Part shown: one piece after another, positions 1 to 64,000 of the stretch | Layout of the letters: every line of letters starts with the position of its first letter | How positions within the stretch are numbered: the stretch's first letter is position 1 | Translations under genes and position numbers: made by a program | IMG/VR virus record: IMGVR_UViG_3300026512_000002 | Coordinates: 1 to 64,000 of that record | Strand: one strand, 5' to 3' | Length of the DNA stretch: 64,000 nt | Notes under the pieces: model-generated | What the model was told of the DNA's origin: nothing | What the model saw: only the letters and a program-made list of their open reading frames with translations | Databases searched by the model: none

Positions 1-862
1 ATTAAGTATACAATATAAAAAACCTGATGATTATTGGAAAAGGATAAAATACGATAATGGATTAAAGACATATTTTGAAAGCTCTAAGAAGTATTGGAAG
101 AAGTGGGAGTATGATGAAAATGGGTTAGAAACTTATTATGAAGACTCTAATGGTTATTGGGAAAGGATAAAATATGATGAAAATGGACTGGAAACATATC
201 ATGAAGACTCTAATGGTTATTGGGAAAAGACGGAGTATGAAAATGGGTTGAAAACATATTTTGAAAAATCTAATGGTTTTTGGGAAAAGTGGGAGTATGA
301 AAATGGGTTAGAAACTTATTATGAAGATTCTAATGGTTATTGGGAAAAGTGGGAGTATGAAAATGGGTTAGAAACATATTTTGAAGACTCTACTGGTTAT
401 TGGAAGAAGTTGAGGTATGATGAAAATGGATTGGAAACTTATTTTGAGGACTCTACTGGTTATTGGAAGAAGTGGGAGTATGAAAATGGGTTGAAAACAT
501 ATTTTGAAAAATCTAATGGTTTTTGGGAAAAGTGGGAGTATGAAAATGGGTTGAAAACATATTTTGAAAACTCTAATGGTTTTTGGAAGAAGTGGGAGTA
601 TGAAAATGGGTTAGAAACTTATTATGAAAGCTCTAATGGTTTTTGGAAGAAGTGGAGGTATAATGAGAATGGATTGAAAACTTATCACGAAGACTCTGAT
701 GGTTATTGGAAGAAGTGGAGGTATAATGAGAACGGGTTAATGACATATTATGAAAATTCTGATAATGAAAAAAGAAAGTGGGAGTATGATGAAAATGGTG
801 AATTGATATATTTTACCAATTTCACTAAAAGAGATATTAATATAGATATAGAGTACAAATAA
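1..862 (+). CDS. Trp/Tyr/Glu-rich 20-21-aa tandem-repeat protein (5'-truncated by window edge)
   Basis: Frame 2 is open from base 2 (LSIQYKKPDDYWKRIKYDNG...) into ORF 248..862. Repeats of the form YENGLxTYxExSxGxWxKWE. LSIQY and the C-terminal YFTNFxKRDIxIxIxYK match the downstream paralogue. Confidence 0.85.
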   Translation, partial: LSIQYKKPDDYWKRIKYDNGLKTYFESSKKYWKKWEYDENGLETYYEDSNGYWERIKYDENGLETYHEDSNGYWEKTEYENGLKTYFEKSNGFWEKWEYENGLETYYEDSNGYWEKWEYENGLETYFEDSTGYWKKLRYDENGLETYFEDSTGYWKKWEYENGLKTYFEKSNGFWEKWEYENGLKTYFENSNGFWKKWEYENGLETYYESSNGFWKKWRYNENGLKTYHEDSDGYWKKWRYNENGLMTYYENSDNEKRKWEYDENGELIYFTNFTKRDINIDIEYK

Positions 863-875
863 TAAAGGAGAAATT

Positions 876-1946
876 ATGAATAAAACAGAGATATTAGTAA
901 ATGCATGTAGAAGTGGTTTAAACGACTATTTTCAAAGTGGATTAGATAAAGTAGATCTAGAAAAAGTGAAAAAAATAACAGTGTATGATAGCAATGATTT
1001 TAGTAATCTAAAATGGTTAGTTGAAAAAATGAAACTGACATTAAGCATACAATATGAAGACTTTAATGGTTCTTGGGAACTGTTGGAATATGAAAATGGG
1101 TTGAAAACTTATTATGGTAAATCTGATGGTTCTTGGGAACTGTTGGAATATGAAAATGGGTTGAAAACTTATTATGGTAAATCTGACGGATATTGGGAAA
1201 AGTGGGGATATGAAAATGGGGTGGAAACTTATTATGAAAACTCTGATGGGTTTTGGAAGAAGATAGCATATGAAAATGGGTTGAAAACCCATCATGAGAA
1301 ATCCAATGGTTCTTGGCAAAAGTGGGGATATGAAAATGGGTTGAAAACTTATTATGAAAATTCTAATGGTTATTGGGAAAAGTGGGGATATGAAAATGGG
1401 TTGAAAACTTATTATGAAAATTCTAATGGTTATTGGGAAAAGTGGGGATATGAAAATGGGTTGAAAACTTATTATGAAAGCTCTAATGGTCATTGGCAAA
1501 AGTGGGGATATGAAAATGGGTTGAAAACTTATTATAAAAATTCTGATGGATATTGGGAAAAGTGGGGATATGAAAATGGGTTGAAAACTTATTATGAAAG
1601 CTCTGATGGTCATTGGGAAAAGTGGGGATATGAAAATGGGTTGAAAACTTATTATGGTAAATCTGACGGATATTGGGAAAAGTGGGGATATGAAAATGGG
1701 TTGAAAACTTATTATGAAAGCTCTGATGGATATTGGAAGAAGTGGGGATATGAAAATGGGTTGAAAACTCACCATGAGAAGTCCAATGGTTCTTGGCAAA
1801 AGTGGGGATATGAAAATGGGTTGAAAACTTATTACGAAGATTCTGATAATGAAAAAGGGAAGTGGGAATATGATAAAAAAGGCAACTTTATATATTTCAC
1901 CAATTTCATTAAAAGAGATATTGCGATAAATATAAAATATAAATAA
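876..1946 (+). CDS. Trp/Tyr-rich 20-aa tandem-repeat protein (paralogue of upstream gene)
   Basis: SD AAGGAG before ATG; about 13-14 in-frame 60-bp units encoding YENGLKTYYE(N/S)S(D/N)GYWEKWG. Confidence 0.9.
   Translation: MNKTEILVNACRSGLNDYFQSGLDKVDLEKVKKITVYDSNDFSNLKWLVEKMKLTLSIQYEDFNGSWELLEYENGLKTYYGKSDGSWELLEYENGLKTYYGKSDGYWEKWGYENGVETYYENSDGFWKKIAYENGLKTHHEKSNGSWQKWGYENGLKTYYENSNGYWEKWGYENGLKTYYENSNGYWEKWGYENGLKTYYESSNGHWQKWGYENGLKTYYKNSDGYWEKWGYENGLKTYYESSDGHWEKWGYENGLKTYYGKSDGYWEKWGYENGLKTYYESSDGYWKKWGYENGLKTHHEKSNGSWQKWGYENGLKTYYEDSDNEKGKWEYDKKGNFIYFTNFIKRDIAINIKYK
1050..1870 (+). repeat. Coding 60-bp tandem repeat array
   Basis: Successive 60-nt lines 1081-1860 are nearly identical (agtggggatatgaaaatgggttgaaaacttattat...). 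Confidence 0.95.
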
Positions 1947-1956
1947 TATTTATATT

Positions 1957-2000
1957 AAAATAACACATATTTATTAATAAATATGTGTTATTTTTTTTTT
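1957..2000. terminator. Bidirectional intrinsic terminator
   Basis: Perfect inverted repeat AAAATAACACATATTTATT/AATAAATATGTGTTATTTT plus T-tract, between convergent genes. Confidence 0.75.
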
Positions 2001-2009
2001 AATTTATTA

Positions 2010-3227
2010 CTATAATAATAACATGTTATTATATATTTTTTTTATAATATATATAATTATCATAATATTATACAATCCTTTATAATCATCATCAAATTCT
2101 AACATTTCTAATTCATCAATTATGTTGTTTTTATCAATATTATTATTTATATATTTAATAATAAAATCTTCAAACATATGTATATTATCAGCATATAATA
2201 TATTATTCTGAATATTATTTATTAAAGCACTGTCATATAAGACATATGGATTACTGCCTAGGTTACCATAATATGATGTAATCATATTATCTTCATGATC
2301 CCAATTTAATCTATTTTTTTTAGTATTAAATAAACTCATAAAGTTAACATATTGTATATTAGAACCATTTTTATTTTCTATTGCCCAATATAGTGTTTTA
2401 TCATATAGTTTGGTATAAAATAATCTATGATCCTCTTTACCGATATCTATTCTATCTAAGTAAATAGCATTATAAATATCTTTTATTTTTAATGGAATTA
2501 AAATGTTATTATTATTGGTAAATATGTTTAACATTGGGTCATATATCTTACGATTACTACTATCTGTAAAGTATATATAATTTAAGTCTTTATGATATAA
2601 GTAATCTGTTACAAATAGTAATAAATCCATATGAGTATTTACTAAACTATCTATTAAAATCCTATCATTCTCAGCAATAACTGGATTGTGTCCTGTGCCT
2701 ATATTATCATAATCTACTGTAAATTCTTTAGTAGATTTTCTATCTAATAATTCTTCAACTGTTCTATGATCTAATATAAAGCTTATACTGTAAAATTTAG
2801 CACCAGTTATTTTATCTGATTTAACATCAGTGACTTGGAATAAATGATGTTCATTATCATAATTTATTGTAAAAAAATCTTCTGGATAAGGATCTATTAA
2901 ATGTGGTATTATTATACCATTACCTTCTACAGAAGTGTCAGATCCAAAATCAGTATCTTCAACATTGACACTATCAATACCTTGAAATTGATATATTGGT
3001 AAATCATTAATTATATCAAATCTAATAGATGAATCTTTACCTAATAAACCAATTGTAGAATCTAATGAGCTTTCTATTGTCGATTGTTTAAAATTTTGAT
3101 GATAATATGTAACAAATGTTGGTTTATCTGTAAAATATATGGAATAATCCATAGTTGCCATATGTTGTCTTTTATTAATATTATCATTGAATATGGTCTG
3201 TTCTTTTTTAAGTGATATCTTAGCCAT
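2010..3227 (-). CDS. Jumbo-phage virion structural protein (AR9/phiKZ-like family)
   Basis: 405-aa ORF; pattern G-x-IIP..I.PYPEDFF.I....LFQVT is recalled from AR9-like virion proteins; late promoter motif upstream. Confidence 0.55.
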   Translation of the reverse strand: MAKISLKKEQTIFNDNINKRQHMATMDYSIYFTDKPTFVTYYHQNFKQSTIESSLDSTIGLLGKDSSIRFDIINDLPIYQFQGIDSVNVEDTDFGSDTSVEGNGIIIPHLIDPYPEDFFTINYDNEHHLFQVTDVKSDKITGAKFYSISFILDHRTVEELLDRKSTKEFTVDYDNIGTGHNPVIAENDRILIDSLVNTHMDLLLFVTDYLYHKDLNYIYFTDSSNRKIYDPMLNIFTNNNNILIPLKIKDIYNAIYLDRIDIGKEDHRLFYTKLYDKTLYWAIENKNGSNIQYVNFMSLFNTKKNRLNWDHEDNMITSYYGNLGSNPYVLYDSALINNIQNNILYADNIHMFEDFIIKYINNNIDKNNIIDELEMLEFDDDYKGLYNIMIIIYIIKKIYNNMLLL

Positions 3228-3247
3228 TATTATATCCTAATTAAGTT

Positions 3248-3259
3248 TATATAATTGTT
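3248..3259 (-). promoter_or_regulatory. Late (nvRNAP-type) promoter motif AACA-N6-TA
   Basis: AACA-ATTATA-TA 20 nt upstream of the start. The same motif occurs at 10693-10704(-), 11899-11910, 20245-20256, 22440-22451, 25585-25596, 36473-36484(-), 40584-40595(-), 40640-40651, 48691-48702(-), 48721-48732 and 55409-55420(-). Confidence 0.7.
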
Positions 3260-3534
3260 AAAAAGGAAATTTAATATACGTTTCAAATAGCTTTTAATTA
3301 TATAAAATATATATCTAGTACCGTTTAACGATTCGTTTCGGACTATCACGCCATTTTATGATGGCTAATAGCCTACACTACTCTTATAAACTAGATCAAA
3401 CTCATTGTAAATCATATGTAAATTGTTAACTGTCGTTAACTTCTTACATATAATTTATACATATTGCTAGTTTAAAAGTTTTTTTGTGATTATGGAATGT
3501 AGACGTAACAATATCCCCCTATTCACAATTTTTA

Positions 3535-3867
3535 ATAAAAAAAAAGTAAATAAGGAGATATGAGAAATACCAATTAAGAGTACCACAGGTTCTGCCTTGG
3601 AGTACCGGATAGTTTATGATCGTCAACTAACACATATTCAACATATCCTTCTATTATATAGAACAGGACGGGTATACACCAATTCAATTATTTTAAAAGA
3701 TAATCATCATGGTTCTGTTACTCAACTATATATGAACAGTTAACCTAGTAAAACTGTTTATTATCATATACCATGTCTTTTATGGTGAAGACATGTTAAT
3801 TAAAAACCTTTCCAAAGAAACTAGGTTCAAATTATTATCCAATATAAAAATATGGATAATGATCATT
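3535..3867 (-). ncRNA. Putative structured non-coding RNA (~330 nt)
   Basis: No ORF. Sigma70-like TTGACA(3903-3898)-18-TATGTT with TG extension fires into it; several hairpins; ends at a minus-strand U-tract. Strand is not certain. Confidence 0.4.
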
Positions 3868-3971
3868 ACTATAAACATATCATATGTTTAAAATATGTGT
3901 CAAGTTTTTTTTTATAATTCAAGATAATTAATATTTACATATTAATATTATAGCTATTAATATGTTTTTAC

Positions 3972-4000
3972 TTGACATAATATTTATACTAATATAGTAT
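3972..4000 (+). promoter_or_regulatory. Sigma70-like promoter for nrdJ
   Basis: TTGACA-17 nt-TAGTAT upstream of SD AGGAG and ATG 4035. Confidence 0.55.
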
Positions 4001-4034
4001 AAATATTGTTTTTATATGAATATAGGAGTTAATT

Positions 4035-7000
4035 ATGGTAAGAGAAAAAGTTCGTGGATTAAAAAGGCGTGAAATTCGAGATATTAAACTTTATATTTTA
4101 GCTAAAAAGATTAGTATTGATAAATTATCAAAACTGGTTAATATAAGCAAATATAGATTATCCAAATGTCTTAAATATGGAAACAACAAATTTACAATGT
4201 ATGAAATTTCCAATATTAAAAAAATTATTAATGATAATAACAATGAACAAATGAAAAGTGTGGAATTAAATAATAGTGATTTTTTTAAACAAAATATATC
4301 TGAAGAAATATGGAGAAGTAAATATAAAGCGGTTAAAGATAAAACAGTATTTGATACATTTGATAGGATTATCGGAACATTGTTTGACAATACTGATGAG
4401 TTTGATATAGTTATCGCATCAAAATTACGCAATATGATGCATGAGAACAGATTTTTACCTGCTGGCAGAATATTATCCAATACTGGTGATGACACTAAAC
4501 CTATTGCTAGTTTAATAAATTGTCTTGTTATGGAACAAATACCTGATTCTATGAATGGTATAATGAGTATTGCTAGAGAAGCTGCTTTAAGTCTTCAAAG
4601 AGGAAATGGTGTCGGTTATGACTTTTCATCGATAAGGCCTAAAGGTGCTTATGTAGCTGGTGTTGGTGCGGATACTAGTGGACCATTACCATTTATGGAA
4701 ATATTTAACACTATGGCTAAAACTATAATGTCTGCTGGTGGCAGAAGATCTGCTCAGATGGGAGTTATGGATATACATCATCCCGATATTGTAGATTTTA
4801 TTACATCTAAACAAAAAGAGGGTGTTCTGAAACAATTCAATTTATCTGTCAATATAACTAATGATTTTATGAACCAATTAAAATTATTCCAAAAAACTGG
4901 TGATAAAAAATATGAGTTATGGGAATTGTGGTTTTGGGTTAAATTATCACCAACAGATACTGTTCATAGAAGTAGAGTTAGTGTTATTAATAAAGGTGAA
5001 TTACCATATGATCTTAAACATAGAGATAATAATTATTTTGTATTTGATAAAACTCATATCGAAGTAAAATATGGTAATTGTTCTCATAATACTATTTATG
5101 AGAAAAAAGTTTTTAATATTATTAGAATTACAGAATTATGGGATATTATAATGCGTTCTACTTATGATTATGCTGAGCCTGGAGTATTGTTTTTAGATAG
5201 AGCAAATGAATATAATCTGCTAAAGAATTATGAAAATATTAGAGCTACAAATCCATGTGTTGTTGGGGATACGAAAGTTGCTGTTGTCAATAGAGGGGCT
5301 GTTACTATAAAAGAGCTTGCTGATAAAGGTGAGGATGTTATGGTATATGCATATGATAATGATCTTAACAGAAGAGTTGTTAAAAGAATGAGAAGGCCTA
5401 GATTAACTGGTGAAAATATTGGCGTGTATAAAATATTATTTAATTCTGGAGATAGTATAATAGTTACAGGTAATCATGAAATTTTAATGAGTAATGGTGG
5501 TTATGTTGAAGCTAAAGATTTAGAACGTGGTAGTAGCGTCCATGTGTCACAGATTAATTTTGATAAAACGTCTCATATCGAGTTTAATCCCAATGATTAT
5601 GATATTAAAGTCACTAGAGTTGATGATGAGGATGTTTCGTTTATAGAACGTACTTGTGAGCATTGTGGTAAAAGTTTCTGGGTGAGATATGACGAAAGAG
5701 AAAAAGCATTCTGTTCTGGTAAATGTTCCGATAGTTATACTGAAATTAAAAATGGTTGGAGGAACAATGTTAAATCTAGAGTAGATTATCAAAACATGGG
5801 TACCATGTTCGAATATTTGGTTGTTGATATAGAGTATGTTGGTACTAGAAATGTGTATAATGGTACTGTTGATGATGTTCATAATTTTTATGTTGTATTA
5901 GATGATAGTGATCCTAATAATGTTACTATGCTGAATAATATGCAGTGTGGTGAGCAAATATTACCATTTAATGGTGCTTGTTTATTGGGATCCATGAACC
6001 TTGTTAAGTATATTGATGGTGATAGTTTTAATTTTGCTAATTTTTATAATGATACTATTTTTGCTAATATTTTATTAGATAGGGTGGTTGAACGACATGG
6101 GTTAGCATTAACAGGACAAATTGCTGAAATAACTAGTAAACGAAGGCATGGTTTAGGTTTTACTGGATTAGGATCTATGTTCCATATACTAGGTATTGAT
6201 TATGGCAGTATTGAATCAATAGAAATGACTAGAAATATAAGTATGATTTTAGCATATGGTAGTTTAGTTGCTAATGCTAAGTTATCCAAGATTTCAGGAT
6301 CTTTTAAAATTGATAATATGAATAATTTTATTGAAGAATTTAATAATAGTAAATATTATACTCATCTTATAGATAATATTAAGAGTAGTGGGTTTGGTGA
6401 TCATATTATGAATGTTGATACGTTATTAAATATGGTCAATACATATGGTTTGAGATATTCACATGCTACATCAATAGCGCCTACTGGGACTATAAGTTTG
6501 GTTAGTAATAATGTTTCTAATGGTATAGAACCACCGTTTGCATCAGCATATAGTAGAAATGTTGTTGACGCAAACGATACTAGTATAAGTAAAACTGAAC
6601 GAATTATGGATTATGCATTTATGATGGCTTGGGAAAAATCCAACATGGATTATGATGAATTTCTTAAAGAATATAATATGAGTCATAAATTTGCTCAAGA
6701 TATATCACCTAGTGATCATATTGCTATTCAGGCTGCTGCTCAAGAATTTATTGATTCAAGTATTAGTAAGACTATAAACTGTCCCACTAATATGAAATTT
6801 GAGGATTTTAAAAATATATATTTGGAAGCATATGATAATAATTTGAAAGGTCTGACAACATTTAGGTTTAATCCTGAAGTTAGATCTGCTGTATTAATAA
6901 CAGATGACGATATGATGAATATGAATATAAAGATTATGTTTAAAGATGGTTCTAGTAAAATATATAAAGCTAGTGATCAAGTGGAATATAAAGGAAGAGT

Positions 7001-7037
7001 TGTGACAGCATATAATTTATACGATATGTATAAATAA
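4035..7037 (+). CDS. nrdJ: Adenosylcobalamin-dependent (class II) ribonucleotide reductase, intein-containing, with N-terminal HTH-like extension
   Basis: Motifs FLPAGRIL, SLINC, GxGVGYDFS, RRSAQM, FNLSV, AEPGVLF, ATNP[intein]CGEQ, ACLLGS, SIAPTGTISL, ISKTIN; followed by an NrdJb-type gene. Confidence 0.93.
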   Translation: MVREKVRGLKRREIRDIKLYILAKKISIDKLSKLVNISKYRLSKCLKYGNNKFTMYEISNIKKIINDNNNEQMKSVELNNSDFFKQNISEEIWRSKYKAVKDKTVFDTFDRIIGTLFDNTDEFDIVIASKLRNMMHENRFLPAGRILSNTGDDTKPIASLINCLVMEQIPDSMNGIMSIAREAALSLQRGNGVGYDFSSIRPKGAYVAGVGADTSGPLPFMEIFNTMAKTIMSAGGRRSAQMGVMDIHHPDIVDFITSKQKEGVLKQFNLSVNITNDFMNQLKLFQKTGDKKYELWELWFWVKLSPTDTVHRSRVSVINKGELPYDLKHRDNNYFVFDKTHIEVKYGNCSHNTIYEKKVFNIIRITELWDIIMRSTYDYAEPGVLFLDRANEYNLLKNYENIRATNPCVVGDTKVAVVNRGAVTIKELADKGEDVMVYAYDNDLNRRVVKRMRRPRLTGENIGVYKILFNSGDSIIVTGNHEILMSNGGYVEAKDLERGSSVHVSQINFDKTSHIEFNPNDYDIKVTRVDDEDVSFIERTCEHCGKSFWVRYDEREKAFCSGKCSDSYTEIKNGWRNNVKSRVDYQNMGTMFEYLVVDIEYVGTRNVYNGTVDDVHNFYVVLDDSDPNNVTMLNNMQCGEQILPFNGACLLGSMNLVKYIDGDSFNFANFYNDTIFANILLDRVVERHGLALTGQIAEITSKRRHGLGFTGLGSMFHILGIDYGSIESIEMTRNISMILAYGSLVANAKLSKISGSFKIDNMNNFIEEFNNSKYYTHLIDNIKSSGFGDHIMNVDTLLNMVNTYGLRYSHATSIAPTGTISLVSNNVSNGIEPPFASAYSRNVVDANDTSISKTERIMDYAFMMAWEKSNMDYDEFLKEYNMSHKFAQDISPSDHIAIQAAAQEFIDSSISKTINCPTNMKFEDFKNIYLEAYDNNLKGLTTFRFNPEVRSAVLITDDDMMNMNIKIMFKDGSSKIYKASDQVEYKGRVVTAYNLYDMYK
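5256..5945 (+). mobile_element. Mini-intein (230 aa) at the NP|CGE catalytic site of NrdJ
   Basis: Starts CVVGDT (block A), has VTGNH (block B) and VYNGTVDDVHNF (block F), ends ...NNMQ before Cys+1. No LAGLIDADG/HNH domain visible. Confidence 0.9.
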
Positions 7038-7139
7038 TGAAATTGATGATCCAATCATAGTGTATTAACATACGTTATGGTTGGATTACTTATAATGTTT
7101 AATATGGGGCAATATGTTTCATTTATTTATAGGAGACTT

Positions 7140-7784
7140 ATGGATAAGATAGAAAAAAGCATTGAAAGAGCTATTATGATTAAAACAACGGATGATGTTA
7201 TTAAAAATGTTGATAATGTAGCTAAGAAAAGACCTAGAGAATTGAATGGTATAACATATGCTGTTAAAACTAGGTTATTGAAACATACTTTATATGTAAC
7301 AATAAATAGTATTAGTGAAAATGGTATAACTAGACCATTTGAAATATTTATGAATAGTAAAGATAGTAGAAAGCATATTGATTTAACAATATTGTCTAAA
7401 TTATTATCATCATCTTTTAGACGTGAATTAAATATATGCTATTTAATAGACGATCTAATGTCTACCAATTCTAATAATCCTGATTCAGGATATTTTAGAC
7501 CGCCTAGAACTGAACTGGGTGAAACTAAAGGTATGCATGTTCCATCAATATATTATGAAATTGGTGAAATACTTAAAGAATTTTTAGATAAACATATTGG
7601 TGTTAAGTGTGATGGTAAGCGTATTGATAATACTATTATCATGCCTACTGAAACGGTTAATATTAAAATGAATGGTGATGACATTGTTAATAAATTTGAA
7701 TGTCCAGAATGTTTTTCTAAAAATATTTCTATGACAGGTGGTTGTAAAACATGTCTAGATTGTGGATGGAGTGCTTGTAGTTAA
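7140..7784 (+). CDS. NrdJb / TSCPD-domain RNR partner with C-terminal Zn ribbon
   Basis: KRPRELNGITY, LYVTIN, RPFEIFMNSK and terminal CPEC..GGCKTCLDCGWSAC; SD AGGAG before ATG 7140. Confidence 0.85.
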   Translation: MDKIEKSIERAIMIKTTDDVIKNVDNVAKKRPRELNGITYAVKTRLLKHTLYVTINSISENGITRPFEIFMNSKDSRKHIDLTILSKLLSSSFRRELNICYLIDDLMSTNSNNPDSGYFRPPRTELGETKGMHVPSIYYEIGEILKEFLDKHIGVKCDGKRIDNTIIMPTETVNIKMNGDDIVNKFECPECFSKNISMTGGCKTCLDCGWSACS

Positions 7785-7901
7785 ATATATCTAGTAATAA
7801 GGTTATTAAACATATTTTAATAACCTTATTTTAAAGATAGTTGTTGTATGATAAAAAAAATTGTGGTTAAATTGGAATATTGAATAATATTGGGAGTTTT
7901 T

Positions 7902-8528
7902 ATGAAAATAGATGAATTAACTTTTATTACAGAATTTACAAAATATGTTACTATTAATCATCCTACTATAAGTTTGGATGTTGGTGATTTAGAAAATTAT
8001 AGCGATGATCTTATATTAACGTGTAGTGATATAATAGATTATTTTTATGGTAAACATGATCGTATACTTAGAGAATGGTGTGGGTCGAAACATGTTGGTG
8101 TGGTGGAGATTGTTAAAGATAATCCTAATGTTAAAACACCTGTTATGGGTGCTGTTGGTTCTGCTGGTTATGACATATATGCTACAGACGACACATATAT
8201 ACCACCATTTGAAAGAGTGCTTCTTGATACTGGTATCAAGCTGTCTATACCAAAAGGTTTTGAAATACAAGTTAGGCCTAGAAGTGGTTTAGCTTATAAA
8301 AAAGGGATCACTGTTTTAAATACACCTGGTACTATAGATGCCTATTATAAAGATAATGTTAAAATATTGTTAATGAACACTACATCTGAGCCAGTTTCTA
8401 TAAGTGAAAATGAACGTATAGCACAACTTGTATTAAAACCAGTTTATGAAATATATTTTAAAACAGTTACATCGTTTACAGATAAGACAGATAGAGGTGG
8501 TGGTTTTGGTTCTACAGGTGCCATATAG
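7902..8528 (+). CDS. dut: Trimeric dUTPase with ~65-aa N-terminal extension
   Basis: Motifs AGYDI, RPRSGL, GTIDAYY, ERIAQL, RGGGFGSTG. Confidence 0.95.
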   Translation: MKIDELTFITEFTKYVTINHPTISLDVGDLENYSDDLILTCSDIIDYFYGKHDRILREWCGSKHVGVVEIVKDNPNVKTPVMGAVGSAGYDIYATDDTYIPPFERVLLDTGIKLSIPKGFEIQVRPRSGLAYKKGITVLNTPGTIDAYYKDNVKILLMNTTSEPVSISENERIAQLVLKPVYEIYFKTVTSFTDKTDRGGGFGSTGAI

Positions 8529-8538
8529 GTAATAATTT

Positions 8539-8562
8539 GGGCTCGAAAGAGCCCTTTATTTT
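8539..8562 (+). terminator. Intrinsic terminator
   Basis: GGGCTC-GAAA-GAGCCC followed by TTTATTTT. Confidence 0.8.
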
Positions 8563-8602
8563 AAAAACAACTATGATGTTATAATATGCTTTTAAAAAAA
8601 AC

Positions 8603-8631
8603 TTGACAAATACATTACAATGTCATATATT
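8603..8631 (+). promoter_or_regulatory. Sigma70-like promoter for HU gene
   Basis: TTGACA-17 nt-TATATT. Confidence 0.6.
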
Positions 8632-8678
8632 CATTATAGTTATTTATAAAATAACGTATTTTTTTATTAGGAGGAGAT

Positions 8679-8948
8679 ATGACAATTAAAGAAATTATTA
8701 AAGCAGTAGAAGAAAAAACAGAATTAACTGGAAATGAAGTGAGGCGTGTATTAGATGCATATCATGATGTTATTGTAGATACTGTTGTTTCTGAAGGAAA
8801 GTTAACGTTTCCTAAATTTGGAACATTCAAAATGACAACTAGATCAGCACGTGAGGGTATTAATCCTAGAACAAGGGAAATGATTCAAATTAAAGAATCT
8901 AAATCGATATCATTCAAACCATCTAGCGTTGTAAAAGATAGGTTGTAA
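8679..8948 (+). CDS. hup: HU/IHF-family DNA-binding protein
   Basis: FGTF...RSAREGINPRTRE.IQI...SFKPS signature; strong SD AGGAGG. Confidence 0.95.
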   Translation: MTIKEIIKAVEEKTELTGNEVRRVLDAYHDVIVDTVVSEGKLTFPKFGTFKMTTRSAREGINPRTREMIQIKESKSISFKPSSVVKDRL

Positions 8949-8959
8949 AAGGAGTTTAT

Positions 8960-9460
8960 ATGTCAAAAAATATTGATGATAATTTTGATACCAGAATTGA
9001 TGATAATACTAGTACCGAAATTAATGATGTTGTTGTAAAATCATTTGTTTTTACAGTTTCTAATGATATGTTAATAACATTGACAGATAGTGAATTATAC
9101 GCTATTAAAAACAATGTTAATAATTTTCTATTATTTTTAAATAGCATGTTTTTACCTTTATTTTATCAAGATAACAATGGATTTGTTTTTTATTTTGATG
9201 ATAATAATGGTGCTAAGTATAATGATAGAATTACTAATGGTGTTTTAGATACAGTGTTAGAAGGTGATTATGTGTCTTTTATAATAGATAATGTTAAAAA
9301 AACTGTGACTGTGAAAGGATTGATTGTTGATAGAAATTGTGTGTTAAATAATAATGTAACACAATATATCGATACATATATATCTAATATAGATGTTATT
9401 TTAGCAAGGAGAAAAACTTCAGCTGATATGAGTGAGTTTTTTCAAAATAATTTTAGTTAA
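8960..9460 (+). CDS. Hypothetical protein
   Basis: 166-aa ORF with SD AAGGAG, cotranscribed with hup. Confidence 0.75.
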   Translation: MSKNIDDNFDTRIDDNTSTEINDVVVKSFVFTVSNDMLITLTDSELYAIKNNVNNFLLFLNSMFLPLFYQDNNGFVFYFDDNNGAKYNDRITNGVLDTVLEGDYVSFIIDNVKKTVTVKGLIVDRNCVLNNNVTQYIDTYISNIDVILARRKTSADMSEFFQNNFS

Positions 9461-10125
9461 TTATTTTTTTTATTATAATCATTCATTGCTAATATAAAAT
9501 CGTCTACAGTTTTTTTCATCAAGTTTATTAAAGATTCATATAACACCTCTCTGCGTTTCCATGTAATTTTATCATTTCTTATAGATTCAATAATCGCATT
9601 CATAAAATCTTTTGTATTATTATCATGTACTTTATTGAAAATGTTTATAAAATCTTCAGACAAACCTGCATTTTTCATATCATTAACATATAACTCCACA
9701 GTTTGTATTGCTATGGTTTTAAGAGTAGCTACTTCAATTTCTTTATCATATTTACTGGTTCGTAAAAATTGCATACTTAATAAACTTTTTATAAAATACT
9801 GTTTAACTCGTATAAATTTAAATTTAAGAATTTCTTTTTTAGCTTCATCCATATCATAGTTGCTAAGATAACCTATTTCTATTTCGTATAAACCACCTAT
9901 TATTTTATCATAAAATGATGTAACGCTAGCACTAAATATATTTAGTACTGCATCCACTGATATATAATTCAGTATTGTGAAAAAAATAAATAATGTTAAT
10001 TTATCATTGGTTAATTCAAATATTGATAAAAATAACATTATTGTTGATATAAACATGGAAAATATTAATTTCATGAACATCATTTTAAAATCTAGTTTTA
10101 TTATAAAACTATGTAGTTTATTCAT
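9457..10125 (-). CDS. Membrane protein (two N-terminal TM segments)
   Basis: Hydrophobic N-terminal helices; SD AGGAG; in a late-promoter unit. Confidence 0.65.
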   Translation of the reverse strand: MNKLHSFIIKLDFKMMFMKLIFSMFISTIMLFLSIFELTNDKLTLFIFFTILNYISVDAVLNIFSASVTSFYDKIIGGLYEIEIGYLSNYDMDEAKKEILKFKFIRVKQYFIKSLLSMQFLRTSKYDKEIEVATLKTIAIQTVELYVNDMKNAGLSEDFINIFNKVHDNNTKDFMNAIIESIRNDKITWKRREVLYESLINLMKKTVDDFILAMNDYNKKNN

Positions 10126-10143
10126 TGGATACTCCTATTTATT

Positions 10144-10656
10144 TTAGATATCATCATATGGTTTAGTTATTATTTTTTTCTTATCGGTCTTATCATTATC
10201 ACATGTATCGTTTATTTCTATTTTAGTTTCTTTATTGAATAAACCTTTAGCATATAAGCCTATTTTTAATAATTTTCCGATACATATAAATATTTTATTG
10301 AATTTGACACGTGTTGTAGCTGATAGTGCTAGATCGCCTAATATTGGTAATATACTATAAAGAAACATTTCTATAAATACAGGACTATAAAATATAATAG
10401 TATTGTTTTTTTTAATTGTTTTCAAATTATATATGTTTAAGAATCCTGCAACATGGATAATTCCAACTAATAATATATTTAAAAATAATAGTCTTAACAT
10501 ATCGTGAAACGAATGTTTTATTTGCATTTTCATATCACCTGTAAAACGACTTTTATTGGTAACTATGTAATAAACTGTCTTGTAGATAAAAATAACTACA
10601 GGTAAAGAAATCATTATTAAACCATGTAAAAGTCTAGTAGACAAAATATACCTCAC
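10144..10656 (-). CDS. Multi-TM membrane protein (holin-like candidate)
   Basis: Three hydrophobic segments and a charged C-terminus; late promoter motif at 10693-10704. Confidence 0.5.
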   Translation of the reverse strand: MRYILSTRLLHGLIMISLPVVIFIYKTVYYIVTNKSRFTGDMKMQIKHSFHDMLRLLFLNILLVGIIHVAGFLNIYNLKTIKKNNTIIFYSPVFIEMFLYSILPILGDLALSATTRVKFNKIFICIGKLLKIGLYAKGLFNKETKIEINDTCDNDKTDKKKIITKPYDDI

Positions 10657-10763
10657 AATTGCTTATATTCTTGTTATATGTAAAACATAATATATTGCGT
10701 TGTTTGGTTAGTAGTAGTGGTGTTTATAGAAATGATAATTAAAAAAATAGGTTAAAAATGAGA

Positions 10764-11042
10764 TTATTCAAAATCGGTAACAATGCTTGTAACTGCTGCT
10801 AATTTAATAATAGCATCACCGATATTTCTATCTACTTCTGATGATCCTAACATTAATACTGTAAAATGCTTTTTCGTAGCGATGTTCGTAATATTAAGTC
10901 GACTCATTTTATTTGTGATGATATAGTCTAGAGTGTAAGTGTCACTTTTTAACGATATCGCATCCGTGTTGATGTCTGATATTATAAAGTGATCATTTTC
11001 TAACATTTCGAGTGTTTTGTCTTTTAGTTCAGAAATAGTCAT
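10764..11042 (-). CDS. Hypothetical protein
   Basis: 92-aa ORF with SD AAGGAG, downstream of tdk. Confidence 0.7.
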   Translation of the reverse strand: MTISELKDKTLEMLENDHFIISDINTDAISLKSDTYTLDYIITNKMSRLNITNIATKKHFTVLMLGSSEVDRNIGDAIIKLAAVTSIVTDFE

Positions 11043-11068
11043 ATGACTCCTTAAAAGTTATAGGTTAA

Positions 11069-11659
11069 TTAGTTAGTGGTTTTACCACTATTTTTTAAAT
11101 AAAAATGTTTATTGCATAATGGTATGTAGTTATAACCTATGGATATAATATCACCATCAGTTATAATATTACCATCAATATCTATTCTAGCATTTTGTTT
11201 AGCATTAACACCGCACCAACATTTAACAGGACCGATTTCAGATATTTCATCAGCTATTTCAAATATACGTTTAGTTCCTGAAAATAATTGTCCTTTAAAA
11301 TCTGTTTTTAGACCATATAGTAAAAATGTTATACTATCTACATTTGAGCTTATTTCATATATTTGATTAAGTTGATCGTTTGTTAAAAACTGTGCTTCAT
11401 CTATTATGACTAAATCATATTGTCTAGCTGGTATACCATCATCGATACTTTGTAATATGTTATAAATACCATCATTTTCGTTAATCATGTTACATTCAAC
11501 TTTCTGATCGCCAAATCTAGTATAAATATATTTACCATTTCTAGAATCTATAGATGGTTTTAATAAACATACTTTTAAAAAATCTTTATTTTTCCACCAT
11601 TTTAATAATACTTCTGCAGATTTTCCACTATTCGTAGTACCGTATTTAAATTTTATCAC
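11069..11659 (-). CDS. tdk: Thymidine kinase (type II)
   Basis: GTTNSGKS P-loop, KPSIDSR, IIDEAQF, YGLKTDF, Zn-lasso CWCG...YIPLCNKH; GTG start after GGAGG. Confidence 0.93.
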   Translation of the reverse strand: MIKFKYGTTNSGKSAEVLLKWWKNKDFLKVCLLKPSIDSRNGKYIYTRFGDQKVECNMINENDGIYNILQSIDDGIPARQYDLVIIDEAQFLTNDQLNQIYEISSNVDSITFLLYGLKTDFKGQLFSGTKRIFEIADEISEIGPVKCWCGVNAKQNARIDIDGNIITDGDIISIGYNYIPLCNKHFYLKNSGKTTN

Positions 11660-11930
11660 TTTAACCTCCACTATAAAGAAAATCAAATATATGTTTAATT
11701 AGAACATATATCTTAAAAATGTTATAAATATTTTTATCATAATATATAAGATGTGTCAAGTTTAATATATATGTATATGTGATAATAGTTTAGTATTATA
11801 GTATTTATATATATTATATGTATATATTACATAAATGTAATAGGTGTTCCGGAAATAGTATGGGTTTTATTTTTTTTTGAAAAAAAGGTGGAAATCACAA
11901 CATAGTATTAAATATGTTAGTGGGAATATT

Positions 11931-12692
11931 ATGAAAAATGGTGTAAAAGGTTTTAAAAGCAAATATACTGCTGAAGAAGTAGAGGCTATTTTAGATGGTG
12001 CTAGTGGTGGTTCATGTACACAACCATGGGACCCTAGTAAAGCTGGCGGTTATGCTGATCCGTGTTTAGCAATATATTCGCTATTTTATGTTGCTCCAAT
12101 AGTGTCGGTTAGTAACAATGTTAATGTTGTAGAAATTGGCTCTACCGTTAATAATGTAACTGTTAATTGGTCTATAAGTGGGTCCGGTGTTGTGATGTCA
12201 CAATCATTAACAGATGTTGGTTCTGTAGCTGTAGGCACATTATCACATGATTTCACAGGATTAGGTTTAACCAATAATAAAACATGGTCAGTTTCTATTA
12301 CTGACGATCACCCAACTTCTGCTAATGGATCAACTACAATTTATTTTAGACACATGCGTCATTGGGGTACAGATTCCAACGATTCAGCAACAGTAAATAC
12401 CATGACAGATGCACAAGCTACTACATTGGTGTTAGGTTTAGCTAATGAAGAGTTTGCTACTAGTAGGGGAAAAAATTGGACACAAAACGGTAATGGTGAA
12501 TATATAATATATTCATATCCAGTCAGTTGGGGTGAAAGTGATCCACCATCAAATGTAAATGGTTTACCAAATACTGCATGGACTAAAATTGTTAAAAATA
12601 TAACTAACTCTTCTGGACATATCGAACCGTATAATATTTGGATCAGTAACACTGTTCAAAATGGTACCGGCATAAATATCATATGGTTATAA
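11931..12692 (+). CDS. Virion-associated beta-rich (Ig-like) protein
   Basis: Late promoter motif at 11899; Thr/Ser/Asn-rich beta pattern (VEIGSTV..V.WS). Confidence 0.6.
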   Translation: MKNGVKGFKSKYTAEEVEAILDGASGGSCTQPWDPSKAGGYADPCLAIYSLFYVAPIVSVSNNVNVVEIGSTVNNVTVNWSISGSGVVMSQSLTDVGSVAVGTLSHDFTGLGLTNNKTWSVSITDDHPTSANGSTTIYFRHMRHWGTDSNDSATVNTMTDAQATTLVLGLANEEFATSRGKNWTQNGNGEYIIYSYPVSWGESDPPSNVNGLPNTAWTKIVKNITNSSGHIEPYNIWISNTVQNGTGINIIWL

Positions 12693-12822
12693 ATTAAAAA
12701 AAAAGAAAATAAAATATATTTTATTAAGGATTATTTAATAGTTAACTTATATTATGTGTACATATTATCATGTTGTATAATATGTACACATTTTATTAAA
12801 TAGAAATATTTGGAGGTTAATT

Positions 12823-13725
12823 ATGACTAATTTAAATCAAAACACATATTCTCGTAAATTAGATCTGTTAAGTATTTTCAACATATGGTACACCCATATA
12901 TTGAAAAACGAAGATGATGTTGATCGTAATTATAGCGTTGATACTTACTGGTCCGATGATTCGGAAGATCTGTTATATAATAAATATAAACATAATATGG
13001 TGTTTTTTATGGAAAGGATGTTAACTGATATTGATTTTGTTGAGATTATTGTTAATGTTTTTAAATTATATGATATAACGTTAAATAATGTAACATTCTA
13101 TTCACCTAATGAGTATAATTATAAAACAGATACTATTATAGTGTCTGTTGAAATGGAAAAAGATATTTATAATAAACCACTTGTGCTTAATGGCGATATG
13201 CGTGAATATGTGCAATATTATATTGATAATATACGTGTAGGTTCTAGGGATGGATATATATCAGTAGAACCATCTGTTGTATCGGATGTTGTTAGAGATG
13301 ATTATGTATATATGTATGCTATTGGTAAAGTTATTTATAACACTTATGGTGATAGGTTTAGAGCTTTAATGGATACTATATATGAACATATGTTATATAT
13401 TAGATCAATTTGCATGTGTTATTGTGAAGATGCGAAAACCGATATATTGTTATCTAATGACGAGTTATTAAGTTCTGATTATGATAAGGAGTATGTTGTT
13501 AGTATATTAAAAGATTGTTCTACTATCAACGACTTTAATGAAGATGGTGACATTATTACATACATAGATATATTTGATGTGAAAACCATGTCTGATGGTA
13601 TATTAGTAGAAGTAGAAGTACATGGTCATAGGATAGATGATGATTATATAACAATGCTTATAATGTCTAGCTTATCAACATTTTGTAAGACTGTTAACCT
13701 ACCTAGTAATCTATCAATAAGGTAA
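12823..13725 (+). CDS. Hypothetical phage protein (SPxEYNYxTD / SRDG motifs)
   Basis: SD GGAGG; early-type motif CATATTAT-N6-G upstream. Confidence 0.75.
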   Translation: MTNLNQNTYSRKLDLLSIFNIWYTHILKNEDDVDRNYSVDTYWSDDSEDLLYNKYKHNMVFFMERMLTDIDFVEIIVNVFKLYDITLNNVTFYSPNEYNYKTDTIIVSVEMEKDIYNKPLVLNGDMREYVQYYIDNIRVGSRDGYISVEPSVVSDVVRDDYVYMYAIGKVIYNTYGDRFRALMDTIYEHMLYIRSICMCYCEDAKTDILLSNDELLSSDYDKEYVVSILKDCSTINDFNEDGDIITYIDIFDVKTMSDGILVEVEVHGHRIDDDYITMLIMSSLSTFCKTVNLPSNLSIR

Positions 13726-13765
13726 AATCGTAATATTGATGATCATAAATATATATTATAATAAT

Positions 13766-14112
13766 AAGTTATTTAATAATGAATCGTGCATTGGCAAGTG
13801 TTTCCGGCGGTTCATAGCATAGAATGCTACTTATAGGAAACAACACACATTTGTGTGTTCCATTGTAAAGTTGTAGCTCTGGTAGGAAGGAGCAGTGAGC
13901 GGACATTGTGTGTCGAAACATGTCGCGGCTCTTGGTAGAAATACCAGCGGTAATCAATCCGTCAGAACACGTAAACATGGCTGACTACCATGATTGCTGG
14001 AGTTGCTATCCTAAAAGCAACTCTTGAGTAAATATATACAACCCTATCTGCGTTTGCGATAGGGTTGTATATCATTAAGAAAAGAGGTTGATCCCCTCTT
14101 TTCTTTTTTTTT
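13766..14112 (+). ncRNA. Putative structured early ncRNA (~350 nt)
   Basis: TATATTAT at 13752; GC-enriched; helices include a perfect 15-bp stem 14034-14048/14058-14072; terminator AAGAAAAGAGG/CCTCTTTTCTT plus T-tract. Confidence 0.65.
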
Positions 14113-14219
14113 GATTATGGACGACATATGTTGAAATCATTTTCAATTATATATTATAGTAATAGTTAATGTGTTTATCATACAATATGGTATGATATAA
14201 TATTTATATTGGAGGAAAT

Positions 14220-14924
14220 ATGCGACAAGAAGTAGAATTAACATTAGAAGATGGTACAGTATATGGTACCTTTTCGTATGAAAAAAAATTGGACATTAGC
14301 GATGATAATATGTTCAATAATGTGAAAATTGGATCAATAACCGTATTATACGGTTATGATTTAATACCAACGAAAATACCTACATATACAATACCTATAT
14401 GTAAGGCAAACTCCAAACATTTTAATGATGAACTATTGGGGTTTAGAGAACAACTTAAGAAAAAGTTGGAAACGTGTGTCTATTATTCAGCCAAATTTGT
14501 ATTTACAACATTTGAGGATCTACAAGTTGGATATATGTGTGGAACAGCCAGTTATGATGTTGATCATGCAAATCAAGTGTTATCGTATACAGAAAATTGG
14601 ACTCATGGTGAGTTTTTAGAAAAATGCGGCGATGACAGTATACAGATGTACGCGCCAAGATCAAATTGGGGTATGGTTATACGTTATCCATCAACATCTT
14701 GTGATAAATATAGTAGTAAAAGATATGTGTTATTTGAAGCTATTGGCTTTATAACAGGTCTAGATAAGAAAGACTATGAATTAAAATGGCATATCGCAAC
14801 TAATATATTTACACTATCATCACCTACCTCTAAAAAAGGTAGGTTGATAGGAAAACGTGGAAGAACGATTATGAAAATCGAACATGTTGCTAAATATCTA
14901 AATGTTAAAATAATACTTAGATAA
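14220..14924 (+). CDS. Protein with C-terminal KH (RNA-binding) domain
   Basis: KGRLIGKRGRTIMKI GxxG-loop KH signature; SD GGAGG; TATATTAT at 14150. Confidence 0.7.
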   Translation: MRQEVELTLEDGTVYGTFSYEKKLDISDDNMFNNVKIGSITVLYGYDLIPTKIPTYTIPICKANSKHFNDELLGFREQLKKKLETCVYYSAKFVFTTFEDLQVGYMCGTASYDVDHANQVLSYTENWTHGEFLEKCGDDSIQMYAPRSNWGMVIRYPSTSCDKYSSKRYVLFEAIGFITGLDKKDYELKWHIATNIFTLSSPTSKKGRLIGKRGRTIMKIEHVAKYLNVKIILR

Positions 14925-14931
14925 TTATAAC

Positions 14932-14958
14932 TATGGGATCGAAAGATCCCATTTTTTT
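14932..14958 (+). terminator. Intrinsic terminator, copy 1 of a 27-bp direct repeat
   Basis: TATGGGATC-GAAA-GATCCCATTTTTTT, identical to 17665-17691. Confidence 0.85.
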
Positions 14959-14970
14959 TAAAGAGGACAA

Positions 14971-16476
14971 ATGAAATTATACGAAGAATTACAACGAATA
15001 GAGAATCGGGTAAATTTTACAGAACACGATATAGACCCAGTATGGGTTAATTTTATTAGGAAGTCATTTGGTGACAAATATGAAATTAAAACTGATTATA
15101 AAAGTGATGGGTTTTTATTTGATGTTGAGCGTGATATGTATATTGTTATTATGGAATTTAAACGTGATAAATTATTAGGTAAAAATAATATTGATTTAAA
15201 CGAAGTAATAGTTCAAGTTATTTATTATTTAAAGAAAGTTGAGAAGGATGGTAAAATTTTACCGAAGGTTGTTTTAATTGGAGATGTTAACGAAGTTGTT
15301 ATTTTTCCAACATATACAATCGAAAAATATTTGAGAATGGAGAATGTTGATTGGAATATCGCAGCTAGTGAAGCATATAAAAGTAATCGCGATATGTTGG
15401 ATATGTTAAAGGACGATGTACATGTTAAGTTTAAAGTTGAAAACGTGGATGTTTCTTTTAACGAGGAAAAATTCATCAATAATTTAAAAAGAATGGTTTA
15501 TGATTCGTTTTCTAAAATAAAGATTACTAAAATTAATATTGGAGAAGTATTTGTGAATCATATTAAAGGGTTGTTTGTTGACGCGAATGACTCGACTATA
15601 TTCAATTTCTTGCAGATAATGAAAGGTAATTATGCTCTTGCGATTAAGAAAAGGAATAAAAGTAAATATGTATTATATATAGAAGATGGTAATGTTGTTC
15701 AAGTGAATAGGGATAAATATGCTATATTGGAGAATACGTTTGAGCTCAATATGAGTAATCGTGAGTTTAAAGAAATGTTGCGAAATAAGGACGAGTTCGA
15801 AGATAGTGTTAAAAGAGTGAAAGAAGGGATTTTCTATACACCGTTACCGTTTGTGGATTTAGCACATCAATATATTGAAAAGGAATTTGGTAAAAATTGG
15901 AAAAGCGAATATTCTGTATATGATCCTGCGTGGGGAATGGGGAACTTAACTAGGGATTATGTATTTGATGACTTATATTGTTCAACATTGGATGGGGACG
16001 ACTTAAAATTAGCGAAGAATTTCAACAAGGGATCTAGGAAATTCCAGATGGACTTTTTGAACGATGATTTGCCAGAATTTATGGTGGAAGCTTTTAAAGA
16101 TAAAAGTAAGAAGTGGATTGTGTTTATGAATCCGCCGTATAAAAATGGTCCGTCTGGAATAAATCATAATAATGGAGTTGGATTTAATGTTAGTAAAACT
16201 AGTAATAAATTAGATATGAAAAAAGATGGAGTTAATGGTAATGACTTATATGTTCAATTTATATATAAAGCTATTAAGTTAAGATCCGAATATGGTGCAG
16301 ATCTAACCATATGCGTTTTTAGTAAAGCAACATATTTGAATGGTAAAGAAGGGAAAGGTTTAAGAAAATATTTAAGAAATAACAATGTTGAGTTTAAATG
16401 TGGATTTTTAGTAACTGGAAAGGTATTCAAGGGACTTGATGCTAAATGGCCAGTTAGTTTTACAATTTTAAAATAA
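14971..16476 (+). CDS. Type IIG-like fused PD-(D/E)xK endonuclease / N6-adenine DNA methyltransferase
   Basis: N-terminal SDG..(x12)..EFK..QVIYY; GIFYTP (motif X), YDPAWGMGNL (motif I), DFL, NPPY (motif IV), DLYVQF. Confidence 0.85.
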   Translation: MKLYEELQRIENRVNFTEHDIDPVWVNFIRKSFGDKYEIKTDYKSDGFLFDVERDMYIVIMEFKRDKLLGKNNIDLNEVIVQVIYYLKKVEKDGKILPKVVLIGDVNEVVIFPTYTIEKYLRMENVDWNIAASEAYKSNRDMLDMLKDDVHVKFKVENVDVSFNEEKFINNLKRMVYDSFSKIKITKINIGEVFVNHIKGLFVDANDSTIFNFLQIMKGNYALAIKKRNKSKYVLYIEDGNVVQVNRDKYAILENTFELNMSNREFKEMLRNKDEFEDSVKRVKEGIFYTPLPFVDLAHQYIEKEFGKNWKSEYSVYDPAWGMGNLTRDYVFDDLYCSTLDGDDLKLAKNFNKGSRKFQMDFLNDDLPEFMVEAFKDKSKKWIVFMNPPYKNGPSGINHNNGVGFNVSKTSNKLDMKKDGVNGNDLYVQFIYKAIKLRSEYGADLTICVFSKATYLNGKEGKGLRKYLRNNNVEFKCGFLVTGKVFKGLDAKWPVSFTILK

Positions 16477-16636
16477 TAGGAGTGATAAAATGAACATACT
16501 AGTTGAGTAAATTAATATATGTAGCGATGATATTAAAATGGGTATATTTGTAAATAATGATAACTATACTGAATTGTTGACTAATAAACATTGTATAAGG
16601 TTAACAATACATCAGTGGTTAGTAATAGGAGAAATA

Positions 16637-17659
16637 ATGGATAATTTTAATAACTTTAAATTTGATGTTTATGATGTAGATGCAAAATTAATTGGGGATG
16701 TTATATTGTATAATATGGATGATGAAATCTCACTAACAGATTGGTTGAAAGATGTTAGAAGTGAAAACAAAACAACTAAAGGGTTATGTGTTAAATCACC
16801 ATTGAGAACATCATATAGTGAACGAGGAACCATGGTAGATAAAGCATTAGGATATTTATTAAATGCTGGAAATAACATGGAGAAATCAGCTAGAAGTGTT
16901 GGTTTGATGAGTATAGCATTTTCCAATGCACATGGAGAATCTATTGAATCTACTAACCTTAAGCGAGCATTTTTAACTATGGCTTTCCGTAGAAGCTATG
17001 CAAAACATCAATGGTTTGAAGAGAAGAAGGAATTTATCGCACCAACTTTCAAGTCCAAACAACATCAACAACAAGTTTATACCGATGCTATCATCTTTTC
17101 CATTTTCAACAACCAAAACCAAACAGGTTCGCTCCGCGACATCAAATACGACAATAAAACCTTTCAAGTGGAAAACCACTTCTTTCCTTTTAGCAAGAAA
17201 ATAGTTCAATCTTTAATAGATTTATATATTGATGAAGATGATAGGTTTGACCTAATAGAAGAAGATATGAATCGCTATGGTCGTAAAGATAGAATCATGA
17301 ATAGAATAATCGAAAGATATTTGCGTTCCGATTCATTTAGTGAAGAAGCGTTAGATGTTTACAATAAAGCATTGTCAATGTATAAGAATGCGTTTAAGTA
17401 TTTTGTAGATGAAGAATATCAAGAAAAGGATGTGAACGGAACATTATGTACAACTTATTTAAACGAAGTATGGGACACATCATGGTATCAGATGAAGATT
17501 GTTATAGAAAACCGATTTAAAGATGATTATAAGGAGTTTAAGAATCTCTATAATAAATTAGAGAAACGAATGAGGCAACATGTTATTGATTGTGGAGTTA
17601 TAATTCCTAATGAAGGTGAAAAATATTATGATTTTGAAACCAATATGGTGATTGAGTAA
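16637..17659 (+). CDS. Probable specificity/C-terminal half of the split Type IIG-like enzyme
   Basis: SD AGGAG before ATG 16637. Sequence continues the pattern expected after WPVSFTI (FDVYD..., DWL, NHFFPF, WD..WYQ). Confidence 0.6.
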   Translation: MDNFNNFKFDVYDVDAKLIGDVILYNMDDEISLTDWLKDVRSENKTTKGLCVKSPLRTSYSERGTMVDKALGYLLNAGNNMEKSARSVGLMSIAFSNAHGESIESTNLKRAFLTMAFRRSYAKHQWFEEKKEFIAPTFKSKQHQQQVYTDAIIFSIFNNQNQTGSLRDIKYDNKTFQVENHFFPFSKKIVQSLIDLYIDEDDRFDLIEEDMNRYGRKDRIMNRIIERYLRSDSFSEEALDVYNKALSMYKNAFKYFVDEEYQEKDVNGTLCTTYLNEVWDTSWYQMKIVIENRFKDDYKEFKNLYNKLEKRMRQHVIDCGVIIPNEGEKYYDFETNMVIE

Positions 17660-17664
17660 TTGAT

Positions 17665-17691
17665 TATGGGATCGAAAGATCCCATTTTTTT
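17665..17691 (+). terminator. Intrinsic terminator, copy 2 of the 27-bp direct repeat
   Basis: Identical to 14932-14958. Confidence 0.85.
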
Positions 17692-17911
17692 AAATAAGAT
17701 ATCACGTGTTATTGAGATACGAACATGTGATAAGAGTAAACATGTTCAATAGTACTATAAAATCTGATCATGGTTACGATGAAGTATCTTTTTATTAATA
17801 ATATGACTGGAAATAGTTTGAATAAAGATAAAATTGTTGAAGTAATAAAAACAGTTTTTTATTTATAGTTGTTTATATAGTATATGTTATAATAATTGTA
17901 ATTGGAGTTAT

Positions 17912-18235
17912 ATGATTAAAGAAGTCTACAGTAATGCAATTTTCTGTTCAAATATTGAAAATTGTGAAAACAGAGAGTGTGTGTTTAGGTTTAATGGTTA
18001 TAGAAAAGAAGTAGACCAAATACATGATATTGATAACTATGTGATAAAATTAGATAATTTAAAATCTAATGATTGTGGTTTTATAATGCCAAATCTTATG
18101 TGTGATATTAACCATGATGGTTCTATAACAGTATCTGATATTGTTGGCAATATGCGAGTTGTAGAAACGTATTATGGGTATGATAAACAAGAATGTATGA
18201 TTTTGTTTAGCAGAGAGCATTGTATGGGTGAGTAG
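17912..18235 (+). CDS. Cys-rich hypothetical protein
   Basis: SD GGAG; FC-x4-C-x4-C-x-R pattern. Confidence 0.7.
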   Translation: MIKEVYSNAIFCSNIENCENRECVFRFNGYRKEVDQIHDIDNYVIKLDNLKSNDCGFIMPNLMCDINHDGSITVSDIVGNMRVVETYYGYDKQECMILFSREHCMGE

Positions 18236-18328
18236 TGATTAATATATTTAATGTGGTAAAAATGAAAATTCTTTACTAGATGTTACAAAATAGTAGTAAA
18301 ATGATTAATGAATACATATTATAGTTGT

Positions 18329-18672
18329 GTCTGTAGGTTATAATACCATAACTTATGGATAATGGAACCGTTTGCGTGTTCCTCAGCTGTCAAGCTGTCT
18401 TCAATAGGAGGAGATATGAAGAATTTATAGATTAGCGATTCCGGTGGTGAATCGTTAATAAGCTTGAGGTTTGATAATACCTCGTAAAAAAAATATCCGT
18501 ACACTAGGGTGCGGTTCCCTAGAAATTGTTGGTTAAGTGTAAGCGCATACATTTGACCACTTTTCCAATCAGCCAATAGGCATGTGTGTTCTAATATACA
18601 CAGCCTAGCATCTTGCGGTTGATTGTAGAAAAAAGAGAGGTTCTGATGCTACCGTAGTTCTCTTTTTTTTTA
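18329..18672 (+). ncRNA. Putative structured early ncRNA (~345 nt)
   Basis: CATATTAT-N6-G (18315-18329); serial hairpins with G-U pairs on the + strand (TTAGCGATTC/GAATCGTTAA; TGGTTAAGTGTA/TACATTTGACCA); T-tract end; no long ORF. Confidence 0.65.
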
Positions 18673-18936
18673 TTAAATAACTAGTTATTTGCTGCAGATA
18701 ATGCTAAAATTGATATATTGTAACATATTATGTTGAAATATTAAGAATATTGCTGACGCGATAATATGATGATAATATAGTGGATTGTAAATCTGTTAAT
18801 CGTAGATTGCTGATAGTGAAAATTGAAGTAAAAATTAAATGTATATTATGAAGGTGTAGTTGTTATATAAACAAATAATGAATATTGTATATATTACTCT
18901 CTCATTATTTATGTTATTTTTTTATTAGGAGGAAAT

Positions 18937-19293
18937 ATGAAAATTTTAGAACTCAAAACTTTAGATACAGCAACAACACAAGATTTTGATAAAGTGAAAA
19001 ATAACTTATATCAGAGATATATGGTTATTGATTCAAAGTTAAATAGAATTTTAGATATTTATATTGGTTATCGAGGTAGTTATACAATGGTTGTTTTGCA
19101 AGGATCAACTTCAACAGAGTCATTTTCAGGAGTATCAGTTAGTAGGAATGGTTATTTATCATATTGTTTACTAAGTGCCTTTAAAAAGGCTGGTTTTAAA
19201 TTCGATAACTATGATTATGGGGAAGAAACGCGTAGTATTATAGAACTTGTAGCCAAAAAAATAACTAGAAAAAAATTCAAAATATTTTGTTAA
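18937..19293 (+). CDS. Hypothetical early protein
   Basis: SD AGGAGG; TATATTAT-N6-G at 18842. Confidence 0.75.
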   Translation: MKILELKTLDTATTQDFDKVKNNLYQRYMVIDSKLNRILDIYIGYRGSYTMVVLQGSTSTESFSGVSVSRNGYLSYCLLSAFKKAGFKFDNYDYGEETRSIIELVAKKITRKKFKIFC

Positions 19294-19342
19294 GGAGCTA
19301 ATAGTCAGGTTCCTATAATCGTATATATATGTATTACATATA

Positions 19343-19357
19343 TATATTATACTATTG
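19343..19357 (+). promoter_or_regulatory. Early (virion-RNAP-type) promoter YATATTAN-N6-G
   Basis: TATATTAT-actatt-G. The same motif with G at +7 occurs at 18315, 18842, 22395(-), 28699, 29516, ~43317, 51179 and ~62530. Confidence 0.65.
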
Positions 19358-20237
19358 TATGGCGGAAATATTTTACGAAACGTCAATACTATGGGAAAGC
19401 GTATCCCTAAAAAAAACAGGCCGCACTGGCGTACCAGGAACACCAAGTAGAGATCTTGGTCAACAAAAAAATCCGTTTGGCCAACGAAAATGATCCATGT
19501 TGTCTGGGAGTATTAGTATGCTCCATTGAAGGACAGTCTCTGGTGATAATGGCAAAAGGTCGAAAGGCCTGGAAAGAAGACGAAATTCGTAACAATGTCT
19601 AAGATAATGGCATTGGGGTATAAAGGGCGGTGGCCTGGAAGTCCTACGATATAAGTCTTTTTTACATAGGTGTATCTTTGATATATTTATGTAACGCTTT
19701 TTCCGTTCAAATGATGAGAAAAGCTATGCTTAATGGCGAAAGCCAAAAAGTAAGCTTTAAGATCATCAATATTGATCGGGTGAAGCAACTCCTACATAAT
19801 AATGATTGGACAAGTGCCATTGGGCACGAAGATGTCGCAATCATTGTTTCTAAAGAATTGGGAATGGAGGTTAAACATAACCGAATTTCCCATTCTTTAG
19901 AAAAGGAGGATGTCTTGATTTTAAGGCAGTATTTCGGAGGGCGTTTGCCCGAAGGAACTACTACCTTAAATGAAGATCAGCTCAAGTTATTGAGCTGGGT
20001 AGAAATTACTCTTAGCAAGTAATTTCTATTTATCCTTCTAAGCTAACAGTTTAATTCGGTTTGACTAACCGAAGTATATTGTTAGTAGGAGTGGAAACAA
20101 AAAAACCTAATAGGTCGGCCAGGTAGGAATGGCCGTTGACTAGACATAGTCTTAAAGAGAGTTAGTCACTCTCAATATTCCGATCCATCAAAAAAAAACA
20201 CCACCCGTTCTGGGTGGTGTTACTAATCCTTTTTTTT
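19357..20237 (+). other. Highly structured early transcript enclosing acrIII-1 (~320-nt 5' and ~200-nt 3' folded regions)
   Basis: Early promoter, continuous helices, 5'/3' end pairing (19359-19372 with 20174-20188), terminator AACACCACCC/GGGTGGTGTT. Confidence 0.7.
19678..20022 (+). CDS. acrIII-1: AcrIII-1 viral ring nuclease (DUF1874; degrades cA4, anti-type III CRISPR)
   Basis: MIYLCNAFSVQM, SAIGH (catalytic His), NRI, LEKED and GGRLPEG match the SIRV1 gp29/STIV B116 family; TTG start after AGGTG. Confidence 0.9.
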   Translation: MIYLCNAFSVQMMRKAMLNGESQKVSFKIINIDRVKQLLHNNDWTSAIGHEDVAIIVSKELGMEVKHNRISHSLEKEDVLILRQYFGGRLPEGTTTLNEDQLKLLSWVEITLSK

Positions 20238-20276
20238 ATCATTAAACAATCTATTAATACATTATATAGGATTAAT

Positions 20277-21398
20277 ATGGAATTTGTAAAAGGCAATATA
20301 GAAATAAGTGATTTACCTACAGGTTTATCAGATGAGATATTGAGTAAAATAGATACTATTATTAAAATAAATGATAGTATTAAAGGTTTTATATGCTCCA
20401 CTGAACCAATACCTATCTTTGTGGGGTATAAGAATTTTGGTTTACCATCAGGTTGTTTTGAAGAATATTGTAAAAAACTTAATTTAAAAACAATGGTTAT
20501 TGAGTATAATGGTGAGCGTATATTTATAGATATTAGATCAAAATTATTTGTAGATACAGTAAATGGTGATTCTATACAACCATATGTTGATTATGATCTA
20601 AATCCTGATATAATAAATATATCTACAAATACTGTTGGTAACATCACCATTTATGGTGAATGTTTTGATAGTAATATGGGTGTTATTATTGATGATGTGT
20701 TAGATGTGGTTAATATAGTATGTGATAAACCAAATGAAATAATATTGACATATAATACATATGACGATGTTGGTGAAACGGTGATAGAACTTGTACGGGG
20801 AAGTACTAGATCTTTTGGTAAAAAAATAAAAGTAAAAATATCGGATATTGTCAAAGGTAGTGGCCAACCTGGTGTTTTTTTAACAAATTTTGAAAATTGT
20901 AAAAATGGTGAGAATTTATGGGGTGTTGAATGGGATACAAAAGTATTTGGTAAAATATCTTCAGTTGAATCATTTTTTAAATCATCAAAAGCTGGTACGC
21001 CTAGTGTTGGTACAGGTCCTAATGATGTAAATGTTTTTACTAACAGTAAATGTTATATGTACACTGAGCGTAGTGGTGAAAATTATAATAGTGGTCAATA
21101 TGCTACTGTTACTACTAATAATTTTGCTATATTAGATGAGGTAACCTTTGAATACCATCTAGCTACTAATAATACCAATGTTGAAGTGTTTTTAAGAGCA
21201 TATAATGTCAAAACCATGAATTGGGACATTTTATGGTCACATTCTGGACCTGGTGTTCATAAACAAAATGATAAAGCAAGTTTGATAGAAATAAAAAATA
21301 TAAATAATAATTATAATATGCTTCAATTTTATTTTGGAGAGACTAATAATTGGGGTGGTGATCTAGCATTAAGTAATATTAAAATAGTGTCTAAATAA
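20277..21398 (+). CDS. Virion protein with IPT-like and C-terminal MAM-like domain
   Basis: TPSVGTGP...YMYTERS and GDLALSNI MAM-like motifs; late promoter at 20245; paralogue of 24397..25527. Confidence 0.65.
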   Translation: MEFVKGNIEISDLPTGLSDEILSKIDTIIKINDSIKGFICSTEPIPIFVGYKNFGLPSGCFEEYCKKLNLKTMVIEYNGERIFIDIRSKLFVDTVNGDSIQPYVDYDLNPDIINISTNTVGNITIYGECFDSNMGVIIDDVLDVVNIVCDKPNEIILTYNTYDDVGETVIELVRGSTRSFGKKIKVKISDIVKGSGQPGVFLTNFENCKNGENLWGVEWDTKVFGKISSVESFFKSSKAGTPSVGTGPNDVNVFTNSKCYMYTERSGENYNSGQYATVTTNNFAILDEVTFEYHLATNNTNVEVFLRAYNVKTMNWDILWSHSGPGVHKQNDKASLIEIKNINNNYNMLQFYFGETNNWGGDLALSNIKIVSK

Positions 21399-21525
21399 GA
21401 GATTTTTTTGTAATAGTTTTGGTTAAACATATTGATGATAAATATGTTGTTTGGATAGATGAGAACGTATAATCTTTAATCGTTCCAATATCTGATTTAG
21501 ATGTGTTAGTAAAAGAAGAAATGTT

Positions 21526-21800
21526 GTAAATATACAAAATAAAGAGGGTAAAATTCCTTTACATACAGTTATTCAAGATAGTCGATCTGAAATGGTAAAA
21601 CTGCTTATTAGAAATGGAGTAGACTTAAATACTCAAGATAATGAAGGTAAAATTCTTTTATATTTAGTTATAAAGGAAAGATAGTTTGAAGTAGTTAAAG
21701 TGCTTATTAAAAATGGTGTAGATATAGTTATACAAGATGATGAAGACAAAACCTTTTTGCATATGGATATAAGAGAAATGTAATTCAAAATGGTAATTTT
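21526..21800 (+). pseudogene. Ankyrin-repeat gene remnant
   Basis: VNIQNKEGKIPLHTVI...MVKLLIRNGVDLNTQDNEGKILLY...R*FEVVKVLIKNGVDIVIQDDEDKTFLH...* ; in-frame TAG and TAA, no start codon. Confidence 0.85.
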
Positions 21801-22071
21801 TTTTTAATCAAAAAGGTGTAATCATAAAGAAAAGAAATAAAAAGAAAATATTTTTTAAGAGCGTCTTCGATTAATAAATATCACACATATTATAAAGAAA
21901 CATACATTATTAAAATAATTATACTTTTACTGGTAAATCTTTATAAGAGTTTGAATATTCTTTAGAATCTTTGCTTTTTTTATTAATAAATCTATTTTAT
22001 TATGATTTAAACAATTTCTATTTTTAGTAAATTCTTGTCTGATAATATACTTATTAATTAACTATGATCCT

Positions 22072-22381
22072 AAAAAAAACATCTTACCATATCACATTAT
22101 GTCTAGGTGACATAACATGACTTAGGTTTTTTAGAATAAGAGATTGCTCTCTCGCGGATGATCGATGTTTAGCATCCGTCATGGTTCCTACACCATATTC
22201 TTACATGTTCGACAATTTAAAGGATCATTATGTCAGATGATCCTACCTTTATTGGTTTGCCTTAAGTTGGTTAGACTCAACGTGACTCTAGCTACAATGC
22301 TTATTTCACCCTTTCGGGTAGATATCACGATTAACCCATTACCAATGGGTTTATATTATAGGATAAATAATATACCCTATC
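22072..22381 (-). ncRNA. Putative structured early ncRNA (~310 nt)
   Basis: Minus-strand TATATTAT-N6-G (G at 22381); hairpins ACCCATT/AATGGGT, ACCC-GAAA-GGGT, GGATCAT/ATGATCC, GAGA-GCAA-TCTC; U-tract end. Confidence 0.7.
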
Positions 22382-22473
22382 AATGATATAATATATGTTT
22401 GAATGTATTATATATACGATTTTTTTATTTACTATATTAAACAATTTATTAATGAAACTATGAGGTGTATGAA

Positions 22474-23454
22474 ATGGAAAAGTATAAAGGTTTGGTAATA
22501 GAAGGCGGTGGTGCCAGAGGTATTGTTTATGGTGGAGCATTACAGGCTATGGGAAAAAAAGGTGTATTGGGAAATATAATACATTATATGGGGACATCTG
22601 TAGGATCGATAACCGCATTGATGTTGGTATTGGGATATACTCCTCAAGAAATTGTTATTAAAACGGTTAATTTGCGAAGTGATGATATATTGAAAAAAGA
22701 TTTTTTTTTCTATATAAACGATGCTAAGAACTCGGAAAATGTTTTTAGTATTGCTAAATATATCATGTTAGGGTTAACCATAGGTTTATTTAGGGTTCCT
22801 GTGAATTTAATACATTTATTTTTTTTTGAAAATGGTTATTATGATAATGCTCCGTTGCGAAAATGGATTGAGAAATTGTTAGTCGATAAAGGTTTCGATA
22901 AAGATACTTCATTTAAAACAATATGGGAAAAAACTGGAAAAAAATTATATATTACAACAACTAATTGGGACCGAGAATATGTTAGAGTTTTTAGTGTTGA
23001 TGATGACAATGTCTCTGTATTAGATGCTGTTATGATCAGTGTATCTATACCCTATTTTTTTAGATCTGTAAATATAGGCGGTGAAAGATATGTTGACGGT
23101 GGTTTAGTGGCTAATTATAATATAGATTATTTATCTGATAATAATATTATAAATGCTAAGGATATAATAGGTTTACGTGTTGATGATAAATCTGAAATAG
23201 CTGGATTCAATGAAGGAAAATTATTTAAAGTTAAAAAGAAAAAAAAGAATTTTTTACAAAGTTTAATTAATACTATAGATATCATGTATGCTGGTGCCAA
23301 TACTCCTACATTGAGAGGAAAACATGAGCAAACAACAATACGATTATCTGATCACGGTATAGGGGTTGTTGATTTTTCAATGAATAAAGAAAAAAAACTA
23401 TATTATAGTGATTTGGGATATATTGATTTTTCAAACAAATATAAACATCAATAA
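22474..23454 (+). CDS. Patatin-like phospholipase
   Basis: GGGARG oxyanion loop, GTSVG nucleophile elbow, SVSIP, DGG catalytic Asp. Confidence 0.92.
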   Translation: MEKYKGLVIEGGGARGIVYGGALQAMGKKGVLGNIIHYMGTSVGSITALMLVLGYTPQEIVIKTVNLRSDDILKKDFFFYINDAKNSENVFSIAKYIMLGLTIGLFRVPVNLIHLFFFENGYYDNAPLRKWIEKLLVDKGFDKDTSFKTIWEKTGKKLYITTTNWDREYVRVFSVDDDNVSVLDAVMISVSIPYFFRSVNIGGERYVDGGLVANYNIDYLSDNNIINAKDIIGLRVDDKSEIAGFNEGKLFKVKKKKKNFLQSLINTIDIMYAGANTPTLRGKHEQTTIRLSDHGIGVVDFSMNKEKKLYYSDLGYIDFSNKYKHQ

Positions 23455-23467
23455 ATAGAGGACAAAT

Positions 23468-24388
23468 ATGAATGAATTACAGAAAGATGAGCTTAAAGTA
23501 TTGGAAACTAGTTTTAGAGAATTAAAAGAGTCCGTATTGGACAATATAAACCCAACATTACTATCTCGTGAATTAGGTTTTATGAATCCAATTGCAATAA
23601 ATATAAAACAGTGGTCTATGGATCTATATCTATATTATATTAATAAGAAAAAAGATATTTTAGATAATCCTGATAGTGAAATAGATATAAATTTTGATGA
23701 AGTTGGGATGTTGCAATATGATAATGATGATTTAGTTAAAAGTATAAGTTCGGTATCTATGTATAAAATTGCTAATTATATTGATAAACCTTTTACTGAT
23801 ATTAAAATAAATCAAGTTGATTTTAAAAGAGATTTGAAAGCTGATATTGTTTTAAACAAAAAAGTGACAAGGAGTGCTAATGGTAGACCTATTAAATCAG
23901 AATATTTTCTTGTTGATGAATTAATGGCAGTAATATACTTTGATTTTAAAACAGATTCGTCTAATCTAATAGTTGAGAGAACAGAAACATTATATTATAT
24001 TAAAAAGGATAATACTAAAGGAACTCCTATCATAATTAAACAAAAAAAATATGATCTAACCAATCCGACTGATGCAGCATTAGCTATTAAGGAACGTGTT
24101 AATAGTAGAAAATTTATTACAGAAGCTATAATGGTTTTTATAAATGGGGTACTACAGCAATATCATCCTGACAAAACACAGTACCAAATAATTTTAATGA
24201 CGCTATCATATTGGAATTATTCTGAAAAAACTAGATTAGATTTTATAAATTTAGGATTAGAATATTGGGAAGATGATTTGAGAAATATGGTGTCGCCAGC
24301 ACCAGATGACTATGCATGGTTAGATTATACTATAGATGATAACGGTACTAGTGTTAAAGATTATATGATAGCAATGTTGTCATATTAA
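23468..24388 (+). CDS. Hypothetical late (probably tail-associated) protein
   Basis: 306-aa ORF with SD GAGG in the late operon. Confidence 0.7.
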   Translation: MNELQKDELKVLETSFRELKESVLDNINPTLLSRELGFMNPIAINIKQWSMDLYLYYINKKKDILDNPDSEIDINFDEVGMLQYDNDDLVKSISSVSMYKIANYIDKPFTDIKINQVDFKRDLKADIVLNKKVTRSANGRPIKSEYFLVDELMAVIYFDFKTDSSNLIVERTETLYYIKKDNTKGTPIIIKQKKYDLTNPTDAALAIKERVNSRKFITEAIMVFINGVLQQYHPDKTQYQIILMTLSYWNYSEKTRLDFINLGLEYWEDDLRNMVSPAPDDYAWLDYTIDDNGTSVKDYMIAMLSY

Positions 24389-24396
24389 GGGGGTTT

Positions 24397-25527
24397 ATGA
24401 AATTTATTGATTTTACATTAAATGATGATAGTTTATTAGAAATAAATGATAAGCACTATTATGCTGATGTTAATGTTAAGGTGACTGATGATTTTGATAA
24501 TACATTATGCTATATAATTGTCAATACTATACCTATTGTATTAAATGATATTAATGTTGGTGATGTAAACGTTTACAATATTATAAATGAATATTTATAC
24601 GCTTATAATATTAACGTTGTCGGTATATATATTGTATACAAAGATGTTAGTAAATATGTGTTGAATAATAATATGATAAATGTTAATGGTGCTGATAAAT
24701 ATCGTTTACAATATATTAAACCATTCATATATAATGATACTAATATTAAATTACCAAAAAAAACAACTGCTGATATAACTATAACTGGTGGTAATTTTGA
24801 TGATAGTATGATTTTTAAAATAGATGATGTTATTATTAATAGTTTTAATATAATATCAGATTCAACCATTATTATAAATGTAACAACTCCAGATACTGCA
24901 ATTGGTGTTAGAGAGCTTACTATAAGTAGAGCTGGTATGGTAGCTTTTGGCGGATCTATTAATTTGGAAATAATTGATAATGTTATTGGTGATGGTCCTA
25001 GTGGTGAGTTTTTAACTGATTTTAATATGAATACAAGTGGTGGTGATCTATGGGGAAGTTCTTGGGTGTTGGAGACTTTTGGAGGTGCTAGTAATATCGA
25101 TGGGTTTTTTAAATCATCTAATGTTGGAACACCATCTGGTAAGACTGGTCCTAATAGTAAAAATGTATTCAGTTATTATAATGATAGATATATGTTTACT
25201 GAACGTTCGTCTGAAAATTTTGGAACTGGTAAATATGCTATCGCAACTACTAATTACTTTAGTGACTTAACTAAAATTGAATTAGAGTATCATCGGTATG
25301 GTAGTAGTATGGCTGATTTTATTATAGAGTGTCGCGATAGTTTTGGATCCTGGATTGAGAAATATAGATTATCTGGACAACAACAGAGTAAAAATAATGA
25401 TGTTGGAACATATGTGTCTATCGATACTACATTATGGGATTGTGATATGGTTAGATTTGTTTTCGGTGAAGCTAGTAATTATGATTCGGATATGGCTATT
25501 AGTTTTATTAAATTAACATCCGTCTAA
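24397..25527 (+). CDS. Virion protein with IPT/TIG and MAM-like domains
   Basis: ITITGGNF IPT pattern; TPSGKTGP...YMFTERS; FEYHRYG-like LEYHRYG; SDMAISFI. Confidence 0.65.
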   Translation: MKFIDFTLNDDSLLEINDKHYYADVNVKVTDDFDNTLCYIIVNTIPIVLNDINVGDVNVYNIINEYLYAYNINVVGIYIVYKDVSKYVLNNNMINVNGADKYRLQYIKPFIYNDTNIKLPKKTTADITITGGNFDDSMIFKIDDVIINSFNIISDSTIIINVTTPDTAIGVRELTISRAGMVAFGGSINLEIIDNVIGDGPSGEFLTDFNMNTSGGDLWGSSWVLETFGGASNIDGFFKSSNVGTPSGKTGPNSKNVFSYYNDRYMFTERSSENFGTGKYAIATTNYFSDLTKIELEYHRYGSSMADFIIECRDSFGSWIEKYRLSGQQQSKNNDVGTYVSIDTTLWDCDMVRFVFGEASNYDSDMAISFIKLTSV

Positions 25528-25617
25528 ATAATTTATAACTAATATTGTTTGAATATTAAATTAATAATGACCCATTATTTTAGCAACAACTAAATAAGCA
25601 ATATAGTAGAGTGAGAT

Positions 25618-25824
25618 ATGAATGAAGTTGAGATAAAAAGTTTAAGTTTAGCAGCATACATTATGACTAGTGGAGTCAAACTTATTAAGATTAATGATAA
25701 TAGAACATATATTCTTAATACAGACAGAAGTGAAGATGAGTGGATGTTGGAATATGTTTCTTCTAAATGTAGTGAATTTGATAGAAACATTATGAATCTA
25801 AAATGGTTCATGAAAAAAAAATAA
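25618..25824 (+). CDS. Small DUF5659-like protein
   Basis: SLSLAAYIMTSGVKL pattern; late promoter at 25585. Confidence 0.55.
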   Translation: MNEVEIKSLSLAAYIMTSGVKLIKINDNRTYILNTDRSEDEWMLEYVSSKCSEFDRNIMNLKWFMKKK

Positions 25825-25846
25825 TATTAATTTTTAGAGGTAAATT

Positions 25847-27625
25847 ATGGCAATTACACAATTAAGAGGAAATACCCAAATAATGGACAATACGATTATA
25901 TTGGGGAAAATGCAATCAGATTTTTTATCTGGGCAAACATGGAATTTATCATCTGCTAACGATGCTGTTTTAACAGGATTGGGATCACCTACTTCAAACA
26001 ACGATGCTGCTAATAAAGCATATGTTGATGGTTTAGTTGATACTAGTATGAAAGCACCTGATGGATATAGTACTAATGCTGCAGGAGATTACCCAACAGA
26101 TTATAAGGGTACAGGTTTAGTTTCTGAAGGCGACACTTTTTACATTACAAATGTATCTAATGGTACAACTGTTGGTGCAAAAACTGTTAATGTTGGCGAT
26201 TTATTAGTAGCATTAGTTGATACACCGGGCAATACTGATAATAATTGGGTTATCATGGAAACCAATAGAGATCAGGCTACTGAAACAATTAAAGGTGTTG
26301 CTGAAATAGCAACACAAACTGAAGCAGATACTGGTACAAATGATACTAATATAATAACACCTTTGAAATTAGCAACATATTTATCAAATGCTAATATAAG
26401 TTCTATTACAGCATCCAATGGTTTAACTAAAACTGGTAATGATATACAATTAGGTGGTACATTAACTGGTAATGTTAGTGTAGACACACAAGATCATGAT
26501 ATAACTATTGCTAATACGGTTACTGATAATACCGGTACAATAACTTTAGGCGATGATGCTAAAACCAATACTACTGTTATTGATGCTAATACGGCTATAA
26601 ATATAGGTATTGGAACAAGTAGTGGTAATATTTCATTAGCAACTGGTATGAGTGGTAATAATGTTACTATAGGCTCTGCTAGTTCAAGTGGTACTCTTAG
26701 TGTTGAGATGGGTGTTGTGAATGTAGCATCTAGTAACAATTTAGTGCTTAATTCACTTAGTGGGCAAGTTGTACTAGGTAGTGGTAGTAGTACTGCTGTT
26801 ACATTCAACGATAGTGAGGTTGGTGCTGCTGCAACAACTACAGCTATACCTTTTGCAATTACAGATAGTGCTAGTGGGACAGCTGGGAAAATTATAGATG
26901 ATTTTAGAGCAGCATTTACAGATGAAGGTGTTGTAAATGCAATTGTTGCTAACTACAATGCAATTGCATCAAGTTCTACTACAGCATCCAATGGTTTAAC
27001 TAAAACTGGTAATGATATACAATTAGGTGGTACGTTAACTGGCGACACTACAATTGATGTTGTTGGTAACGCTTTTACTATTAATGATGGTTATGGTTTA
27101 GGAACATTTAATGTTGGTGATAACACCAATCCTATGAGATCTACTTTTATAGGTCAATTTAGAGTTCTTAATGATGGTGATAATATTATCTTAAAATCTG
27201 GTGATACTGGTGGTTTAAATAGTGCTGGTGATATCACTTTAAGTGCTATAGGTGCATCAGGTGGTGATGGTAATGTTTTACTAGAAACAGGTGGTGGTAA
27301 TACTATTAAGTTTACAGCTAATTCAAACGATGTTGTATTAGACGCACAACCAGATGGTACTGTTGCATTAGCAGTCGCTACAACACAATATGTTGACACA
27401 GCTGTAGGTGGAACTAAAGTTTTTAATGAGTTACCTACTGTTACAAATGCTTCTACTGATGTAACACTAGCTAATGCTCCAGCAACTAACACACAAGTAG
27501 TATATCTTAATGGTATTGTACAAGCACCTGGTGCTAGTAACGATTATACTGTTTCTGGTACAACTATTACATTTAGTTCAGCTCTTCAAACTGGTGATGT
27601 TGTATTAGTTAATTATTTATATTAA
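25847..27625 (+). CDS. Tail fibre protein
   Basis: DAANKAYVD and ATETIKGVAEIATQTEAD...ITPLKL fibre repeats; duplicated TASNGLTKTGNDIQLGGTLTG; C-terminal VYLNG...DYTVSG domain. Confidence 0.8.
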   Translation: MAITQLRGNTQIMDNTIILGKMQSDFLSGQTWNLSSANDAVLTGLGSPTSNNDAANKAYVDGLVDTSMKAPDGYSTNAAGDYPTDYKGTGLVSEGDTFYITNVSNGTTVGAKTVNVGDLLVALVDTPGNTDNNWVIMETNRDQATETIKGVAEIATQTEADTGTNDTNIITPLKLATYLSNANISSITASNGLTKTGNDIQLGGTLTGNVSVDTQDHDITIANTVTDNTGTITLGDDAKTNTTVIDANTAINIGIGTSSGNISLATGMSGNNVTIGSASSSGTLSVEMGVVNVASSNNLVLNSLSGQVVLGSGSSTAVTFNDSEVGAAATTTAIPFAITDSASGTAGKIIDDFRAAFTDEGVVNAIVANYNAIASSSTTASNGLTKTGNDIQLGGTLTGDTTIDVVGNAFTINDGYGLGTFNVGDNTNPMRSTFIGQFRVLNDGDNIILKSGDTGGLNSAGDITLSAIGASGGDGNVLLETGGGNTIKFTANSNDVVLDAQPDGTVALAVATTQYVDTAVGGTKVFNELPTVTNASTDVTLANAPATNTQVVYLNGIVQAPGASNDYTVSGTTITFSSALQTGDVVLVNYLY

Positions 27626-27657
27626 TAAACAGTCTAAAGTAATACATATATAGAATT

Positions 27658-27687
27658 AAGGGTGGTGTTATATCACCCTTTTTTTTA
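27658..27687 (+). terminator. Intrinsic terminator
   Basis: AAGGGTGGT/ATCACCCTT plus T-tract. Confidence 0.75.
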
Positions 27688-27858
27688 CAACTCCTTATAA
27701 TGATTGATTATAGTTCACTAATCATATTTATTATTAATATTATTTAAATTAATATAACTCATCTTCATATTATATATAATATGTTGTAAAAAAAAGGAAT
27801 TTAAATATGTTAAATTCCTTTAATGTGCAACATATATCACATCCTATCATTTTATAAA

Positions 27859-28131
27859 TTAACCATAATAAATAGTTTCAATATTATAGCTAATGCATGG
27901 CACATCAATCACCATGTTAATCCAATTATTTTTTAGTATGTTATTATATTTAAAATATATAAAATTAAGATGTTTTTCTGTTTTAAAAATAATATTGTCG
28001 TATCGATCCAATATTGTATATTGGGATATTTCATCTAGTATTGTTGTTTTACGGCTTGGTACTTTGACCAATTTTAAGAACTCTGTTTTTTTAATAATGT
28101 ACATAGATTTCCTATTTCTGATTTGGAACAT
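27859..28131 (-). CDS. Hypothetical protein
   Basis: 90-aa ORF overlapping the end of the upstream gene. Confidence 0.5.
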   Translation of the reverse strand: MFQIRNRKSMYIIKKTEFLKLVKVPSRKTTILDEISQYTILDRYDNIIFKTEKHLNFIYFKYNNILKNNWINMVIDVPCISYNIETIYYG

Positions 28132-28441
28132 AGTATTCTATGTAATCGGCACCATCTGTGATAGCAGTGTTTGCAATATCTAATATGGTAGATATATCGT
28201 CATCATTATCATAAACCTTAAACAGCGTAGATTCATGTGATAATAATCTGAATATACCGATTTGGTATCCAGTGTCTCCATATATTGAAACTCTAACTAA
28301 TTCGCCATCTTTATCACTATATCTAAATTCTAATATATTTGAATATTCGAGTGTGAATTTATCAAATAACATTGCTAATTCTTCATCGTTTATATATGCG
28401 ATAGACATCATTTCCATTGTATTGATTATTTCATTTCTCAT
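28112..28441 (-). CDS. Hypothetical acidic protein
   Basis: SD GGAGG; 109 aa. Confidence 0.75.
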   Translation of the reverse strand: MRNEIINTMEMMSIAYINDEELAMLFDKFTLEYSNILEFRYSDKDGELVRVSIYGDTGYQIGIFRLLSHESTLFKVYDNDDDISTILDIANTAITDGADYIEYYVPNQK

Positions 28442-28706
28442 TTTCCCTCCGTTAAAAAAGATTTATTTGTAACTATATGTTATCAATCATATTAATTAGT
28501 CACATATATGTAACTTGGCAAGTTTACATTGTCATACTAAATGTCTCCCACAATATATGTAGAGGTTATCAGTTTGTAAAAATTTATTATAGTTTGTTAA
28601 TGAATATGATACATGATTATAGAAATAATATGTAATTAATTAATATATAAAATTATACTATCATTAGTCTATAATAGCATAATAGCTATATTTAAACATA
28701 TATTAA

Positions 28707-29373
28707 GGTGTTGTAGTAGGACATATATACGAGGTGATCGTTTTATATGATCCGTAAATGTTTGAGCATGATAGTCAACGATCATGTTAATTTACAACTA
28801 CAAACATCTATCTAAAGCCAGCATAGATGTAAAACTTAATGCTGGGTAGACGTAATAGTTCCATTGGGGAGTGATTTACGCTAAGTTCGGATAGAAGGTT
28901 GGATTATGAGTTGTGTGTTACGCAATGAATATGAAAACTAGGAATATGAACTTAAGGCACCTCATGAGTATAACTTCTCATAATTGGTGTTTGAATATAC
29001 TGGATACTAGAGAAAAGTGTCCAGTATGTGGTGAAACCACCACTTGTTTAGCCGTAATGGTTACTCAAGAAGGTGGTCTAACCACTTCACTTAAAGAGGA
29101 GTGCCCTAGTTGTTTTAAAAAAAGAACTGGGTCTTCTTTAAGCGAAGTTATAACACTAGACTATTGGGATATAGTCTAGTATCACCAATATGACCAACAG
29201 TCTATAATGGTCATAGAACGCTTAATTCCGGCAACTAATAGGGATTCGCAGTAATAGGCGTTAGTGGTAACACCACAAAGGAGCTATAAGAAATAGCTGA
29301 TGATGAGTCTACTTGTCTGTAGTGGATAATTCAAAGGGAAGCAGTTGATCAACTATTCCCATTTCTTTTTTTT
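28707..29373 (+). ncRNA. Large structured early RNA (~660 nt), possibly carrying a Zn-ribbon ORF
   Basis: TATATTAA-N6-G (28699-28713); many helices (28997-29008/29016-29027; ACTAGACTAT/ATAGTCTAGT; CTTAAAGAGGA/TCTTCTTTAAG); terminator GGGAA..TTCCC plus T-tract. Confidence 0.7.
28946..29179 (+). CDS. Possible small Zn-ribbon protein embedded in structured RNA
   Basis: KCPVCGE...ECPSCFKK paired CxxC motifs; start codon uncertain. Confidence 0.45.
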   Translation: MNLRHLMSITSHNWCLNILDTREKCPVCGETTTCLAVMVTQEGGLTTSLKEECPSCFKKRTGSSLSEVITLDYWDIV

Positions 29374-29591
29374 TATTATATATAATAAAAATTGTATGGT
29401 AAAATATTTTATAATAGCATGGAATTAGATAAAAAACATACAAATCTCTAAAGTACAAATATTAGGATTGTGTAAAGAATATTGTTGAAAATCGTAATAG
29501 TTTAATGTTCGATTACATATTAGTTATATGATTGTAATTGTGCAATCAACGTGCGAGCGTTACTCGTTGAATTTTTTTTAAAGGAGGAATT

Positions 29592-29714
29592 ATGAAATAT
29601 TCTGATTTTAAAAAAAGACTGGCAGAAATGTCAGCCTTAGAGAAATCCATTTACTTAACTGCGTCACTGCAGTCAAGTAAATGGATTTCTATTCATCTAA
29701 AATATTTTAGATGA
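29592..29714 (+). CDS. 40-aa small protein (MKYSDFKKRLAEMSALEKSIYLTASLQSSKWISIHLKYFR), absent from the ORF track
   Basis: Strong SD AAGGAGG; own early motif (29516) and terminator (29720-29744). Confidence 0.6.
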   Translation: MKYSDFKKRLAEMSALEKSIYLTASLQSSKWISIHLKYFR

Positions 29715-29814
29715 ATAGAGGGGGGTAACCCCCATTTTTTTTTTCGCATTCACTATATAATAATTGTGTTTTCATAGAAAGTTATTAACCAATTAATTAA
29801 AAAAAAATCTTTTA

Positions 29815-31290
29815 CTATAATGCTTCTTTTATAGTTATCCATGTCTTACTATTACCAATAACCGGTGATTGTATATCATCATCTTTAATAACAAATAGCT
29901 CTATATAGTCTCCACTAGATAAGTTAACATATATTCCAGATGCATTAGCAACACCTTCTTTGTCATAGTTATATCCTCTAGTATAAGTTGCACCATTTGA
30001 ATAATCCAAAACAACCCCATTTTTTTTTATGTATGTAACTATTGTATTTCTAGCATTATCACCAGAATCCAATAACATATGTACACTATAATCGATCCAT
30101 ACATTCATATTCCTATTAGCAGTTATTCTACCAGCACCACTTCTAGTGAAATCGGCATGTGATTTTATATCAGTATTGAATACAACAACGGCTTCTGTTC
30201 CAGATGGTGTTTGAGTATTGTTTTTACCATAACTAACGGATATTGGTTTAGTAGGTATAATTACACTTATATCAACCACACCGCTGCCCGCATCTGTAAC
30301 TATTATATCATTTACAAAATTCAATGTTCCGTGTGGTGTGTTTGGTATATTAGAACCTTCTTGTTGAACAGTTATCGTTGCTCCAGCACCATCCGAACCT
30401 TTCTTAGACATCAAGTTCCAACCTGTACCAGGACTTGATGGTGATCCAGGATTATTAGTATTATTGTTTATGATTGAAACAAATGATGAACCTTGATATT
30501 CTACAGCCATATTTTCATCATAACCGTTTCCCGAATTAAAATTGGAGTCCCATGTACCTTCCCATGTCACATCGCCATCAGCACCAGTATCTCCTTTAGG
30601 TCCTTGTGGCCCAATATCACCTTTACTACCCTTACCACCTACATTGATTACAATTAAATTATATGTGTCGGTTTCAAGTGTTGCGCTGCCAATATATCGG
30701 ATTGTTTGTATTTTTAATTTATACCCTATATTCAAACTTAATATTGCAAAATTGGAACCAGTGTTCTCGTCACTATTGTCCTGTCGATGGTATAAACCTA
30801 TTTTGAAATTATCGACATCAACATAACCACTACCATCATCTATTTGTAAGTATACTTCTGAACCACTTCTAGATGTTGATGATCCATTTATCTGATTAGA
30901 TGCTGAAAGCATAACAACATAGTTACCGTTTTCATTACATGTTACTTCGCCAGTACTGGTGTTTAGTGTAAATTTATCACTTGTTGTACGTTCAGTATCT
31001 AATAAAATATCGATTCTGGTGTTTGTGAATGTTTGTATCGTGGATGGATATACATTATACATGACAAATGATTCGGATTTCCAATTAGCCGATAAATGTG
31101 GAGCATTAGATAGATCACCTTCAACTCCACCACTTATATTAGCTTGAGCTATAAATATTTTATTTTGCCAAGCAACTTTATCACCTGTATTATAATTAAC
31201 AGTTTCATCATAAAATCCAAGATCTTGAACAAAAGACGCTCCTGTTAAATTACCGTTTAATAATTGCTCTTTTCTTATTTGCATAACCAT
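29815..31290 (-). CDS. Fibre protein with CBM-like, collagen-like and C1q/TNF-like domains
   Basis: YDETVNYNTGDKVAW; GxKGD/GPQGPKGD collagen triplets; two C1q-like beta domains (LSSGDYIELF). Confidence 0.75.
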   Translation of the reverse strand: MVMQIRKEQLLNGNLTGASFVQDLGFYDETVNYNTGDKVAWQNKIFIAQANISGGVEGDLSNAPHLSANWKSESFVMYNVYPSTIQTFTNTRIDILLDTERTTSDKFTLNTSTGEVTCNENGNYVVMLSASNQINGSSTSRSGSEVYLQIDDGSGYVDVDNFKIGLYHRQDNSDENTGSNFAILSLNIGYKLKIQTIRYIGSATLETDTYNLIVINVGGKGSKGDIGPQGPKGDTGADGDVTWEGTWDSNFNSGNGYDENMAVEYQGSSFVSIINNNTNNPGSPSSPGTGWNLMSKKGSDGAGATITVQQEGSNIPNTPHGTLNFVNDIIVTDAGSGVVDISVIIPTKPISVSYGKNNTQTPSGTEAVVVFNTDIKSHADFTRSGAGRITANRNMNVWIDYSVHMLLDSGDNARNTIVTYIKKNGVVLDYSNGATYTRGYNYDKEGVANASGIYVNLSSGDYIELFVIKDDDIQSPVIGNSKTWITIKEAL

Positions 31291-31365
31291 ATTACAATCC
31301 TTATAGTAATCATAAAAAAAATCAATGTATGATACACATACATATTAATATGTAGACTTATTAGT

Positions 31366-32148
31366 CTAGTTTAAACTAGTACCGTTTAACATTTTAGAAT
31401 TCAATATGTTTAATTGTACTGGAACGGCAGGTGCTAAACCAGTGTCTTCGACACAAGTTATAAAGATAGCCCAAGTACCACTTATTGGAGTAATAGATCC
31501 TAAGTCTAATTCAATCATATTGGTATTAATGTCTTTTACATTATCTATACCAATATGGTTACCAGCATTATCTCTGATAGAAACGCTTGTGATATTATTA
31601 AGAGCTTTAAGATTGTGTTGTATTGTTAATTTACCACTATTTAAATCAGTATTGCTAAATGTTGTCGTATAACTAACACTACCAGCCCCTGAACCATAGC
31701 CTTTTTTACCAATATATTTGTAAAAAGTTATCTTAGGTGGCATGTTACCTGGATTGCCTGAATAAAAATATAATAACCCAGTAGCGTTGTCGACAACCCA
31801 ATCGCCTTGACCAAAAAAAATCTGATTATTAGAATTATCTCTTAACGTATAATTATATGATCCATCACCAAAATTGAAAGGTATTGAGTCTACTAAATCA
31901 GCTAGGTAAAATGCATCAGTTGTACCTGGTACAGATATCATTGTTTTATTCTCAAAGTATTGAACAATACCTAGTGTCTCACCGTCATTCAATATGGGTG
32001 CTGTTGTAGGTATTAAATCTTTTTGAACCCATTCTAGTGGACGGTAACCATATGGTTCTTCAAAAAAAGCTCTATTTATATCTGTTTCACCAACACCCAT
32101 TAATTTTTTAAATAAATTACTAGCTCTTTGATTTGTAGTTAATGCCAT
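31366..32148 (-). CDS. Virion structural protein
   Basis: DWVVDNATGLLYF...ITFYKYIGKKG pattern; upstream of fibre gene; SD GGAG. Confidence 0.6.
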   Translation of the reverse strand: MALTTNQRASNLFKKLMGVGETDINRAFFEEPYGYRPLEWVQKDLIPTTAPILNDGETLGIVQYFENKTMISVPGTTDAFYLADLVDSIPFNFGDGSYNYTLRDNSNNQIFFGQGDWVVDNATGLLYFYSGNPGNMPPKITFYKYIGKKGYGSGAGSVSYTTTFSNTDLNSGKLTIQHNLKALNNITSVSIRDNAGNHIGIDNVKDINTNMIELDLGSITPISGTWAIFITCVEDTGLAPAVPVQLNILNSKMLNGTSLN

Positions 32149-32287
32149 TTGTAACTCCAATATTAATTATGAATTGTTTCTTTAATAAATTGTTATCGTA
32201 TAACATCAAGGAATATGTTAAACTATTAATAATGTCTGTAACAATATGTTATTGTCATTCAACCATATCGTTTTAAAGGAGTTTGTT

Positions 32288-32608
32288 ATGGAAAAAGAAA
32301 ATGTTGAAAAAAATAAAACCATTATAACTGTTTGTAAGGATACTGATACTAAAGAGTATTTAGTAAAAAATAAACATGTTAACAATATTGTAAAAACACC
32401 ATATATTGCAATAGTTGGAACACTACATCATATATGGTCACATATAGGTGGAAACACCAATCATGCTAAAACTCATATTGCTGTTAATATTTTTTCAAAA
32501 ATAGTGCTCAACTTATATAATAATACACATGTTAATATTGATATTGATGAGGCTATTAATGGTTTTAAAAAAGATATTAGAAAAATGCTAGATAACAAAT
32601 CTAAGTAG
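32288..32608 (+). CDS. Hypothetical protein
   Basis: SD AAGGAG before ATG 32288. Confidence 0.7.
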   Translation: MEKENVEKNKTIITVCKDTDTKEYLVKNKHVNNIVKTPYIAIVGTLHHIWSHIGGNTNHAKTHIAVNIFSKIVLNLYNNTHVNIDIDEAINGFKKDIRKMLDNKSK

Positions 32609-32631
32609 ATTGAAATATAAAGTGGGAATAT

Positions 32632-33090
32632 ATGAAAATATTAAAAATATTAAAAATCAGAAATATGTTACCTAGAGTTATGGATTATTATAACAATAAT
32701 AACATAGAATATGATAAAGATAGCGTTATTAACATATTTAATACGCTTAAACGTAAGAAATATAAAAACATTAATATACCAGCAACTATTGTATGTGATA
32801 ATATGATCCATTATATTGATTCGGATAAAACATCTTTATATGAGGTATCCGTTATTATGAATGATAATATTGGTGATAAATATTCAATAGTATTGATACC
32901 ATATAGTGTTTTAGTAAATCTTGACATTAAAGAAGATATCGTATATGTTGAAAATCTTGTTACTATTATAGCATCAATTATATATGAAATACTTAATTAT
33001 AATATGAGTGAAAACAAAATATTAAAATATAATATTAAGATGTATGGATTGTTTAAAACATTTAAACGATACCATGGAAATATATTATAA
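32632..33090 (+). CDS. Hypothetical protein
   Basis: 152-aa ORF in operon. Confidence 0.65.
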   Translation: MKILKILKIRNMLPRVMDYYNNNNIEYDKDSVINIFNTLKRKKYKNINIPATIVCDNMIHYIDSDKTSLYEVSVIMNDNIGDKYSIVLIPYSVLVNLDIKEDIVYVENLVTIIASIIYEILNYNMSENKILKYNIKMYGLFKTFKRYHGNIL

Positions 33091-33299
33091 CATGTTGGAT
33101 GTAATAAACTGTCCGTAGAGGATGAATATAACATGGTTATTCACGGAGATATAAGTGTTTTGTATCATAAAATATTGATCAGTGTAAGTAACAAGGCAGT
33201 ATGATAATGCGTTAAAATAAAAGAATTGATGTTGATTAAAATCAAATGTGTTTTATTAATTTGATTAACTTATATGTTGATCATTATTTAAAAGGATCT

Positions 33300-34061
33300 A
33301 TGATGAAGGATAATGGAATAGTTGCTGGAACTCAAAACCAGAAAGAAGTTGTGAAAGTATTAATGGGTGAAGAAACTAATATGTTAACATTTGACGATGT
33401 TCATAATTGTCTTGAAAATGGTACATTTAAATGGAGTACTATGAGACCGATTGAAAATAAGAGAGATAGTTTCAATACATTAGTATTATCTGAAAAAAAA
33501 TTTAATGATGAGCATATTGTGATTCCATTTACTGATATGCGATTAAAGGATGCGAAAGAATGGAAAGCGAAAAATATAGAATTGCTAAAAACTAGGAAAA
33601 ATATAAAACTATCAGATCTTGATAAATTGCAAGAAATGGTGTCTACAATATATGATAATCCGATAGTTCCTAATATGACGAAGAATCCGATTAAAATTGA
33701 AAAATTGGTAATCGGTAAAGTGGTATTTACACAACCTATGATGGTCGTTGACAATGTAATCTACATTATAGTTCCAGCATCTAAGATTACAAAAAATCAT
33801 ATTAAATATTTAATTGATAACAAGTTGATGTATCAGGCAACATACTCTCAAGTGGTACTAAATGATACTAATATTAATGAGGTTGTAGTTATATTGATAG
33901 AGGATTCTGATCCATATCAAATAGTTAACATTAAATTCAATATATCTGATAATACTGAAATGGTAAATTATTTAACCAGTTTATCAAATTCTATAGTATC
34001 CGGAAACATGAATCCATTATACCCTAATGATAAAATTATCAATTATTCAGATATTGTATAA
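33300..34061 (+). CDS. Exonuclease VIII/RecE-like (DUF3799) fold protein, apparently catalytically degenerate
   Basis: LVLSEKKF...P..DMRLKDAKEW, MYQATY and IEDSDPY match the scaffold, but the PD...DxK residues are absent. Confidence 0.5.
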   Translation: MMKDNGIVAGTQNQKEVVKVLMGEETNMLTFDDVHNCLENGTFKWSTMRPIENKRDSFNTLVLSEKKFNDEHIVIPFTDMRLKDAKEWKAKNIELLKTRKNIKLSDLDKLQEMVSTIYDNPIVPNMTKNPIKIEKLVIGKVVFTQPMMVVDNVIYIIVPASKITKNHIKYLIDNKLMYQATYSQVVLNDTNINEVVVILIEDSDPYQIVNIKFNISDNTEMVNYLTSLSNSIVSGNMNPLYPNDKIINYSDIV

Positions 34062-34185
34062 TTGATAACTATGAGTTTAATAAGAACTTAATGAATTATG
34101 AAATATCATGGGGTTAGGGTGAAAAAAAAGATGGTTTATAAAACAACCATCTTTTTTTTTATTAAAGATATATAATTGTGCAATA

Positions 34186-36450
34186 TTAGTTAACTTCCAT
34201 TGCAATTTTCTTAAGATCTTCTTCAGTAAATCCTAACTTTGCACCTAAAACCTTAGTTATATTATATAGTTGAGTTATAGATCCAAAAACTAGTGCCGAG
34301 TGTTGTTGCATGTCAACATGTCCATTATTGCTAATAATATTAAGATCTTTAACACGTTTAATATGCTTGTTAGATATTTTTTTATTTTTAAAGTTTTTAG
34401 GTGTTTGATATTTATTAGGATCTAATACTAATTTAGTTACATTGTTTTCAATATAATCTACTTCCTCACCCATCATAAATTTAGTAGCTTCTACTAATGA
34501 TAAATCGTCTTCTACATCAAGAGTTGAGACTGTAGTATACGCTGCATGGATATGACCGTCACCTGTTATATAAAATTTACTAGAACCATTGTTTCTAACT
34601 CTAAATATAACATCTGAATTACTCAAAGAACCTTTAGTATTGGAACCGTTATGTTTTGAACCATCTACAACTACAGCGGCATATTGATCACCATCAGTCC
34701 TTTCTTTAGGTATACCATGTATCATCACGCCAGGAACATTACTAGTACCATCCCCATAATCAGTTATACCAATTATATCTAAACCACCATAATCATTATT
34801 AGTTTTTTTAAAACCACCATATGTATAAGTGTCTATTGAACCTAGATTTGAACTGGATGTTAAACCGTGATCTATATCAAAACTAGAAAATAGTACAATA
34901 GGTTTATCTTCAGAACTCTGATATAGTGACAGACCACCTGGCGAAATGTTAGTTTGATTATGTACAGTCCCATTAGGAGTTGTCATAATGGAACCATTTC
35001 CTTGCAACATATATCTCACACTACCATTATTTCTAATATCTAATACAATCTTATTAACCGGAACATTACTAACACTATCATTGGAACCATCATGAATATG
35101 TGCATCCATATTTATAACACCCATTGTAGACATACCTTTGCTATAACCATTTAATCTAATAGCATGTGAAGTACCTTCATTCAAACCAACAATGTCTAGC
35201 GATCCATAATCTTCGTCAATTTTTCTAAAACCACCATATGTTGAACCATCAATATCTCCTAAACTTGATGCTGATGTTAATGGGTGAACAACATCTGAAC
35301 TTGAAAATAACATAATAGGAGTGTCGGCATCATCCTGATTCAGAGCCACACCTCCTGGTGAAATATTGGACTTATTCAAATTAGAAACTGTTAATATAGC
35401 ACCATTACCTAGCACCATTAATTTTGTATCATTCAAGTTATTGACGCTCATAAGCGTTCTGGTATCAGGGACAGTATTATTATTATAGATTGATTTTAGA
35501 CATATTATACCATCGGTAGCCAATCCAGTTCCGGTATTATTATATCCTACTAATTCCAAACCGCTAGAAAAATCTTCGCTTATACCCATGATTCTCATAC
35601 CACCAGACGATGTATCTGCCATGGATAATGTGCCATAAGTCGATGTGTCTATGGTACCAGCTAGTGTATTAGTCGTACCATGATCTACTACCGAATTCAC
35701 TAACATTGTAATTGGTTTTGTATCATCACCTTGATTCAACACTAATCCGCCTGATGATATATTAGTATCATTTACAAAAGCCCCATCGGTACTAGTTAAT
35801 ACTGATCCGTTTCCTTGTATCTTAAATCTAATACTATCATTATTCAATATACCTAGTACCGTATCATCATCTGGTAGTGATAACGTATTATCATTGGTAC
35901 CATCGTGTGCGTGAGCGTTCATATAAATATGAGAATCTCCGTTTTGACTATAACTGTCAATACTGACACCTAAGCCTAAATCAGATCGTATACCCACAAT
36001 TGATAAACCGCCATTGGCAGAGGTTTCCATTATCCCACCATATGTTATATTAGATATAGTTTTCAACACACTATTGCTTACTAAAGGATGTGTGTGTTTA
36101 GTACTAGACATCAATATTGATGGTGCATCATTTGCAGCTAAGTTTAATGTTAGTCCACCATCAGATATATTACTAGCATTAGGGAAAATACCGTTGTGTG
36201 ATACATCTAAATGCGATCCTAGAGTAATACTACTATACCAATCAGAAGATACATTAGGGGCGTTACTCATGTCACCTTTTGCTGACGGAGTAACAGCTGC
36301 TTTTGCAACATACACATCCCCATTCCATATTACTTTATCATCAATATTGTATGAGTTGGTTTCATCATATATACCAATATTATCATTAAGAGAACCACCA
36401 GTTATTGTGTCTTCCCTAATTTGATCATTACGTGTTGTAGTTGTACCCAT
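34186..36450 (-). CDS. Tail fibre/spike protein with four internal ~125-aa repeats
   Basis: N-terminal YDETNSYNIDDKVIW; repeated NISxGG.xLxx..D.P...H....TYG..GG..I.G units; late promoter at 36473. Confidence 0.75.
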   Translation of the reverse strand: MGTTTTRNDQIREDTITGGSLNDNIGIYDETNSYNIDDKVIWNGDVYVAKAAVTPSAKGDMSNAPNVSSDWYSSITLGSHLDVSHNGIFPNASNISDGGLTLNLAANDAPSILMSSTKHTHPLVSNSVLKTISNITYGGIMETSANGGLSIVGIRSDLGLGVSIDSYSQNGDSHIYMNAHAHDGTNDNTLSLPDDDTVLGILNNDSIRFKIQGNGSVLTSTDGAFVNDTNISSGGLVLNQGDDTKPITMLVNSVVDHGTTNTLAGTIDTSTYGTLSMADTSSGGMRIMGISEDFSSGLELVGYNNTGTGLATDGIICLKSIYNNNTVPDTRTLMSVNNLNDTKLMVLGNGAILTVSNLNKSNISPGGVALNQDDADTPIMLFSSSDVVHPLTSASSLGDIDGSTYGGFRKIDEDYGSLDIVGLNEGTSHAIRLNGYSKGMSTMGVINMDAHIHDGSNDSVSNVPVNKIVLDIRNNGSVRYMLQGNGSIMTTPNGTVHNQTNISPGGLSLYQSSEDKPIVLFSSFDIDHGLTSSSNLGSIDTYTYGGFKKTNNDYGGLDIIGITDYGDGTSNVPGVMIHGIPKERTDGDQYAAVVVDGSKHNGSNTKGSLSNSDVIFRVRNNGSSKFYITGDGHIHAAYTTVSTLDVEDDLSLVEATKFMMGEEVDYIENNVTKLVLDPNKYQTPKNFKNKKISNKHIKRVKDLNIISNNGHVDMQQHSALVFGSITQLYNITKVLGAKLGFTEEDLKKIAMEVN

Positions 36451-36640
36451 TATATTATCTCACTGTATTGTTTAATTTATTGTTGTAACGATAATTATGA
36501 TTGGTGGATAGTTATAATATGATAACAGATGTGATATGTGAAACAAAAGTATTTATTATCATTTAGTTTTTAATAACATATGAGCACTAATGTTGGTAGT
36601 AAAAACGTAGTTGTATGAGAATCATATTAAACATGTTATT

Positions 36641-38365
36641 TTAAACAATATTACTTATGATTATGTTTCCAAATTTTTTATCAGAATTATTGGGTAGTCC
36701 TATACGTATATATAGTTCTCCACTTCTCACAGTTGAACCAAATGTACATTTTTTAATATTTGTAGTTGATTCGGAATATACCATACCTTTATCACCATCA
36801 TTGACTGGTGACCCTACACCAGGATATGAAGAGTTGCCATTTAACCACCCTGTAACACCTTCAACTTTATAGTATATTTCAATCCCATTGGTTTCAACAC
36901 CTGACCATGTACCAATGGGATTTGGCAATGTTAATGTGAACGCACTGTTATTGTTCAATGTTACTGGTTTAAATGTAACCCATCTAGTACCACTGCCCAT
37001 ACCGGTACTATAGTCTGGTCCAGCAGTAGGGTTGTTTGTACTATAATCTCCATTAGGTGTACCGTATCTATTATCTAACATTTGTAATTCATCAACATAT
37101 GTTGATCGTAATGAAACAGTTGAATCAAATGAACCACCGTAGCCATTGGTAGGATATTGACCTGTTCCACTTATCACTCTAGGAGTTTCATCGCTAATAG
37201 TATCTATTCTAGCATTAGTATTAGTAGCTAACGGTGTTCCAAGTATAGATTTAGAATTACGACCCATTATATTTATAATTATATTTTCAACATAAATATT
37301 ATTGATAGTTGTTGTAGTAATATTATTCATAGTAACAGATGTGTAGGCTGTCGGTATAATAGATAGTGACACATCTATATTGTTTATTGCTAATGATTCG
37401 ATTCTAGACAAAGCGTTAATATAATGGCTACGAACAGCATCATCTATAGTATATGTACAATCTAATGTATCACCAACATCTAAACTAGGTACACCTGAAA
37501 CATATCTGGTGCATGATGCTGGTAAACCTATACTTGGCGAACTGATATTTGCATTGTCAGGATCATCAATATGCACATGTTTATCTGGAGTATTACCTGT
37601 AATACTATGTTTCATCACAAAAATATGTTCATCTACACTCAATGGTGTAACTGGTAAAATATATGCTTCTAGTTGAGAATATAACCCTTCACCAGCAACA
37701 CCTACATATGGATCAGTGTCAGATGTTATGAATAGATCATTATCTGAACCAACATCGTTATTGGTTGTTAACGTTATCGACCCCATATTCGTACTATCTA
37801 TTTCAGCATCTAAAACACCGTTAGCACCATCACCGAAAGCTTGAGACACATATGCTCTAGGCGTATTGTCATCAATACAATCAGCATGTGTTGTTCCTGT
37901 ACCAGATTCTAATGCTGTATAAAGATTATCTATTATCAATACTAATGTTGATAGATCTGGTGGTGGTGGTGGTGCTAATTTTTTCAACATTGTGTTTAAA
38001 TCATCTATAGCATCATCTTTTTTATAAGTGTTGTCGGCTGGCCATTGAAAAAATCCATCAGTATAGGTACCATCTGTAGGTGACCCTAATGTATCACTAC
38101 CACTACCACTAGAAAATTCAACCCACCCAGTATTATCTAATGTATTTAGCAGTTGATATGTTTTAGCTGAACCTGTACCATCATCTTCAACTGTACAAAA
38201 CATACCAATATATCTTCGTTCTGGTATTATACTGTCTCTATCAACAATATCTAGTTTATGGTGAACACCTCCCAATATTTCATTAGAATGTGCTGATGGT
38301 ATTGGATCATTGGGATCTTGAGGTCTAATAGGTGCTGTGATTAAGGTTCCGATATTATTAGGCAT
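36641..38365 (-). CDS. Virion structural protein
   Basis: DRDSIIPERRYIGMFC head motif; LGSPTDGTYTDG; beta-rich body. Confidence 0.65.
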   Translation of the reverse strand: MPNNIGTLITAPIRPQDPNDPIPSAHSNEILGGVHHKLDIVDRDSIIPERRYIGMFCTVEDDGTGSAKTYQLLNTLDNTGWVEFSSGSGSDTLGSPTDGTYTDGFFQWPADNTYKKDDAIDDLNTMLKKLAPPPPPDLSTLVLIIDNLYTALESGTGTTHADCIDDNTPRAYVSQAFGDGANGVLDAEIDSTNMGSITLTTNNDVGSDNDLFITSDTDPYVGVAGEGLYSQLEAYILPVTPLSVDEHIFVMKHSITGNTPDKHVHIDDPDNANISSPSIGLPASCTRYVSGVPSLDVGDTLDCTYTIDDAVRSHYINALSRIESLAINNIDVSLSIIPTAYTSVTMNNITTTTINNIYVENIIINIMGRNSKSILGTPLATNTNARIDTISDETPRVISGTGQYPTNGYGGSFDSTVSLRSTYVDELQMLDNRYGTPNGDYSTNNPTAGPDYSTGMGSGTRWVTFKPVTLNNNSAFTLTLPNPIGTWSGVETNGIEIYYKVEGVTGWLNGNSSYPGVGSPVNDGDKGMVYSESTTNIKKCTFGSTVRSGELYIRIGLPNNSDKKFGNIIISNIV

Positions 38366-38461
38366 ATTATCTCCTAAAAAAATAAAAAAAAAGGAGGATA
38401 GTTATTAAAACTATCCTCTTATATAATAATATTTAAATAATAAGAAGTACTAAAAAAAACT

Positions 38462-38555
38462 CATTCCATTGCTTATGGTATTTTAATCATAACACATTCC
38501 ATTGCTTATGGTATTTTAATCATAACACATTCCATTGCTTATGGTATTTTAATCA
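38462..38555. repeat. 33-bp tandem repeat x2.8
   Basis: CATTCCATTGCTTATGGTATTTTAATCATAACA repeated exactly, with no spacers. Confidence 0.95.
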
Positions 38556-38607
38556 CATTTTCAATACTTCTTATTAAAAAATTGAAAACACATTATTTAT
38601 TATATTG

Positions 38608-40161
38608 TTATATAAAACTCTTTATTGTTGAAACTCTAAACATCCTATGTCGTCTTCTTTCAGTAACTATGCCACTATAGCTTAATTCACCTACTTTACC
38701 TGTACTTTTATCACGTAATCTGAATCTTACAGTATGTGGTTTTCTTTCAGGAGACCACTTAGTTGCCATATTATCGTTACAAGTACAAAGCCATTTGTTT
38801 GAAGTTATTCTTAGCCTAGAAGTAGCTGTATCCATATCAGTATTACTATCGAAATCACTAGATGTTAATCTTTTAATATATACATAGTTTTGCATATCAC
38901 TATTACTATATACAATTTCTAAATCATATTTAGACCAATCGAATAAATTTGTTACAATTGTATCAATACCCATAGGTCTGACTACAATAGCTTTTTTTTT
39001 ATTATCAGATTCATCTTCAACACCAATTATTGCTAGAACACTAGCACCGTTATTCATGTCTTCATTTATACTTTTTCTATCATTAATCAGATCATCTAAA
39101 ACATAATATGATGATGGTGTGTTAAAAACTAGATATTGTGGTAGGGTAGATTTAATGTATCTACCAGCACCACCTCCCCAACCATCATTAGCTGAAACAT
39201 ATGCTTTATCAGTATCGTTATATGCATACCTACTGTTCCCAGTACCATATGGGAAATATATTGAATATGAGTCAAATATTTTATCAAATCCAAAATAACC
39301 ATATTTATTTTTTTTAGCATTACCAACCCAAATAGTACCAAGTAAATTTGAACCATCTGTACTTGCAACAGGTGTTGCTGGACCATGTACATTATTATAC
39401 ATGTCGGCACAAGCATCCAACATTTGATCATTAGCATGAATAGCTGAACCTGTACCAGCTACAGTGTATCTAAGTTTACCTTTGAGAGCATAGAAACTTC
39501 TGTTAAACCCATTCATTTTTGTGATATGTGGAATACTATTATCTATTTCATCATATGGTAACAAGATCATATTATGTGCAGATACTCCGCCTGGTGTATT
39601 ATCATTCAACCATGTTATAATATCGTTTAATGTTGTGAATTTTAAACCATCGTATTCGTCATCTGTGGTCGTGTTTAAAATTTTACATTTAACACTAGGT
39701 CCCCAAATAGCATCCCATTGATCTAATAATAATGGTGCAAATTTTTGATTACGGGATCTAAGTTCTGATGTTGATGTCGGATAAGCTTGTCCAGACATAG
39801 CTAAAATAACTTCATCAAGATATATTCTTTTATCAGTTTTTTTATTCAAATCAACTAATGTTGAGTTAGTTAATCTCATTTCAATGATATCTCCTATTGT
39901 TGCGGAAATAGCACTTGTACCATCAACACCTCGTTCAACAGTTAAGGTATCTCCACTCACTGCTGTTACTTTCATGATTTCAAGAACTTCTGGATATATT
40001 CCTAATGAATTTTTTTCTACAACTGTGATATAAAACCAGTCTGATGGACCTAATACTGGGAAATCTGATCCTGTACCAGTATCAACACTTATACTTGTAT
40101 CTGTTGTATTAATATCTGCTGCTAATTTAGTTCTTATGTTGTTTTTTAATAATACACTCAT
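38608..40161 (-). CDS. Tail protein
   Basis: N-terminal NN..TKLAADI...FP...EIMKVTAVSGDTLTVERG.DGT phage tail module. Confidence 0.75.
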   Translation of the reverse strand: MSVLLKNNIRTKLAADINTTDTSISVDTGTGSDFPVLGPSDWFYITVVEKNSLGIYPEVLEIMKVTAVSGDTLTVERGVDGTSAISATIGDIIEMRLTNSTLVDLNKKTDKRIYLDEVILAMSGQAYPTSTSELRSRNQKFAPLLLDQWDAIWGPSVKCKILNTTTDDEYDGLKFTTLNDIITWLNDNTPGGVSAHNMILLPYDEIDNSIPHITKMNGFNRSFYALKGKLRYTVAGTGSAIHANDQMLDACADMYNNVHGPATPVASTDGSNLLGTIWVGNAKKNKYGYFGFDKIFDSYSIYFPYGTGNSRYAYNDTDKAYVSANDGWGGGAGRYIKSTLPQYLVFNTPSSYYVLDDLINDRKSINEDMNNGASVLAIIGVEDESDNKKKAIVVRPMGIDTIVTNLFDWSKYDLEIVYSNSDMQNYVYIKRLTSSDFDSNTDMDTATSRLRITSNKWLCTCNDNMATKWSPERKPHTVRFRLRDKSTGKVGELSYSGIVTERRRHRMFRVSTIKSFI

Positions 40162-40179
40162 ATTTTTTCACCTCATTTA

Positions 40180-40554
40180 TTAGTATTTATATTTTACTAT
40201 TATTTTATCATTAATTGTTAATGTAAATGTTGCATCAAACGTGATTCTCGTCCCACTTATACTATAATCGTTTCCAGTACCATCATCTAATATTATACCG
40301 TTGTATATGACATTTAAATGTTCATTAGTTTTTGGAGTTTGTGATAAATCAATATATGTGTTAGTTATTATTGTACTGTTTACAATATATTTATCTGTTA
40401 CAACTATACCATTGGTTGATGCCGTGTTAACATATAATCCACTACTATCAGATTCGATACCACCATTTGGTTTTAGCAATAATGCTAAAACCTTTTTACT
40501 GGTTTCATTAAAATGTTGAGTATTTTTTGCAATAAATCCTGAAAAGATTTTCAT
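40180..40554 (-). CDS. Small tail-fibre-associated protein
   Basis: VIYNG...GNDYSISG domain shared with the C-terminus of 25847..27625; late promoter at 40584. Confidence 0.7.
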   Translation of the reverse strand: MKIFSGFIAKNTQHFNETSKKVLALLLKPNGGIESDSSGLYVNTASTNGIVVTDKYIVNSTIITNTYIDLSQTPKTNEHLNVIYNGIILDDGTGNDYSISGTRITFDATFTLTINDKIIVKYKY

Positions 40555-40671
40555 ATAGTCACCTGTAATGTAAGTTATATAATTAATAATTTGTTATTTA
40601 ACATATTGTTGATTCATATATGTAATGTTACAAGCAATAAACATATTATTAAATAAAGCGGGGTCGTATAT

Positions 40672-43149
40672 ATGAAAAAATACAAATGTCCTTTTGATGG
40701 TCGCAAATACGTTACTAAAGAAAGTTTATATGAACATTTGGAATATAAACATAAAAAAGAATTGAATGGTTTATATCCAGCCCAATTAATGTTTAATATT
40801 AGAAATCATAAAACTGGTGGTAAATGTATAGTATGTGGTGCTCCAACTAAATGGAATCCAGTAACAGAAAAATATAGTCGTTTGTGTGGTAAAGAATCAT
40901 GTCGTAAAGAATTAGCTAATATTGCTAAAAAAAATATGATTAAAAAATATAATAAACCTCATTTGTTAGGAGATCCTGAACAACAGAAAAAAATGCTTAA
41001 AAATCGAAAAATATCCGGAACATATCAATGGAAAAATGGGTATAAGCACGATTATGTTGGTAATTATGAAAAAGATTTTTTATTATTCACAGAATTTGTA
41101 TTGAATTGGACAAATCCTGAAGATATAGTTATGCCGGCACCAATTAGTTTCAAATATTATTTGAATGGTGAAGAACATTTTTATATACCTGATGTATACA
41201 TTACAAGTGTTGATCTATATGTTGAAATAAAAGGTTCGAATAATCATTATCAAAAACGTGATCACGAAATGGAAGTAGCTAAAGATGAGATGATGATCAA
41301 TAATAAAGATATTAATTACATTAAAATATTGGATAAATCATATGCTGGCTTTGTCGAATATTTACATAAGCGTATTAATGGTACATCAAAATATGTGTTA
41401 AAAGAAGAGTTGTATAGATATAATGTTAACTTAAGTGTTTTAAATGATAGTGAGGTACACGATATTGGCGATACTGATGATGTTGTAAATGAATGGCCAC
41501 TGTATTTTGAAGAATCAAATCACGAGTATTTTTTAGGACAGATGTTAGCATTTGGTTATACTGATAATGCCCCAACATTTGCATATAGGACTTTGTATGG
41601 AAAAAATCCAACTGAACGATTAAATGGTATGACTAATGCTCCTAAAAAAAAATGGAATAATTTAAAGGTAGATGCTTGTTTGAAAGATAAATGGTTGGAT
41701 AGAATAAATAATTTGCCAGTAGAAATACGAAGTACAGATTGTGGTAAAAGTTCCGAACGACCAGCATTCGTAATATTTAGGATGAAATCTGGTGAAGATA
41801 TATTAGCTACTAAGTTAAGTGATGAATTAAATAAATTAAAAAATATTAGTAGTTTAGCTGAAAAAGGTCGTGCTGGCAAATATAGGGTTAGTGTTGTCGG
41901 TAATACATGGGAAGGTCAATCTGATTGGAAAAAATGGTGGGATAACGTACATATAGCAATATTGAATAGTTATAATAAAGTGGTTAAACGTGAGGGGTTA
42001 TCAGAAAATCAATACGACTATTATGATAACAGTAGTGGTGAAAACATGCTTTTAACGGAAGATAAACATAATCCCTATAAGAAAAATGTTGCCAATAATA
42101 GTTTATATTACCATGCTAGTCCTTATCAAAATATAGATAAGTTAAAAATAAATAAGAGTAAGGTCAAACATACTAAAGATGGTAAACCTAAAATATATGC
42201 TAGTGATGATATGTCATATGCTGCTGGGTTTTGCTTTAAATGGGATGGCGATATTAAATATTATAGTAAAAAAAACGGAACATGGGTGTTAGAAATACCT
42301 AAATCTGCCAAGGTTACACTTAATGAGCCAGCTAGTATGTATTTAGTTGAACCTGATAGTTTTAGAAAAGCATCAACTCCAACACCTGAAGTTATATCAT
42401 TTAAAGATGTGAATATTGTTCGTGAAATAAAATTTAAAACTGCTAGAGATTGTTTGAAAAATTATGGTGTTGATGTTATCTTTGTAGATAATAAGAATGT
42501 GAAGAAGGGTAATATTGATGCGTTATTGGAGGTGTTAAAACATAATGCTAGGACCAAAGATAATGGTTTAGGTAAAATATACTTAGCAACTCATAATGAG
42601 TTTAAAATAAACGATTTTCAGAAATATAATGATGGAGCATTTTTTGTGTTAAAAGATATACCAGATATCGATGAAGTTGATTCTAAAAACGTGATCGATA
42701 TAGCTAAATATAAAGCATTGGATATGTATAAAATAGTGAAAGATCAAATACCTCCAAAAGCATCAATTGCAATTGAAGACACTTCATTAGATGTTAACGG
42801 TGAAGATGTTGGTGGTAATATTAGGTGGCTAATAAATGAGTTGGATAAATTTGTGGGTAAAAAAGCTACCGTAACTATATGTGTTGGCGTATGCGATGGT
42901 AAATATGTTAAGGTATATAAAGCTGATTTAAAAGGAAAAATGATCTCGCCAACAGTTAATGGTTATGGTTTTGACCCATATGTTGAAATAGATGGAATAC
43001 CTCTATCATATATAGCTAAAAACAAAAGATTGTCTGATAAATATTCATTGCGTAAGAGAATTGTTGCTAAAATGAAAAAAGATGATTATGTAGAAATCTT
43101 CGATGTTGACAATATTAAACCTTGGACAGGTAAATATCAACAACATTAG
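40672..43149 (+). CDS. Multidomain effector: Zn fingers + TnsA-like PD-(D/E)xK nuclease, unknown domain, ADP-ribosyltransferase-like domain, Ham1/ITPase domain
   Basis: YIPDVYI...VEIKG; YYHAS...IYAS...EVIS (H-Y-E ART pattern); IYLATHNEFK...IEDTSL...GYGFDP (Ham1). Confidence 0.8.
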   Translation: MKKYKCPFDGRKYVTKESLYEHLEYKHKKELNGLYPAQLMFNIRNHKTGGKCIVCGAPTKWNPVTEKYSRLCGKESCRKELANIAKKNMIKKYNKPHLLGDPEQQKKMLKNRKISGTYQWKNGYKHDYVGNYEKDFLLFTEFVLNWTNPEDIVMPAPISFKYYLNGEEHFYIPDVYITSVDLYVEIKGSNNHYQKRDHEMEVAKDEMMINNKDINYIKILDKSYAGFVEYLHKRINGTSKYVLKEELYRYNVNLSVLNDSEVHDIGDTDDVVNEWPLYFEESNHEYFLGQMLAFGYTDNAPTFAYRTLYGKNPTERLNGMTNAPKKKWNNLKVDACLKDKWLDRINNLPVEIRSTDCGKSSERPAFVIFRMKSGEDILATKLSDELNKLKNISSLAEKGRAGKYRVSVVGNTWEGQSDWKKWWDNVHIAILNSYNKVVKREGLSENQYDYYDNSSGENMLLTEDKHNPYKKNVANNSLYYHASPYQNIDKLKINKSKVKHTKDGKPKIYASDDMSYAAGFCFKWDGDIKYYSKKNGTWVLEIPKSAKVTLNEPASMYLVEPDSFRKASTPTPEVISFKDVNIVREIKFKTARDCLKNYGVDVIFVDNKNVKKGNIDALLEVLKHNARTKDNGLGKIYLATHNEFKINDFQKYNDGAFFVLKDIPDIDEVDSKNVIDIAKYKALDMYKIVKDQIPPKASIAIEDTSLDVNGEDVGGNIRWLINELDKFVGKKATVTICVGVCDGKYVKVYKADLKGKMISPTVNGYGFDPYVEIDGIPLSYIAKNKRLSDKYSLRKRIVAKMKKDDYVEIFDVDNIKPWTGKYQQH

Positions 43150-43360
43150 TATAATGTTAATAATAGGATATTGTGGATATGTTTGAAATAATAAATGTTA
43201 TAATAAAAAAACCTGTTTCAGGTAACACTTTGTCAGAGGCACTACAAAACGGTGTTGACAATATAAAGGAAAAGTAAATAACCTCGTTCTTCGTAATCTA
43301 AATACCATATCGAGTATATATTATATTTAGGTATGCTAGTATTATTTATAGGAGAAGAAT

Positions 43361-43981
43361 ATGGGCAAGAAAAAAAACAGTACGAAAAAAACAATTGAAG
43401 AAATTTTCGCAGAACTTAAAGAACTCAGTTTCAATGAAAAAATTAAAATAACTATTACCGAAATGGGACAAGAAAAACCTTTAAAAGAATTAATATCTTT
43501 GCTACCGAATATATTCGGTAGCAAAATAGTTAAAGGTGGTTTATTCACTATAAAAAATAGAGTGAACAAATTAAAAATAAATACATTGGTACCAATATTA
43601 AGTGAACAGTTAAATCCTGGTGGTACAATTTTTGTATATTATTTAAAATCTACAAATAAACTTATGTTATTTGCTAATGGCCTAGATGCAGAACTATCTA
43701 AAGATAATGCAATATATAAATATTATGATATTACGAGCGATTTAAATATACCCGAATATATTATATTTATGGGTTTATTCGGAGACACTTTTAATGAAAA
43801 CGAAATATTGAGTTTACAACACAAATATAGCAATTATTTAAATTTGACTAAATCAGGTAATTCTCATATGCTTAAAATGACACCAGTAAAATATAAAGAA
43901 TTTATTACCGAGTTAGGTAGAAGTTTAAGTAGTCCAAAATATATAAAAATAATAGTAAGAGAAAAGAACGCTTTTGAATAA
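43361..43981 (+). CDS. Hypothetical early protein
   Basis: SD AGGAG; TATATTAT-N6-G upstream. Confidence 0.75.
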   Translation: MGKKKNSTKKTIEEIFAELKELSFNEKIKITITEMGQEKPLKELISLLPNIFGSKIVKGGLFTIKNRVNKLKINTLVPILSEQLNPGGTIFVYYLKSTNKLMLFANGLDAELSKDNAIYKYYDITSDLNIPEYIIFMGLFGDTFNENEILSLQHKYSNYLNLTKSGNSHMLKMTPVKYKEFITELGRSLSSPKYIKIIVREKNAFE

Positions 43982-44056
43982 CAGACATGTTTTATAAATA
44001 AATAGTAGCATATGTATATGGGTATTGATAGTATGTCAATACCCATTTTTTTTTCT

Positions 44057-47000
44057 TTATACATAATATGTTATGTTCACATCAATGGTATCAAATATTT
44101 CACCATCTAAACGCAAACCATTCCATGTTACTCTAGTATTATCACCACTATCTATTTCGTAATCAACACCATTGATTTGACTAGGAGCGCCTTCCACTTC
44201 AAATGATTTTATTTTTTTAATAGGTTCTCCGACACCAATATACTTGTTAGCGATGTCTGTAGACGTTAAAGTTGTAGAGTATACTTTTTCTACAATACTA
44301 TGTAGTCGACCAGTATCAGTATCCACTATAACTTTAGCATTATTGTTTGGTAAACTATTTGTTGTTTTAAGAGCATTTATAATCATACCGTTTGTATCTA
44401 TAATAGCTTCGGTGATTATTGATCCATATGAATCACCCACAATAAAAGTTAACTGTTTAGTATTATCAACAGTACCTATTAAAATATTTTGATCGGTCAA
44501 TAATGCACCGTTTCCAGCTAATTCAGATATATAGAAATTATCACTATATATTCCAAAATATACATTGTCCTTATAAGCTATTGTTGATTTGTGTAATTCT
44601 ATAACACTGCCAGCACTATTACCAGTATTAGTATTTTGCATTGTTAACCAAGTATATCCATTATGGTTATTTATGATTTCAATACCTTCAACACTGTTAT
44701 TTATCGGAGTCAACCTATCTCCATTGGTAAACTGCCATTGGATATTAGCCATTGAATATGTTTGAACAACATTTAAATCATCTACATTGACAACATCGTT
44801 TACATTATTATTGCTAATCATCCAACTTGTATTAGTATTAGACGACCCTTCCAGTACTTCAAAAGTGACACCAGCAGATTTATAACCAACAGGCATATCA
44901 GCTGTTCTTACCCAGTTACCAGAATCGTTTACAGTGTAAAAACCATCTTCACTTGTAGTTGTTTGAGCAAAAACACCAACTCTATCTCCATCTGTAGTCG
45001 TCACACCATCTATAGTTCGATTCCCATTTAATGTAACATTATTTGTTATATCAATTAATCTGATTGGTTTTTTAGTTAATTGATTTAAATCAGAATATGC
45101 TCTTGTGATTAATTCCTTATGTGCATCACTCATAGGAGTATTTGAACTATCAATACTTTTATTATCATCATCTATTATATGGTCAATCTCTTTTATTTTA
45201 ATAATATCTTTAACAGGATATTTATTTAATTTTACAAGCTCAAACCATGGGCTGTCAGCAATAGGGAGAGTGTTACTCTGGACAAGAATACGAAAACCAG
45301 CAAATTGATATCCACGACCTTTTGGGAACAAATATCTATATAAATAACTTCCATCGGGCAACAATGTAGTTTCTTCAGGTCCCATATATGCGCCGTTATG
45401 ACCATATACACATAGACATGTTTGTGTTATACTAGGATCCATGTTTGTTATCAAGTAACCATTCCAGTTCGTAGGATTGTCATTATAATCTGTGCCACGT
45501 AAAACATCTTTGTTATATGTTTCACAGTAACCACTACCATCATCAGCAAGATTTAAAGATATACGACCATTGACAAGTGTTGCAGGCGAAGTACTTGTAT
45601 CAAATGTAAAACCAGTAGTTGCTATATCATGTTTCCATGCGTCATTGACTAATAAGTTATAATCATTTTCAGTAGATCTATAGATCATGCTATTTGAAAT
45701 GGCTTCGATTGTCACATTGTCTACATTATTTTTTGTTACATCTACATATTGTCTAGTAACGAGTTCTTTATATGATACTTCATCATTTGCATTAGTAATG
45801 AAACTATCTATACTGAATTTATCAGCACCAATGATTTTATCAATACTAACTATTGATATCTCGCTTCCAGTAGTAGGATACGCACCTTTTTTAATGAATT
45901 GTAGGAATGTTGCTTGGGGTGGAGCTGATTCAAGTCTCATATCTGCAAATCTAAAATCACCATATGTTACTGTAAATTTATGCAAATATCTACCTTTTTC
46001 TAAAACAGATGTTGCATAAATAGTTCTAGGGTTTGAATATGCTACTGATTCCATTATTTTTAAATTATATGGAACTAAATCATAATTACTATATAGGTAG
46101 TATGTTCCGTTTCCTAATATAGGGGTATTGTTATTCGTAGGAGGAGGAGAAACAGGATCAGTATGAATGGAAAAATATGTGGTTTGATTTCTAGGAGCGA
46201 ATAAAACACCATTACTTGCACTTGTTCCCGTGTTCAACCCAACATAATTGGAAAATGTTGTATCAATGTACCATGTCTCTAACAGGATGTTTTTTATATA
46301 ATCATTGGTAGACACATCTGCTTTAGCATCAACATATTCTATTGTATCATAGTCTACTTTAGTAGGATCTAATTGTACTACAGTTTCTTGAATTATAGTC
46401 CAACCACCTATATTAGAATACCTGATTCTTAATATACCGTAGTTAGTATCAATTATAGTGCTTATATCACCATTTAATGTGTTAACCACACCACTACCAG
46501 GTGAAGTAGAGACAGTAACAGTAATATTATTTATTGCAGCATTTCCTTTAATGTCTATAAATGTGTATTCTAGAGCATCATATGGTTCTGGTGGTAGTTC
46601 CAATGATATAACATTAGAAGAAGTGTCACATTCCACATTTAGGTTTAGAGGAGGTACTATAAAACCACTGTTATGACTTATTGTATTATTATTAATCACC
46701 ATTCCTGAAAAGGCATCTTCTACCATCGTACCTTTTATATCACTATTTGTCACAACAGGAAAGTATACTTCATTACCAGTACCTTGTGATCCTTCCATGT
46801 GCCCAGACCATTCCACATTCTCAATCGTTATATCTTTAAAATATACATATCTTGTCATATCACTAGATTTGGTATAAAATGATGAATTTATTATTTGAAC
46901 ATTGTCAAACATGATATCGGATACTGACCCTACACCATTCATCTTAAAGCCTTGTAACAATGAACCGTTCTGGATAATACAGTCGTTTAATTGTAAATGA

Positions 47001-48640
47001 GAACCACTAATATTAGCGTTATCGTACATTGCAAATACACTAAAATATCCATTAGTATTCGTAATACGTGTAGAATCATTCATATGAAGATGCCAAATAT
47101 TGGAAACATTGACATTGCTTAATATATTTATTAAAGATCTATCGATTCTTCCTATTTCGCATCCAGTTATACCATTTTTTTGAATAATTGATGTCATCTC
47201 CTTTATATGACTATCTACCAACTGAGAACCTGGTAAAAATATAGAACCTACAACATAATCGATTTTTGTATTTCTAGCATATGTGTTTAGGAAATACACG
47301 CCATCAGCATTATATATTTCAAAATTATTCATGTTTACATTTTCAAATATAATAAATCGACTATTTTTTATCTTTATATTTTTCAAGTCACAACTTCCAC
47401 TCAACATCGTTTTAACAATGTAGTCATTAGTTCTAACATCATGTAAAATTTCTCGATGGGGGTTGCTTGAAGGATAATCTATTCTAGGACTAGACATCGT
47501 AATGCTGTATTTAGTTGGAGAACAGTACCATAAATTATCACTATTATAAAAATCTATTCGAGCGTTATATAAACCGAAAGAATAATTTCTAAAATCAAAA
47601 TCAACATCAATATTATTTCGTAAATCATGTCTTTGTAATATACATCCTTTTCTAAACTCCGGAGAAGCAAACATACCACCTAATTGAACAAAATATCTGT
47701 CAGTGGATAATTTAAAAGTATATCCGTTTAGTAGTGTCAGTATGTTTGTTGTCTGATCCCAAGTAGCATCTACGCCTATTTGTAAATAAGCATATGAACC
47801 ATCATCTCCAACGGTTACATATTGATCGCTCTCTAAAACAGTGTCCTCTCCTAAATATAATTCAGTATCGCTAAGAAAATTTATTGTAAAGTAAGGGGTG
47901 TTGTTAAAATCCCATACATAACCATTACTGAAACCATAGTCGCTATCATATATTGAATTATCACTTCGATACACGTCAACATAGAACCAACCTTCTTTTG
48001 TCATACTTGGTGTATATATGACCAAATCATCAGGATGATCCAAATCAGTTACAGATGCTTCTAACATATTATTACTAATTGCTTGTGCTAATAAGGTGAT
48101 ATCATTAGATTGATGTGTTATACCACTATTTTTTAAAATTTCATTATTTGTTTGAATATCAGATATCTTATAAAGGTTTCCTGGTATCAATGATTGGTTT
48201 CTTATCAATAATCTTAATTCATCATATGTAACATTAATTATAGTTTGACTGGCTGTTATATTGCTCCACTGGCTACCATTGAAAGTATATATTTGGTTTT
48301 CTGCTTTAACATATACTCCCCATCCTTGTTCAGGTGTAGTGAACTCCCATACGTTATCTACTGGGTTCCATGTTCCGATCTCTTGTTCATGACCAGTCCA
48401 ACTTCCAACTGCTCCTGTTGGAATAATATACCTGCCCCAATTCACTAATGTTAGTGTGGCCGGATCTGTTGTATTAACTGTTTCAGCTGGTATTTCCCAA
48501 GTATGCGTGATAGTACGTTTTCTACCATCAGAATATATTACTTGTAAACTATTATCTAAACCTGTTTTAAGTCTTACATAATTCGATTCGGGAGATATAT
48601 TGTTTTTACTAGTTTTAATATCTATAATACTATTTTTCAT
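44057..48640 (-). CDS. Large mosaic tail fibre (DUF2793-like N-terminal module, beta-helix, fibre modules)
   Basis: RYIIPTGAVGSWTG...W.F..P..GW; TIDGVTTTDGDRV...DGFY; late promoter at 48691. Confidence 0.8.
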   Translation of the reverse strand: MKNSIIDIKTSKNNISPESNYVRLKTGLDNSLQVIYSDGRKRTITHTWEIPAETVNTTDPATLTLVNWGRYIIPTGAVGSWTGHEQEIGTWNPVDNVWEFTTPEQGWGVYVKAENQIYTFNGSQWSNITASQTIINVTYDELRLLIRNQSLIPGNLYKISDIQTNNEILKNSGITHQSNDITLLAQAISNNMLEASVTDLDHPDDLVIYTPSMTKEGWFYVDVYRSDNSIYDSDYGFSNGYVWDFNNTPYFTINFLSDTELYLGEDTVLESDQYVTVGDDGSYAYLQIGVDATWDQTTNILTLLNGYTFKLSTDRYFVQLGGMFASPEFRKGCILQRHDLRNNIDVDFDFRNYSFGLYNARIDFYNSDNLWYCSPTKYSITMSSPRIDYPSSNPHREILHDVRTNDYIVKTMLSGSCDLKNIKIKNSRFIIFENVNMNNFEIYNADGVYFLNTYARNTKIDYVVGSIFLPGSQLVDSHIKEMTSIIQKNGITGCEIGRIDRSLINILSNVNVSNIWHLHMNDSTRITNTNGYFSVFAMYDNANISGSHLQLNDCIIQNGSLLQGFKMNGVGSVSDIMFDNVQIINSSFYTKSSDMTRYVYFKDITIENVEWSGHMEGSQGTGNEVYFPVVTNSDIKGTMVEDAFSGMVINNNTISHNSGFIVPPLNLNVECDTSSNVISLELPPEPYDALEYTFIDIKGNAAINNITVTVSTSPGSGVVNTLNGDISTIIDTNYGILRIRYSNIGGWTIIQETVVQLDPTKVDYDTIEYVDAKADVSTNDYIKNILLETWYIDTTFSNYVGLNTGTSASNGVLFAPRNQTTYFSIHTDPVSPPPTNNNTPILGNGTYYLYSNYDLVPYNLKIMESVAYSNPRTIYATSVLEKGRYLHKFTVTYGDFRFADMRLESAPPQATFLQFIKKGAYPTTGSEISIVSIDKIIGADKFSIDSFITNANDEVSYKELVTRQYVDVTKNNVDNVTIEAISNSMIYRSTENDYNLLVNDAWKHDIATTGFTFDTSTSPATLVNGRISLNLADDGSGYCETYNKDVLRGTDYNDNPTNWNGYLITNMDPSITQTCLCVYGHNGAYMGPEETTLLPDGSYLYRYLFPKGRGYQFAGFRILVQSNTLPIADSPWFELVKLNKYPVKDIIKIKEIDHIIDDDNKSIDSSNTPMSDAHKELITRAYSDLNQLTKKPIRLIDITNNVTLNGNRTIDGVTTTDGDRVGVFAQTTTSEDGFYTVNDSGNWVRTADMPVGYKSAGVTFEVLEGSSNTNTSWMISNNNVNDVVNVDDLNVVQTYSMANIQWQFTNGDRLTPINNSVEGIEIINNHNGYTWLTMQNTNTGNSAGSVIELHKSTIAYKDNVYFGIYSDNFYISELAGNGALLTDQNILIGTVDNTKQLTFIVGDSYGSIITEAIIDTNGMIINALKTTNSLPNNNAKVIVDTDTGRLHSIVEKVYSTTLTSTDIANKYIGVGEPIKKIKSFEVEGAPSQINGVDYEIDSGDNTRVTWNGLRLDGEIFDTIDVNITYYV

Positions 48641-48778
48641 GGGTAGTTCCTTTAAATATGTGAAATAAAATTAATTAATGAAACATTATTTAATGTTATG
48701 TTAAATGGTTTATTTTTTTTAACACAATTTTATCAATTGACATGAGATAATGGTTGTGGTAACATTATCCATTCATTT

Positions 48779-49570
48779 ATGGGGTTTACTATGGATAACG
48801 AGATATTGCAGTTACAGAAAAATATTAATACTATAAATTTTACAACAACTTTAGTCGAAGACGGTATTGATGGGTACAATACCCAAGAAGCATTAGAAGC
48901 ATATTATACATATTTTAAAAAATTAGATATAGCTGCATTAAGTCGAGTTGTTAAAGATAATCGTAACAGAATAAAATATATAACTCAACGAGGACCATAC
49001 AAATATTCATATAGAATGTGTTCAATTGCTAGTACCTTAATGTTACTCAACTTATATTCTGATGTGGATATGAGTATACCTATATTAGATAACTTAATAG
49101 ACAATGATAATGAATTGATAAAATGGGCTGCAAAATATGGTTTAGAGCATTTTATTAAATCACATAAATTAGAACAGGTTTCAACAGTAATAGCCAAAGT
49201 GTTGACAAAATTAACTCCTAGTGAATATAGTTTCTCACTTAAATATTTATCACGTTCAGAGATTTCAAAATACTTGGAAAATGGTCACCCACTGATAACA
49301 TCTACCAGATTTCCAGGTCGTAAAACAAATAATATGAAATCAGGACACTATATTGTAATAACAGCTGAATTGTTATCTGGGGTATACACTATACAAGATC
49401 CATGGGGTATGTGGGAAAATTATTATAAACATACTGCTGATGTTAATATTAAAGGTAAAGATGTGACTATTTCTGGTGACATATTATTTGGTAAATGGGG
49501 TTCTAAAACGGAATATTCTGATAATGGTGGTTGTTTGAATAAATTTAGAACGATTGGAATTGATTTATAA
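48779..49570 (+). CDS. Peptidase C39-like (papain-fold) protein, endolysin candidate
   Basis: TQ...CSIASTLM (Cys), GHYIVI (His), IQDPWG (Asp); late promoter at 48721. Confidence 0.8.
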   Translation: MGFTMDNEILQLQKNINTINFTTTLVEDGIDGYNTQEALEAYYTYFKKLDIAALSRVVKDNRNRIKYITQRGPYKYSYRMCSIASTLMLLNLYSDVDMSIPILDNLIDNDNELIKWAAKYGLEHFIKSHKLEQVSTVIAKVLTKLTPSEYSFSLKYLSRSEISKYLENGHPLITSTRFPGRKTNNMKSGHYIVITAELLSGVYTIQDPWGMWENYYKHTADVNIKGKDVTISGDILFGKWGSKTEYSDNGGCLNKFRTIGIDL

Positions 49571-49594
49571 TGTTTATTATTTTAAGGAGTATAT

Positions 49595-50095
49595 ATGAAA
49601 GATGAAAGACGTTGTTTTACTAATAAAGAACTTGGAACCATTAAAGCTTTTATGGAAAAATATGAACTATCATGGACCAATTTTGGGGATATTTTAGGTA
49701 TATCACCACAAGTTATTAGTAGGTATGTTAAACTTAAACAACACATCCCAGCCAGTGTTGTAGAACGAATATTTAATAGTATCGAAATATACGACATAAC
49801 TATGTCATATTCTGAACAGGATAATAGTGTGGTTGCCAATAAACAAAGTTATATTATTAGTAATAATATTGCCAAGGAAATTGATGGTTATTTTAAGAAC
49901 CAACTTTATAAAAAAAAGAAAAATCCCTACCAAGATATTGATAACGATTATCCAATCAATAGTGGTTATGATGATATTGACATAATCCTTAAAGATATGT
50001 TTTGTTTAAAAAAGAAAATGTCACATATGATAAAAGAATGTGGTGATAAATATGATAAATTGATAGATTTGTATGAAGGTATATTTGAAAGTTGA
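49595..50095 (+). CDS. XRE-type HTH protein
   Basis: LSWTNFGDILGISPQVISRY...P helix-turn-helix. Confidence 0.7.
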   Translation: MKDERRCFTNKELGTIKAFMEKYELSWTNFGDILGISPQVISRYVKLKQHIPASVVERIFNSIEIYDITMSYSEQDNSVVANKQSYIISNNIAKEIDGYFKNQLYKKKKNPYQDIDNDYPINSGYDDIDIILKDMFCLKKKMSHMIKECGDKYDKLIDLYEGIFES

Positions 50096-50195
50096 TCTGA
50101 TGATTAAAATCAGTATACTTTATTATAACTATATTTATATTCTGTTTCATAAATTAAAATATAATTTAAATACATATTATGTTGGTAACAATCAT

Positions 50196-50606
50196 CTATT
50201 GCGTTTTATAATACTTGGTTGTTTTTGAATTATTACGTTCATTATAGTATTTATTGTAATTTTCAATACTTTTAGAAATAGTTTTGAATTTAGCTAGTAC
50301 ACTTATAATATCAAAACCTATATCAGTAAATCTATCATAATCACACAATATGTATATTTTTTTCAGATCATTGCATTTAACATGGTATTTTTTAGCTATA
50401 CCACATTTCATACTACCTACAATAGTTTTAGTGAGTTCTGTTATTATTTTTTTTTCATCATCAGTTAATTTGGGCAATCTAGTTAAATTAGGTATATCTT
50501 CTTTAAGATATATGTTTTTATAAACAGTTTTTTCAACAATTTTTGGTTTGCAACATGCTGAAGACATTAACAATATACCTGTAATAGTTACGAATATTTT
50601 AAACAT
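50196..50606 (-). CDS. Lipoprotein, o-spanin candidate
   Basis: MFKIFVTITGILLMSSA|C lipobox; start overlaps the stop of the upstream gene (TAATG). Confidence 0.6.
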   Translation of the reverse strand: MFKIFVTITGILLMSSACCKPKIVEKTVYKNIYLKEDIPNLTRLPKLTDDEKKIITELTKTIVGSMKCGIAKKYHVKCNDLKKIYILCDYDRFTDIGFDIISVLAKFKTISKSIENYNKYYNERNNSKTTKYYKTQ

Positions 50607-50959
50607 TAACAATCTCCTTTTTCACAATCTTCTATTCGTTTACTCATAGCTTCTGAAAAACGATATCTAGCTTCAACAACGCTATCGTCACCAGTATCAA
50701 TATTGTCAGATATTGTTCTATTCACAGCAGCAACTTTAGTGTTCTGATGTATTAGAAGTAGTGTTGTTTTAATATTTTCGTTATTAACACTCATTAAGCG
50801 TTTATTTGAATCAACTAATTGTATTATACGGTTTTCTAATTTAGCTATTTCCTTATTTTTTTTCTTATATTTTAAATATAAACGCACTAATCCTAACAGT
50901 GTTATTAATGCAACAATATATTTTCCCCAAGTGTATATTTTTCTTATCATATTAAACAT
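50606..50959 (-). CDS. i-spanin candidate
   Basis: Single N-terminal TM helix, coiled coil, C-terminal Cys; directly upstream of the lipoprotein. Confidence 0.6.
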   Translation of the reverse strand: MFNMIRKIYTWGKYIVALITLLGLVRLYLKYKKKNKEIAKLENRIIQLVDSNKRLMSVNNENIKTTLLLIHQNTKVAAVNRTISDNIDTGDDSVVEARYRFSEAMSKRIEDCEKGDC

Positions 50960-50971
50960 GTTGTCTCCTAT

Positions 50972-51109
50972 TTATCCATTTAAAATAGCTTTATCTGTTT
51001 TTTTGTTTTTCTTATCCTCTTCAGAACATTCTTTAAGATAATCTTCTAATATTAAATTGTTATCGTGTAAAACTTTAATATCTTGGTTATTCTTTTTTTG
51101 ATTACTCAT
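50972..51109 (-). CDS. 45-aa charged protein, absent from the ORF track
   Basis: SD AAGGAG; MSNQKKNNQDIKVLHDNNLILEDYLKECSEEDKKTKKTDKAILNG. Confidence 0.65.
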   Translation of the reverse strand: MSNQKKNNQDIKVLHDNNLILEDYLKECSEEDKKNKKTDKAILNG

Positions 51110-51192
51110 AATATACTCCTTTATGAAATTTATAATATTGTCATTGTTATTGTTAAGTATATAGAATTATTTTAAATATATATTAATTAAAT

Positions 51193-52259
51193 GTTGGATA
51201 TTAGTAATGTTCATAGATTTCTCTATGAAGCATTATCTAGGCGATGTATGCTGCAGAGGGTGAAACCTCTTACGCTATCAATGTCGTTGAACATGATGTG
51301 GATAAGGAATTTATCATAACACAAAGTATCTGACCGTCAAGGAAATGACGTTAACACCCGCTAGGATAGCGTAAAGCCTATGGCTGTAAACGGTAACTGC
51401 CGCAGCAAGTCAGACCTAGTTGGTTATTGGCGTAACATATTCATCGAATATATTTGAATATGTTTATAGTTAGACACACATGAAGTGTGTATTATTGATA
51501 TGAAGACATCCCCATGTTTCCACAAATGGTGAGGTGTGTATACTTGAGATAATATGTATGGAATGGAATATGTTGAGTTATGTTTTGCTTGATATGTTCA
51601 TGTGTTAAACTATGAATATGTTCGTATATAGTATGAATATTGTTATTAGAAGGACAACTATAAACCCGTTCACGGTTGTAACGTGTAATCGTTCTACTTA
51701 TGTTTTGGTAGATACGAAGGTGTGAGAAAAGTAGGATATAAACTACTTCACCAACTCCAGATAATAATGGGGGGACATGCGGTCTTAAAACGTATCGGTT
51801 ATTTCAAATAACCGGGTTGGTAACCTAAAACCTGGCTAGCCGAAGCCAATGTATAAATGAAACTATCATATATTGTGTTATGATAGTGGATTATGGTAGG
51901 ATTGGGCACCCTTGAGTATTTTCGGATACTCTTAATTGTCTATGGTCATAAAAACAGGTCGAACATGCGACATGACCATGATGCTCTAACAAAGCATCAA
52001 GGCGGTTTTCATAACGCCATGTTTTATCCTCAGAAAATCGAGGGGACGGTGGTCCTTAAACATTTGACCAAGTCATTGGTCAAAGTATAAGTGAAGTTGT
52101 TGCTGGCGAGTAATGATTGATCAAATGGCAGGATTGGACATCCTTGAGTATTTTCGGATACTCTTAATTGTCTATGGTATGGGGTGCTAGTCAGGAGTAT
52201 TTGACTAACCATGGTGTTTCGCAAAACATCAAGACAATATGTCGAGCCCCCTTTTTTTT
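51193..52259 (+). ncRNA. Very large structured early ncRNA (~1.07 kb) with a duplicated 54-nt module
   Basis: TATATTAA-N6-G (51179-51193); no convincing ORF; GAAA and UUCG hairpins; repeat 51893-51946 vs 52125-52178; GGGG..CCCC plus T-tract end. Confidence 0.75.
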
Positions 52260-52272
52260 GTATTTACTACTA

Positions 52273-53487
52273 TTAATCTACAAAATCATTAATATTGACA
52301 TCAGTAACATTAACACTTAAATCATGAAAAGACTTCATCGATTTCAACATAATAACATTAGCTGGTTTAACAAAAATTAACCCAATATTCACAATACCTA
52401 ATTTATAATAAAGGTCGCCGGAACATACGTTACAATAACTCTCATTTCTACAATATAATGGTGATCGCATTTTTACAGTCTTATTTAAATATTTGTGTAT
52501 AATATCAGGGTCTAATCTAACTAATTTATTATTCTCCATAATATATCTGTATGTGTATTTATTTTGTTTTATATCAATTTCTGATATCATAACATCCATA
52601 TATGCTTTACTACCACAATCACTTTTTTTTTCACCTAAAACAGTTGATTGAAACGCTCCAGCATATAATTTTGCTAAATAACCACCAATAGCTGTATCCT
52701 TAGCTCTACCAAAACTACCAGCAACCATTAGATTAGCATGCTCGTGTATTTCATCTTTAGGTATCCCTTGTGATAAACTTTTCTTAGATATGAAAAATTT
52801 ATTTTTATCTTCTGGATCTATTATAATACCTCTCATTATATTAGTTACTTTATAATTGTTTTTAAAACTACCTCTGGCTCCTGATTCATAAATATCCATT
52901 GTCGGATTATCTTTAAATTTTTTTTTAGCCATATTTATTAGTTCTGTTTCAATCATATCGACTGTTTCGACAGGTCTGGTTTTTATCTCCTCAGAATATT
53001 TATCAAACAATTCTTTTTTTCTTTTTTCTATTTCTGGGTCATTTTTAGTCATATCGCTGGTCATTGGTGACGCTAATAAAATTACAATATTATAAGCTAA
53101 CCAATCTCTAGCATTGATATATTTCATATTGTCATCAAAACTTATTACATCATTAAGAAATGCTGTTGCCATATTATTATCAATTTTATATATAGCATCT
53201 TCATCAAGTATATTGTTAACATATCCATTAACTTTATAAAAACCTATGTCTCCAAATACCTCACTTATAAACATATTATATATGTACGAACCAACTGTAG
53301 TGGTTACTACACCCTTATCATTCTTATCAAACCTACTAAGTGGTATTGTCATCACTTGATCGGTATCAAATTTAGGAGGAACACCGTCTACTTCATTGAA
53401 CAAACTACTTAAAATTTCAAGCGTTATATCACTACCTTTTAAATTTAATAAATAATCAATACCCTCTTTATCAACTGTTTTATACAT
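52273..53487 (-). CDS. rpoC: Phage multisubunit RNA polymerase beta'-like subunit (C-terminal part), probably virion RNAP
   Basis: ESGARGS, bridge helix DTAIGGYL, DCG, RSPLYC...CNVC Zn site, trigger-loop SMKSFH; located in a late structural operon. Confidence 0.9.
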   Translation of the reverse strand: MYKTVDKEGIDYLLNLKGSDITLEILSSLFNEVDGVPPKFDTDQVMTIPLSRFDKNDKGVVTTTVGSYIYNMFISEVFGDIGFYKVNGYVNNILDEDAIYKIDNNMATAFLNDVISFDDNMKYINARDWLAYNIVILLASPMTSDMTKNDPEIEKRKKELFDKYSEEIKTRPVETVDMIETELINMAKKKFKDNPTMDIYESGARGSFKNNYKVTNIMRGIIIDPEDKNKFFISKKSLSQGIPKDEIHEHANLMVAGSFGRAKDTAIGGYLAKLYAGAFQSTVLGEKKSDCGSKAYMDVMISEIDIKQNKYTYRYIMENNKLVRLDPDIIHKYLNKTVKMRSPLYCRNESYCNVCSGDLYYKLGIVNIGLIFVKPANVIMLKSMKSFHDLSVNVTDVNINDFVD

Positions 53488-53731
53488 GAAGTACCTCAAG
53501 ATTGTTGTTGATAGATATTACACTATTTGATATATCATTATTTTTAGCAATATCGCTAAAAAATTTGTTAATCATATCTTTATCAAACACTTTATTTTTA
53601 AGAGTTTTTATTACAAACTCTTCTTTATCTATTAACGTATAAATATATGTGTTTACACCATCACATGTTACATTAATATAAGACAATTTATTTTGATTGA
53701 TTAAATAATTATTAGAACGGATCCATGCCAT
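53480..53731 (-). CDS. Hypothetical protein
   Basis: SD GAGG before MAWIRS; coupled to the RNAP gene. Confidence 0.65.
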   Translation of the reverse strand: MAWIRSNNYLINQNKLSYINVTCDGVNTYIYTLIDKEEFVIKTLKNKVFDKDMINKFFSDIAKNNDISNSVISINNNLEVLHV

Positions 53732-53741
53732 AATGTACCTC

Positions 53742-55382
53742 TTATGCAAAAATGTAATATTCAAACTTAACTGCTTCAGTATCTTCTAAATTTTTGGAAC
53801 TAAAGGTAATTTTGCTAAAAACCTCATCAGTGCCTAAAACAGTATGATTATTATTGTCCAATTCTGCAAAACATAATGCTAATTCACTAAAAGTAGCAGC
53901 ATACTGATAAAATAAATTCATATTAGCTGAACCTATAAATGATCCAGTAGTGTTATTATAGAATCTTAACAAGTTACCATTACTAACATCCTTCAAAGAT
54001 GTTGTATTTGATTTAACTTCAAAACCATTTTCTGTTATAGTTGTAGATGATATTTCGAAAATGTTATCCACGCCCATAACATCCTTATAGTAAACTGTGC
54101 TACCTGTAGTTAATCCAATGACATCGAGATTACGGACAACATTCACTGTTGCATTAGCACCAGTATTATCTAATACAGTATTATAGGTATTACCATTATC
54201 ATTAGAATGTTCTATTGTAACAGCCGATGTATAATCTGTAAAAGTAAAATCAGTAACATTTTTTTCAATTATGATAAAATCTGCTGGTGAAGGTATTGTA
54301 TTAGGATAATCATTAGTTGATATTTTATATACTTCAGCAATACCTGTTGTAGGATTAGTAAATCTAATTAAATCACCAGAGGACATGATAGATGTTACTA
54401 TATGGTTAACATTATTAATTTTTAATATCGCTTTTACACCATCTGGTGTAATCTGTCCTCTACGTTCAACATTATTTCTATGTGTAACAGTTGTTCCAGA
54501 TATAACATCTCGCAAATCTTCAACACCTACGGTAAATTCTAATTTCTTAGCAATTTTATTTCGTACAGTATCAACAACCCATATAGGATCTTTCACATCA
54601 AAATATTTCCCAAAATAACTATCTATGTTACCATTGGTTTGTTTTAAACAATATGTGTCACTATAATCACTATTATCTACTGTGGTGTCTATATTTCTAA
54701 AAGCAATTTGTTGATTTAAATCAACTTCTGTTGGACTCACAACTAACGGTTCCAGTGGGTTACCTGTTGTGCCTCCAGTACCTACTTTAAAAAAAGCTAT
54801 TTCATAGTTACCAAAATTATTATTTGTAATAAATGTATATATATCATGTTGCTCTGGAGATGTTTCATTTAAAACATCGGTACGCAATGGATCTTTAGTA
54901 TATACAGTATATACAAATGTCCCATCTGGATTCACAGATGTTAAACCATCGTGTCTTGTAGGAGTTGTTGTATTATCCAATAAATCATAGGTAGACATAC
55001 CACTATTATATATATAGATATCAGTTGTATCACCATCATATCCAACTCTATCACCATCCATTACATATGAATAAGTATCATTATCTGTGAGTAAATGATA
55101 ACCACCATTAATTATAATATAAACATCTCCTACTATGGTAGATCTGTCACCAGTGTTATCATCAAATAACCTGTAATATTTAACATTAAATTTTGATATA
55201 GCCTCATCACCAGCATTATAAAAATCGTTAAATATCTTTTCTAGTGTAAATAAACGACCTCTATGTAAAACCATATTTTCTCTTTCAAACAAAACCTTAC
55301 CAGTTTTAGGATTAATGGCTCTTATAAAATTTTTATAACTATCTTGTAATGAGATTTGTTCATATATTTTTTTTTTTTTCAT
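53742..55382 (-). CDS. Baseplate/structural protein
   Basis: ENMVLHRGR.FTLEKIF, FKVGTGG, FSELALC...FSKITF, terminal FEYYIFA; late promoter at 55409. Confidence 0.65.
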   Translation of the reverse strand: MKKKKIYEQISLQDSYKNFIRAINPKTGKVLFERENMVLHRGRLFTLEKIFNDFYNAGDEAISKFNVKYYRLFDDNTGDRSTIVGDVYIIINGGYHLLTDNDTYSYVMDGDRVGYDGDTTDIYIYNSGMSTYDLLDNTTTPTRHDGLTSVNPDGTFVYTVYTKDPLRTDVLNETSPEQHDIYTFITNNNFGNYEIAFFKVGTGGTTGNPLEPLVVSPTEVDLNQQIAFRNIDTTVDNSDYSDTYCLKQTNGNIDSYFGKYFDVKDPIWVVDTVRNKIAKKLEFTVGVEDLRDVISGTTVTHRNNVERRGQITPDGVKAILKINNVNHIVTSIMSSGDLIRFTNPTTGIAEVYKISTNDYPNTIPSPADFIIIEKNVTDFTFTDYTSAVTIEHSNDNGNTYNTVLDNTGANATVNVVRNLDVIGLTTGSTVYYKDVMGVDNIFEISSTTITENGFEVKSNTTSLKDVSNGNLLRFYNNTTGSFIGSANMNLFYQYAATFSELALCFAELDNNNHTVLGTDEVFSKITFSSKNLEDTEAVKFEYYIFA

Positions 55383-55439
55383 ATACTGTACTCCATCATA
55401 TTTTTAATTATAGTATTGTTAAAATCTCTAATTTATGGT

Positions 55440-58400
55440 TTATGGTGCTGTGAGCGTTGTTGATGATAATGCAACTTCTCTGTTCACAACACTTTGAAGT
55501 TTGGTATCAAATTCAGGTGTTCTTAATATAGATGATATCATTTCGCTCATATTAGATTTGCTAACAAAATTATCATTCATAGTATTTATAGCATCTGTTG
55601 TCGAATCTATTTGATTCTGTAAACCACTCACACTTGTCGCTACAGTACTTATACTATCTGTTAAATTTTGTTGATCTAATGATAATTGTCCTTGTATTGA
55701 TAATAGACTTAAATTAACTTTATCCTCAATTAATGAGTTTATGGAGTTGTTGCTAGTTCCGTCATGAGTGTATTTAAAACTAACAGTTTCGCTCCAATTA
55801 GATTGTAACATGTTTTCAGATATAGCTGCCACTGCTATACGATAATTAACATTAGCAACAATCGGTATTTCAATCTTATTAATTTGAAAATCCATGTCAT
55901 AACCAATTTGTCTTGTTTTAGGGTTGAATATTTTAACCGGTCGTTTAGGACCATATATGATTTTTTTACTAATATTTGGATTAATGTTATTACTATTAAC
56001 AATCTCATACATCACCATATATTGAACAATCATATTGTTACTGTTAACATTTGATTCATCAAATTCTATGATTGCATTATACTGGGCATCTGTACCAGAT
56101 GTATTACTAGTCATACTTTCTCTAAGATTAACATTATCCATAAGTAGTCGTGTTAGCGATTTTTTAGTAATACCGTTCTCTATAAAAGTACCATCATCAT
56201 TGTTTCCAATCCTATACATTGTTATTAGTCTAGTTATTCTGTTTTTTTCAACAATACATGTGTTATTACAATTATCTGTTGATAAGCTACTTAATTCTTC
56301 TTGAAGAGAACTTATTTTACTATTCAACGCATCTATCTTAAGCATATTGCTTTCTATCATAGCAATTGTTGCATTTAAATCTATGTTTGAATTTATACCA
56401 ACTTCATTAACATTGTATACGAAAATATTAGAAGCGTCCAATGTTGGTGGATTAGGTTCCATTTCGTCCAATAACGTGTAATCGGTGGATATGTCTAGCA
56501 CCTCATTTAAATATGCTAAAAATAATCTATTAGAATCCTTATACTTAATATTAACTGGACTTATTTTAACAAACTTAGACCAATCGCCATACACACCTAG
56601 TTCTGTCAACGGTCTAATACTAATTAACAAATGTTCATCTAGATCAACATTATTTAATGTCAACATAGTTGGATATGTCGCATCTTCAGAATATTTGGCA
56701 GATCTGTCCCTAATAAACATAGGTATGCTCGTGTCGCTACCACCAACATATGGTTTATCTAATACAACCATATTAGAACCAATCCATTCTTTAACATAAA
56801 ATCTGTCGTTATGATTATTATTTATTACAATATATCTTCGATAGTATACGTCATTACTATTGAATATTGCTCTATCAACAGTTATGGTTGTTCTATTATT
56901 AGTTAATGATATTATGTTAGCTGTTACTTTTCTTATATTTTTCTCTCTAACCACAACATCATAATTTTCATCATATGATACTAGTCCAGCATGATTATCG
57001 TTTATGTATTGTATTAAACCACCTGATAAATTATCATAGTTAGCAGGTTGTATGTTTTTGACAATCGATGTTAGGGTGCCAACATTACTACTAGTTGTAT
57101 GTTTAACATTAACCTGATATCCAACTATTTTCTCATTTTCAATAAATGCTGGTTCATTCCAAACTAATTCCATTTTCGTAACATTGCGTAATTCGTCTAA
57201 AGTCATATAGTTTTTATTATCATATTTTCGATATGACGAAATATCGTTATTAACATTATTTAATTCCATGTTAACACCATTTGTTATATCTTCACAAGCG
57301 TTGTAAGTTTTTTGTGGTGTTAATTGTAATATTGCTTCCTTATTAGAGATAATACCATCGTCAACAAGTGTTGTAACACTATAGTATATGTCTGAAATAA
57401 CTGATGGGGCTTTAAATACATTAGGTTGACCAACATCACTGCTATTATAACCAACAGGTATATTGGTTAATAATGAATCTAATTTTAACTCATCAATGCC
57501 TGTGCTAATCACTATCTTACCATAATATCTGGAATCACCATTTATGGCTTTAATTAAAATATTATCACGTTCACTATTTAAAATTGGTTTGAGAGTAATA
57601 TATGTATATGTGGTTGGGTCATAATACTCATCAATATACAACGTAATAGATTCGTTCACATTACCTATTTTATATGAATAATATTCGTTGGTTGGTACGG
57701 TAACAGTATTATTATTTGATTTAACTTTATAGAATTTATTATTAAGATATACAATATTTGTAACTATCCCACCTGAGATATAATCTCCAACACCAGTATG
57801 TGCTTTCAAGATGTCAGTATTAGGTTCACCTGTGAACACTATAGGTGTAGTGTTATCGGATTTGTAATATATTTCAGTATCATCTGACCACTCGGTGTTA
57901 TTTAACATATATGTCTGTATTTTTTGCTGAATATCTTTTACTGCTTTTTTAGCATTTATGAGTTTATTTTTTCGCATCATTAAAGCTGCTTTATTATCAA
58001 ACTCCTTATTTTCTGGTATATTAGCTGTAGGTATATATGCTGTAGCTTTTAAAGTTTCGCTAACAACAGTGTTAGGTATGTTTGGTACTTTATCTATTTT
58101 TATTTCAAAATCACCTTCACCATCATCAAAATTGAAAAAGAGTTTGTGATTAGCAACATCCATTTTAATACCTTTATTAATTTGATACATATAATCTAAC
58201 TCATCATAATCTATTAACACAACATTCTGAAAATTAGATCTCTCATATACATCTACAACCGTTCCACTAATATCTGTTTGACCCATAAAGAGTCTAACTA
58301 GTTTAGCTGGTCCACCAGTAAAATTATATCTTAATTTATACACCCCTTGTCCAATTTCTTCAGGATTATCACCAGTTATAAGATTTAATTTATATAATTC

Positions 58401-58676
58401 AGGATACTTGTATCCTATAGCTGGTGCTACGTTCATTAGTGTAAGTGCGTCTGAACGTGTTGGTATTGTAGATTTATTAAGATGTATATATTCACCATCT
58501 TTTATAATAAACACTGGTTGATATAACGTGTTTAACATATTCCTTTCACTATCAACAATCTTAATGTAATCAGCATCGACTAAGAACATTTCTTTAATAC
58601 CCGTTACAGGTTCTCCATTATAGTTGATAATCTTAACTATTTTAGTATTCATTGTATCTTTTTTGGATATACTCAT
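55440..58676 (-). CDS. Large structural protein with FN3-like modules and coiled coils
   Basis: LVWNEP...GYQV, IRPLTELGVYGDWS, YRIAVAAIS...SNWS. Confidence 0.65.
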   Translation of the reverse strand: MSISKKDTMNTKIVKIINYNGEPVTGIKEMFLVDADYIKIVDSERNMLNTLYQPVFIIKDGEYIHLNKSTIPTRSDALTLMNVAPAIGYKYPELYKLNLITGDNPEEIGQGVYKLRYNFTGGPAKLVRLFMGQTDISGTVVDVYERSNFQNVVLIDYDELDYMYQINKGIKMDVANHKLFFNFDDGEGDFEIKIDKVPNIPNTVVSETLKATAYIPTANIPENKEFDNKAALMMRKNKLINAKKAVKDIQQKIQTYMLNNTEWSDDTEIYYKSDNTTPIVFTGEPNTDILKAHTGVGDYISGGIVTNIVYLNNKFYKVKSNNNTVTVPTNEYYSYKIGNVNESITLYIDEYYDPTTYTYITLKPILNSERDNILIKAINGDSRYYGKIVISTGIDELKLDSLLTNIPVGYNSSDVGQPNVFKAPSVISDIYYSVTTLVDDGIISNKEAILQLTPQKTYNACEDITNGVNMELNNVNNDISSYRKYDNKNYMTLDELRNVTKMELVWNEPAFIENEKIVGYQVNVKHTTSSNVGTLTSIVKNIQPANYDNLSGGLIQYINDNHAGLVSYDENYDVVVREKNIRKVTANIISLTNNRTTITVDRAIFNSNDVYYRRYIVINNNHNDRFYVKEWIGSNMVVLDKPYVGGSDTSIPMFIRDRSAKYSEDATYPTMLTLNNVDLDEHLLISIRPLTELGVYGDWSKFVKISPVNIKYKDSNRLFLAYLNEVLDISTDYTLLDEMEPNPPTLDASNIFVYNVNEVGINSNIDLNATIAMIESNMLKIDALNSKISSLQEELSSLSTDNCNNTCIVEKNRITRLITMYRIGNNDDGTFIENGITKKSLTRLLMDNVNLRESMTSNTSGTDAQYNAIIEFDESNVNSNNMIVQYMVMYEIVNSNNINPNISKKIIYGPKRPVKIFNPKTRQIGYDMDFQINKIEIPIVANVNYRIAVAAISENMLQSNWSETVSFKYTHDGTSNNSINSLIEDKVNLSLLSIQGQLSLDQQNLTDSISTVATSVSGLQNQIDSTTDAINTMNDNFVSKSNMSEMISSILRTPEFDTKLQSVVNREVALSSTTLTAP

Positions 58677-58679
58677 ATT

Positions 58680-61600
58680 TTAAGCTCCTAAATTATAGAA
58701 ATTAGATAATGTTAGTTTTTCACTCATATTAACATCATCTAGCACATCAACATTACGTGTAATTATATGGTCATCGTAAACCTTTATATTATTGTCGGAA
58801 AACTCATTAAGCTTAAATATAGATCTATTTAACATTATATCTATGGTATATGATTTAAAGAATAATAACACTGTTCTTATATGTTCCTTCATATAGTGTG
58901 AATAATTACTATTATTTAAAAATGTCTTAACTTCTGTATTATCTATAAAACTTATCATACTTTCTATAAGTTCAATCAATCTATTTTTATATTCAGTATT
59001 TCGTTCTTTAAAAGAAGCATTGTCAAAATCATCAACATCGACACAATTAATCCAATCAACAAATGTTGATAATCCTTTATCTAATAAATATTCTGAATAT
59101 GTTTCATAAAATATTCCTGGTTGACCCGGTTTTTCAAAAAACATTCTACTATATTTAATTTTATATTGCATATCCATAAAGCTTCTAACCTTGTTGTATT
59201 CTTCAATATCAGATACATTAGACATTATATCATCATGTGAGCGTTTAGCGTGTAGCAGTGATGTTAGGTTATCAAAAACGTAATTCTGTGTCAATGCGTA
59301 ATCACCATATAGTGTGTTATAATTATCTATAATATATTTCACAGTATCCAACCTATCTATATGGTTAACATATTGCATGATGTTATTATTATTATTATTA
59401 TTAATAATGACATCTAATCCTAGTAGTTGCATGTGAACATAGGTATTAGCAGCATCATATGTAAAAACATGTCTATCACCAGATAATGATTCAACTTTTA
59501 CAATACTATTAGAAATATTTTCATGATCTATTATTAAATCATAAACAGCTACTTCAGAATATGAGCCTACGGTACCCAATAAATAATCTATTTTTAAATG
59601 CTGTCCAACATATATATTTGTACAATCACCCCTCAATGTATCAGACATATCACCACTAGGTGTCACCAATTTAGTAAAAGATGCAACATTTCCATTATGT
59701 GCTTTAATATCATATACATTATCATATGTATTGTTAAAACCATATATGTATTTTATATCAGAGTCGTCCATAATAGTTACATCTTGTACACCCATAGTCT
59801 TATTAACTAAAATTGCCATACCGATTAAACCATCCATTATGGATATAGGAATATTCGATATATCTATATTGGTGAATTTTATTTTATCATCTATTAACGG
59901 ATTTATATTCATATAGAGCGATTTTAGGTAACTAAACATATATACTAGTTGGTTTATAGTAATGCTATTACCCACCACATTTTCAACAGAATAATATTTA
60001 GTATTTATAAAATTGAATTCTTTTTCTTTAATTTCGGTCTCACTAGCTTTCCAACTACTATCAGCATCTACTATTTCATGATAATCATAAATGTTATCAG
60101 CATCAGCTGTTATTGCTGCTGCTTGTATGTCATATTCATCATATGGTATTCTTATAAATTTTAAATCAGTCATTGTCTCCATACTTGGATTTGTCTCAAC
60201 AATTCTTTTCTTTAGAAGACCCAACCATTCAACATCACTATACCAAATATTTAACACTTGAGATAGTTTAACAGTTTTGGTATATTCTGTACCGTTTATC
60301 GAGTTGGTACCACAATTATTGATCATTATATAATTAGATAGGGTATTGATATGTATGTCTATATTGTTCAATGCTATTAATTTCAAACTATCGTATATGT
60401 TTTCACATATCATAATAGTTTCATCAATACCAATCATGTCACCATCAACGTTTTCTATTTCACGTATAAAACTATTTATAAGTTCATTTATATAATCATA
60501 GTTGCAACTTACATCACCATTAGTATCTATAGATATATAGTCATCAGATATAATATGGTCACGCAAGATATCTTTGAAAGTTTGTTTAAGAAGACTATCG
60601 ATACGGGATTTATAACTTATATTAGACATATCTAATAATTTTTTAATGGAACTAGTATTTAATTTCAACACATTTGGTCTTATTATATCTTTGAGAATAT
60701 TTTTATTAAACTCAACATATTTAGAGTTCCATGAATCAATGTTTAACATATTGTCGTTTATATAAGACATCATATTACTAATACTGTCATCTTTTAACGA
60801 ATTTATATCTACAATAGGTTCGCTTGTAGTGGTTAATTCATATGCTGGGTTATAGTATAAAACTAATGTGTTTTCTGTCGATATCATAACATCTTCATAT
60901 TCATCATACGTTCCCATTTTTATAACATTTACAACTTCACCATTTTTCTCAATAGCCTCTTTTCTACTTAAGATAGGCGTATTATATAGTTTAAAATATT
61001 CAACATATTCATTATTATCACCATATTCAACTTTCATATATAATTCTTTTTCTATCACATATGGTGAACCATCCAATTCATATGGTCTACTGGTTTGATT
61101 TTTTATATCTTCTAATAGTCTTGTTGGTAACTCAATTTTATTTTCATCAACAATCGTCATATTGTGATCGCTTAAATTGAATTTAGTATACGGTATCGAT
61201 TTAAATATAGTAACACCATTTAAAACATCATATTTAGATGGTAAACTATATGTAACTCTATTCCTGTCCAATAATTCGATAAAATTATGTTCGATATTAT
61301 CATATATGAATAATTTATTATATTTATCTAATGTTGTTTTATCAACACCACCATCCAGTTGTAAAAATCCGGATGTTTTAATTTTTTTTTCATTATAAAA
61401 TTCAAAATTGATTTTTTTTTTAGTCTGAATTAGATTGTTTAATCTATATTCTAAACGTTTTTGTTTCTTTTCAATTTTCTTAATAAAAGAAAAGAAATAT
61501 TTAGTAGACTTTTCCAATCTTTTAATTTTATCAAACATTACACCATCTTCGGTTTCACCATTTGAATTGGTAGTTGCACGTTGTCTACTCAATTCTGATA

Positions 61601-62459
61601 ATTTAGCATTAAGTTTATCAAATATACTTATACCATCACCATCACTACCGAAAGATAGTGATAGATACTTCCATGACTCTGCTAAACCATAAATGTATTC
61701 AGTGTTACCTGAAAAATCAATATTGGCCATACTTGTTGATCCATATGCGTTACTATAATTATTAATAGTTTCTTCGTCTACATTAAAAATTTTTGATATT
61801 TCCAACAACACATCATCCCAATTATTATTATTTTTATTATATTCTAATACAACTTTAATTCTATCAGTATTATTAGCATCATCCATTCTATCTTTCCACA
61901 TTTGGATTTGTGGAGAATATGCTGCTAGTTTTAAAAAACTAGTATTGCCATCATTTTGTAAACCTGATATATAATCAGTAACATTGTTTAAATGTTTTTT
62001 CAATTCATCTGTTTCATTAAAAAAGGTATCATCGTAAACTAATTTCTTGATTTCTAATAGATAAGTATTTATCATACTCAATAATCCATATATATCCTGT
62101 TGTGTTGAACGCATGTTTTGGTCATCAATATCAACCCAGTAGTCAACCAAACTAGTATTAGGTATTGGATCACCGTTTTCATCAACCCAACCAACACTAC
62201 TGGCTTCATCAGGATCCATATCAACAGGATCAACACATGTTTTATTATCATCAGTATTAGTGTTATCATTGTCAGCGTTTTTAGTAATATCTGGTAAATT
62301 AATAATGCTAGTAGCACCATTTGAATTATTATGAGATATTTCTTCAATAATTCTCATTCTTTCAATAGTTGTTAGATTGGCTTTATCAAATTGTTCTGAT
62401 AGTCTACTATCATCAATAATACCGTTTATCGTAAACATATCTTCATATATGTTGCTCAT
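58680..62459 (-). CDS. Baseplate wedge-like protein
   Basis: 1259 aa; C-terminal FNFINTKY and VLLFFKSYT patterns recalled from AR9-like baseplate proteins. Confidence 0.55.
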   Translation of the reverse strand: MSNIYEDMFTINGIIDDSRLSEQFDKANLTTIERMRIIEEISHNNSNGATSIINLPDITKNADNDNTNTDDNKTCVDPVDMDPDEASSVGWVDENGDPIPNTSLVDYWVDIDDQNMRSTQQDIYGLLSMINTYLLEIKKLVYDDTFFNETDELKKHLNNVTDYISGLQNDGNTSFLKLAAYSPQIQMWKDRMDDANNTDRIKVVLEYNKNNNNWDDVLLEISKIFNVDEETINNYSNAYGSTSMANIDFSGNTEYIYGLAESWKYLSLSFGSDGDGISIFDKLNAKLSELSRQRATTNSNGETEDGVMFDKIKRLEKSTKYFFSFIKKIEKKQKRLEYRLNNLIQTKKKINFEFYNEKKIKTSGFLQLDGGVDKTTLDKYNKLFIYDNIEHNFIELLDRNRVTYSLPSKYDVLNGVTIFKSIPYTKFNLSDHNMTIVDENKIELPTRLLEDIKNQTSRPYELDGSPYVIEKELYMKVEYGDNNEYVEYFKLYNTPILSRKEAIEKNGEVVNVIKMGTYDEYEDVMISTENTLVLYYNPAYELTTTSEPIVDINSLKDDSISNMMSYINDNMLNIDSWNSKYVEFNKNILKDIIRPNVLKLNTSSIKKLLDMSNISYKSRIDSLLKQTFKDILRDHIISDDYISIDTNGDVSCNYDYINELINSFIREIENVDGDMIGIDETIMICENIYDSLKLIALNNIDIHINTLSNYIMINNCGTNSINGTEYTKTVKLSQVLNIWYSDVEWLGLLKKRIVETNPSMETMTDLKFIRIPYDEYDIQAAAITADADNIYDYHEIVDADSSWKASETEIKEKEFNFINTKYYSVENVVGNSITINQLVYMFSYLKSLYMNINPLIDDKIKFTNIDISNIPISIMDGLIGMAILVNKTMGVQDVTIMDDSDIKYIYGFNNTYDNVYDIKAHNGNVASFTKLVTPSGDMSDTLRGDCTNIYVGQHLKIDYLLGTVGSYSEVAVYDLIIDHENISNSIVKVESLSGDRHVFTYDAANTYVHMQLLGLDVIINNNNNNNIMQYVNHIDRLDTVKYIIDNYNTLYGDYALTQNYVFDNLTSLLHAKRSHDDIMSNVSDIEEYNKVRSFMDMQYKIKYSRMFFEKPGQPGIFYETYSEYLLDKGLSTFVDWINCVDVDDFDNASFKERNTEYKNRLIELIESMISFIDNTEVKTFLNNSNYSHYMKEHIRTVLLFFKSYTIDIMLNRSIFKLNEFSDNNIKVYDDHIITRNVDVLDDVNMSEKLTLSNFYNLGA

Positions 62460-62625
62460 ATTATGACTCCACTTGTACTGAAATTAATGTTGGTTAAAAA
62501 AATATGTAAACTGAAATATCTTTTAGTAACATATTAATGTAGTGTTTATGGCTACTTGTTAATTTAATCTAAGAGGATTGAATAAGTAGGTGAAAGTAAT
62601 GGTTAGTAAATTTGAGACATGTATT

Positions 62626-62652
62626 AATATATATATATATATATATATATAT
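62626..62652. repeat. (AT)n microsatellite
   Basis: About 13 AT units within a palindromic context upstream of 62683. Confidence 0.85.
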
Positions 62653-62682
62653 TAATACACTTATTCAGTTAAAGGAGTTAAA

Positions 62683-63078
62683 ATGAAGAAAAGTGAAACA
62701 GTAAAAACAAGTGTAGATGATCTACGTTTTATCAGATTAAACCTCAGTATTGATATTTTAGATAAAGATATTGATAGAGTTAATCTTGAAGTTGTATCAA
62801 AAACTATTAACGATTTAAAAAGTTTTATTAATAAATATGACAATATTGTAACGTTTAGTAAAAGAAATAGTTATAATATCAAGGTAAATGATCCATATAT
62901 TACGGATGCTATTGATGTAAAGATATATCATACACTTAAATTGCTTGAGATAAATACATCTGAAAAAGATATATCTAAAGCTGTTAAGTTATTAATTGCT
63001 AAATATGTTAAACGTATGAAATTTTTGCAAAAAGATGTGGGAATAACTACAGATGAGTATGAGATATTAGGTAGATAA
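62683..63078 (+). CDS. Hypothetical early protein
   Basis: SD AAGGAG; CATATTAA-N6-G at ~62530. Confidence 0.75.
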   Translation: MKKSETVKTSVDDLRFIRLNLSIDILDKDIDRVNLEVVSKTINDLKSFINKYDNIVTFSKRNSYNIKVNDPYITDAIDVKIYHTLKLLEINTSEKDISKAVKLLIAKYVKRMKFLQKDVGITTDEYEILGR

Positions 63079-63316
63079 ACGTTGATTATGTGTGGGGATT
63101 ATATGTTTCCACACATAATCACATTGATTAATTATAATAGTTAAAAGAACTTTAGAATAGAAAGATTATCGAGAAATTAGCCCACCAATTAGAAATACAA
63201 TATAATAAAGGCAAATATTCATATTGTAATAATACTGATAATAGTGATGTTGAATTAGTTGTCATATCATCTGAGTGGAGCGGTTATGTGTATATGATCG
63301 ATAATATAAAATTAGT

Positions 63317-63538
63317 ATGGGAGATAGTATGAATAAAATTGATTTTAGAAAAAAATCACAATATATTGGTAATATGTATATATGGATAGGTAAACATCTT
63401 GTCCGATATGGTGTAAATGGAACATCTTTTCACGATTCTATATCTAGAGATGAGTTTTCAAATGAAGACATTATGTATATGATTTATAAAAAAATTAATA
63501 ATGATCATAAGACAATTGTTTTTGAAAATAAATTTTAA
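63317..63538 (+). CDS. Hypothetical protein
   Basis: 73-aa ORF; start may be at 63329. Confidence 0.55.
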   Translation: MGDSMNKIDFRKKSQYIGNMYIWIGKHLVRYGVNGTSFHDSISRDEFSNEDIMYMIYKKINNDHKTIVFENKF

Positions 63539-63555
63539 TTTAACGGAGAAATAAA

Positions 63556-63981
63556 ATGAGCAGATATTATAACGGAGATATAAGTGGTAAGTTTATGTTT
63601 GGAATTCAAGATTCTGATGCCGCAGATCAATTTGGAGTAGAAGGTGTGAGACCAAATATATTAGAATATTATTACGATATTGATGATTTACCAAAAGTAG
63701 AAAAAAGATTAGATGAGCTTAATAATATATTAAAAGGTGATGGTAATAAAGTTGAAGATTATATAAATAAAAAAAGAGTAAATGAGCTTAATGATATATT
63801 AAAAGGTGGTGATAATAGAATAAATAATTCATATACCACTACTGATATAGCATCTGCTCTTAATATGAGCGAGAAACATGTTAATGAGCTTTTGTTATAT
63901 ATTGCTGATAAAAGATTGGGAAAAGAAATATATGATGCTCTTATTGAGCTTAAACAATGTTATTTTGAAGCGGAATTATAA
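63556..63981 (+). CDS. Conserved-type phage hypothetical protein with internal 21-aa duplication
   Basis: MSRYYNGDISGKFMFGIQDS...CYFEAEL; KKRxxELNxILKG occurs twice. Confidence 0.75.
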   Translation: MSRYYNGDISGKFMFGIQDSDAADQFGVEGVRPNILEYYYDIDDLPKVEKRLDELNNILKGDGNKVEDYINKKRVNELNDILKGGDNRINNSYTTTDIASALNMSEKHVNELLLYIADKRLGKEIYDALIELKQCYFEAEL

Positions 63982-64000
63982 TTAAGTAGAAGTGTGGTTA

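What the first reader, a model, noticed from the sequence alone, without database searches (positions are those of the whole stretch)
28707..29373. ~660-nt folded RNA overlapping a CxxC..CxxC Zn-ribbon ORF
Seen: continuous hairpins from promoter to terminator. The frame 28946-29179 encodes KCPVCGE...ECPSCFKK, and several of the Cys codons lie in stem arms (29016-29027; CCTAGTT/AACTGGG). This matches the acrIII-1 unit: long folded UTRs around a small structured CDS. Inference: a second armoured mRNA, and thus a candidate new anti-defence protein by architectural association.
Basis: partly seen in the sequence, partly recalled or inferred. Interest (0 to 1): 0.7.

Follow-up and report, generated by a model that had tools for sequence, protein, structure and literature searches.

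The report
Hyper-folded early phage mRNA cassette
A jumbo phage from a hydrothermal vent carries a self-contained ~660-nt gene unit whose RNA is folded into hairpins from end to end, coding part included. It encodes an orphan zinc-ribbon mini-protein, and the same promoter/leader/trailer scaffold is re-used elsewhere in the genome around a different small gene.

Summary
Window 28713-29374 (+) is a promoter-to-terminator unit that folds far better than shuffled sequence (z -8 to -11). It has no Rfam match.

The frame is very likely coding. A second copy on the minus strand (227.7-kb genome, 114690-115463) keeps the promoter and 5' leader (300 nt, 99.7% identical) and the 3' trailer and terminator (157 nt, 88%). 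It replaces the ORF with an unrelated 104-codon ORF that starts at the same ATG. The window ORF is 71 codons and carries two CPxC knuckles.

- **Open frames:** both are improbably open (50/20000 and 16/20000 shuffles).
- **Codon choice:** both are hyper-structured through codon choice (synonymous-permutation z -6.5 and -8.0).
- **Start site:** both pair their first codons with the shared SD/AUG.
- **Trailer:** its differences are compensatory or fall in loops.

Five of 72 small ORFs in the genome show codon-driven structure of this kind, and one of them is the bona fide acrIII-1 gene. At least eight hyper-structured units, some without a convincing ORF, sit behind a motif that matches the AR9/phiKZ virion-RNA-polymerase early promoter. 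The phage encodes split multisubunit RNA polymerases.

So "armoured early mRNA" is supported as architecture. "Anti-defence protein" remains guilt by association: both cassette ORFs are orphans and no relatives or RNA data exist.

The parts
28673..28706 (+). Promoter-like two-box motif: AATAGCA, 18 nt, then ATATATTA (28698-28705) plus A. The predicted transcript start is G28713, 6 nt further on.
   Evidence: It has the same register as AATCGTA-N18-ATATATTA before the acrIII-1, ORF40, ORF86 and other units. It matches the AR9 virion-RNAP early consensus AAATATATATTAT-(6N)-G (PMC5312081). Homology with copy 2 begins at 28671-28674. Activity has not been tested.
28713..28963 (+). The 251-nt folded 5' leader, the conserved 5' module. 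It contains a 22-codon uORF (28747-28815) behind a 9-nt Shine-Dalgarno GAGGUGAUC (28731-28739). AAGG at 28954-28957 is the likely SD of the main ORF. CACCUC at 28958-28963 is complementary to the leader's GAGGUG.
   Evidence: It is 99.7-100% identical to copy 2 over 28671-28970. Fold z is -3.6, with sense -69.0 against antisense -50.7 kcal/mol. The sequence was read.
28964..29179 (+). ORF1: 71 codons plus TAG. It is an orphan protein with two CPxC knuckles (C19PVC22G, C47PSC50) and a hyper-structured CDS.
   Evidence: This frame is open while the other five frames carry 3-10 stops. Only 50 of 20000 shuffles are as open. Dinucleotide-shuffle z is -8.8 and synonymous-codon permutation z is -6.5. 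AF2 single-sequence pLDDT is 55, with a knuckle / beta-hairpin / knuckle-helix topology. There are no homologues.
28950..28992 (+). Hairpin that buries the SD and the AUG. Its 3' arm is supplied by codons 3-9 of ORF1.
   Evidence: The probability that SD..AUG pairs with downstream bases is 0.75 in copy 1 and 0.83 in copy 2. The mean is 0.27 for 203 control fusions of the same leader to other genes, and only 2.5% and 0.5% of controls reach these values.
28971..29216 (+). Variable insert: the part replaced in copy 2 by an unrelated 318-nt insert that carries a 104-codon ORF.
   Evidence: Logan unitigs of the source run show both inserts at equal depth (17.0 and 17.1) and the shared flanks at about 40.
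28995..29029 (+). A 14-bp hairpin inside the CDS. Its 3' arm holds the first CPVC knuckle codons.
29084..29148 (+). A 65-nt, nearly continuous hairpin inside the CDS. It holds the second CPSC knuckle codons.
   Evidence: the only Rfam echoes are sub-threshold miRNA-precursor-like matches
29217..29374 (+). Conserved 3' module: four hairpins, then the terminator hairpin at 29336-29360 and a T-run.
   Evidence: It is 88% identical to copy 2. All 49 predicted pairs are kept in both copies. Three pairs changed on both sides (GC>AU, AU>CG, CG>UA) and two reliable pairs (helix 7) changed compatibly on one side; the tool lists two further one-sided changes in a doubtful long-range helix. The remaining differences lie in loops. 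With only two sequences the statistics are weak.

Best explanation
This is a monocistronic, promoter-to-terminator transcription unit of a phiKZ/AR9-like jumbo phage. It is probably transcribed early by the injected virion RNA polymerase. It yields a ~660-nt mRNA that is base-paired almost throughout and encodes an orphan 71-aa zinc-ribbon-type protein.

The promoter, the 251-nt leader, and the trailer with its terminator together form a reusable expression scaffold. A second locus has the same scaffold around an unrelated 104-aa ORF that starts at the same ATG.

Selection acts on the RNA fold as well as on the frame:
- codon choice builds the hairpins;
- each ORF's first codons pair with the shared SD/AUG, so initiation is gated or throttled;
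- changes in the trailer are compensatory.

Shown here: the fold, the duplication with ORF swap, the improbably open frames, the codon-level structure, start-site occlusion, class membership with acrIII-1, and the promoter motif.

Inferred: early timing; that the fold serves to stabilise the RNA and shield it from single-strand-specific RNases and from guide-RNA pairing (type III CRISPR, which the phage's acrIII-1 implies its host has); and that the protein acts in host takeover or counter-defence.
For: - **Fold:**
- **Second copy:** conserved flanks and a swapped ORF, with homology running from the promoter box to the T-run. Both inserts are at equal depth in the raw-run unitigs.
- **Coding:** open frames at 50/20000 and 16/20000 shuffles. 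Other frames carry 3-13 stops. There are two CPxC motifs in a proteome with 0.6% Cys.
- **RNA-level selection:** synonymous-permutation z is -6.5 for ORF1, -8.0 for ORF2 and -9.6 for acrIII-1, against +1.1 to -2.6 for six control genes. Only five of 72 small ORFs are outliers. Sense MFE is always lower than antisense. The trailer shows covariation. The neighbouring ORF40 hairpin shows two compensatory double changes plus a frame-keeping indel pair in another metagenome.
- **Start occlusion:**
- **Low accessibility:** 12-nt unpaired stretches with P>0.1 occur at 1-6% of positions, against 14% in 40 control genes.
- **Early promoter:** the two-box motif at 14 or more of 15 matches occurs 6 times against 1 in the reversed-sequence control, and all six precede hyper-structured RNAs. 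The AR9 consensus is in PMC5312081. Split RNAP genes were found.
- **Target structure and type III detection:** target RNA structure lowers type III detection in vitro (PMC8682760).
Against: - There is no transcript, ribosome or protein evidence, because no RNA run holds the locus.
- There is no homologue outside this one metagenomic genome. Conservation therefore rests on two paralogues and covariation on two sequences; the shuffle control gives 44/500.
- ORF1's codon score (0.11) is below that of long genes (0.375 +/- 0.084) and only about 1 SD above shadow ORFs.
- Its own promoter matches only 13/15 of the two-box motif, which alone is not above the control.
- Long perfect stems could be RNase III substrates, which would cut the RNA rather than protect it.
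- Some class members seem non-coding, so the RNA itself may be what matters.
- The AF2 model has low confidence.
Confidence: 0.55

Rival explanations
1. It is a structured non-coding RNA. The RNA itself is the effector, for example a decoy or sponge for an RNA-binding or dsRNA-binding host factor, and the ORF is incidental or only vestigially translated.
For: - Class members such as 112944-112740 (-) (205 nt, z -13.4, only an 11-codon micro-ORF), 13766-14112 and 22381-22072 (-) lack convincing ORFs.
- ORF1 and ORF2 are orphans with low codon scores.
- The SD is weak (AAGG) and buried.
- The fold is strongest exactly where the 'CDS' lies.
Against: - Two unrelated inserts both stay open from the shared ATG to within 12-37 nt of the shared trailer. 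The joint chance is about 2e-6.
- There are two CPxC knuckles at zinc-ribbon spacing.
- acrIII-1 is a real protein gene that shows the same hyper-structure.
- The ORF40 variant keeps its frame through a compensating insertion and deletion.
Confidence: 0.15
2. It is an ordinary moron or early gene. Its repeated flanks are recombination substrates (PeSL-like shuffling), and its hairpins serve only generic mRNA stability, with no link to defence.
For: - The promoter-to-terminator unit is duplicated with an ORF swap. PeSL cassettes mediate such swaps in T4-like phages (PMC2839356, PMC4122927).
- The unit lies among tail-fibre genes, a plastic region.
Against: - PeSLs are described as small composite terminator/promoter motifs (PMC4122927), whereas these modules are 300 and 157 nt.
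- Generic stability does not explain codon-level structure at z -6 to -10 confined to five of 72 small genes.
- It also does not explain start-site occlusion rebuilt by two unrelated ORFs.
Confidence: 0.2
3. It is a DNA-level feature (cruciforms, palindromic recombination or replication signals), an adaptation to high temperature, or an assembly artefact.
For: - The antisense strand also folds well (z -8.1).
- The sample comes from a hydrothermal vent.
- At 70 C these RNAs stay 55-57% paired, against 26-29% for control genes.
Against: - The sense strand is more stable in every segment, and the sense fold uses 20-21 G-U pairs.
- The structures are bounded by a promoter motif and terminators.
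- Proteome composition (IVYWREL 0.393, about 34 C; formula recalled from memory) points to a mesophilic host.
- Only early-type units are affected, not ordinary genes.
- Independent unitigs of the raw run reproduce the sequence exactly.
Confidence: 0.05

Closest known systems
Early (virion-RNAP) transcription units of AR9 / phiKZ-related jumbo phages
   Same: - An extended AT-rich promoter, ATATATTA(T)-6N-G(+1).
- A phage that encodes split beta/beta' RNA polymerase subunits.
- Small early genes of unknown function.
   Different: - The extra upstream box AATCGTA 18 nt before the core was not seen in the AR9 passages read and was not checked in other phiKZ-related phages.
- The motif is absent from the five nearest relatives.
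- I know of no report of early mRNAs hyper-structured through their coding parts, and two literature searches found none.
- Timing has not been measured here.
PeSL (promoter-early stem-loop) mobile regulatory cassettes of T4-like phages
   Same: Repeated regulatory sequences (promoter and terminator) flank unrelated small ORFs and can mediate their exchange by homologous recombination.
   Different: - The modules here are 300 and 157 nt and include a long leader and trailer that fold and appear to regulate translation.
- Only two copies exist.
- The phage is not T4-like.
The acrIII-1 (DUF1874 / STIV B116-like ring nuclease) unit of the same genome, window 19357-20237
   Same: - The same promoter type.
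- Long folded UTRs.
- Codon-driven hyper-structure.
- Raised GC3.
- An SD buried in a stem.
- A hairpin plus T-run terminator.
   Different: - ORF1 has no sequence or family relation to AcrIII-1.
- The UTR sequences are unrelated.
Large ornate phage-associated ncRNAs (ROOL, GOLLD) and other Rfam families
   Same: Size of about 600-800 nt, phage location, and dense secondary structure.
   Different: - No Rfam model matches, even at E 10.
- This RNA carries a statistically supported ORF.
- Its middle part is interchangeable.
Translation-initiation occlusion hairpins (RNA thermometers, translationally coupled phage genes)
   Same: The SD and AUG are sequestered by pairing with the first codons.
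   Different: - Here the occluding arm is re-invented by two unrelated ORFs on one shared leader.
- The trigger that opens the hairpin is unknown.

Membership tests
Any curated RNA family (Rfam 15, including ROOL, GOLLD, riboswitches, group I/II introns) | Covariance-model score at or above the gathering threshold | tested here: not met
   There are 0 matches in the whole window at gathering thresholds. At E<=10 the only matches are sub-threshold miRNA-like hairpin echoes.
Zinc ribbon / rubredoxin-like knuckle proteins | Two CPxC(G)-type knuckles separated by a beta-hairpin | tested here: inconclusive
   C19PVC22G and C47PSC50 are present. The AF2 model places strands 29-34 and 41-46 between them, but pLDDT is 55. 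Pfam RUBY_RBDX scores 17.3 bits against a cut-off of 26.5. Metal binding cannot be tested here.
AcrIII-1 / DUF1874 ring nucleases | Match to PF08960 | tested here: not met
   ORF1 and ORF2 do not match. The gene at 19630-20019 matches at E 1.2e-12.
phiKZ/AR9-type early (virion RNAP) promoter | Extended AT-rich consensus ...ATATATTAT-(6N)-G(+1) | tested here: met
   ACATATATTAA-GGTGTT-G at 28696-28713. The motif is common in this 28% G+C genome (52 hits against 31 in the reversed control, 46% of them intergenic). It is suggestive, not proof.
phiKZ/AR9-type early (virion RNAP) promoter | Transcription early in infection, independent of protein synthesis | not testable with these tools
   No RNA run holds the locus.
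phiKZ-like (Chimalliviridae-type) jumbo phage | Split multisubunit RNA polymerase genes | tested here: met
   Rpb2_6 at 117930-119381; Rpb1_2 at 97692-98105 and 154140-154277; Rpb1_5 in 149684-151531.
phiKZ-like (Chimalliviridae-type) jumbo phage | Nuclear-shell protein (chimallin) and PhuZ tubulin | tested here: inconclusive
   There is no Pfam tubulin match. No shell protein was recognised among ten 580-660-aa ORFs. The record is 89% complete and the proteins are very divergent.
Intrinsic terminator | G+C-rich hairpin followed by a U-run | tested here: met
   GGGAAGCAGUUGAUCAACUAUUCCC at 29336-29360, then AUUUCUUUUUUUUU. It is conserved in copy 2 with changes only in the loop.
PeSL cassettes | Short composite early-promoter/stem-loop repeats flanking variable ORFs in T4-like hyperplastic regions | tested here: not met
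   The concept is shared, but the modules are 300 and 157 nt, there are only two copies, and the phage is not T4-like.
Anti-defence protein | Inhibition of a defence system, or homology to a known inhibitor | not testable with these tools
   No homology was found. Function needs an experiment.

The most novel reading that the evidence does not exclude
The phage runs a small regulon of 'armoured' immediate-early RNAs. There are at least eight units behind one virion-RNAP promoter type, and one of them is acrIII-1. Their end-to-end base-pairing, built partly by codon choice, would hide them from RNA-guided (type III CRISPR) recognition and from single-strand-specific collateral RNases.

The ORF1/ORF2 scaffold would then be a plug-in chassis: promoter, gated leader, trailer and terminator. 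Different small counter-defence ORFs get swapped into it, and each is re-tuned to re-form the start-site hairpin. For a phage whose DNA may be shielded in a compartment, mRNA would be the exposed target, so hardening the first transcripts would be a new layer of counter-defence.
Probability: 0.2. Interest if true: 0.85.

Novelty: new variant of a known kind. Interest (0 to 1): 0.62.

Why it matters
If the fold is protective, this is RNA-structure-based evasion of RNA-targeting immunity by a DNA phage. It would act on the very transcripts that must be expressed first, a known anti-CRISPR among them.

It would also offer a sequence-only way to find new early or counter-defence genes in uncultured jumbo phages: look for the early promoter together with codon-driven hyper-structure.

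The two-copy scaffold is a natural experiment. It shows a coding sequence being re-tuned to an existing regulatory RNA: start-site occlusion rebuilt by unrelated codons. That bears on how new phage genes are recruited and regulated.

Even on the modest reading, it documents protein-coding genes whose synonymous sites are dominated by RNA-structure selection (z -6 to -10). I know few such cases outside RNA viruses.

Tried and rejected
**RNA families and relatives**
- Rfam at gathering threshold and at E<=10, and a tRNA/tmRNA scan, found nothing.
- blastn against 50,697 phage records found no match.
- Exact 24-26-mers from both modules had no hits in IMG/VR. In JGI metagenomes they hit only the source contig.
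- Logan run search found only the source sample.
- X2 and X3 hold a roughly 89%-identical relative of a structural gene and the ORF40 unit, but not the ORF1 or acrIII-1 units.
- The nearest phages share only 35-39% terminase identity. They have no DNA match to the element and lack the two-box promoter motif.

**Proteins**
- ORF1, ORF2 and ORF86 are orphans.
- The exhaustive HMMER search gave only a spurious WD40-repeat hit.
- Pfam, PHROGs, PDB and the ESM Atlas gave nothing usable.
- AF2 single-sequence pLDDT of 55 was too low for a fold search.
- ORF1 and ORF2 are not homologous.

**Promoter**
- The word TAATAGCAT is not a promoter signal.
- Two-box matches at 13/15 are no more frequent than in reversed sequence (19 against 15). 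Only matches of 14 or more are informative.

**Phage type and host**
- Chimallin and tubulin were not found.
- The attempt to find a host through ribonucleotide-reductase relatives in genomes failed.

**Rejected readings**
- Thermophily as the cause is unlikely.
- A DNA-level or assembly-artefact origin is unlikely.

**Caveat**
- With a 297-nt identical 5' module, short-read assembly may have swapped which insert sits at which locus. This does not affect the conclusions.

Full report
**Source.** The window is the first 64 kb of a 227,696-bp IMG/VR virus record: 28% G+C, CheckV completeness 89%, contig Ga0256842_1000004 from a hydrothermal-vent metagenome. It encodes a terminase, a major head protein, tail fibres and several split beta/beta'-like RNA polymerase pieces. 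That places it among phiKZ/AR9-like jumbo phages. Its nearest relatives share only 35-39% terminase identity.

The stretch 28707-29373 folds to -216.5 kcal/mol, against -157 +/- 7 for dinucleotide shuffles (z -8.3), and 64% of bases are paired. It is a G+C island in AT-rich spacers. No Rfam family matches and there is no tRNA. Unexpectedly, the coding part carries the strongest structure (z -8.8). The leader scores -3.6 and the trailer -2.8.

**A second copy decides the coding question.** The genome holds one more copy on the minus strand at 114690-115463.
- The first 300 nt are 99.7% identical. This segment runs from the promoter-like box at about 28673 through the leader to ATGAGTA.
- The last 157 nt, the trailer and terminator, are 88% identical.
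- The 246 nt between them are replaced by an unrelated 318 nt.

Both inserts are open from the shared ATG (28964): 71 codons in copy 1 and 104 in copy 2. They stop 37 and 12 nt before the shared trailer. The other five frames carry 3-13 stops. Dinucleotide shuffles of the inserts are as open in only 50/20000 and 16/20000 trials. ORF1 has two CPxC knuckles in a proteome with 0.6% Cys. The two proteins are unrelated. Raw-run unitigs show both inserts at equal depth and the flanks at double depth, so these are two loci in one genome. It comes out in favour of coding.

**The RNA fold is selected as well.**
- Permuting synonymous codons, which keeps the protein and the codon usage, gives z -6.5 for ORF1 and -8.0 for ORF2. 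Six ordinary small genes give +1.1 to -2.6.
- In every segment the sense strand folds better than the antisense, and the sense fold uses about 20 G-U pairs. This points to RNA rather than DNA.
- In the trailer all 49 predicted pairs survive 19 differences. Three pairs changed on both sides, two reliable pairs (helix 7) changed compatibly on one side (the tool's further two lie in a doubtful long-range helix), and the rest of the differences lie in loops. With two sequences the shuffle control is weak (44/500). Slid controls give 40-52% pairing and no double changes.
- The AAGG Shine-Dalgarno and the AUG are buried in a hairpin whose 3' arm comes from the first codons of each unrelated ORF. The pairing probability is 0.75 and 0.83, against a mean of 0.27 for 203 control fusions. 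Only 2.5% and 0.5% of controls reach these values.

**The class.** A genome-wide scan found a handful of comparably folded places. Among 72 small ORFs, exactly five have synonymous-permutation z of -5.5 or lower: ORF1, ORF2, the neighbouring 40-codon ORF (29592-29714), a 73/86-codon ORF at 108.9 kb, and the acrIII-1 homologue (PF08960, E 1.2e-12). All five have raised GC3 and low codon scores.

All sit behind a motif AATCGTA-N18-ATATATTA-N7-G. Matches at 14 or more of 15 positions occur 6 times, against 1 in reversed sequence, and each precedes a hyper-structured RNA that ends in a hairpin plus T-run. ORF1 and ORF2 match 13/15 in the same register, and the homology between the two copies starts at that box. 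The core equals the AR9 virion-RNAP early consensus AAATATATATTAT-(6N)-G(+1) (PMC5312081). I count eight units, 205-881 nt long, with z from -4 to -15. Two or three of them lack a convincing ORF.

For the ORF40 unit, a variant in another metagenome shows two compensatory double changes, one mismatch repair, and an insertion/deletion pair that keeps the frame. There too, hairpin and frame are both maintained.

**Interpretation.** The unit is best read as an early, monocistronic, hyper-structured mRNA for an orphan zinc-ribbon-type protein, built on a leader/trailer scaffold that the phage uses twice.
- These RNAs offer 3-5 times fewer accessible 12-nt stretches than ordinary genes.
- Target structure is known to depress type III CRISPR detection in vitro (PMC8682760).
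- The phage carries acrIII-1, so its host presumably has cA4-signalling type III immunity.
- From my own knowledge, nucleus-forming jumbo phages are reported to remain sensitive to RNA-targeting CRISPR. Whether this phage forms a nucleus is not shown.

Shielding and stabilising the first transcripts is therefore a reasonable purpose, but it is an inference. Proteome composition argues against thermophily as the cause. Long perfect stems might instead be RNase III sites. The anti-defence role of ORF1 rests only on association with one annotated class member.

**Limits.** There is no RNA, ribosome or protein evidence. There are no relatives outside this genome. The AF2 model has low confidence. 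Promoter activity and timing are untested.

Noticed in passing
window 29530-29744 (+): This is a neighbouring mini-unit: early-type promoter (AATCGTA-N18-ACATATTA), an AAAGGAGG SD, a 40-codon ORF (29592-29714) containing a 22-bp hairpin (29641-62 with 29669-90), and a GGGGG/CCCCC terminator. Whole-unit z is -10.6.

Two other metagenomes (a vent and a marine sediment) hold it at about 96-99% identity (X2 2 mismatches and 1 gap in 188 nt; X3 6 and 2 in 162 nt), although a structural gene of the same relative is only about 89% identical. One variant has two compensatory double changes, one mismatch repair, and a frame-preserving insertion/deletion in the loop.
   Followed up: partly
window 19357-20237 (+): This is the acrIII-1 (DUF1874) unit, 881 nt with z -14.5. 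The Pfam match starts before the first ATG. The likely start is TTG at 19678 behind AGGUG, and both lie in a 15-bp hairpin. X2 and X3 relatives of the phage show no trace of this unit.
   Followed up: partly
window 28731-28815 and 28958-28963 (+): The shared leader holds a 22-codon uORF (MIRKCLSMIVNDHVNLQLQTSI) behind GAGGUGAUC, a 9-nt match to the anti-SD and by far the strongest ribosome-binding site in the unit. CACCUC directly upstream of the main AUG is complementary to that GAGGUG. This could be a switch between leader translation and main-ORF initiation. It cannot be tested, because the two copies are identical here.
   Followed up: no
window 13766-14112 (+) and 22381-22072 (-): Two more hyper-structured RNAs (z -5.9 and -4.1) sit behind perfect 15/15 two-box promoters and end in terminators. 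They contain only ORFs of 29-32 codons and may be non-coding or encode micro-proteins.
   Followed up: partly
window 51193-52259 (+): An ORF-poor stretch of about 1.07 kb (G+C 0.35-0.40, fold z -3 to -5) lies between an early-like promoter (ATATATTAA-TTAAAT-G) and a T-run. It is a candidate long non-coding RNA and has no Rfam match.
   Followed up: partly
genome 108873-109293 (+) and 112944-112740 (-), outside the window (L096): These are the two most extreme units (z -14.9 and -13.4). The first encodes an orphan Cys-rich 73-aa protein behind GGAGG. The second holds only an 11-codon ORF behind AAGGAGG.
   Followed up: partly
genome 69000-73500 (+), outside the window (L095): A block of three orphan ORFs (259, 178 and 802 aa, no Pfam match) has low codon scores and sustained sense-strand structure. 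It also contains repeated copies of an early-like promoter context (68257 and 69079 are identical).
   Followed up: no
genome 104800-108200 (+) and 102195-102411 (-), outside the window: A long ORF (105850-108300, 816 aa) and its neighbours contain many tandem 72-nt (24-aa) repeats of the form '..TTPEL..YISKY.LS..GELK'. They were seen while listing promoter-word hits.
   Followed up: no
genome 143320-145131 (-), outside the window (L104): The phage encodes a GroEL/Cpn60-like chaperonin (PF00118, E 2.5e-29).
   Followed up: no

What the first reader, a model, noticed from the sequence alone, without database searches (positions are those of the whole stretch)
29530..29744. 40-codon gene built largely from near-perfect inverted repeats
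Seen: early motif, SD AAGGAGG, ORF 29592-29714 and terminator. The CDS holds CTGGCA-GAAA-TGTCAG, a 16-bp perfect stem extended by 5 bp (29641-29690), and a 32-nt perfect palindrome across the stop codon (29688-29719) that overlaps the first stem by 3 nt. Inference: either a very stable small mRNA or a dsRNA/cruciform element. The pure Watson-Crick stems do not indicate whether it acts as RNA or as DNA.
Basis: seen in the sequence. Interest (0 to 1): 0.6.

Follow-up and report, generated by a model that had tools for sequence, protein, structure and literature searches.

The report
Hairpin-packed small RNA unit, huge phage
A 215-base self-contained transcription unit in a 228-kb uncultured phage holds the most tightly folding stretch of the whole genome, carries a strong ribosome-binding site with a 40-codon frame, and shares a rare promoter with at least two other small structured-RNA units. 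Its function is untested and no relative was found.

Summary
SD AAGGAGG (29581-87), ATG 29592, stop 29712-14, three stacked inverted repeats and a GGGGG-GTAA-CCCCC/T10 terminator are all present. Window 29641-29760 folds more strongly than any of the other 3,792 120-nt windows of the 228-kb genome, on both strands. New context: a two-box motif, AAAATCGTAATA-N17-ATATTA (29488-29522), occurs exactly three times in the genome. Each copy is on the + strand, in front of a strongly structured, GC-richer small unit that ends in a terminator. The most likely reading is an autonomous, nuclease-resistant small RNA of about 215 nt, with a hairpin at its 5' end, a ribosome-loading site and stacked hairpins at its 3' end. 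Whether the 40-aa basic peptide matters is open. The RBS matches those of real genes, and the frame is open more often than chance (p about 0.085). Against this, codon usage in the hairpin part is not gene-like, and a sister unit has the same kind of RBS with only four codons. No homologue, Rfam family or conserved copy exists, and relatives of the neighbouring tail-fibre gene lack the module. No expression data could be obtained. It is a new member of a known kind and moderately interesting.

The parts
29488..29499 (+). Upstream promoter box AAAATCGTAATA (-35-like)
   Evidence: The exact 12-mer occurs only at genome 13724, 29488 and 108831, all on the + strand. About 0.3 copies are expected by hand calculation from base composition.
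29517..29522 (+). Downstream promoter box ATATTA (-10-like), exactly 17 nt after the first box
   Evidence: All three exact copies have the same spacing and hexamer. In the window there are 4 matches with up to 2 mismatches against 0.06 expected.
29530..29547 (+). Hairpin at the inferred 5' end (7 bp, loop ATTG, one U.G pair valid only on the + strand)
   Evidence: Folds. The transcript start is inferred as about 7 nt after the -10-like box. Units 1 and 3 also start with a hairpin.
29553..29579 (+). Small leader hairpin GCGAG-CGTTA-CTCGT plus T8 tract (weak attenuator or U-rich translation enhancer)
   Evidence: The terminator scan flags it. Unit 3 has the same plan of small hairpin, then U-rich tract, then SD.
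29581..29587 (+). Shine-Dalgarno AAGGAGG, 4 nt before the ATG
   Evidence: There are only 18 AAGGAGG in the genome, counting both strands. About 9-10 of them are followed at 4-7 nt by an ORF of 160 aa or more, with the same spacing as here at two of these.
29592..29714 (+). 40-codon ORF (basic peptide, pI 9.9, no membrane-spanning segment)
   Evidence: It stays open in 8.5% of shuffles that keep the hairpin architecture. Its codon score is 0.03, against 0.34 for genes and -0.08 for spurious ORFs.
29619..29634 (+). Hairpin 1, 6 bp with GAAA loop and one G.U pair valid only on the + strand
   Evidence: It is disrupted on the - strand.
29641..29690 (.). Hairpin 2, 22-nt arms with one mismatch (A.C on +, U.G on -) and a 6-nt loop
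   Evidence: The arms are unique in the genome.
29688..29719 (.). Hairpin 3, a perfect 32-nt palindrome spanning the stop codon
29720..29744 (+). Intrinsic terminator GGGGG-GTAA-CCCCC plus T10
   Evidence: On the - strand the T tract is absent.
13724..14112 (+). Sister unit 1: the same exact promoter boxes, an RNA of about 345 nt with no SD-led ORF, a long hairpin (14034-14072) and a terminator (14077-14105 plus a T run)
   Evidence: Fold z = -5.6.
18287..18672 (+). Sister unit 4: promoter variant with 2 mismatches, a structured RNA of about 345 nt, and GGAGG plus ATG followed by only 3 sense codons (18416-18430)
   Evidence: Fold z = -6.8.

Best explanation
Positions 29488-29744 are a self-contained small transcription unit on the + strand of an AT-rich (28% GC) 228-kb phage.

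A phage-specific two-box promoter (AAAATCGTAATA-N17-ATATTA) would start an RNA near 29530, and the GGGGG/CCCCC-T10 terminator would end it at about 29744. The inverted repeats act as RNA secondary structure.
- A hairpin sits at the very 5' end.
- A U-tract plus consensus SD/AUG loads ribosomes.
- Three back-to-back near-perfect hairpins are stacked directly on the terminator hairpin.

Together these would make a compact small RNA of about 215 nt that resists exonucleases. The unit is one of at least three driven by the same promoter boxes, so it probably belongs to one co-regulated set of structured small RNAs.

Ribosome binding at the SD is likely real. The RNA is therefore either a small, highly stabilised mRNA or a dual-function RNA. 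I put the chance that the 40-aa peptide itself is a selected product at about 0.4-0.45.

Shown: the sequence features, their statistical excess, and the recurrence of the promoter boxes.
Inferred: the transcript start, transcription itself, stability, translation and any target.
For: - Fold z = -10.6. The locus ranks first of 3,793 genome windows on both strands.
- A canonical + strand terminator is present, with no T tract on the - strand.
- The promoter boxes are exact at only three sites, all + strand, all upstream of top-ranked structured regions. In the window: 4 matches with up to 2 mismatches against 0.06 expected.
- Units 2 and 3 share the leader plan of 5' hairpin, small hairpin, U-rich tract, SD, ATG.
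- G.U pairs valid only on the + strand occur in three stems of this unit and in the long stems of unit 3.
- AAGGAGG is rare, and at this spacing it precedes real genes.
- The frame is open through the hairpins in only 8.5% of architecture-preserving shuffles.
- The first 16 codons score like genes, 0.26.
- Precedent for a ribosome bound at a strong SD protecting an RNA from 5' exonuclease: B. subtilis hbs, PMC5737220.
Against:
- The promoter and the transcript start rest on motif recurrence only. No sigma factor was detected in the genome.
- The two large stems are pure Watson-Crick. Their single mismatch is a wobble on the - strand, and the - strand fold is slightly more stable. RNA-level selection on the + strand is therefore not shown for them.
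- No homologue exists, so covariation cannot be tested.
- Codon usage of the hairpin part is not gene-like, -0.12.
- Sister unit 4 has GGAGG plus ATG with only 3 sense codons, and unit 1 has no SD-led ORF. An SD in these units therefore need not mean a protein.
Confidence: 0.5

Rival explanations
1. It is an ordinary small protein gene. The 40-aa basic peptide (pI 9.9) is the selected product, and the hairpins only tune mRNA half-life or the rate of translation.
For: - The SD, spacing and ATG match those of real genes.
- The unit has its own promoter-like motif and terminator.
- The frame is open at p about 0.085.
- The N-terminal codons are gene-like.
- Sister unit 3 has an SD-led 73-codon ORF with a coding-like GC1>GC2>GC3 gradient, and the source's own annotation calls it as a gene.
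Against: - The whole-ORF codon score is 0.03. That is 1.8 sd below small genes and 2.5 sd below all genes, and 27% of spurious ORFs score as high.
- There is no GC-position gradient.
- 73% of the CDS is locked in stems.
- No Pfam, PHROG, word-search or exhaustive HMMER relative was found.
- The language-model recognition score is low.
- Units 1 and 4 show that this promoter class drives RNAs without a meaningful ORF.

The protein databases cannot see this ORF: it is not called as a gene even in its own record.
Confidence: 0.25
2. It is a hairpin stack serving convergent transcription. It would act as a two-way terminator, insulator and 3'-end protector between the + strand unit and the - strand 491-aa tail-fibre gene, which ends at 29815. 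The ORF would be incidental.
For: - The fibre gene has no canonical - strand terminator of its own in 27500-32500.
- The stack folds slightly better on the - strand, where hairpin 2 is fully paired.
- On the - strand, the reverse complement of hairpin 1 is followed by TCTTTTTTT (29616-29610).
- Tandem long hairpins are common at gene boundaries in this genome.
Against: - This does not explain the consensus SD/ATG or the recurrent promoter boxes aimed into the stack.
- Hairpin 1 is broken on the - strand.
- There is no U tract after the GC hairpin on the - strand.
- Relatives of the fibre gene do without any such module.
Confidence: 0.15
3. It is a DNA-level element: a cruciform, a binding site for a symmetric protein, or a scar of an inversion or recombination event in a variable region.
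For: - The 32-nt palindrome is perfect, with an AT-rich centre, and the 16-bp stem is purely Watson-Crick.
- The DNA fold gives z = -10.
- The region is lineage-specific. The fibre gene lies in the opposite orientation to the patatin gene here, but in the same orientation in a relative.
Against: - The arms are unique in the genome, with no repeated half-sites.
- A self-complementary 4-nt loop is unremarkable in AT-rich sequence (hand estimate, about 0.1).
- The element is framed by RNA signals (promoter boxes, SD, terminator), and the flanking small stems need G.U pairs.
- No reverse transcriptase is present, so there is no DGR or retron.
Confidence: 0.06

Closest known systems
Dual-function small RNAs (S. 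aureus RNAIII/hld, B. subtilis SR1/SR1P, E. coli SgrS/SgrT). From general knowledge, not tested here.
   Same: An independent promoter and terminator, an RNA of a few hundred nt with stable hairpins, and a short RBS-led ORF embedded in the structured RNA.
   Different: There is no sequence or Rfam relation. No base-pairing target is known. Here most of the ORF lies inside near-perfect stems of 16-22 bp. Expression is unproven.
Type I toxin mRNAs of Firmicute prophages (bsrG/SR4, txpA/RatA, fst). From general knowledge.
   Same: A small ORF on a highly structured, stable mRNA, lying 3'-to-3' with a convergent gene so that overlapping antisense transcripts are possible.
   Different: The peptide is hydrophilic and basic with no membrane helix: the maximum Kyte-Doolittle value over 19 residues is 0.39. 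No antitoxin RNA gene was identified.
PeSL promoter/stem-loop cassettes of T4-like phages (PMC2839356, PMC4122927)
   Same: A small ORFan unit with its own promoter and stem-loop terminator, in a variable region that relatives lack.
   Different: PeSLs are conserved composite repeats that flank cassettes and mediate recombination. Here only the two promoter boxes recur, and the stem-loop sequences are unique.
Ribosome/SD-mediated 5' stabilisers of Gram-positive mRNAs (hbs, STAB-SD; PMC5737220)
   Same: A strong SD of the AAAGGAGG type close to the 5' end of a structured RNA could block 5'-to-3' decay. Sister unit 4 has such a site with almost no ORF.
   Different: Here a proper ATG and 40 open codons follow. 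The host and its RNases are unknown.
RNase III processing hairpins of phage T7 early RNA. From general knowledge.
   Same: Hairpin 2 offers about 22 bp of dsRNA, the minimum substrate length. Cleavage would leave a 3' hairpin-protected RNA.
   Different: T7 sites have internal loops and lie between genes, not inside an ORF. Cleavage was not tested.
SPO1 late promoters, CGTTAGA(N17-19)GATATT (as cited in PMC3601020)
   Same: CGTAATA ... (T/C)ATATT matches 5 of 7 and 5 of 6 positions, which suggests a phage-specific sigma-type promoter class.
   Different: The spacer is 16 nt when aligned this way. No sigma-70 region 2 or region 4 domain was detectable in the genome. This is a lead only.

Membership tests
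Intrinsic (Rho-independent) terminator | A short G+C-rich stem-loop followed directly by a U tract, at the end of a transcription unit | tested here: met
   5 G-C pairs, loop GTAA and T10 at 29720-29744 on the + strand.
Any curated RNA family (Rfam 15) | Score at or above the family's gathering threshold | tested here: not met
   No hit at gathering thresholds in the window. The best sub-threshold hit is STnc400, 32 bits against 80. Sister loci give none at E<=0.1.
Protein-coding gene with known relatives | A significant match to a protein family or to any homologous protein | tested here: not met
   Pfam and PHROGs: none. Word search: none. Exhaustive phmmer over 1.84 billion representatives: none. 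A degenerate N-terminus scan of metagenome contigs gave only chance hits. The ORF is not called as a gene in its own record, so the databases are blind to it.
Type I toxin-antitoxin | A small hydrophobic, membrane-inserting peptide | tested here: not met
   Maximum Kyte-Doolittle value over 19 residues is 0.39, GRAVY -0.34, net charge +4.6.
Type I toxin-antitoxin | An overlapping or adjacent antisense RNA gene | tested here: inconclusive
   A sigma-70-like site lies on the - strand at 29634-29605 (10 of 12). Such sites are near chance level in this region, 47 found against 37 expected.
Dual-function sRNA | Its own promoter and terminator plus an RBS-led short ORF in a structured RNA | tested here: met
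   In silico only.
Dual-function sRNA | Demonstrated transcript, translation and a base-pairing target | not testable with these tools
The host is unknown.
PeSL cassette (T4-like phages) | A conserved composite promoter plus stem-loop repeat flanking the cassette | tested here: not met
   The promoter boxes recur, but the stem-loop arms are unique and the units share no other sequence.
DGR or retron | A reverse transcriptase gene in the element or genome | tested here: not met
   No RVT_1 match in the 228-kb record. The same search hits 3 control genomes.
RNase III substrate | About 20 bp or more of continuous dsRNA | tested here: met
   Hairpin 2 has 22-nt arms with one mismatch. Cleavage itself is not testable here.
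Dispersed palindromic repeat, MITE or operator set | Several copies or half-sites in the genome | tested here: not met
   The arms occur only at this locus, even with 3-5 mismatches allowed.

The most novel reading that the evidence does not exclude
This huge phage may encode a promoter-defined set of at least three to five ultra-structured small RNAs. The candidates are units at 13.7, 18.3, 22.4, 29.5 and 108.9 kb. Two of them would be translated through near-perfect dsRNA stems. They would act as RNA effectors, for example dsRNA or ribosome decoys, anti-defence RNAs, or riboregulators of late genes such as the convergent tail fibre. The ORF40 unit, with a coaxial dsRNA rod of about 40 bp, would be the extreme member. 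This would be a class of phage RNA with no Rfam counterpart.
Probability: 0.18. Interest if true: 0.7.

Novelty: new member of a known kind. Interest (0 to 1): 0.42.

Why it matters
Small RNAs and micro-proteins of huge uncultured phages are almost unexplored. Gene callers skip them: this ORF is absent even from its own record's annotation.

The useful outcome is a concrete, testable handle. A rare two-box promoter marks a handful of compact, extremely structured RNAs in one genome. If they are transcribed, they form a co-regulated RNA set whose stability elements can be dissected one by one: the hairpin at the 5' end, the ribosome-loading site and the stacked 3' hairpins. The 40-codon frame offers a clean test of whether a peptide can be selected while about 70% of its codons are tied up in perfect stems. 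If they are not transcribed, the locus is just an elaborate boundary between convergent genes.

Tried and rejected
- **Near-identical or related DNA.** Megablast against phage records gave nothing. An exact hairpin-arm scan of IMG/VR gave nothing.
- **Related loci through neighbouring genes in IMG/VR.** These gave nothing, or only distant relatives at 39% identity or less.
- **Exact-protein look-ups.** They found only identical copies of the same phage in ENA and Logan assemblies, with no variation to analyse.
- **Homologues of the fibre protein.** Matches at 70-41% identity were found, and four contigs were read. None has the module.
- **Relatives' records.** Four of the five were not held, so they could not be searched for the promoter pattern.
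- **Promoter pattern in IMG/VR.** There were three hits. I read two: one is inside a gene, and the other is a promoter-like site that overlaps a terminator. The third was not inspected. No homologous unit was seen.
- **Degenerate back-translation of the first nine residues in metagenome contigs.** Only unrelated proteins that happen to share the N-terminus came up.
- **Peptide searches.** All were empty: Pfam, PHROGs, word search, exhaustive phmmer and ESM Atlas.
- **Paralogue of the peptide in the genome.** None was found.
- **Rfam.** Nothing.
- **DGR or retron idea.** Rejected because there is no reverse transcriptase.
- **Sigma factor for the promoter class.** Not found.
- **Sequence similarity among the units.** None beyond the T runs.
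- **The look-up of sequencing runs.** No expression evidence exists.
- **Genome-wide fold scan.** Two attempts timed out before a coarser one succeeded.
- **Not run.** Neither would separate the hypotheses without an alignment.

Full report
**Setting.** The window is the first 64 kb of a 227,696-bp IMG/VR virus record (28% GC, CheckV 89% complete). Its large proteins place it as a distant relative of metagenomic huge phages. Genes use Shine-Dalgarno sites. The finding lies in a 1.37-kb gene-poor gap (28442-29814) inside a tail-fibre module. A 592-aa fibre gene lies upstream on the + strand, two small genes lie on the - strand, and a 491-aa fibre gene on the - strand ends at 29815.

**Observation.**
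- There is one correction. Hairpin 1 contains a G.T, and the single mismatch of hairpin 2 is A.C on the + strand but U.G on the - strand.
- The RNA fold of 29530-29750 is -86.5 kcal/mol, z = -10.6. The - strand gives z = -8.1, and the DNA fold gives z = -10.0.
- In a scan of 3,793 windows of 120 nt, corrected for GC, 29641-29760 ranks first on both strands, with residuals of -5.9 sd (+) and -6.8 sd (-).
- Long perfect hairpins are a habit of this genome. There are 56 with 11 bp or more, against about 5 expected by my hand calculation, and many of the longest lie between genes. The locus is the extreme case of a common feature, with two of the longest stems abutting each other and a terminator.

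**A promoter that defines a set.** Comparing the upstream region with the rest of the genome turned up the 12-mer AAAATCGTAATA.
- It occurs exactly three times, at 13724, 29488 and 108831. All copies are on the + strand, and each is followed after exactly 17 nt by ATATTA. The next best candidates have two or more mismatches.
- In the window there are 4 matches with up to 2 mismatches against 0.06 expected.
- All three exact sites precede regions that rank among the most structured in the genome.
  - Unit 1 (about 13765-14112) folds at z = -5.6 and has no SD-led ORF. It ends with a 15-bp hairpin and a terminator.
  - Unit 3 (about 108872-109297) folds at z = -15.1. It has TTGGAGG, then 5 nt, then ATG and a 73-codon ORF. 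That ORF runs through 20- and 22-bp hairpins and stops in the 3' arm of one of them.
- Two variants of the boxes precede further structured RNAs, at 18287 (+, z = -6.8) and 22423 (-, z = -5.4).
- The units share no sequence beyond the boxes and the T runs.
- A start about 7 nt after the second box falls at 29529-29532.
- Units 2 and 3 share a leader plan: 5' hairpin, small hairpin, U-rich tract, SD, ATG.
- The boxes resemble the SPO1 late promoter consensus cited in PMC3601020. No sigma domain was found in the genome, so this stays a lead.

**RNA or DNA, and which strand.**
- The promoter boxes, the SD and the T10 terminator all point to a + strand RNA.
- The three small stems of the unit each need a G.U pair that exists only in + strand RNA. 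The long stems of unit 3 carry several such pairs.
- The two big stems of this unit are pure Watson-Crick and fold marginally better on the - strand. This fits either a young structure or a need for perfect dsRNA. It also leaves room for a second role on the convergent fibre transcript, which has no canonical terminator of its own.
- The arms are unique in the genome, which argues against operators or dispersed repeats.
- No reverse transcriptase is present.

**Coding or not.**
- *For coding.*
  - AAGGAGG occurs 18 times in the genome, counting both strands. About 9-10 of these are followed at 4-7 nt by an ORF of 160 aa or more, and two of them have the same 4-nt spacing.
  - The frame stays open for 40 codons in only 8.5% of shuffles that keep the hairpin architecture.
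  - The first 16 codons score like genes.
  - ORF73 of unit 3 has a coding-like GC gradient.
- *Against coding.*
  - The codon score of the whole ORF is 0.03, against 0.34 +/- 0.13 for genes and -0.08 +/- 0.17 for spurious ORFs. The hairpin part scores -0.12.
  - There is no GC-position gradient.
  - 73% of the ORF lies in stems.
  - Unit 4 has GGAGG, 4 nt and ATG, then only three sense codons. A strong SD in these units may therefore serve to load a ribosome as a 5' stabiliser, as shown for B. subtilis hbs (PMC5737220).
- *Uninformative.* The peptide (pI 9.9, no membrane helix) has no relative in any search. However, the ORF is not called as a gene even in its own record, so this absence says little.
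- I leave coding at roughly even odds.

**Conservation.**
- No close relative of the phage exists in the collections.
- The only other copies are 100% identical contigs.
- Fibre homologues at 70, 55, 50 and 41% identity are followed directly by co-directional genes and lack the module. The gap is therefore lineage-specific.
- It also holds one copy of a 700-bp element (28671-29373) whose second copy lies at 114690-115463 on the - strand. That repeat explains why other assemblies break at 28703-28830. The second copy has no hairpin module after it, so the two features are neighbours and not one element.

**Verdict.**
- The best reading (0.5) is an autonomous, highly stabilised small RNA, one of a promoter-defined set. 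Ribosomes probably load on it, and the peptide is of uncertain importance.
- The rivals are a plain small protein gene (0.25), a boundary structure for convergent transcription with an incidental ORF (0.15), and a DNA-level palindrome (0.06).
- Nothing could be learned about expression.

Noticed in passing
window 28671-29373; second copy at genome 114690-115463 (- strand; L016 2691-3464): A two-copy element of about 700 bp that is GC-richer than the genome (37-40% against 28%). The 5' 300 nt are 99.7% identical, and the 3' 180 nt, including a terminator, are 84% identical. The centre differs. Both copies share the first 19 codons of an ORF and then diverge: copy A gives 88 aa (or 71 aa) with CxxC..CxxC, copy B gives 121 aa. 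There is no Rfam, Pfam or PHROG match and no IMG/VR hit.
   Followed up: partly
window 13724-14112, 18287-18672, 22070-22423 (-); genome 108831-109297 (L024 332-798): Further small, strongly structured, GC-richer units sit behind the same or a similar two-box motif, with fold z from -5.4 to -15.1. None matches Rfam. Unit 3 carries a 73-aa Cys-rich ORFan, and unit 4 carries a 3-residue mini-ORF behind a perfect SD.
   Followed up: partly
window 28703, 28814 and 28830: Independent assemblies of the same phage (Logan SRR7968125, ENA ERZ27262656) end their contigs here, inside the 300-bp repeat.
   Followed up: partly
genome 68913-68975 (L025 914-976): The 17-nt ribosome-binding string of ORF40 (TAAAGGAGGAATTATGA) recurs exactly in front of a 15-codon ORF. 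That ORF is followed by a terminator at the end of an operon.
   Followed up: no
window 26398-26469 and 26971-27042: A 72-bp internal direct repeat, 97% identical, lies inside the 592-aa tail-fibre gene.
   Followed up: no
window 14933-14952 and 17666-17685: The identical 20-nt terminator hairpin ATGGGATCGAAAGATCCCAT is used after two different genes.
   Followed up: no
window 1957-1994, 43498-43525, 62620-62659: Other perfect zero-loop palindromes of 38 and 28 nt, and a 40-nt palindrome built around an (AT)n run.
   Followed up: no
window 19800-20230: Another cluster of highly structured windows (z about -4 to -4.9 on both strands) overlaps the end of a 130-aa GTG ORF. A strong - strand terminator lies at 20221-20197.
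   Followed up: no
window 4035-7037: A ribonucleotide reductase large-subunit gene of 1000 aa. About 900 of its residues align to about 600 profile positions, which suggests a large insertion.
   Followed up: no

What the first reader, a model, noticed from the sequence alone, without database searches (positions are those of the whole stretch)
40672..43149. Four-domain effector polyprotein with L-x-E motifs at the domain junctions
Seen: Zn-finger/TnsA-like nuclease (to ~41390), an unknown domain with an IRSTDCG motif (~41410-41990), an H-Y-E ADP-ribosyltransferase-like domain (~42100-42490) and a Ham1/ITPase domain (~42570-43149). Linkers contain VLKE, GLSE/LLTE and ALLE. A late promoter motif precedes the gene and overlaps an early-like CATATTAT. 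Known: T4 gp21-type prohead proteases cut after (I/L)-x-E. Inference: a head-packaged polyprotein matured into injected effectors. The ITPase could counter defences that generate (d)ITP by nucleotide deamination.
Basis: partly seen in the sequence, partly recalled or inferred. Interest (0 to 1): 0.72.

Follow-up and report, generated by a model that had tools for sequence, protein, structure and literature searches.

The report
Jumbo-phage cleavable multi-effector polyprotein
A giant phage from a hydrothermal-vent metagenome encodes one 825-residue protein that strings together a nuclease, an unknown domain, an ADP-ribosyltransferase-like domain and an ITPase-like domain, joined by short L-x-E motifs of the kind this phage group's capsid-maturation protease cuts, so it is probably loaded into the virion as a polyprotein and cut into separate host-takeover enzymes, though nobody has yet shown this at the bench.

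Summary
Window 40672-43149 (+) is one 825-aa ORF with four modules at almost exactly the stated coordinates. They are a Zn-finger + PD-(D/E)xK nuclease (PHROG 15137, E=1e-68), a widespread unnamed domain, an H-Y-E ADP-ribosyltransferase fold, and a divergent Ham1/ITPase that passes Pfam's cutoff and keeps the catalytic Asp. An AR9-type late-promoter motif sits 31 nt upstream.

Within this protein alone the L-x-E motifs are not significant. Comparative evidence supports them. 26 other long proteins carry the same nuclease at the N-terminus with different cargo, and almost all have [I/L/V]-x-E just after it. Stand-alone nucleases stop before this motif. The genome encodes a T4 gp21-family protease that is itself the ORF richest in [LI]-x-E. 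The phiR1-37 capsid protein's annotated mature N-terminus follows L-Q-E. Unrelated phages repeat one L-x-E leader at N-termini and at internal junctions of ART-like, GNAT and peptidase modules.

Best reading (confidence about 0.6): a virion-packaged, protease-matured effector polyprotein, a new variant of T4 internal proteins and polyvalent proteins. Packaging, cleavage, injection and the anti-dITP role remain inference.

The parts
40641..40652 (+). AR9-type late-promoter motif AACA-(6N)-TA, 31 nt upstream of the ATG
   Evidence: Sequence. Consensus from PMC5312081. Genome-wide enrichment upstream of genes (59/178 against 18 +/- 4 in shuffles) with modal spacing 30-40 nt.
40672..43149 (+). 825-aa ORF (P0001), the four-module polyprotein; stop codon at 43147-43149
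   Evidence: Contiguity confirmed by an independent contig.
40672..41376 (+). Module 1 (aa 1-235): Zn-finger(s) + PD-(D/E)xK nuclease (IPD174 ... E185-I-K187). This is the constant N-terminal 'anchor' module.
   Evidence: PHROG 15137 E=1.4e-68 and DUF7487. About 50% identical to stand-alone AR9 g233, PBS1, S6 and phiR1-37 g237. Always N-terminal in 27 fusion proteins. Motif conservation in the alignment.
41395..41406 (+). Junction site 1: V242-L-K-E245 (putative cleavage after E245)
   Evidence: The equivalent [I/L/V]-x-E is present in about 25 of 27 nuclease fusions with different cargo. Stand-alone nucleases end 8-25 aa before it. Conserved in P0002 and in the L016 ORF.
41377..41565 (+). Linker 1 (aa 236-298), acidic and poorly conserved; also contains V272-N-E274
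   Evidence: Not covered by any homologous domain. AF2 pLDDT about 45 for aa 285-294.
41566..41991 (+). Module 2 (aa 299-440): 'domain A', unnamed family with NAPTFAY ... VEIRST ... RPAFV.FR ... G..R ... W..WW; function unknown
   Evidence: 61-sequence alignment A1 with invariant A, D, G, R, G, R, W, W. No Pfam family. AF2 pLDDT 90. Only generic alpha/beta-sandwich fold matches. Its partners in large proteins are DNA ligase, XkdF protease, methylases, MBL, DprA and Tad3.
41995..42006 (+). Junction site 2a: G442-L-S-E445
   Evidence: Lies where model confidence collapses after the last helix of domain A. The equivalent ILSE|S occurs in the L016 relative. The same tetrapeptide type occurs in the phiR1-37 capsid propeptide (ILSE|N) and in this phage's protease (ILSE|N).
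42049..42060 (+). Junction site 2b: L460-L-T-E463, followed by DKHNPYKKN
   Evidence: Conserved as ELLTE|DKHNPYKKN in P0003 and VLGE|TKHNPYK in L016. In the pLDDT<50 segment of the domain B model. A cut here leaves 17 aa before the catalytic His; stand-alone family members typically have 15-19.
42082..42492 (+). Module 3 (aa 471-607): 'domain B', minimal ADP-ribosyltransferase fold with H481, Y509 (+Y516), S555-x-Y557, E573, E585
42520..42531 (+). Junction site 3: A617-L-L-E620, 16 aa before the Ham1 core
   Evidence: An [LI]-x-E sits at the equivalent place in P0002 (VITE|D) and at the N-terminus of the separately encoded Ham1 P0153 (MKFKSLKDIILGE|S).
42577..43146 (+). Module 4 (aa 636-825): divergent Ham1/ITPase-like NTP pyrophosphatase with THNEFK, EDTSL (catalytic Asp retained), GGNIRW, YGFDP, S-L-R
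   Evidence: Pfam PF01725 above the gathering cutoff. PDB ITPase 8ji1 E=1.9e-4 and KomB E=2.8e-3, with alignments. RdgB/HAM1 equivalog not reached. Stand-alone relatives P0153 and P0154.

Best explanation
The gene is a late-expressed effector polyprotein of an AR9/PBS1/phiR1-37-group jumbo phage.

Shown:
- It is one ORF of four independently folding modules.
- Each module also exists elsewhere as a separate protein or in other combinations.
- The N-terminal Zn-finger PD-(D/E)xK nuclease is a constant anchor to which variable cargo is fused in at least 27 proteins.
- The junctions carry [I/L/V]-x-E motifs that are conserved independently of the cargo.
- The phage encodes a T4 gp21-family prohead protease.
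- The one annotated mature capsid N-terminus in this phage group (phiR1-37) follows L-Q-E.

Inferred:
- The nuclease module brings the whole chain into the assembling prohead or virion.
- The prohead protease cuts after E245, E445/E463 and E620. This releases a ~29-kDa nuclease, a ~23-kDa domain-A protein, an ~18-kDa ADP-ribosyltransferase and a ~24-kDa NTP pyrophosphatase.
- These enzymes are ejected with the DNA and act at the very start of infection. The proposed roles are attack on host or competitor DNA, NAD-dependent modification of a host target, and removal of non-canonical (d)NTPs such as (d)ITP/XTP. The last could be house-cleaning or could destroy a nucleotide immune signal.
For: Modules:
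- Profile and fold support for each module.
- Modularity and shuffling: P0002 is nuclease + other middle + Ham1. P0003 and P0174 carry the ART module elsewhere. The L016 relative encodes nuclease + other middle + ART, then a stop and an RBS, and Ham1 as a separate gene 15 nt downstream.

Anchor and junction:
- The nuclease is at residues 1-10 (one case at residue 39) of all 27 long proteins, several of them on 217-251 kb contigs.
- A hydrophobic run + [ILV]-x-E + small or acidic residue follows the nuclease in about 25 of 27.
- Stand-alone AR9 g233, phiR1-37 g237 and BpSp gp288 stop before the motif.
- In P0178/P0179 the nuclease tail plus junction is duplicated ahead of the second cargo block.

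Protease specificity:
- A Peptidase_S77 hit lies in this genome (42.5 bits, above the cutoff).
- That ORF is the most [LI]-x-E-enriched of 168 ORFs: 11 against 3.9 expected, p=4e-4, with no [SAG]-x-E. It has an N-terminal site and a cluster after the catalytic domain.
- The neighbouring Glu-rich ORF, a putative scaffold, is also enriched (p=0.015).
- The GenBank note on phiR1-37 MCP reads 'mature N-terminus at Ser87', and residues 84-86 are L-Q-E. This aligns to AILQE|S (AR9), EILME|S (Madawaska) and DMVTE|S (this phage).

Independent lineages:
- 24 of 31 stand-alone ART-like proteins have [LIVMF]-x-E in a dispensable N-terminal tail. Shuffled tails give 12.9 +/- 2.4, with a maximum of 21 in 2000 shuffles.
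- Three adjacent genes (DUF5661, ART-like, GNAT) share the leader MN.YQ(I/V)VSE|SL.
- The leader ...ESYLLE|(I/L)Q occurs at N-termini and at internal junctions of M23-peptidase/ART-like and GNAT proteins.
- EWVQTSGGLME flanks domain A on both sides in P0004.

Virion and late context:
- A late promoter.
- Tail-fibre genes on both sides.
- Domain A co-occurs with XkdF-type head proteases in polyvalent-type proteins.

Precedent (PMC9026906): T4 gp21 cuts after L/I-x-E. The ART Alt is head-packaged, trimmed at both ends by gp21 and ejected. Proteins fused to IPIII or its targeting sequence are carried into the head.
Against: - There are no proteomic, cleavage or injection data for this protein or any of the fusion proteins. 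The phage is uncultured.
- Within P0001 alone, [LI]-x-E is not significantly enriched (p=0.12). About 10 further [LIV]-x-E triplets lie inside folded domains, so the triplet alone cannot specify cleavage.
- The comparative counts are not phylogenetically independent. The conserved junction could be a structural strand or a recombination hot-spot rather than a protease site.
- Documented gp21-family cleavages in virion proteins mostly remove N-terminal propeptides (PMC10052503, PMC9026906). Multi-site cutting is documented for scaffold and core proteins, not for enzyme polyproteins.
- The nuclease has no N-terminal leader of its own, so how it would enter the prohead is unknown.
- The gene sits among tail-fibre genes, and in AR9 and BpSp next to a baseplate gene. 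The protein may therefore be tail-associated, out of reach of the head protease.
- The BpSp virion proteome lacks the homologue, though it is a shallow proteome.
- The P1' residues here (E, N, D, V) differ from the Ser of the capsid site.
- Ham1 is very divergent and domain A has no inferable activity.
Confidence: 0.58

Rival explanations
1. An uncleaved, cytoplasmic multifunctional late enzyme. The four domains act together on DNA and nucleotide metabolism during replication or packaging (for example nuclease plus NTP house-cleaning in a possibly dU-DNA phage, with Ham1 excluding unwanted dNTPs). It is never packaged, and the L-x-E triplets are incidental linker composition.
For: - [LI]-x-E is not enriched in this protein alone.
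- Late genes in AR9 also include non-virion functions (PMC5312081).
- The homologue is missing from the BpSp virion proteome.
- The Ham1 fold is classically a house-cleaning enzyme.
- In AR9 and BpSp the nuclease locus lies near a guanylate kinase gene.
Against: - It does not explain why the junction motif is conserved across about 25 of 27 fusions with unrelated cargo while being absent from stand-alone nucleases.
- It does not explain why identical leaders recur at N-termini and at internal junctions in other phages.
- It does not explain the 'structural protein' note on phiR1-37 g237.
- ART and GNAT cargo are typical host-modifying effectors, not replication enzymes.
Confidence: 0.22
2. A virion-delivered polyvalent protein that is packaged (in the head, or attached to the baseplate or tail) and injected intact or processed by something other than the prohead protease. 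The conserved junction is a flexible hinge or a recombination cassette for cargo swapping.
For: - Genomic position among tail-fibre and baseplate genes.
- The polyvalent-protein literature documents both unprocessed (N4 vRNAP) and self-processed cases (PMC5512222).
- The duplicated junction cassette in P0178/P0179 looks like a recombination footprint.
Against: - The junction motif matches the specificity inferred for this group's head protease.
- The protein has no peptidase domain of its own.
- Leaders of the same type at the N-termini of stand-alone modules point to head targeting of the T4 kind.
Confidence: 0.14
3. The N-terminal nuclease is a mobile homing endonuclease that has landed in frame in front of unrelated genes. 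The fusions would then be accidents of endonuclease mobility without a shared function.
For: Free-standing PD-(D/E)xK and Zn-finger nucleases are common homing endonucleases in large phages. The module is found next to many different sequences.
Against: - The module occupies a conserved locus in AR9-group phages.
- It is always N-terminal, always in frame, and always followed by the same junction motif.
- The same cargo-swapping logic is seen without the nuclease.
Confidence: 0.04
4. The long ORF is an assembly or sequencing artefact that joins separate genes.
For: In one relative (L016) Ham1 is a separate gene 15 nt after the ART-bearing ORF.
Against: An independent 13.4-kb contig reproduces the ORF with 0 differences at depth 18. 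A second study has near-identical pieces. P0002, from another sample, has the same nuclease ... Ham1 single-ORF design.
Confidence: 0.02

Closest known systems
T4 internal proteins IPI/IPII/IPIII and the ADP-ribosyltransferase Alt (capsid-targeting sequence + gp21 processing)
   Same: - Enzymes or effectors are loaded into the prohead, trimmed by a gp21-family serine protease after L/I-x-E, and ejected with the DNA. Alt is an ART (PMC9026906).
- This genome has an S77 protease.
- Stand-alone relatives of the ART module carry ~10-aa leaders ending in [IVL]-x-E, shared between neighbouring unrelated genes, as with the T4 IPs.
   Different: - Here several enzymes are concatenated in one chain with internal sites, whereas each T4 protein has its own N-terminal leader.
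- The N-terminus is a 235-aa folded nuclease, not a 10-aa peptide.
- The ART is of the H-Y-E type, close to Arr/Tpt1/DT-PARP folds, whereas Alt belongs to an R-S-E clade (PMC5512222).
- Nothing has been shown experimentally.
Polyvalent proteins of phages and conjugative elements (Iyer, Burroughs, Anand, de Souza, Aravind 2017; PMC5512222)
   Same: - Multidomain chains of 2-15 effector domains (ARTs, GNATs, nucleases, methylases, peptidases).
- Encoded among late and structural genes, and predicted to be packaged and delivered with the DNA, sometimes after proteolysis.
- Domain A co-occurs with ligase, XkdF protease, Dam/C5 methylases, MBL, DprA and InPase in such proteins.
   Different: - The main text of that paper does not mention Ham1, ITPase, XkdF or DNA ligase (term search).
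- Processing there is attributed mainly to in-chain zincin-like peptidases, whereas here no peptidase is in the chain and the sites match the separate prohead protease.
- The constant N-terminal nuclease anchor plus junction cassette was not found described in the papers consulted. The paper's supplementary architecture lists were not searched.
phiKZ / SPN3US ejection (inner-body) proteins matured by gp175 / gp245
   Same: Jumbo phages with gp21-like proteases that cleave many head-internal proteins after x-x-E, and whose products are ejected into the host (PMC10052503 and PMC9026906).
   Different: Their motif is A-x-E or S/A/G-x-E. Here [SAG]-x-E is absent from the protease ORF, while [LI]-x-E is enriched and the group's capsid site is L-Q-E. 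Their cleavages remove N-terminal propeptides rather than separating enzyme modules.
Stand-alone 'endonuclease fused to N-terminal Zn finger domain' of AR9 (g233), PBS1, S6, BpSp (gp288) and phiR1-37 (g237)
   Same: 39-51% identity over aa 1-233, with the same Zn-finger + PD-(D/E)xK layout. phiR1-37 g237 is annotated as a structural protein.
   Different: Those proteins are 236-238 aa and end before the junction motif. The window protein continues for 590 more residues.
Arr rifampin ADP-ribosyltransferase / Tpt1-KptA / diphtheria-toxin and PARP catalytic domains
   Different: Sequence identity is 8-21%. The window sequence has no Pfam ART family hit, and the nearest family is DUF6886. The target is unknown.
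ITPA / RdgB house-cleaning ITPases, and KomB, the HAM1-like dITP sensor of the Kongming defence
   Same: Ham1 fold, with the T-x-N-x-x-K, E-D-T-x-L, G-x-x-I-(K/R)-W and (F/Y)G(W/F)DP motifs.
   Different: - It retains the catalytic Asp that KomB has replaced by His, so it is predicted to hydrolyse rather than sense.
- It is far below the RdgB equivalog cutoff.
- It is fused to, or encoded next to, effector modules in phages.

Membership tests
Ham1 / ITPase family (Pfam PF01725) | Score above Pfam's gathering cutoff over the full domain | tested here: met
   29.2 bits against a cutoff of 22.5, profile positions 1-185 of 186. P0002's copy scores 48.6 bits.
Ham1 / ITPase family (Pfam PF01725) | Catalytic Asp and nucleotide-binding motifs retained | tested here: met
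   In the alignment to ITPase 8ji1, THNEFK aligns to TGNMNK, EDTSL to DDTGL, GGNIRW to GPYIKW, and YGFDP to FGWD. The Asp is the residue lost in the inactive sensor KomB. It is conserved in P0002, P0153 and P0154.
RdgB/HAM1 non-canonical purine NTP pyrophosphatase equivalog (TIGR00042) | Score above the NCBIfam equivalog cutoff, which would license the (d)ITP/XTP substrate call | tested here: not met
   24 bits against a cutoff of 145.35. The substrate therefore cannot be inferred from membership.
ADP-ribosyltransferase superfamily (H-Y-E / diphtheria-toxin-like class) | ART fold | tested here: met
ADP-ribosyltransferase superfamily (H-Y-E / diphtheria-toxin-like class) | Conserved His (strand 1), Tyr (strand 2) and Glu (late strand) | tested here: inconclusive
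   H481 34/41, Y509 34/41 (+5 Phe), Y516 29/41, E573 40/41, E585 39/41. They occur in the expected order and on predicted strands. Residue-level superposition on a solved ART was not possible with the tools.
ART-PolyVal (PF18760) / DUF6886 (PF21820) | Significant Pfam match of the window sequence | tested here: not met
   P0001:455-612 matches neither family. 9 of 41 family members match DUF6886 (best E=1.3e-5) and 2 of 41 match ART-PolyVal weakly (E=0.04).
PD-(D/E)xK nuclease with Zn finger (PHROG 15137 / DUF7487) | Full-length profile match and the D ... (D/E)-x-K motif | tested here: met
   PHROG E=1.4e-68 over 1-233 of 236. IPD174 and E185-I-K187 are conserved across 15 aligned homologues. 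DUF7487 scores 26.2 bits against a cutoff of 27.
   No TnsA Pfam hit at E<=1 and no PDB sequence match.
Substrate of a T4 gp21-family prohead protease | A gp21-family (Peptidase_S77) protease encoded by the same phage | tested here: met
   G000 126547-126972 (-), 42.5 bits, above the cutoff. It lies next to the MCP, a virion protein and TerL.
Substrate of a T4 gp21-family prohead protease | Protease specificity in this phage group is [L/I/V]-x-E | tested here: met
   The annotated mature N-terminus of phiR1-37 MCP, Ser87, follows L-Q-E, and the site aligns across AR9, Madawaska and this phage. The protease ORF is itself the ORF most enriched in [LI]-x-E. This rests on a GenBank note, because the original paper was not available.
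Substrate of a T4 gp21-family prohead protease | Accessible, conserved sites at the positions to be cut | tested here: met
   Junction motifs are conserved in relatives. Sites 2a and 2b lie in low-confidence segments of the models. Sites 1 and 3 were not modelled.
Substrate of a T4 gp21-family prohead protease | Presence in proheads or virions, and observed cleavage | not testable with these tools
   The phage is an uncultured metagenomic one, with DNA-only runs.
Polyvalent proteins (Iyer et al. 2017) | Two or more effector-type domains in one polypeptide, encoded by a phage among late or structural genes | tested here: met
   Four modules. Late promoter. Tail-fibre neighbours. Domain A is shared with ligase/XkdF/methylase giants.
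AR9-type late gene | AACA-(6N)-T(A/G) at the appropriate distance, in a genome where the motif is enriched upstream of genes | tested here: met
   Transcription itself could not be tested, since no RNA run is listed.

The most novel reading that the evidence does not exclude
AR9-group jumbo phages (and, with other leaders, unrelated uncultured phages) may use a general 'carrier plus cleavable cargo' system. A virion-incorporated Zn-finger nuclease serves as the constant N-terminal anchor. A short [I/L/V]-x-E junction cassette serves both as the prohead-protease cut site and as the recombination point for swapping cargo. The cargo repertoire includes a previously unrecognised CTS-bearing H-Y-E ADP-ribosyltransferase family, a new domain of unknown function, GNATs and kinases. 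It also includes a Ham1 pyrophosphatase that would be pre-delivered at injection and could be the first phage enzyme to destroy a base-modified nucleotide immune signal such as the dITP of Kongming.
Probability: 0.3. Interest if true: 0.82.

Novelty: new variant of a known kind. Interest (0 to 1): 0.68.

Why it matters
If correct, this shows how giant phages outside the T4 and phiKZ models load enzymes into the capsid. Cargo would be fused behind a packaged protein and the head protease would separate the pieces. That makes the pre-packaged 'first-minute' arsenal easy to exchange by recombination at a conserved junction.

It would give a simple sequence rule for finding injected effectors in metagenomic phages: a shared leader or junction ending in [I/L/V]-x-E, plus a gp21-family protease in the genome.

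It defines two uncharacterised families: domain A, and a minimal H-Y-E ART-like family absent from the 50,697 GenBank phage records searched. It also nominates a testable candidate for counter-defence by hydrolysis of non-canonical nucleotide signals.

The carrier-junction design could also be used in laboratory phages to deliver proteins with the genome, as has been done with the T4 targeting sequence.

Tried and rejected
- Profile search of domain B against PDB sequences gave only a spurious coronavirus nsp3 segment.
- Synteny of the upstream 124-aa gene with the AR9 baseplate wedge g232: no similarity.
- PHROGs on the immediate neighbours 40180-40554 and 43361-43981, and on P0004's neighbours: no hits.
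- PHROGs on the other [LI]-x-E-rich ORFs (163.6-166.5 kb, 112-114 kb, 147-149.6 kb): no hits, so they could not be shown to be head proteins.
- Internal expression of the modules: seven internal AACA-N6-T(A/G) motifs and the in-frame Met codons were inspected. None pairs a promoter and an RBS with a module start.
- 'Early-like' promoters: CATATTAT before this gene is a poor match. TATATATTAT-N6-G before the next gene is not statistically distinctive (2 matches against 1.0 expected).
- Virion evidence: the original phiR1-37 proteome paper (PMC3497697) is not held. The BpSp proteome lacks Gp288. AR9 virion data were not found.
- tblastn of the ART-like module and of P0129 against 50,697 phage records: no match.
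- RNA evidence: only DNA runs hold the sequence.
- The 'DNA gyrase subunit A' label on the Fusobacterium-phage homologue was checked. It has no Pfam support, so it does not contradict the carrier-cargo reading.
- An assembly artefact was considered and rejected.

Full report
**What is there.**
Window 40672-43149 (+) is a single 825-aa ORF, P0001. The window is the first 64 kb of a 227,696-bp IMG/VR virus record, about 89% complete by CheckV and 28% G+C, from a hydrothermal-vent metagenome. An independently assembled 13.4-kb contig of the probable source run covers the whole ORF with no differences. A run from a second study contains near-identical low-depth pieces, one of which crosses from linker 1 into the second module. 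The fusion is therefore real DNA. The capsid protein, the nuclease and the promoter motif place the phage as a distant member (25-50% protein identity) of the AR9/PBS1/S6/phiR1-37 group of jumbo phages.

**The four modules.**
- Residues 1-235 match PHROG 15137 'endonuclease' end to end (E=1.4e-68) and Pfam DUF7487 just under its cutoff. They are 39-51% identical to a stand-alone 236-238-aa gene of AR9 (g233, 'endonuclease fused to N-terminal Zn finger domain'), PBS1, BpSp, S6-like phages and phiR1-37 (g237). The PD...E-x-K motif (D174, E185, K187) is conserved. The label 'TnsA-like' could not be confirmed.
An exhaustive HMMER search of residues 236-640 found 247 proteins at E<=1e-3.
- Domain A has eight invariant residues across 61 sequences and no Pfam family. 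It gives a confident model (pLDDT 90) that matches only generic alpha/beta sandwiches in five structure libraries. It occurs alone or inside proteins of up to 2,505 aa together with ATP-dependent DNA ligase (11 of 30), XkdF-type phage protease (7 of 30), Dam and C5 methylases, MBL nuclease, DprA, pyrophosphatase and Tad3. That is the domain set of 'polyvalent proteins' (PMC5512222).
- Residues 636-825 pass Pfam's Ham1 cutoff and align to an ITPase and to KomB. They keep the T-x-N-x-x-K, E-D-T-x-L, G-x-x-I-R-W and Y-G-F-D-P motifs, including the Asp that the inactive Kongming sensor KomB has lost. The domain is nevertheless very divergent (24 bits against the RdgB equivalog cutoff of 145), so the substrate is open.

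**Expression context.**
AACATATTATTA at 40641-40652 fits the AR9 late-promoter consensus AACA-(6N)-T(A/G) (PMC5312081). In this genome the motif lies within 100 nt upstream of 59 of 178 crude genes, against 18 +/- 4 in shuffles and 33 on the antisense strand. It peaks 30-40 nt before the ATG, and here it is 31 nt before. The overlapping 'early-like' sequence is a poor match. The gene is flanked on both sides by minus-strand tail-fibre genes.

**The L-x-E question, in this protein alone.**
VLKE (242-245), GLSE (442-445), LLTE (460-463) and ALLE (617-620) are there, one or two per linker. But the protein has 10 [LI]-x-E where 6.6 +/- 2.4 are expected (p=0.12), and other copies lie inside folded domains. 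On this evidence alone the idea would be weak.

**The L-x-E question, comparatively.**
Four independent lines change that.
- First, the nuclease is a constant N-terminal anchor. 26 further proteins of 455-1,388 aa, several on 217-251-kb contigs, begin with it (residues 1-10; one at residue 39) and continue with different cargo: GNAT acetyltransferases, a metallophosphoesterase, P-loop kinase-like segments, the ART module (P0174) or Ham1 (P0002).
  - Directly after the nuclease, about 25 of the 27 have a hydrophobic run ending in [I/L/V]-x-E followed by S, G, A, D, E or N. Examples are VLKE|E, ILKE|D, ILGE|S, IITE|D, RINE|S, RIHE|G and RVHE|A. The surrounding linkers differ in length and sequence.
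  - The stand-alone nucleases of AR9, BpSp and phiR1-37 end 8-25 residues before this motif.
  - In P0178/P0179 the last ~40 residues of the nuclease plus the junction are duplicated ahead of the second cargo block.
- Second, the protease. The genome encodes a Peptidase_S77 (T4 gp21-family) protease next to the major capsid protein, a virion protein and the large terminase.
  - That ORF is the most [LI]-x-E-enriched of 168 ORFs (11 against 3.9, p=4e-4; no [SAG]-x-E). It has one site near the N-terminus and a cluster behind the catalytic domain, and the adjacent Glu-rich ORF is also enriched. This parallels the self-processing described for gp21 and the multi-site cutting of the T4 scaffold (PMC9026906).
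  - The GenBank record of phiR1-37 states that its capsid precursor g135 has its 'mature N-terminus at Ser87'. Residues 84-86 are L-Q-E. The site aligns with AILQE|S in AR9, EILME|S in Madawaska and DMVTE|S in this phage, and the propeptides contain further ILSE|G, RLSE|G, ILSE|N, TLKE|S and ILGE|G sites.
  - The group's protease therefore has T4-like [L/I/V]-x-E specificity, not the A-x-E or S/A/G-x-E specificity of SPN3US and phiKZ (PMC10052503, PMC9026906).
- Third, the other junctions are conserved in relatives.
  - P0003 and a relative on contig L016 keep the paired sites before the ART module: ELLTE|DKHNPYKKN, and ILSE|S ... VLGE|TKHNPYK.
  - A cut after E463 would leave 17 residues before the catalytic His. 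Stand-alone members typically have 15-19.
  - P0002 has VITE|D before its Ham1.
  - In L016 the chain stops after the ART module, and Ham1 follows as a separate gene 15 nt downstream with its own GGAGA site. It begins MKFKSLKDIILGE|S.
  - Sites 2a and 2b lie in low-confidence, presumably flexible, parts of the models.
- Fourth, unrelated uncultured phages show the same logic with other leaders.
  - 24 of 31 stand-alone ART-like proteins carry [LIVMF]-x-E in an N-terminal tail that ten other members lack altogether. Shuffled tails give 12.9 +/- 2.4, with a maximum of 21 in 2,000.
  - On contig L017 three adjacent genes for unrelated enzymes (DUF5661, ART-like, GNAT) begin with MN.YQ(I/V)VSE|SL.
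  - On L021 the leader ...ESYLLE|(I/L)Q stands at the N-termini of a GNAT gene and of P0057. It also stands internally in another GNAT protein, and in P0057 between a Peptidase_M23 module and an ART-like module.
  - In P0004 the 11-mer EWVQTSGGLME flanks domain A on both sides.
  - This is the pattern of T4's internal proteins, which share a short capsid-targeting sequence removed by gp21. In these phages the same leader also sits at internal junctions.

**Most likely mechanism.**
- Shown: the architecture, the modularity, the junction motif, the protease gene, the group's capsid cleavage site (from a database note), and the late-promoter motif.
- Inferred: the chain is incorporated into the assembling particle through its nuclease module, the stand-alone form of which is annotated as a structural protein in phiR1-37. 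The prohead protease then cuts after E245, E445/E463 and E620. The four products are ejected with the genome.
- What the products do is inference from family only. The nuclease may attack DNA; if this phage has dU-DNA like its relatives, discrimination against thymine DNA is conceivable, but this was not tested. The ART would carry out NAD-dependent modification of an unknown host target. Ham1 would hydrolyse non-canonical (d)NTPs.
A phage dITPase would be new, but nothing here tests it.

**Caveats and rivals.**
- No protein-level data exist.
- The comparative counts are not phylogenetically independent.
- The conserved junction might be a structural strand or a recombination cassette.
- Known gp21-family cuts in virion enzymes remove terminal propeptides rather than separating modules.
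- The nuclease has no leader of its own.
- The locus lies among tail genes.
- A shallow BpSp virion proteome lacks the homologue.
- The main rival is an uncleaved cytoplasmic late enzyme (about 0.22). Next comes a packaged protein that is delivered intact or is tail-associated (about 0.14). A homing-endonuclease accident and an assembly artefact are unlikely.

**Novelty and verdict.**
Head-packaged, protease-trimmed effectors (T4 Alt and IPs), matured ejection proteins of phiKZ-like phages, and polyvalent proteins are all known. I did not find the following described in the papers consulted:
- a family with a constant N-terminal nuclease anchor, a conserved [I/L/V]-x-E junction cassette and swappable cargo in AR9-group jumbo phages
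- an H-Y-E ART-like family bearing T4-style leaders, absent from the 50,697 GenBank phage records searched
- domain A
- a Ham1 module as packaged cargo

I rate it a new variant of a known kind, with interest about 0.68. Its interpretation is partly supported: the domain calls and the cleavage-site idea hold up well computationally, while packaging, cleavage, injection and the anti-dITP role remain to be shown.

Noticed in passing
L017:2479-3853 (Logan SRR21424281 contig, 4.3 kb): Three adjacent genes for unrelated enzymes (DUF5661, ART-like P0129, GNAT) begin with nearly the same 10-residue leader MN.YQ(I/V)VSE|SL. The GNAT gene's called start is probably 12 codons too early. This resembles the shared capsid-targeting sequence of the T4 internal proteins.
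   Followed up: partly
L021:712-2920 (JGI 3300027887 contig, 4.5 kb): The leader ...ESYLLE|(I/L)Q occurs at the N-termini of a GNAT gene and of P0057. It also occurs internally in a 283-aa GNAT protein, and in P0057 between a Peptidase_M23 module and an ART-like module. This points to gene fusion and fission around a leader peptide.
   Followed up: partly
Own genome G000:C1:163642-166510 (-), 112254-113941 and 147216-149636 (outside the window): Three adjacent ORFs of 341, 233 and 358 aa, and three others, rank just behind the protease in [LI]-x-E enrichment (z about 3-3.6). None has a PHROG match. They are candidates for protease-processed internal head proteins.
   Followed up: partly
Own genome G000:C1:124951-132491 (outside the window): Head module: a Glu-rich 188-aa putative scaffold, a virion structural protein (phrog_18911), the S77 protease (126253-127077), the major capsid protein (128133-129938, predicted cut after V-T-E86) and the large terminase (130578-132491).
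   Followed up: yes
window 43315-43331 (+), upstream of the 206-aa ORF 43361-43981: TATATATTAT-ATTTAG-G resembles the core of AR9's early-promoter consensus with its 6N-G spacing. In AR9 an annotated early promoter also follows the nuclease gene. The pattern is not statistically distinctive in the window (2 matches against 1.0 expected).
   Followed up: partly
L020:3549-4721 (Fusobacterium phage JD-Fnp1, JDFnp1_83): A 390-aa protein annotated 'DNA gyrase subunit A' has the Zn-finger nuclease homologue at its N-terminus and no Pfam gyrase match. The annotation looks wrong. A 'cysteine peptidase' gene follows it.
   Followed up: partly
P0004 residues 45-55 and 212-222 (L007:6001-7386): An identical 11-residue peptide, EWVQTSGGLME, flanks domain A on both sides. 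Several stand-alone domain-A proteins instead have Gly/Arg-rich repeats (GRGMGRG..., GRGNGRG...) just before the domain.
   Followed up: partly
P0178 / P0179 residues 220-262 and 485-527: The C-terminal ~40 residues of the nuclease plus the junction motif are duplicated inside the protein, ahead of the second cargo block. This suggests cargo insertion by recombination at the junction.
   Followed up: partly
window 36641-40161 (-) and 44057-48640 (-): Large tail-fibre-like genes (574, 517 and 1,527 aa) flank the polyprotein gene on the opposite strand. The 1,527-aa protein also matches 'head decoration / virion structural' PHROGs in its C-terminal third.
   Followed up: no
window 40500-43300 in run X2 (2025, a different study): Near-identical (about 99%) low-depth contig pieces of this gene occur in a second, independent sample, so the phage or a very close relative is not confined to one metagenome.
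   Followed up: no

What the first reader, a model, noticed from the sequence alone, without database searches (positions are those of the whole stretch)
51893..52178. Duplicated 54-nt structured module inside the large RNA
Seen: 51893-51946 and 52125-52178 differ at only 3 of 54 positions. The core is GAGUAUU-UUCG-GAUACUC. It is preceded by AGGAU-UGGRC-AYCCU, whose loop can pair with downstream GUCUA (pseudoknot); alternatively GGYA/UGUC closes a three-way junction. The differences convert G-U to A-U, U-G to C-G and A-C to A-U, all compatible with these pairings. Inference: a repeated protein-binding or processing unit, for example a mimic of type III TA antitoxin pseudoknots or of CRISPR-repeat/Racr elements.
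Basis: partly seen in the sequence, partly recalled or inferred. Interest (0 to 1): 0.65.

Follow-up and report, generated by a model that had tools for sequence, protein, structure and literature searches.

The report
Duplicated core in phage RNA
An uncultivated jumbo phage from a hydrothermal vent appears to encode a ~1.07 kb non-coding RNA whose 3' half is an old duplication of a folded domain, and the reported 54-nt repeat is the nearly invariant core of that domain; it matches no known RNA family and its function is unknown.

Summary
The repeat is real: 51893-51946 and 52125-52178 are identical at 51 of 54 positions. It is part of something larger. The duplication spans about 210 nt per copy (51815-52024 and 52047-52249). 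Outside the core the copies are only ~53% identical with many indels. A covariance model built from unit 1 alone still recovers unit 2 end to end, and all 48 modelled pairs in 8 helices form in both units, 12 of them through changes on both sides. So the duplication is old, the fold has been kept, and the core is under extra constraint (or is homogenised by gene conversion). The units form the 3' half of a 1,073-nt ORF-free island that is richer in GC than its surroundings. The island sits in a 227.7 kb AR9-like jumbo phage and folds much better on the + strand. An AR9-type early-promoter motif precedes it and a U8 tract ends it. A significant 31-bp long-range pairing clamps the two units into one domain. 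The type III antitoxin and CRISPR-repeat-mimic ideas fail their architectural tests. The peptide, DNA-operator and intron readings are weak. No homologue was found anywhere and no RNA data exist. Best reading: two equivalent recognition sites in a new large structured phage RNA.

The parts
51174..51186 (+). AR9-type early-promoter-like motif AAATATATATTAA, followed by 6 nt and then G51193 as the predicted start
   Evidence: 12 of 13 match to the AR9 early consensus AAATATATATTAT-(6N)-G+1 (PMC5312081; AR9 annotated promoters). The motif occurs 17 times in this genome against 9.2 +/- 2.9 expected, and 9 of the 17 lie in the ~9.5% of the genome that is ORF-free. Its use as a promoter is inferred, not shown.
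51193..52260 (+). Predicted ~1,068-nt non-coding RNA (the 'large RNA')
   Evidence: Largest ORF-free gap in the genome and the one with the highest GC; the island is 37.9% GC against 27.9% for the genome. The + strand folds at -325.8 against -271.3 kcal/mol for the - strand, and window z-scores are -2 to -4 against about 0 in the flanks. No Rfam family matches, even at E<10. Expression could not be tested.
51201..51407 (+). 5' hairpin and GC-rich multi-branch 5' domain
   Evidence: High-probability helices in the partition function, for example 9 bp 51271-51279/51365-51373 at P 0.96. Thermodynamic prediction only.
51432..51646 (+). Long AU-rich, G.U-rich rod-like hairpin
   Evidence: Stacked helices of 6, 7, 5, 17, 6, 12 and 13 bp with P 0.79-1.00. 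This stretch is far less stable on the - strand: -47.0 against -31.8 and -43.7 against -21.2 kcal/mol in its two windows.
51815..52024 (+). Unit 1 of the duplicated domain (modelled part; a G-run at 51769 may begin it)
   Evidence: Source of models R1 and R2; 8 helices, 48 pairs.
52047..52249 (+). Unit 2 of the duplicated domain
   Evidence: Recovered over the full model length by a model built from unit 1 alone: 66.3 bits for R1 and 83.8 bits for R2, E about 1e-23. All pairs are kept, 12 with changes on both sides and 6 on one side; slid controls pair 27-47% of cells with 0-1 double changes.
51893..51946 (+). Core module, copy 1
   Evidence: Fold: 6-bp stem, 5x5 internal loop, 7-bp UUCG-capped hairpin.
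52125..52178 (+). Core module, copy 2
   Evidence: 51 of 54 identical to copy 1, against 53% identity in the rest of the unit. P(at least 51 of 54 at flank identity) = 2.7e-11.
51851..51861 (+). Minor conserved single-stranded block GUAUAARUGAA (second copy at 52085-52095)
51990..52001 (+). Minor conserved block CAAARCAUCAAG (second copy at 52222-52233)
51769..51838 (+). 5' strand of the long-range clamp
   Evidence: Pairs with 52188-52251 in five collinear helices (31 bp, 3 of them G.U), P 0.76-0.94. Duplex -51.4 against -30.3 +/- 5.0 kcal/mol in shuffles, z -4.2, 0 of 200. The three other edge combinations are not significant. The clamp competes with some local helices.
52188..52251 (+). 3' strand of the long-range clamp
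52253..52260 (+). U8 tract at the end of the RNA, directly after the C-rich closing strand
   Evidence: Read from the sequence. The simple terminator scan did not call it, because the closing stem is long-range. A terminator function is inferred.

Best explanation
The 54-nt repeat is the nearly invariant core of an anciently duplicated, ~210-nt structured domain. The two copies make up the 3' half of a ~1,070-nt non-coding RNA encoded on the + strand of an uncultivated AR9-like jumbo phage.

The RNA is probably made early in infection from an AR9-type early promoter and ends at a U8 tract. Each core folds as a 6-bp stem, a symmetric 5x5 pyrimidine-rich internal loop and a 7-bp UUCG-capped hairpin. 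A long-range clamp ties unit 1's 5' edge to unit 2's 3' edge, so both cores are displayed in one closed ~480-nt domain.

The helices around the core have drifted and been repaired by compensatory changes, while the core itself, loops included, has stayed the same. The core is therefore most likely read by sequence. I propose two equivalent recognition sites, either for a dimeric or multivalent protein of phage or host, or for RNA-RNA contacts that build a higher-order assembly.

**Shown:** the repeat, its extent, helix preservation, strand asymmetry, and absence of any known family.
**Inferred:** transcription, early timing, the clamp, and the binding function.
For: - Repeat and its significance.
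- The duplication is larger than 54 nt, and a model built from unit 1 alone finds unit 2 end to end.
- All 48 pairs in 8 helices form in both units (95 of 95 comparable cells), 12 with changes on both sides; slid controls pair 27-47% of cells.
- Core 94% identical against 53-54% elsewhere in the units, plus 18 gap columns. P = 2.7e-11 for such a block at flank identity.
- Island is ORF-free, GC-enriched and more structured than its flanks; + strand 54 kcal/mol more stable; 3 and 8 G.U pairs in the two units would be A.C on the other strand.
- Promoter-like motif with G at the consensus +1.
- Clamp z = -4.2.
- Both copies are real, and the same phage is seen in a second study.
Against: - No orthologue exists, so all covariation comes from two paralogous copies, on an alignment fitted to the model.
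- No RNA-seq run holds the locus, so transcription is not shown.
- The promoter motif deviates at its last position, and AR9 virion RNAP is reported to be sensitive to deviations.
- The clamp and several local helices are mutually exclusive, so at least one set is not the final fold.
- Gene conversion could keep the core alike without any special function.
- z-scores for the isolated 54-mers are weak: -0.9 and -1.6.
Confidence: 0.55

Rival explanations
1. The island is a structured RNA with an old internal duplication, but the 54-nt identity is the product of short-tract gene conversion between the two copies and marks no special site.
For: The 3' 37 nt of the core are perfectly identical with sharp edges, and all three differences lie in the first 17 nt. 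Only two copies exist, so selection and conversion cannot be separated.
Against: Two further short blocks (GUAUAARUGAA and CAAARCAUCAAG) are also conserved, as separate islands in single-stranded regions. That pattern fits selection better than a single conversion tract. Elsewhere the units differ by many indels, so conversion has not acted generally.
Confidence: 0.15
2. The modules are decoys for a host defence protein: an antitoxin mimic for a type III toxin, or a CRISPR-repeat mimic (Racr) that sequesters a Cas protein. This would be a special case of the protein-binding reading.
For: Phages are known to use both strategies (PMC5086642; PMC10651486). The predicted early expression and the two invariant structured units would suit a decoy.
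Against: - No contiguous tandem array, no toxin gene, and no TA or defence family match in the neighbours.
- No Rfam hit at E<10.
- The hairpin 18-mer gives only 13 single scattered hits in genome contigs and no arrays. The looser pattern gives none in genome contigs.
- The modules are buried about 700 and 930 nt inside a large RNA.
- The host is unknown, so mimicry of an unsampled host repeat cannot be excluded.
Confidence: 0.08
3. The repeat acts at the DNA level: the perfect palindrome GAGTAT-N6-ATACTC is an operator or other binding site for a dimeric DNA-binding protein, present twice 232 bp apart.
For: There is a perfect 6-N6-6 inverted repeat in both copies, and an HTH_3 protein is encoded about 2 kb away at 49595-50095.
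Against: - Conservation covers 54 nt, far more than an 18-bp operator.
- The surrounding 200 nt keep RNA helices through compensatory changes.
- G.U pairs and folding energy are strand-specific.
- The palindrome occurs nowhere else in the genome.
- There is no gene for it to regulate between or after the sites.
Confidence: 0.07
4. The island is a divergent self-splicing or self-cleaving element, related in kind to the many group I and II introns of AR9-like phages.
For: In AR9 the GC-rich ORF-free islands are runs of group I and II introns in the terminase and RNAP genes. Tandem structured units about 250 nt long are seen there.
Against: - The same Rfam search that finds 14 intron matches in AR9 finds nothing here, even at E<10, and nothing in 204 kb of this genome.
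- The flanking genes are on the opposite strand.
- The RNAP ORF is full length compared with its homologues.
Confidence: 0.05
5. The modules encode small hydrophobic peptides: both begin with an in-frame ATG and read M-(V/A)-G-L-(G/D)-(T/I)-LEYFRILLIVYG.
For: ORFs of 65 and 21 codons start at 51893 and 52125.
Against: - Neither has a Shine-Dalgarno sequence, although 75 of 121 long ORFs in this genome have one.
- All three differences are non-synonymous and none is synonymous.
- The reading frames diverge at once after the core, and the unit alignment has indels that are not multiples of three.
- No Pfam-independent support: no PADLOC match.
Confidence: 0.04

Closest known systems
GOLLD and ROOL (large ornate phage and prophage RNAs)
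   Same: Phage-encoded, very large (600 to over 800 nt), densely structured, ORF-free RNAs of unknown function. GOLLD has a conserved 3' region and a variable 5' region, and both assemble through RNA-RNA contacts (PMC12286853). The present RNA is about 1,070 nt, phage-encoded and hairpin-dense, and its conserved elements are also in the 3' half.
   Different: No match to their Rfam models, even at E<10. There are no tRNA genes anywhere in the genome, whereas GOLLD and ROOL often lie near tRNA islands. The internal tandem duplication of a domain is not taken from their descriptions. Oligomerisation is untested.
Type III antitoxin RNAs (ToxI, CptI, TenpI) and phage pseudo-ToxI
   Same: A repeated structured RNA unit that could bind a protein; phages are known to carry mimics (PMC5086642).
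   Different: Those are contiguous tandem arrays of short repeats, followed by a terminator and a toxin gene on the same strand. Here two 54-nt cores lie 232 nt apart inside ~210-nt diverged domains, with a convergent RNAP gene downstream and no toxin.
Racr / solitary CRISPR repeat units
   Same: A phage-encoded non-coding element with a stem-loop that could sequester a protein (PMC10651486).
   Different: Racrs resemble a host CRISPR repeat and sit just downstream of a promoter as small RNAs. No CRISPR array in the sampled genomes carries the hairpin, and the modules lie deep inside a large RNA.
Group I introns of AR9-like jumbo phages
   Same: Same phage lineage, GC-rich ORF-free structured islands, units about 250 nt long that can occur in tandem.
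   Different: No intron model match, not inside a gene, and on the strand opposite to its neighbours.
Tandem-domain RNAs such as tandem glycine riboswitches, or multi-site protein sponges such as CsrB/RsmZ (comparison from general knowledge, not tested here)
   Same: Duplicated structured units that present equivalent binding sites in one RNA.
   Different: There is no downstream gene to regulate; there are only two sites; no GGA-loop pattern typical of CsrA sponges is evident; and no family match exists.

Membership tests
Type III TA antitoxin RNA (ToxI/CptI/TenpI) | Contiguous tandem array of short direct repeats | tested here: not met
   There are two copies only, with starts 232 nt apart and 178 nt of diverged sequence between them. 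The definition is from PMC5086642.
Type III TA antitoxin RNA (ToxI/CptI/TenpI) | Rho-independent terminator and then an endoribonuclease toxin gene downstream on the same strand | tested here: not met
   The downstream gene is a convergent RNAP subunit. No neighbour matches a toxin or TA model in Pfam or PADLOC.
Type III TA antitoxin RNA (ToxI/CptI/TenpI) | Processing by the toxin into pseudoknotted monomers | not testable with these tools
   Needs the toxin and biochemistry.
Racr / solitary CRISPR repeat unit | Sequence and structure similarity to a (host) CRISPR repeat | tested here: inconclusive
   The exact 18-mer hairpin gives 13 single hits in scattered taxa and no locus with more than one copy. 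The looser pattern gives no hit in genome contigs. These tests need near-identity, and the host is unknown.
Racr / solitary CRISPR repeat unit | Small RNA placed just downstream of its own promoter (within about 250 bp) | tested here: not met
   The modules start about 700 and 930 nt after the predicted start at 51193 and are embedded in paired domains. The criterion is from PMC10651486.
GOLLD / ROOL / OLE | Match to the family covariance model | tested here: not met
   No Rfam 15 match at gathering score or at E<10.
GOLLD / ROOL / OLE | Large, ORF-free, densely structured, phage-encoded | tested here: met
GOLLD / ROOL / OLE | Frequent association with tRNA islands | tested here: not met
   ARAGORN finds no tRNA in the window or in the whole genome.
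GOLLD / ROOL / OLE | Homo-oligomeric assembly | not testable with these tools
   Needs native gels, SEC-MALS or cryo-EM.
Group I / II intron | Match to the intron covariance models | tested here: not met
   Nothing here. As a positive control, the same tool finds 14 intron matches in AR9.
Group I / II intron | Interrupts a gene on the same strand | tested here: not met
   The flanking genes are on the - strand and complete.
Structured non-coding RNA (generic) | Base pairs maintained by compensatory change | tested here: met
   Between paralogous units only: 12 double and 6 single changes with 100% of cells paired. Orthologue covariation could not be tested, because no orthologue was found.
Structured non-coding RNA (generic) | Expressed as a discrete transcript | not testable with these tools
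   No RNA run holds the locus. The promoter-like motif and U8 tract are only sequence features.

The most novel reading that the evidence does not exclude
This is the founding member of a new class of RNAs over 1 kb long in jumbo phages. Its 3' half has internal pseudo-twofold symmetry: two clamped copies of one domain, each presenting an invariant stem/internal-loop/UUCG-hairpin. The RNA would be made early by the injected virion RNA polymerase, and would either self-assemble through the cores or capture a dimeric host factor during takeover.
Probability: 0.3. Interest if true: 0.8.

Novelty: new variant of a known kind. Interest (0 to 1): 0.55.

Why it matters
Large (over 500 nt) structured RNAs in bacteria and phages are rare, and those known (GOLLD, ROOL, OLE, raiA) have turned out to have unexpected architectures while their functions remain open. 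A ~1.07 kb candidate in an AR9-like jumbo phage would add an unrelated example from a lineage and habitat not covered so far. Its internal paralogous duplication also acts as a built-in comparative test: it already separates helices that merely need to pair from a core that must keep its sequence. That gives a precise target, the two 54-nt cores, for pull-down, probing and cryo-EM experiments. If the early-promoter reading is right, it would also be a non-coding product of a virion-packaged multisubunit RNA polymerase.

Tried and rejected
**Homologue searches, all negative**
- blastn of the island against phages and plasmids found nothing.
- The exact 18-mer in IMG/VR gave one chance hit, inside the RdRp coding sequence of an RNA virus (L002).
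- Two looser patterns in IMG/VR found nothing.
- The looser pattern in JGI metagenomes found only the window's own contig plus L037. L037 is a eukaryote-like contig with no hairpin between the anchors, so it is a chance hit.
- The looser pattern in GTDB genomes found nothing.
- Models R1 and R3 over the whole records of 26 IMG/VR relatives gave one hit, G009:79563-79755, at 21.6 bits. It lies over coding sequence plus a UUCG terminator and is not reproduced by a direct cmsearch, so I rejected it.

**Synteny and association**
- The nearest RNAP-subunit relatives (44-38% identity) have no island after the gene.
- The divergently transcribed 117-aa neighbour has no homologue.

**Other checks**
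- Weak R2 hits at 14001-14199 amount to one similar AT-rich hairpin. The 14 kb island shows no significant similarity to the large RNA (score 50 against a shuffle mean of 49).
- No RNA runs exist, so expression is untested. Run X2 is the same strain, so it gives no variation.
- The only permissive Rfam hit, snoR09 at E = 5.6, is noise.

Full report
**Observation.** The window holds two 54-nt copies, at 51893-51946 and 52125-52178. They differ at three positions (94% identity) and start 232 nt apart. The central 18-nt hairpin occurs exactly twice in the window against 0.03 expected from shuffles. No piece of the module recurs in the rest of the genome. The duplication is not an assembly artefact. 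In the source run the de Bruijn unitigs break exactly at the shared 37-mer, which has higher depth, and a 255-nt unitig bridges the two copies. A run from a different study contains the same phage, with identical letters across copy 1.

**Context.** The window is the first 64 kb of a 227,696-bp IMG/VR virus record from a hydrothermal-vent metagenome, at 27.9% GC. It is a jumbo phage with split multisubunit RNA polymerase genes. Its nearest cultured kin are the AR9/PBS1 and Staphylococcus S6 type phages, at only about 35% protein identity, and the nearest metagenomic relative is at 44%. The repeat lies in the genome's largest ORF-free gap, which also has the highest GC (50960-52272), between two minus-strand genes. 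The island 51190-52262 is 37.9% GC with G in excess of C. It folds 54 kcal/mol better on the + strand than on the - strand. In 200-nt windows it is more structured than shuffles (z -2 to -4), while the flanking coding DNA is not. No Rfam 15 family matches, at gathering score or at E<10.

**The repeat is the core of a larger, old duplication.** A local self-alignment shows similarity over about 200 nt per copy (score 128, shuffle maximum 49). To test structure without circularity between the copies, I built covariance models from unit 1 alone, using helices taken from its own fold. R1 (140 positions, 34 pairs) recovers unit 2 over the whole model at 66 bits. R2 (210 positions, 48 pairs, 8 helices) recovers 52047-52249 over the whole model at 83.8 bits, E about 1e-23. 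On that alignment all 48 pairs form a standard pair in both units. Twelve pairs have changed on both sides and six on one side. When the 3' partners are slid by 1-3 columns, only 27-47% of cells pair and there are 0-1 double changes. Identity is 51 of 54 in the core. Outside the core it is 54% in paired columns and 53% in unpaired columns, with 18 gap columns. At the flank identity, a block with 51 of 54 identical has probability 2.7e-11. Two smaller conserved blocks, GUAUAARUGAA and CAAARCAUCAAG, also occur once in each unit. The duplication is therefore old, the fold has been maintained in both copies, and the core is under additional constraint. The caveats are that there are only two sequences and that the alignment was fitted to the model.

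**Fold of the core.** The preferred nested fold is a 6-bp stem (UGGRCA with UGUCUA), a symmetric 5x5 internal loop (YCCUU opposite UUAAU) and a 7-bp hairpin capped by UUCG. It scores -11.9 and -13.1 kcal/mol in the two copies, and within the whole units its pair probabilities reach up to 0.87. The three-way junction scores -3.3 and -9.6. Both have near-zero probability in the context of the units. The proposed pseudoknot uses the same pairs as the nested stem but with zero-length linkers, which I judge sterically unlikely from general knowledge. Two sequences cannot settle this.

**A clamp joins the units.** In the global fold, the 5' edge of unit 1 (51769-51838) pairs with the 3' edge of unit 2 (52188-52251) in five collinear helices totalling 31 bp, with probabilities 0.76-0.94. 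The duplex energy is -51.4 kcal/mol against -30.3 +/- 5.0 for dinucleotide shuffles (z -4.2, 0 of 200). The three other edge combinations are not significant. This would close both units into one ~480-nt domain. The clamp competes with one local helix of unit 1 and three of unit 2. So either the RNA switches between forms, or one set of helices reflects the ancestral state. This is unresolved.

**Transcription unit (inferred).** AR9 early promoters have the consensus AAATATATATTAT-(6N)-G+1 and are read by the injected virion RNA polymerase (PMC5312081; annotated sites). The + strand carries AAATATATATTAA at 51174-51186, followed by six bases and G51193. In this genome the motif occurs 17 times against 9.2 +/- 2.9 expected. 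Nine of the 17 lie in the roughly 9.5% of the genome that is ORF-free, and several lie 30-100 nt upstream of same-strand ORFs. The RNA ends in a U8 tract (52253-52260) directly after the C-rich closing strand. The predicted RNA is therefore about 1,068 nt and of the early class. No RNA-seq run holds the locus, so none of this is shown.

**Search for relatives.** Nothing similar was found by the following searches:
- blastn against phages or plasmids;
- pattern scans of IMG/VR, JGI metagenomes and 185,579 species genomes, where all hits were the window's own contig or chance;
- covariance models run over the whole records of 26 related jumbo phages, where the single 21.6-bit hit lies in coding sequence plus a terminator and is not reproduced.

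The nearest relatives have no island at the syntenic position. With no relative closer than 44% protein identity, this absence says little.

**Tests of specific ideas.**
- *Type III antitoxin mimic.* There is no contiguous array, no downstream toxin, no TA or defence match in the neighbours, and no Rfam hit.
- *CRISPR-repeat mimic.* The hairpin 18-mer gives 13 single hits in scattered taxa, about the chance level, and no arrays. The modules are not promoter-proximal small RNAs.
- *Intron.* In AR9 the comparable islands are runs of group I and II introns, found readily by the same tool. Here nothing is found in 204 kb, the neighbouring genes are on the other strand, and the RNAP ORF is complete.
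- *Peptide.* Both cores begin with an in-frame ATG. They lack the Shine-Dalgarno sequences that are common in this genome, all three differences are non-synonymous, and the frames diverge immediately after the core.
- *DNA operator.* The palindrome is perfect, but conservation extends far beyond it, the evidence is strand-specific, and there is no gene for it to regulate.

**Mechanism.** The surrounding helices have drifted while still pairing. The core has kept its sequence in both stems and loops. That is the signature of an element recognised by sequence as well as by shape. Two such elements held in one clamped domain suggest two equivalent sites for a dimeric or multivalent partner, or for RNA-RNA contacts of the kind that assemble GOLLD and ROOL (PMC12286853). 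I put about 0.75 on 'conserved core of a duplicated structured RNA domain' and about 0.4 on the binding-site function, which gives 0.55 for the statement as a whole. Gene conversion is the main alternative explanation for the identity itself.

**Novelty.** The general kind, a large structured phage RNA of unknown function, is known. This one matches no family, lies in a lineage and habitat not yet represented, and has an internal domain duplication that serves as its own comparative evidence. It remains a single-genome candidate without expression data, which limits the score.

Noticed in passing
window 13747-14113 (+): A second non-coding RNA candidate of about 340 nt. It has an exact AR9-type early promoter motif at 13747-13759, a chain of perfect hairpins, and a strong intrinsic terminator (11-bp stem plus a T9 run, 14078-14113). 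It has no Rfam match and no significant similarity to the large RNA.
   Followed up: partly
window 48779-50959: A lysis cassette lies beside the island. It comprises an endolysin-like C39-type peptidase (48779-49570, +), an HTH protein (49595-50095, +), and an overlapping pair on the - strand that looks like spanins. The 117-aa protein has a TM segment plus a coiled coil, and the 138-aa protein has a lipoprotein-type signal (...LLMSSAC). This implies a Gram-negative host for an AR9-like phage, whereas its cultured relatives infect Gram-positive bacteria.
   Followed up: partly
whole genome G000 (for example 14145, 18837, 102682, 112308, 191974): The AR9 early-promoter 13-mer is enriched (17 sites against about 9 expected) and concentrated in intergenic DNA upstream of ORFs. 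This suggests that promoter recognition by the virion RNA polymerase is conserved across about 35% protein identity and across Gram-positive and Gram-negative hosts.
   Followed up: partly
G000 whole genome compared with AR9 (G025): This phage has no tRNA gene and no recognisable group I or II intron in the 204 kb scanned. AR9 carries at least 14 intron matches, including four in a row in the terminase gene.
   Followed up: yes
window 51432-51646 (+): A very long AU-rich, G.U-rich imperfect hairpin (about 66 bp in stacked helices) with recurring AUAUGUU/GAAUAUG words forms the middle of the large RNA. It is far less stable on the opposite strand.
   Followed up: partly
window 52028-52043 (+): A small hairpin, CCUC-N8-GAGG, sits between the two units. 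It uses the C-rich and G-rich strands that could otherwise close unit 1 and unit 2. It might be a switch, or it may simply follow from the base composition.
   Followed up: no
run X2 (a second study, 2025): The same phage strain appears at low depth in an independent data set. Its pieces are identical to the window apart from one T>C at 50962.
   Followed up: partly
window 44057-48640 (-): A giant 1,527-aa protein with a DUF2793 domain and tail-fibre or head-decoration-like segments lies upstream of the lysis cassette.
   Followed up: no
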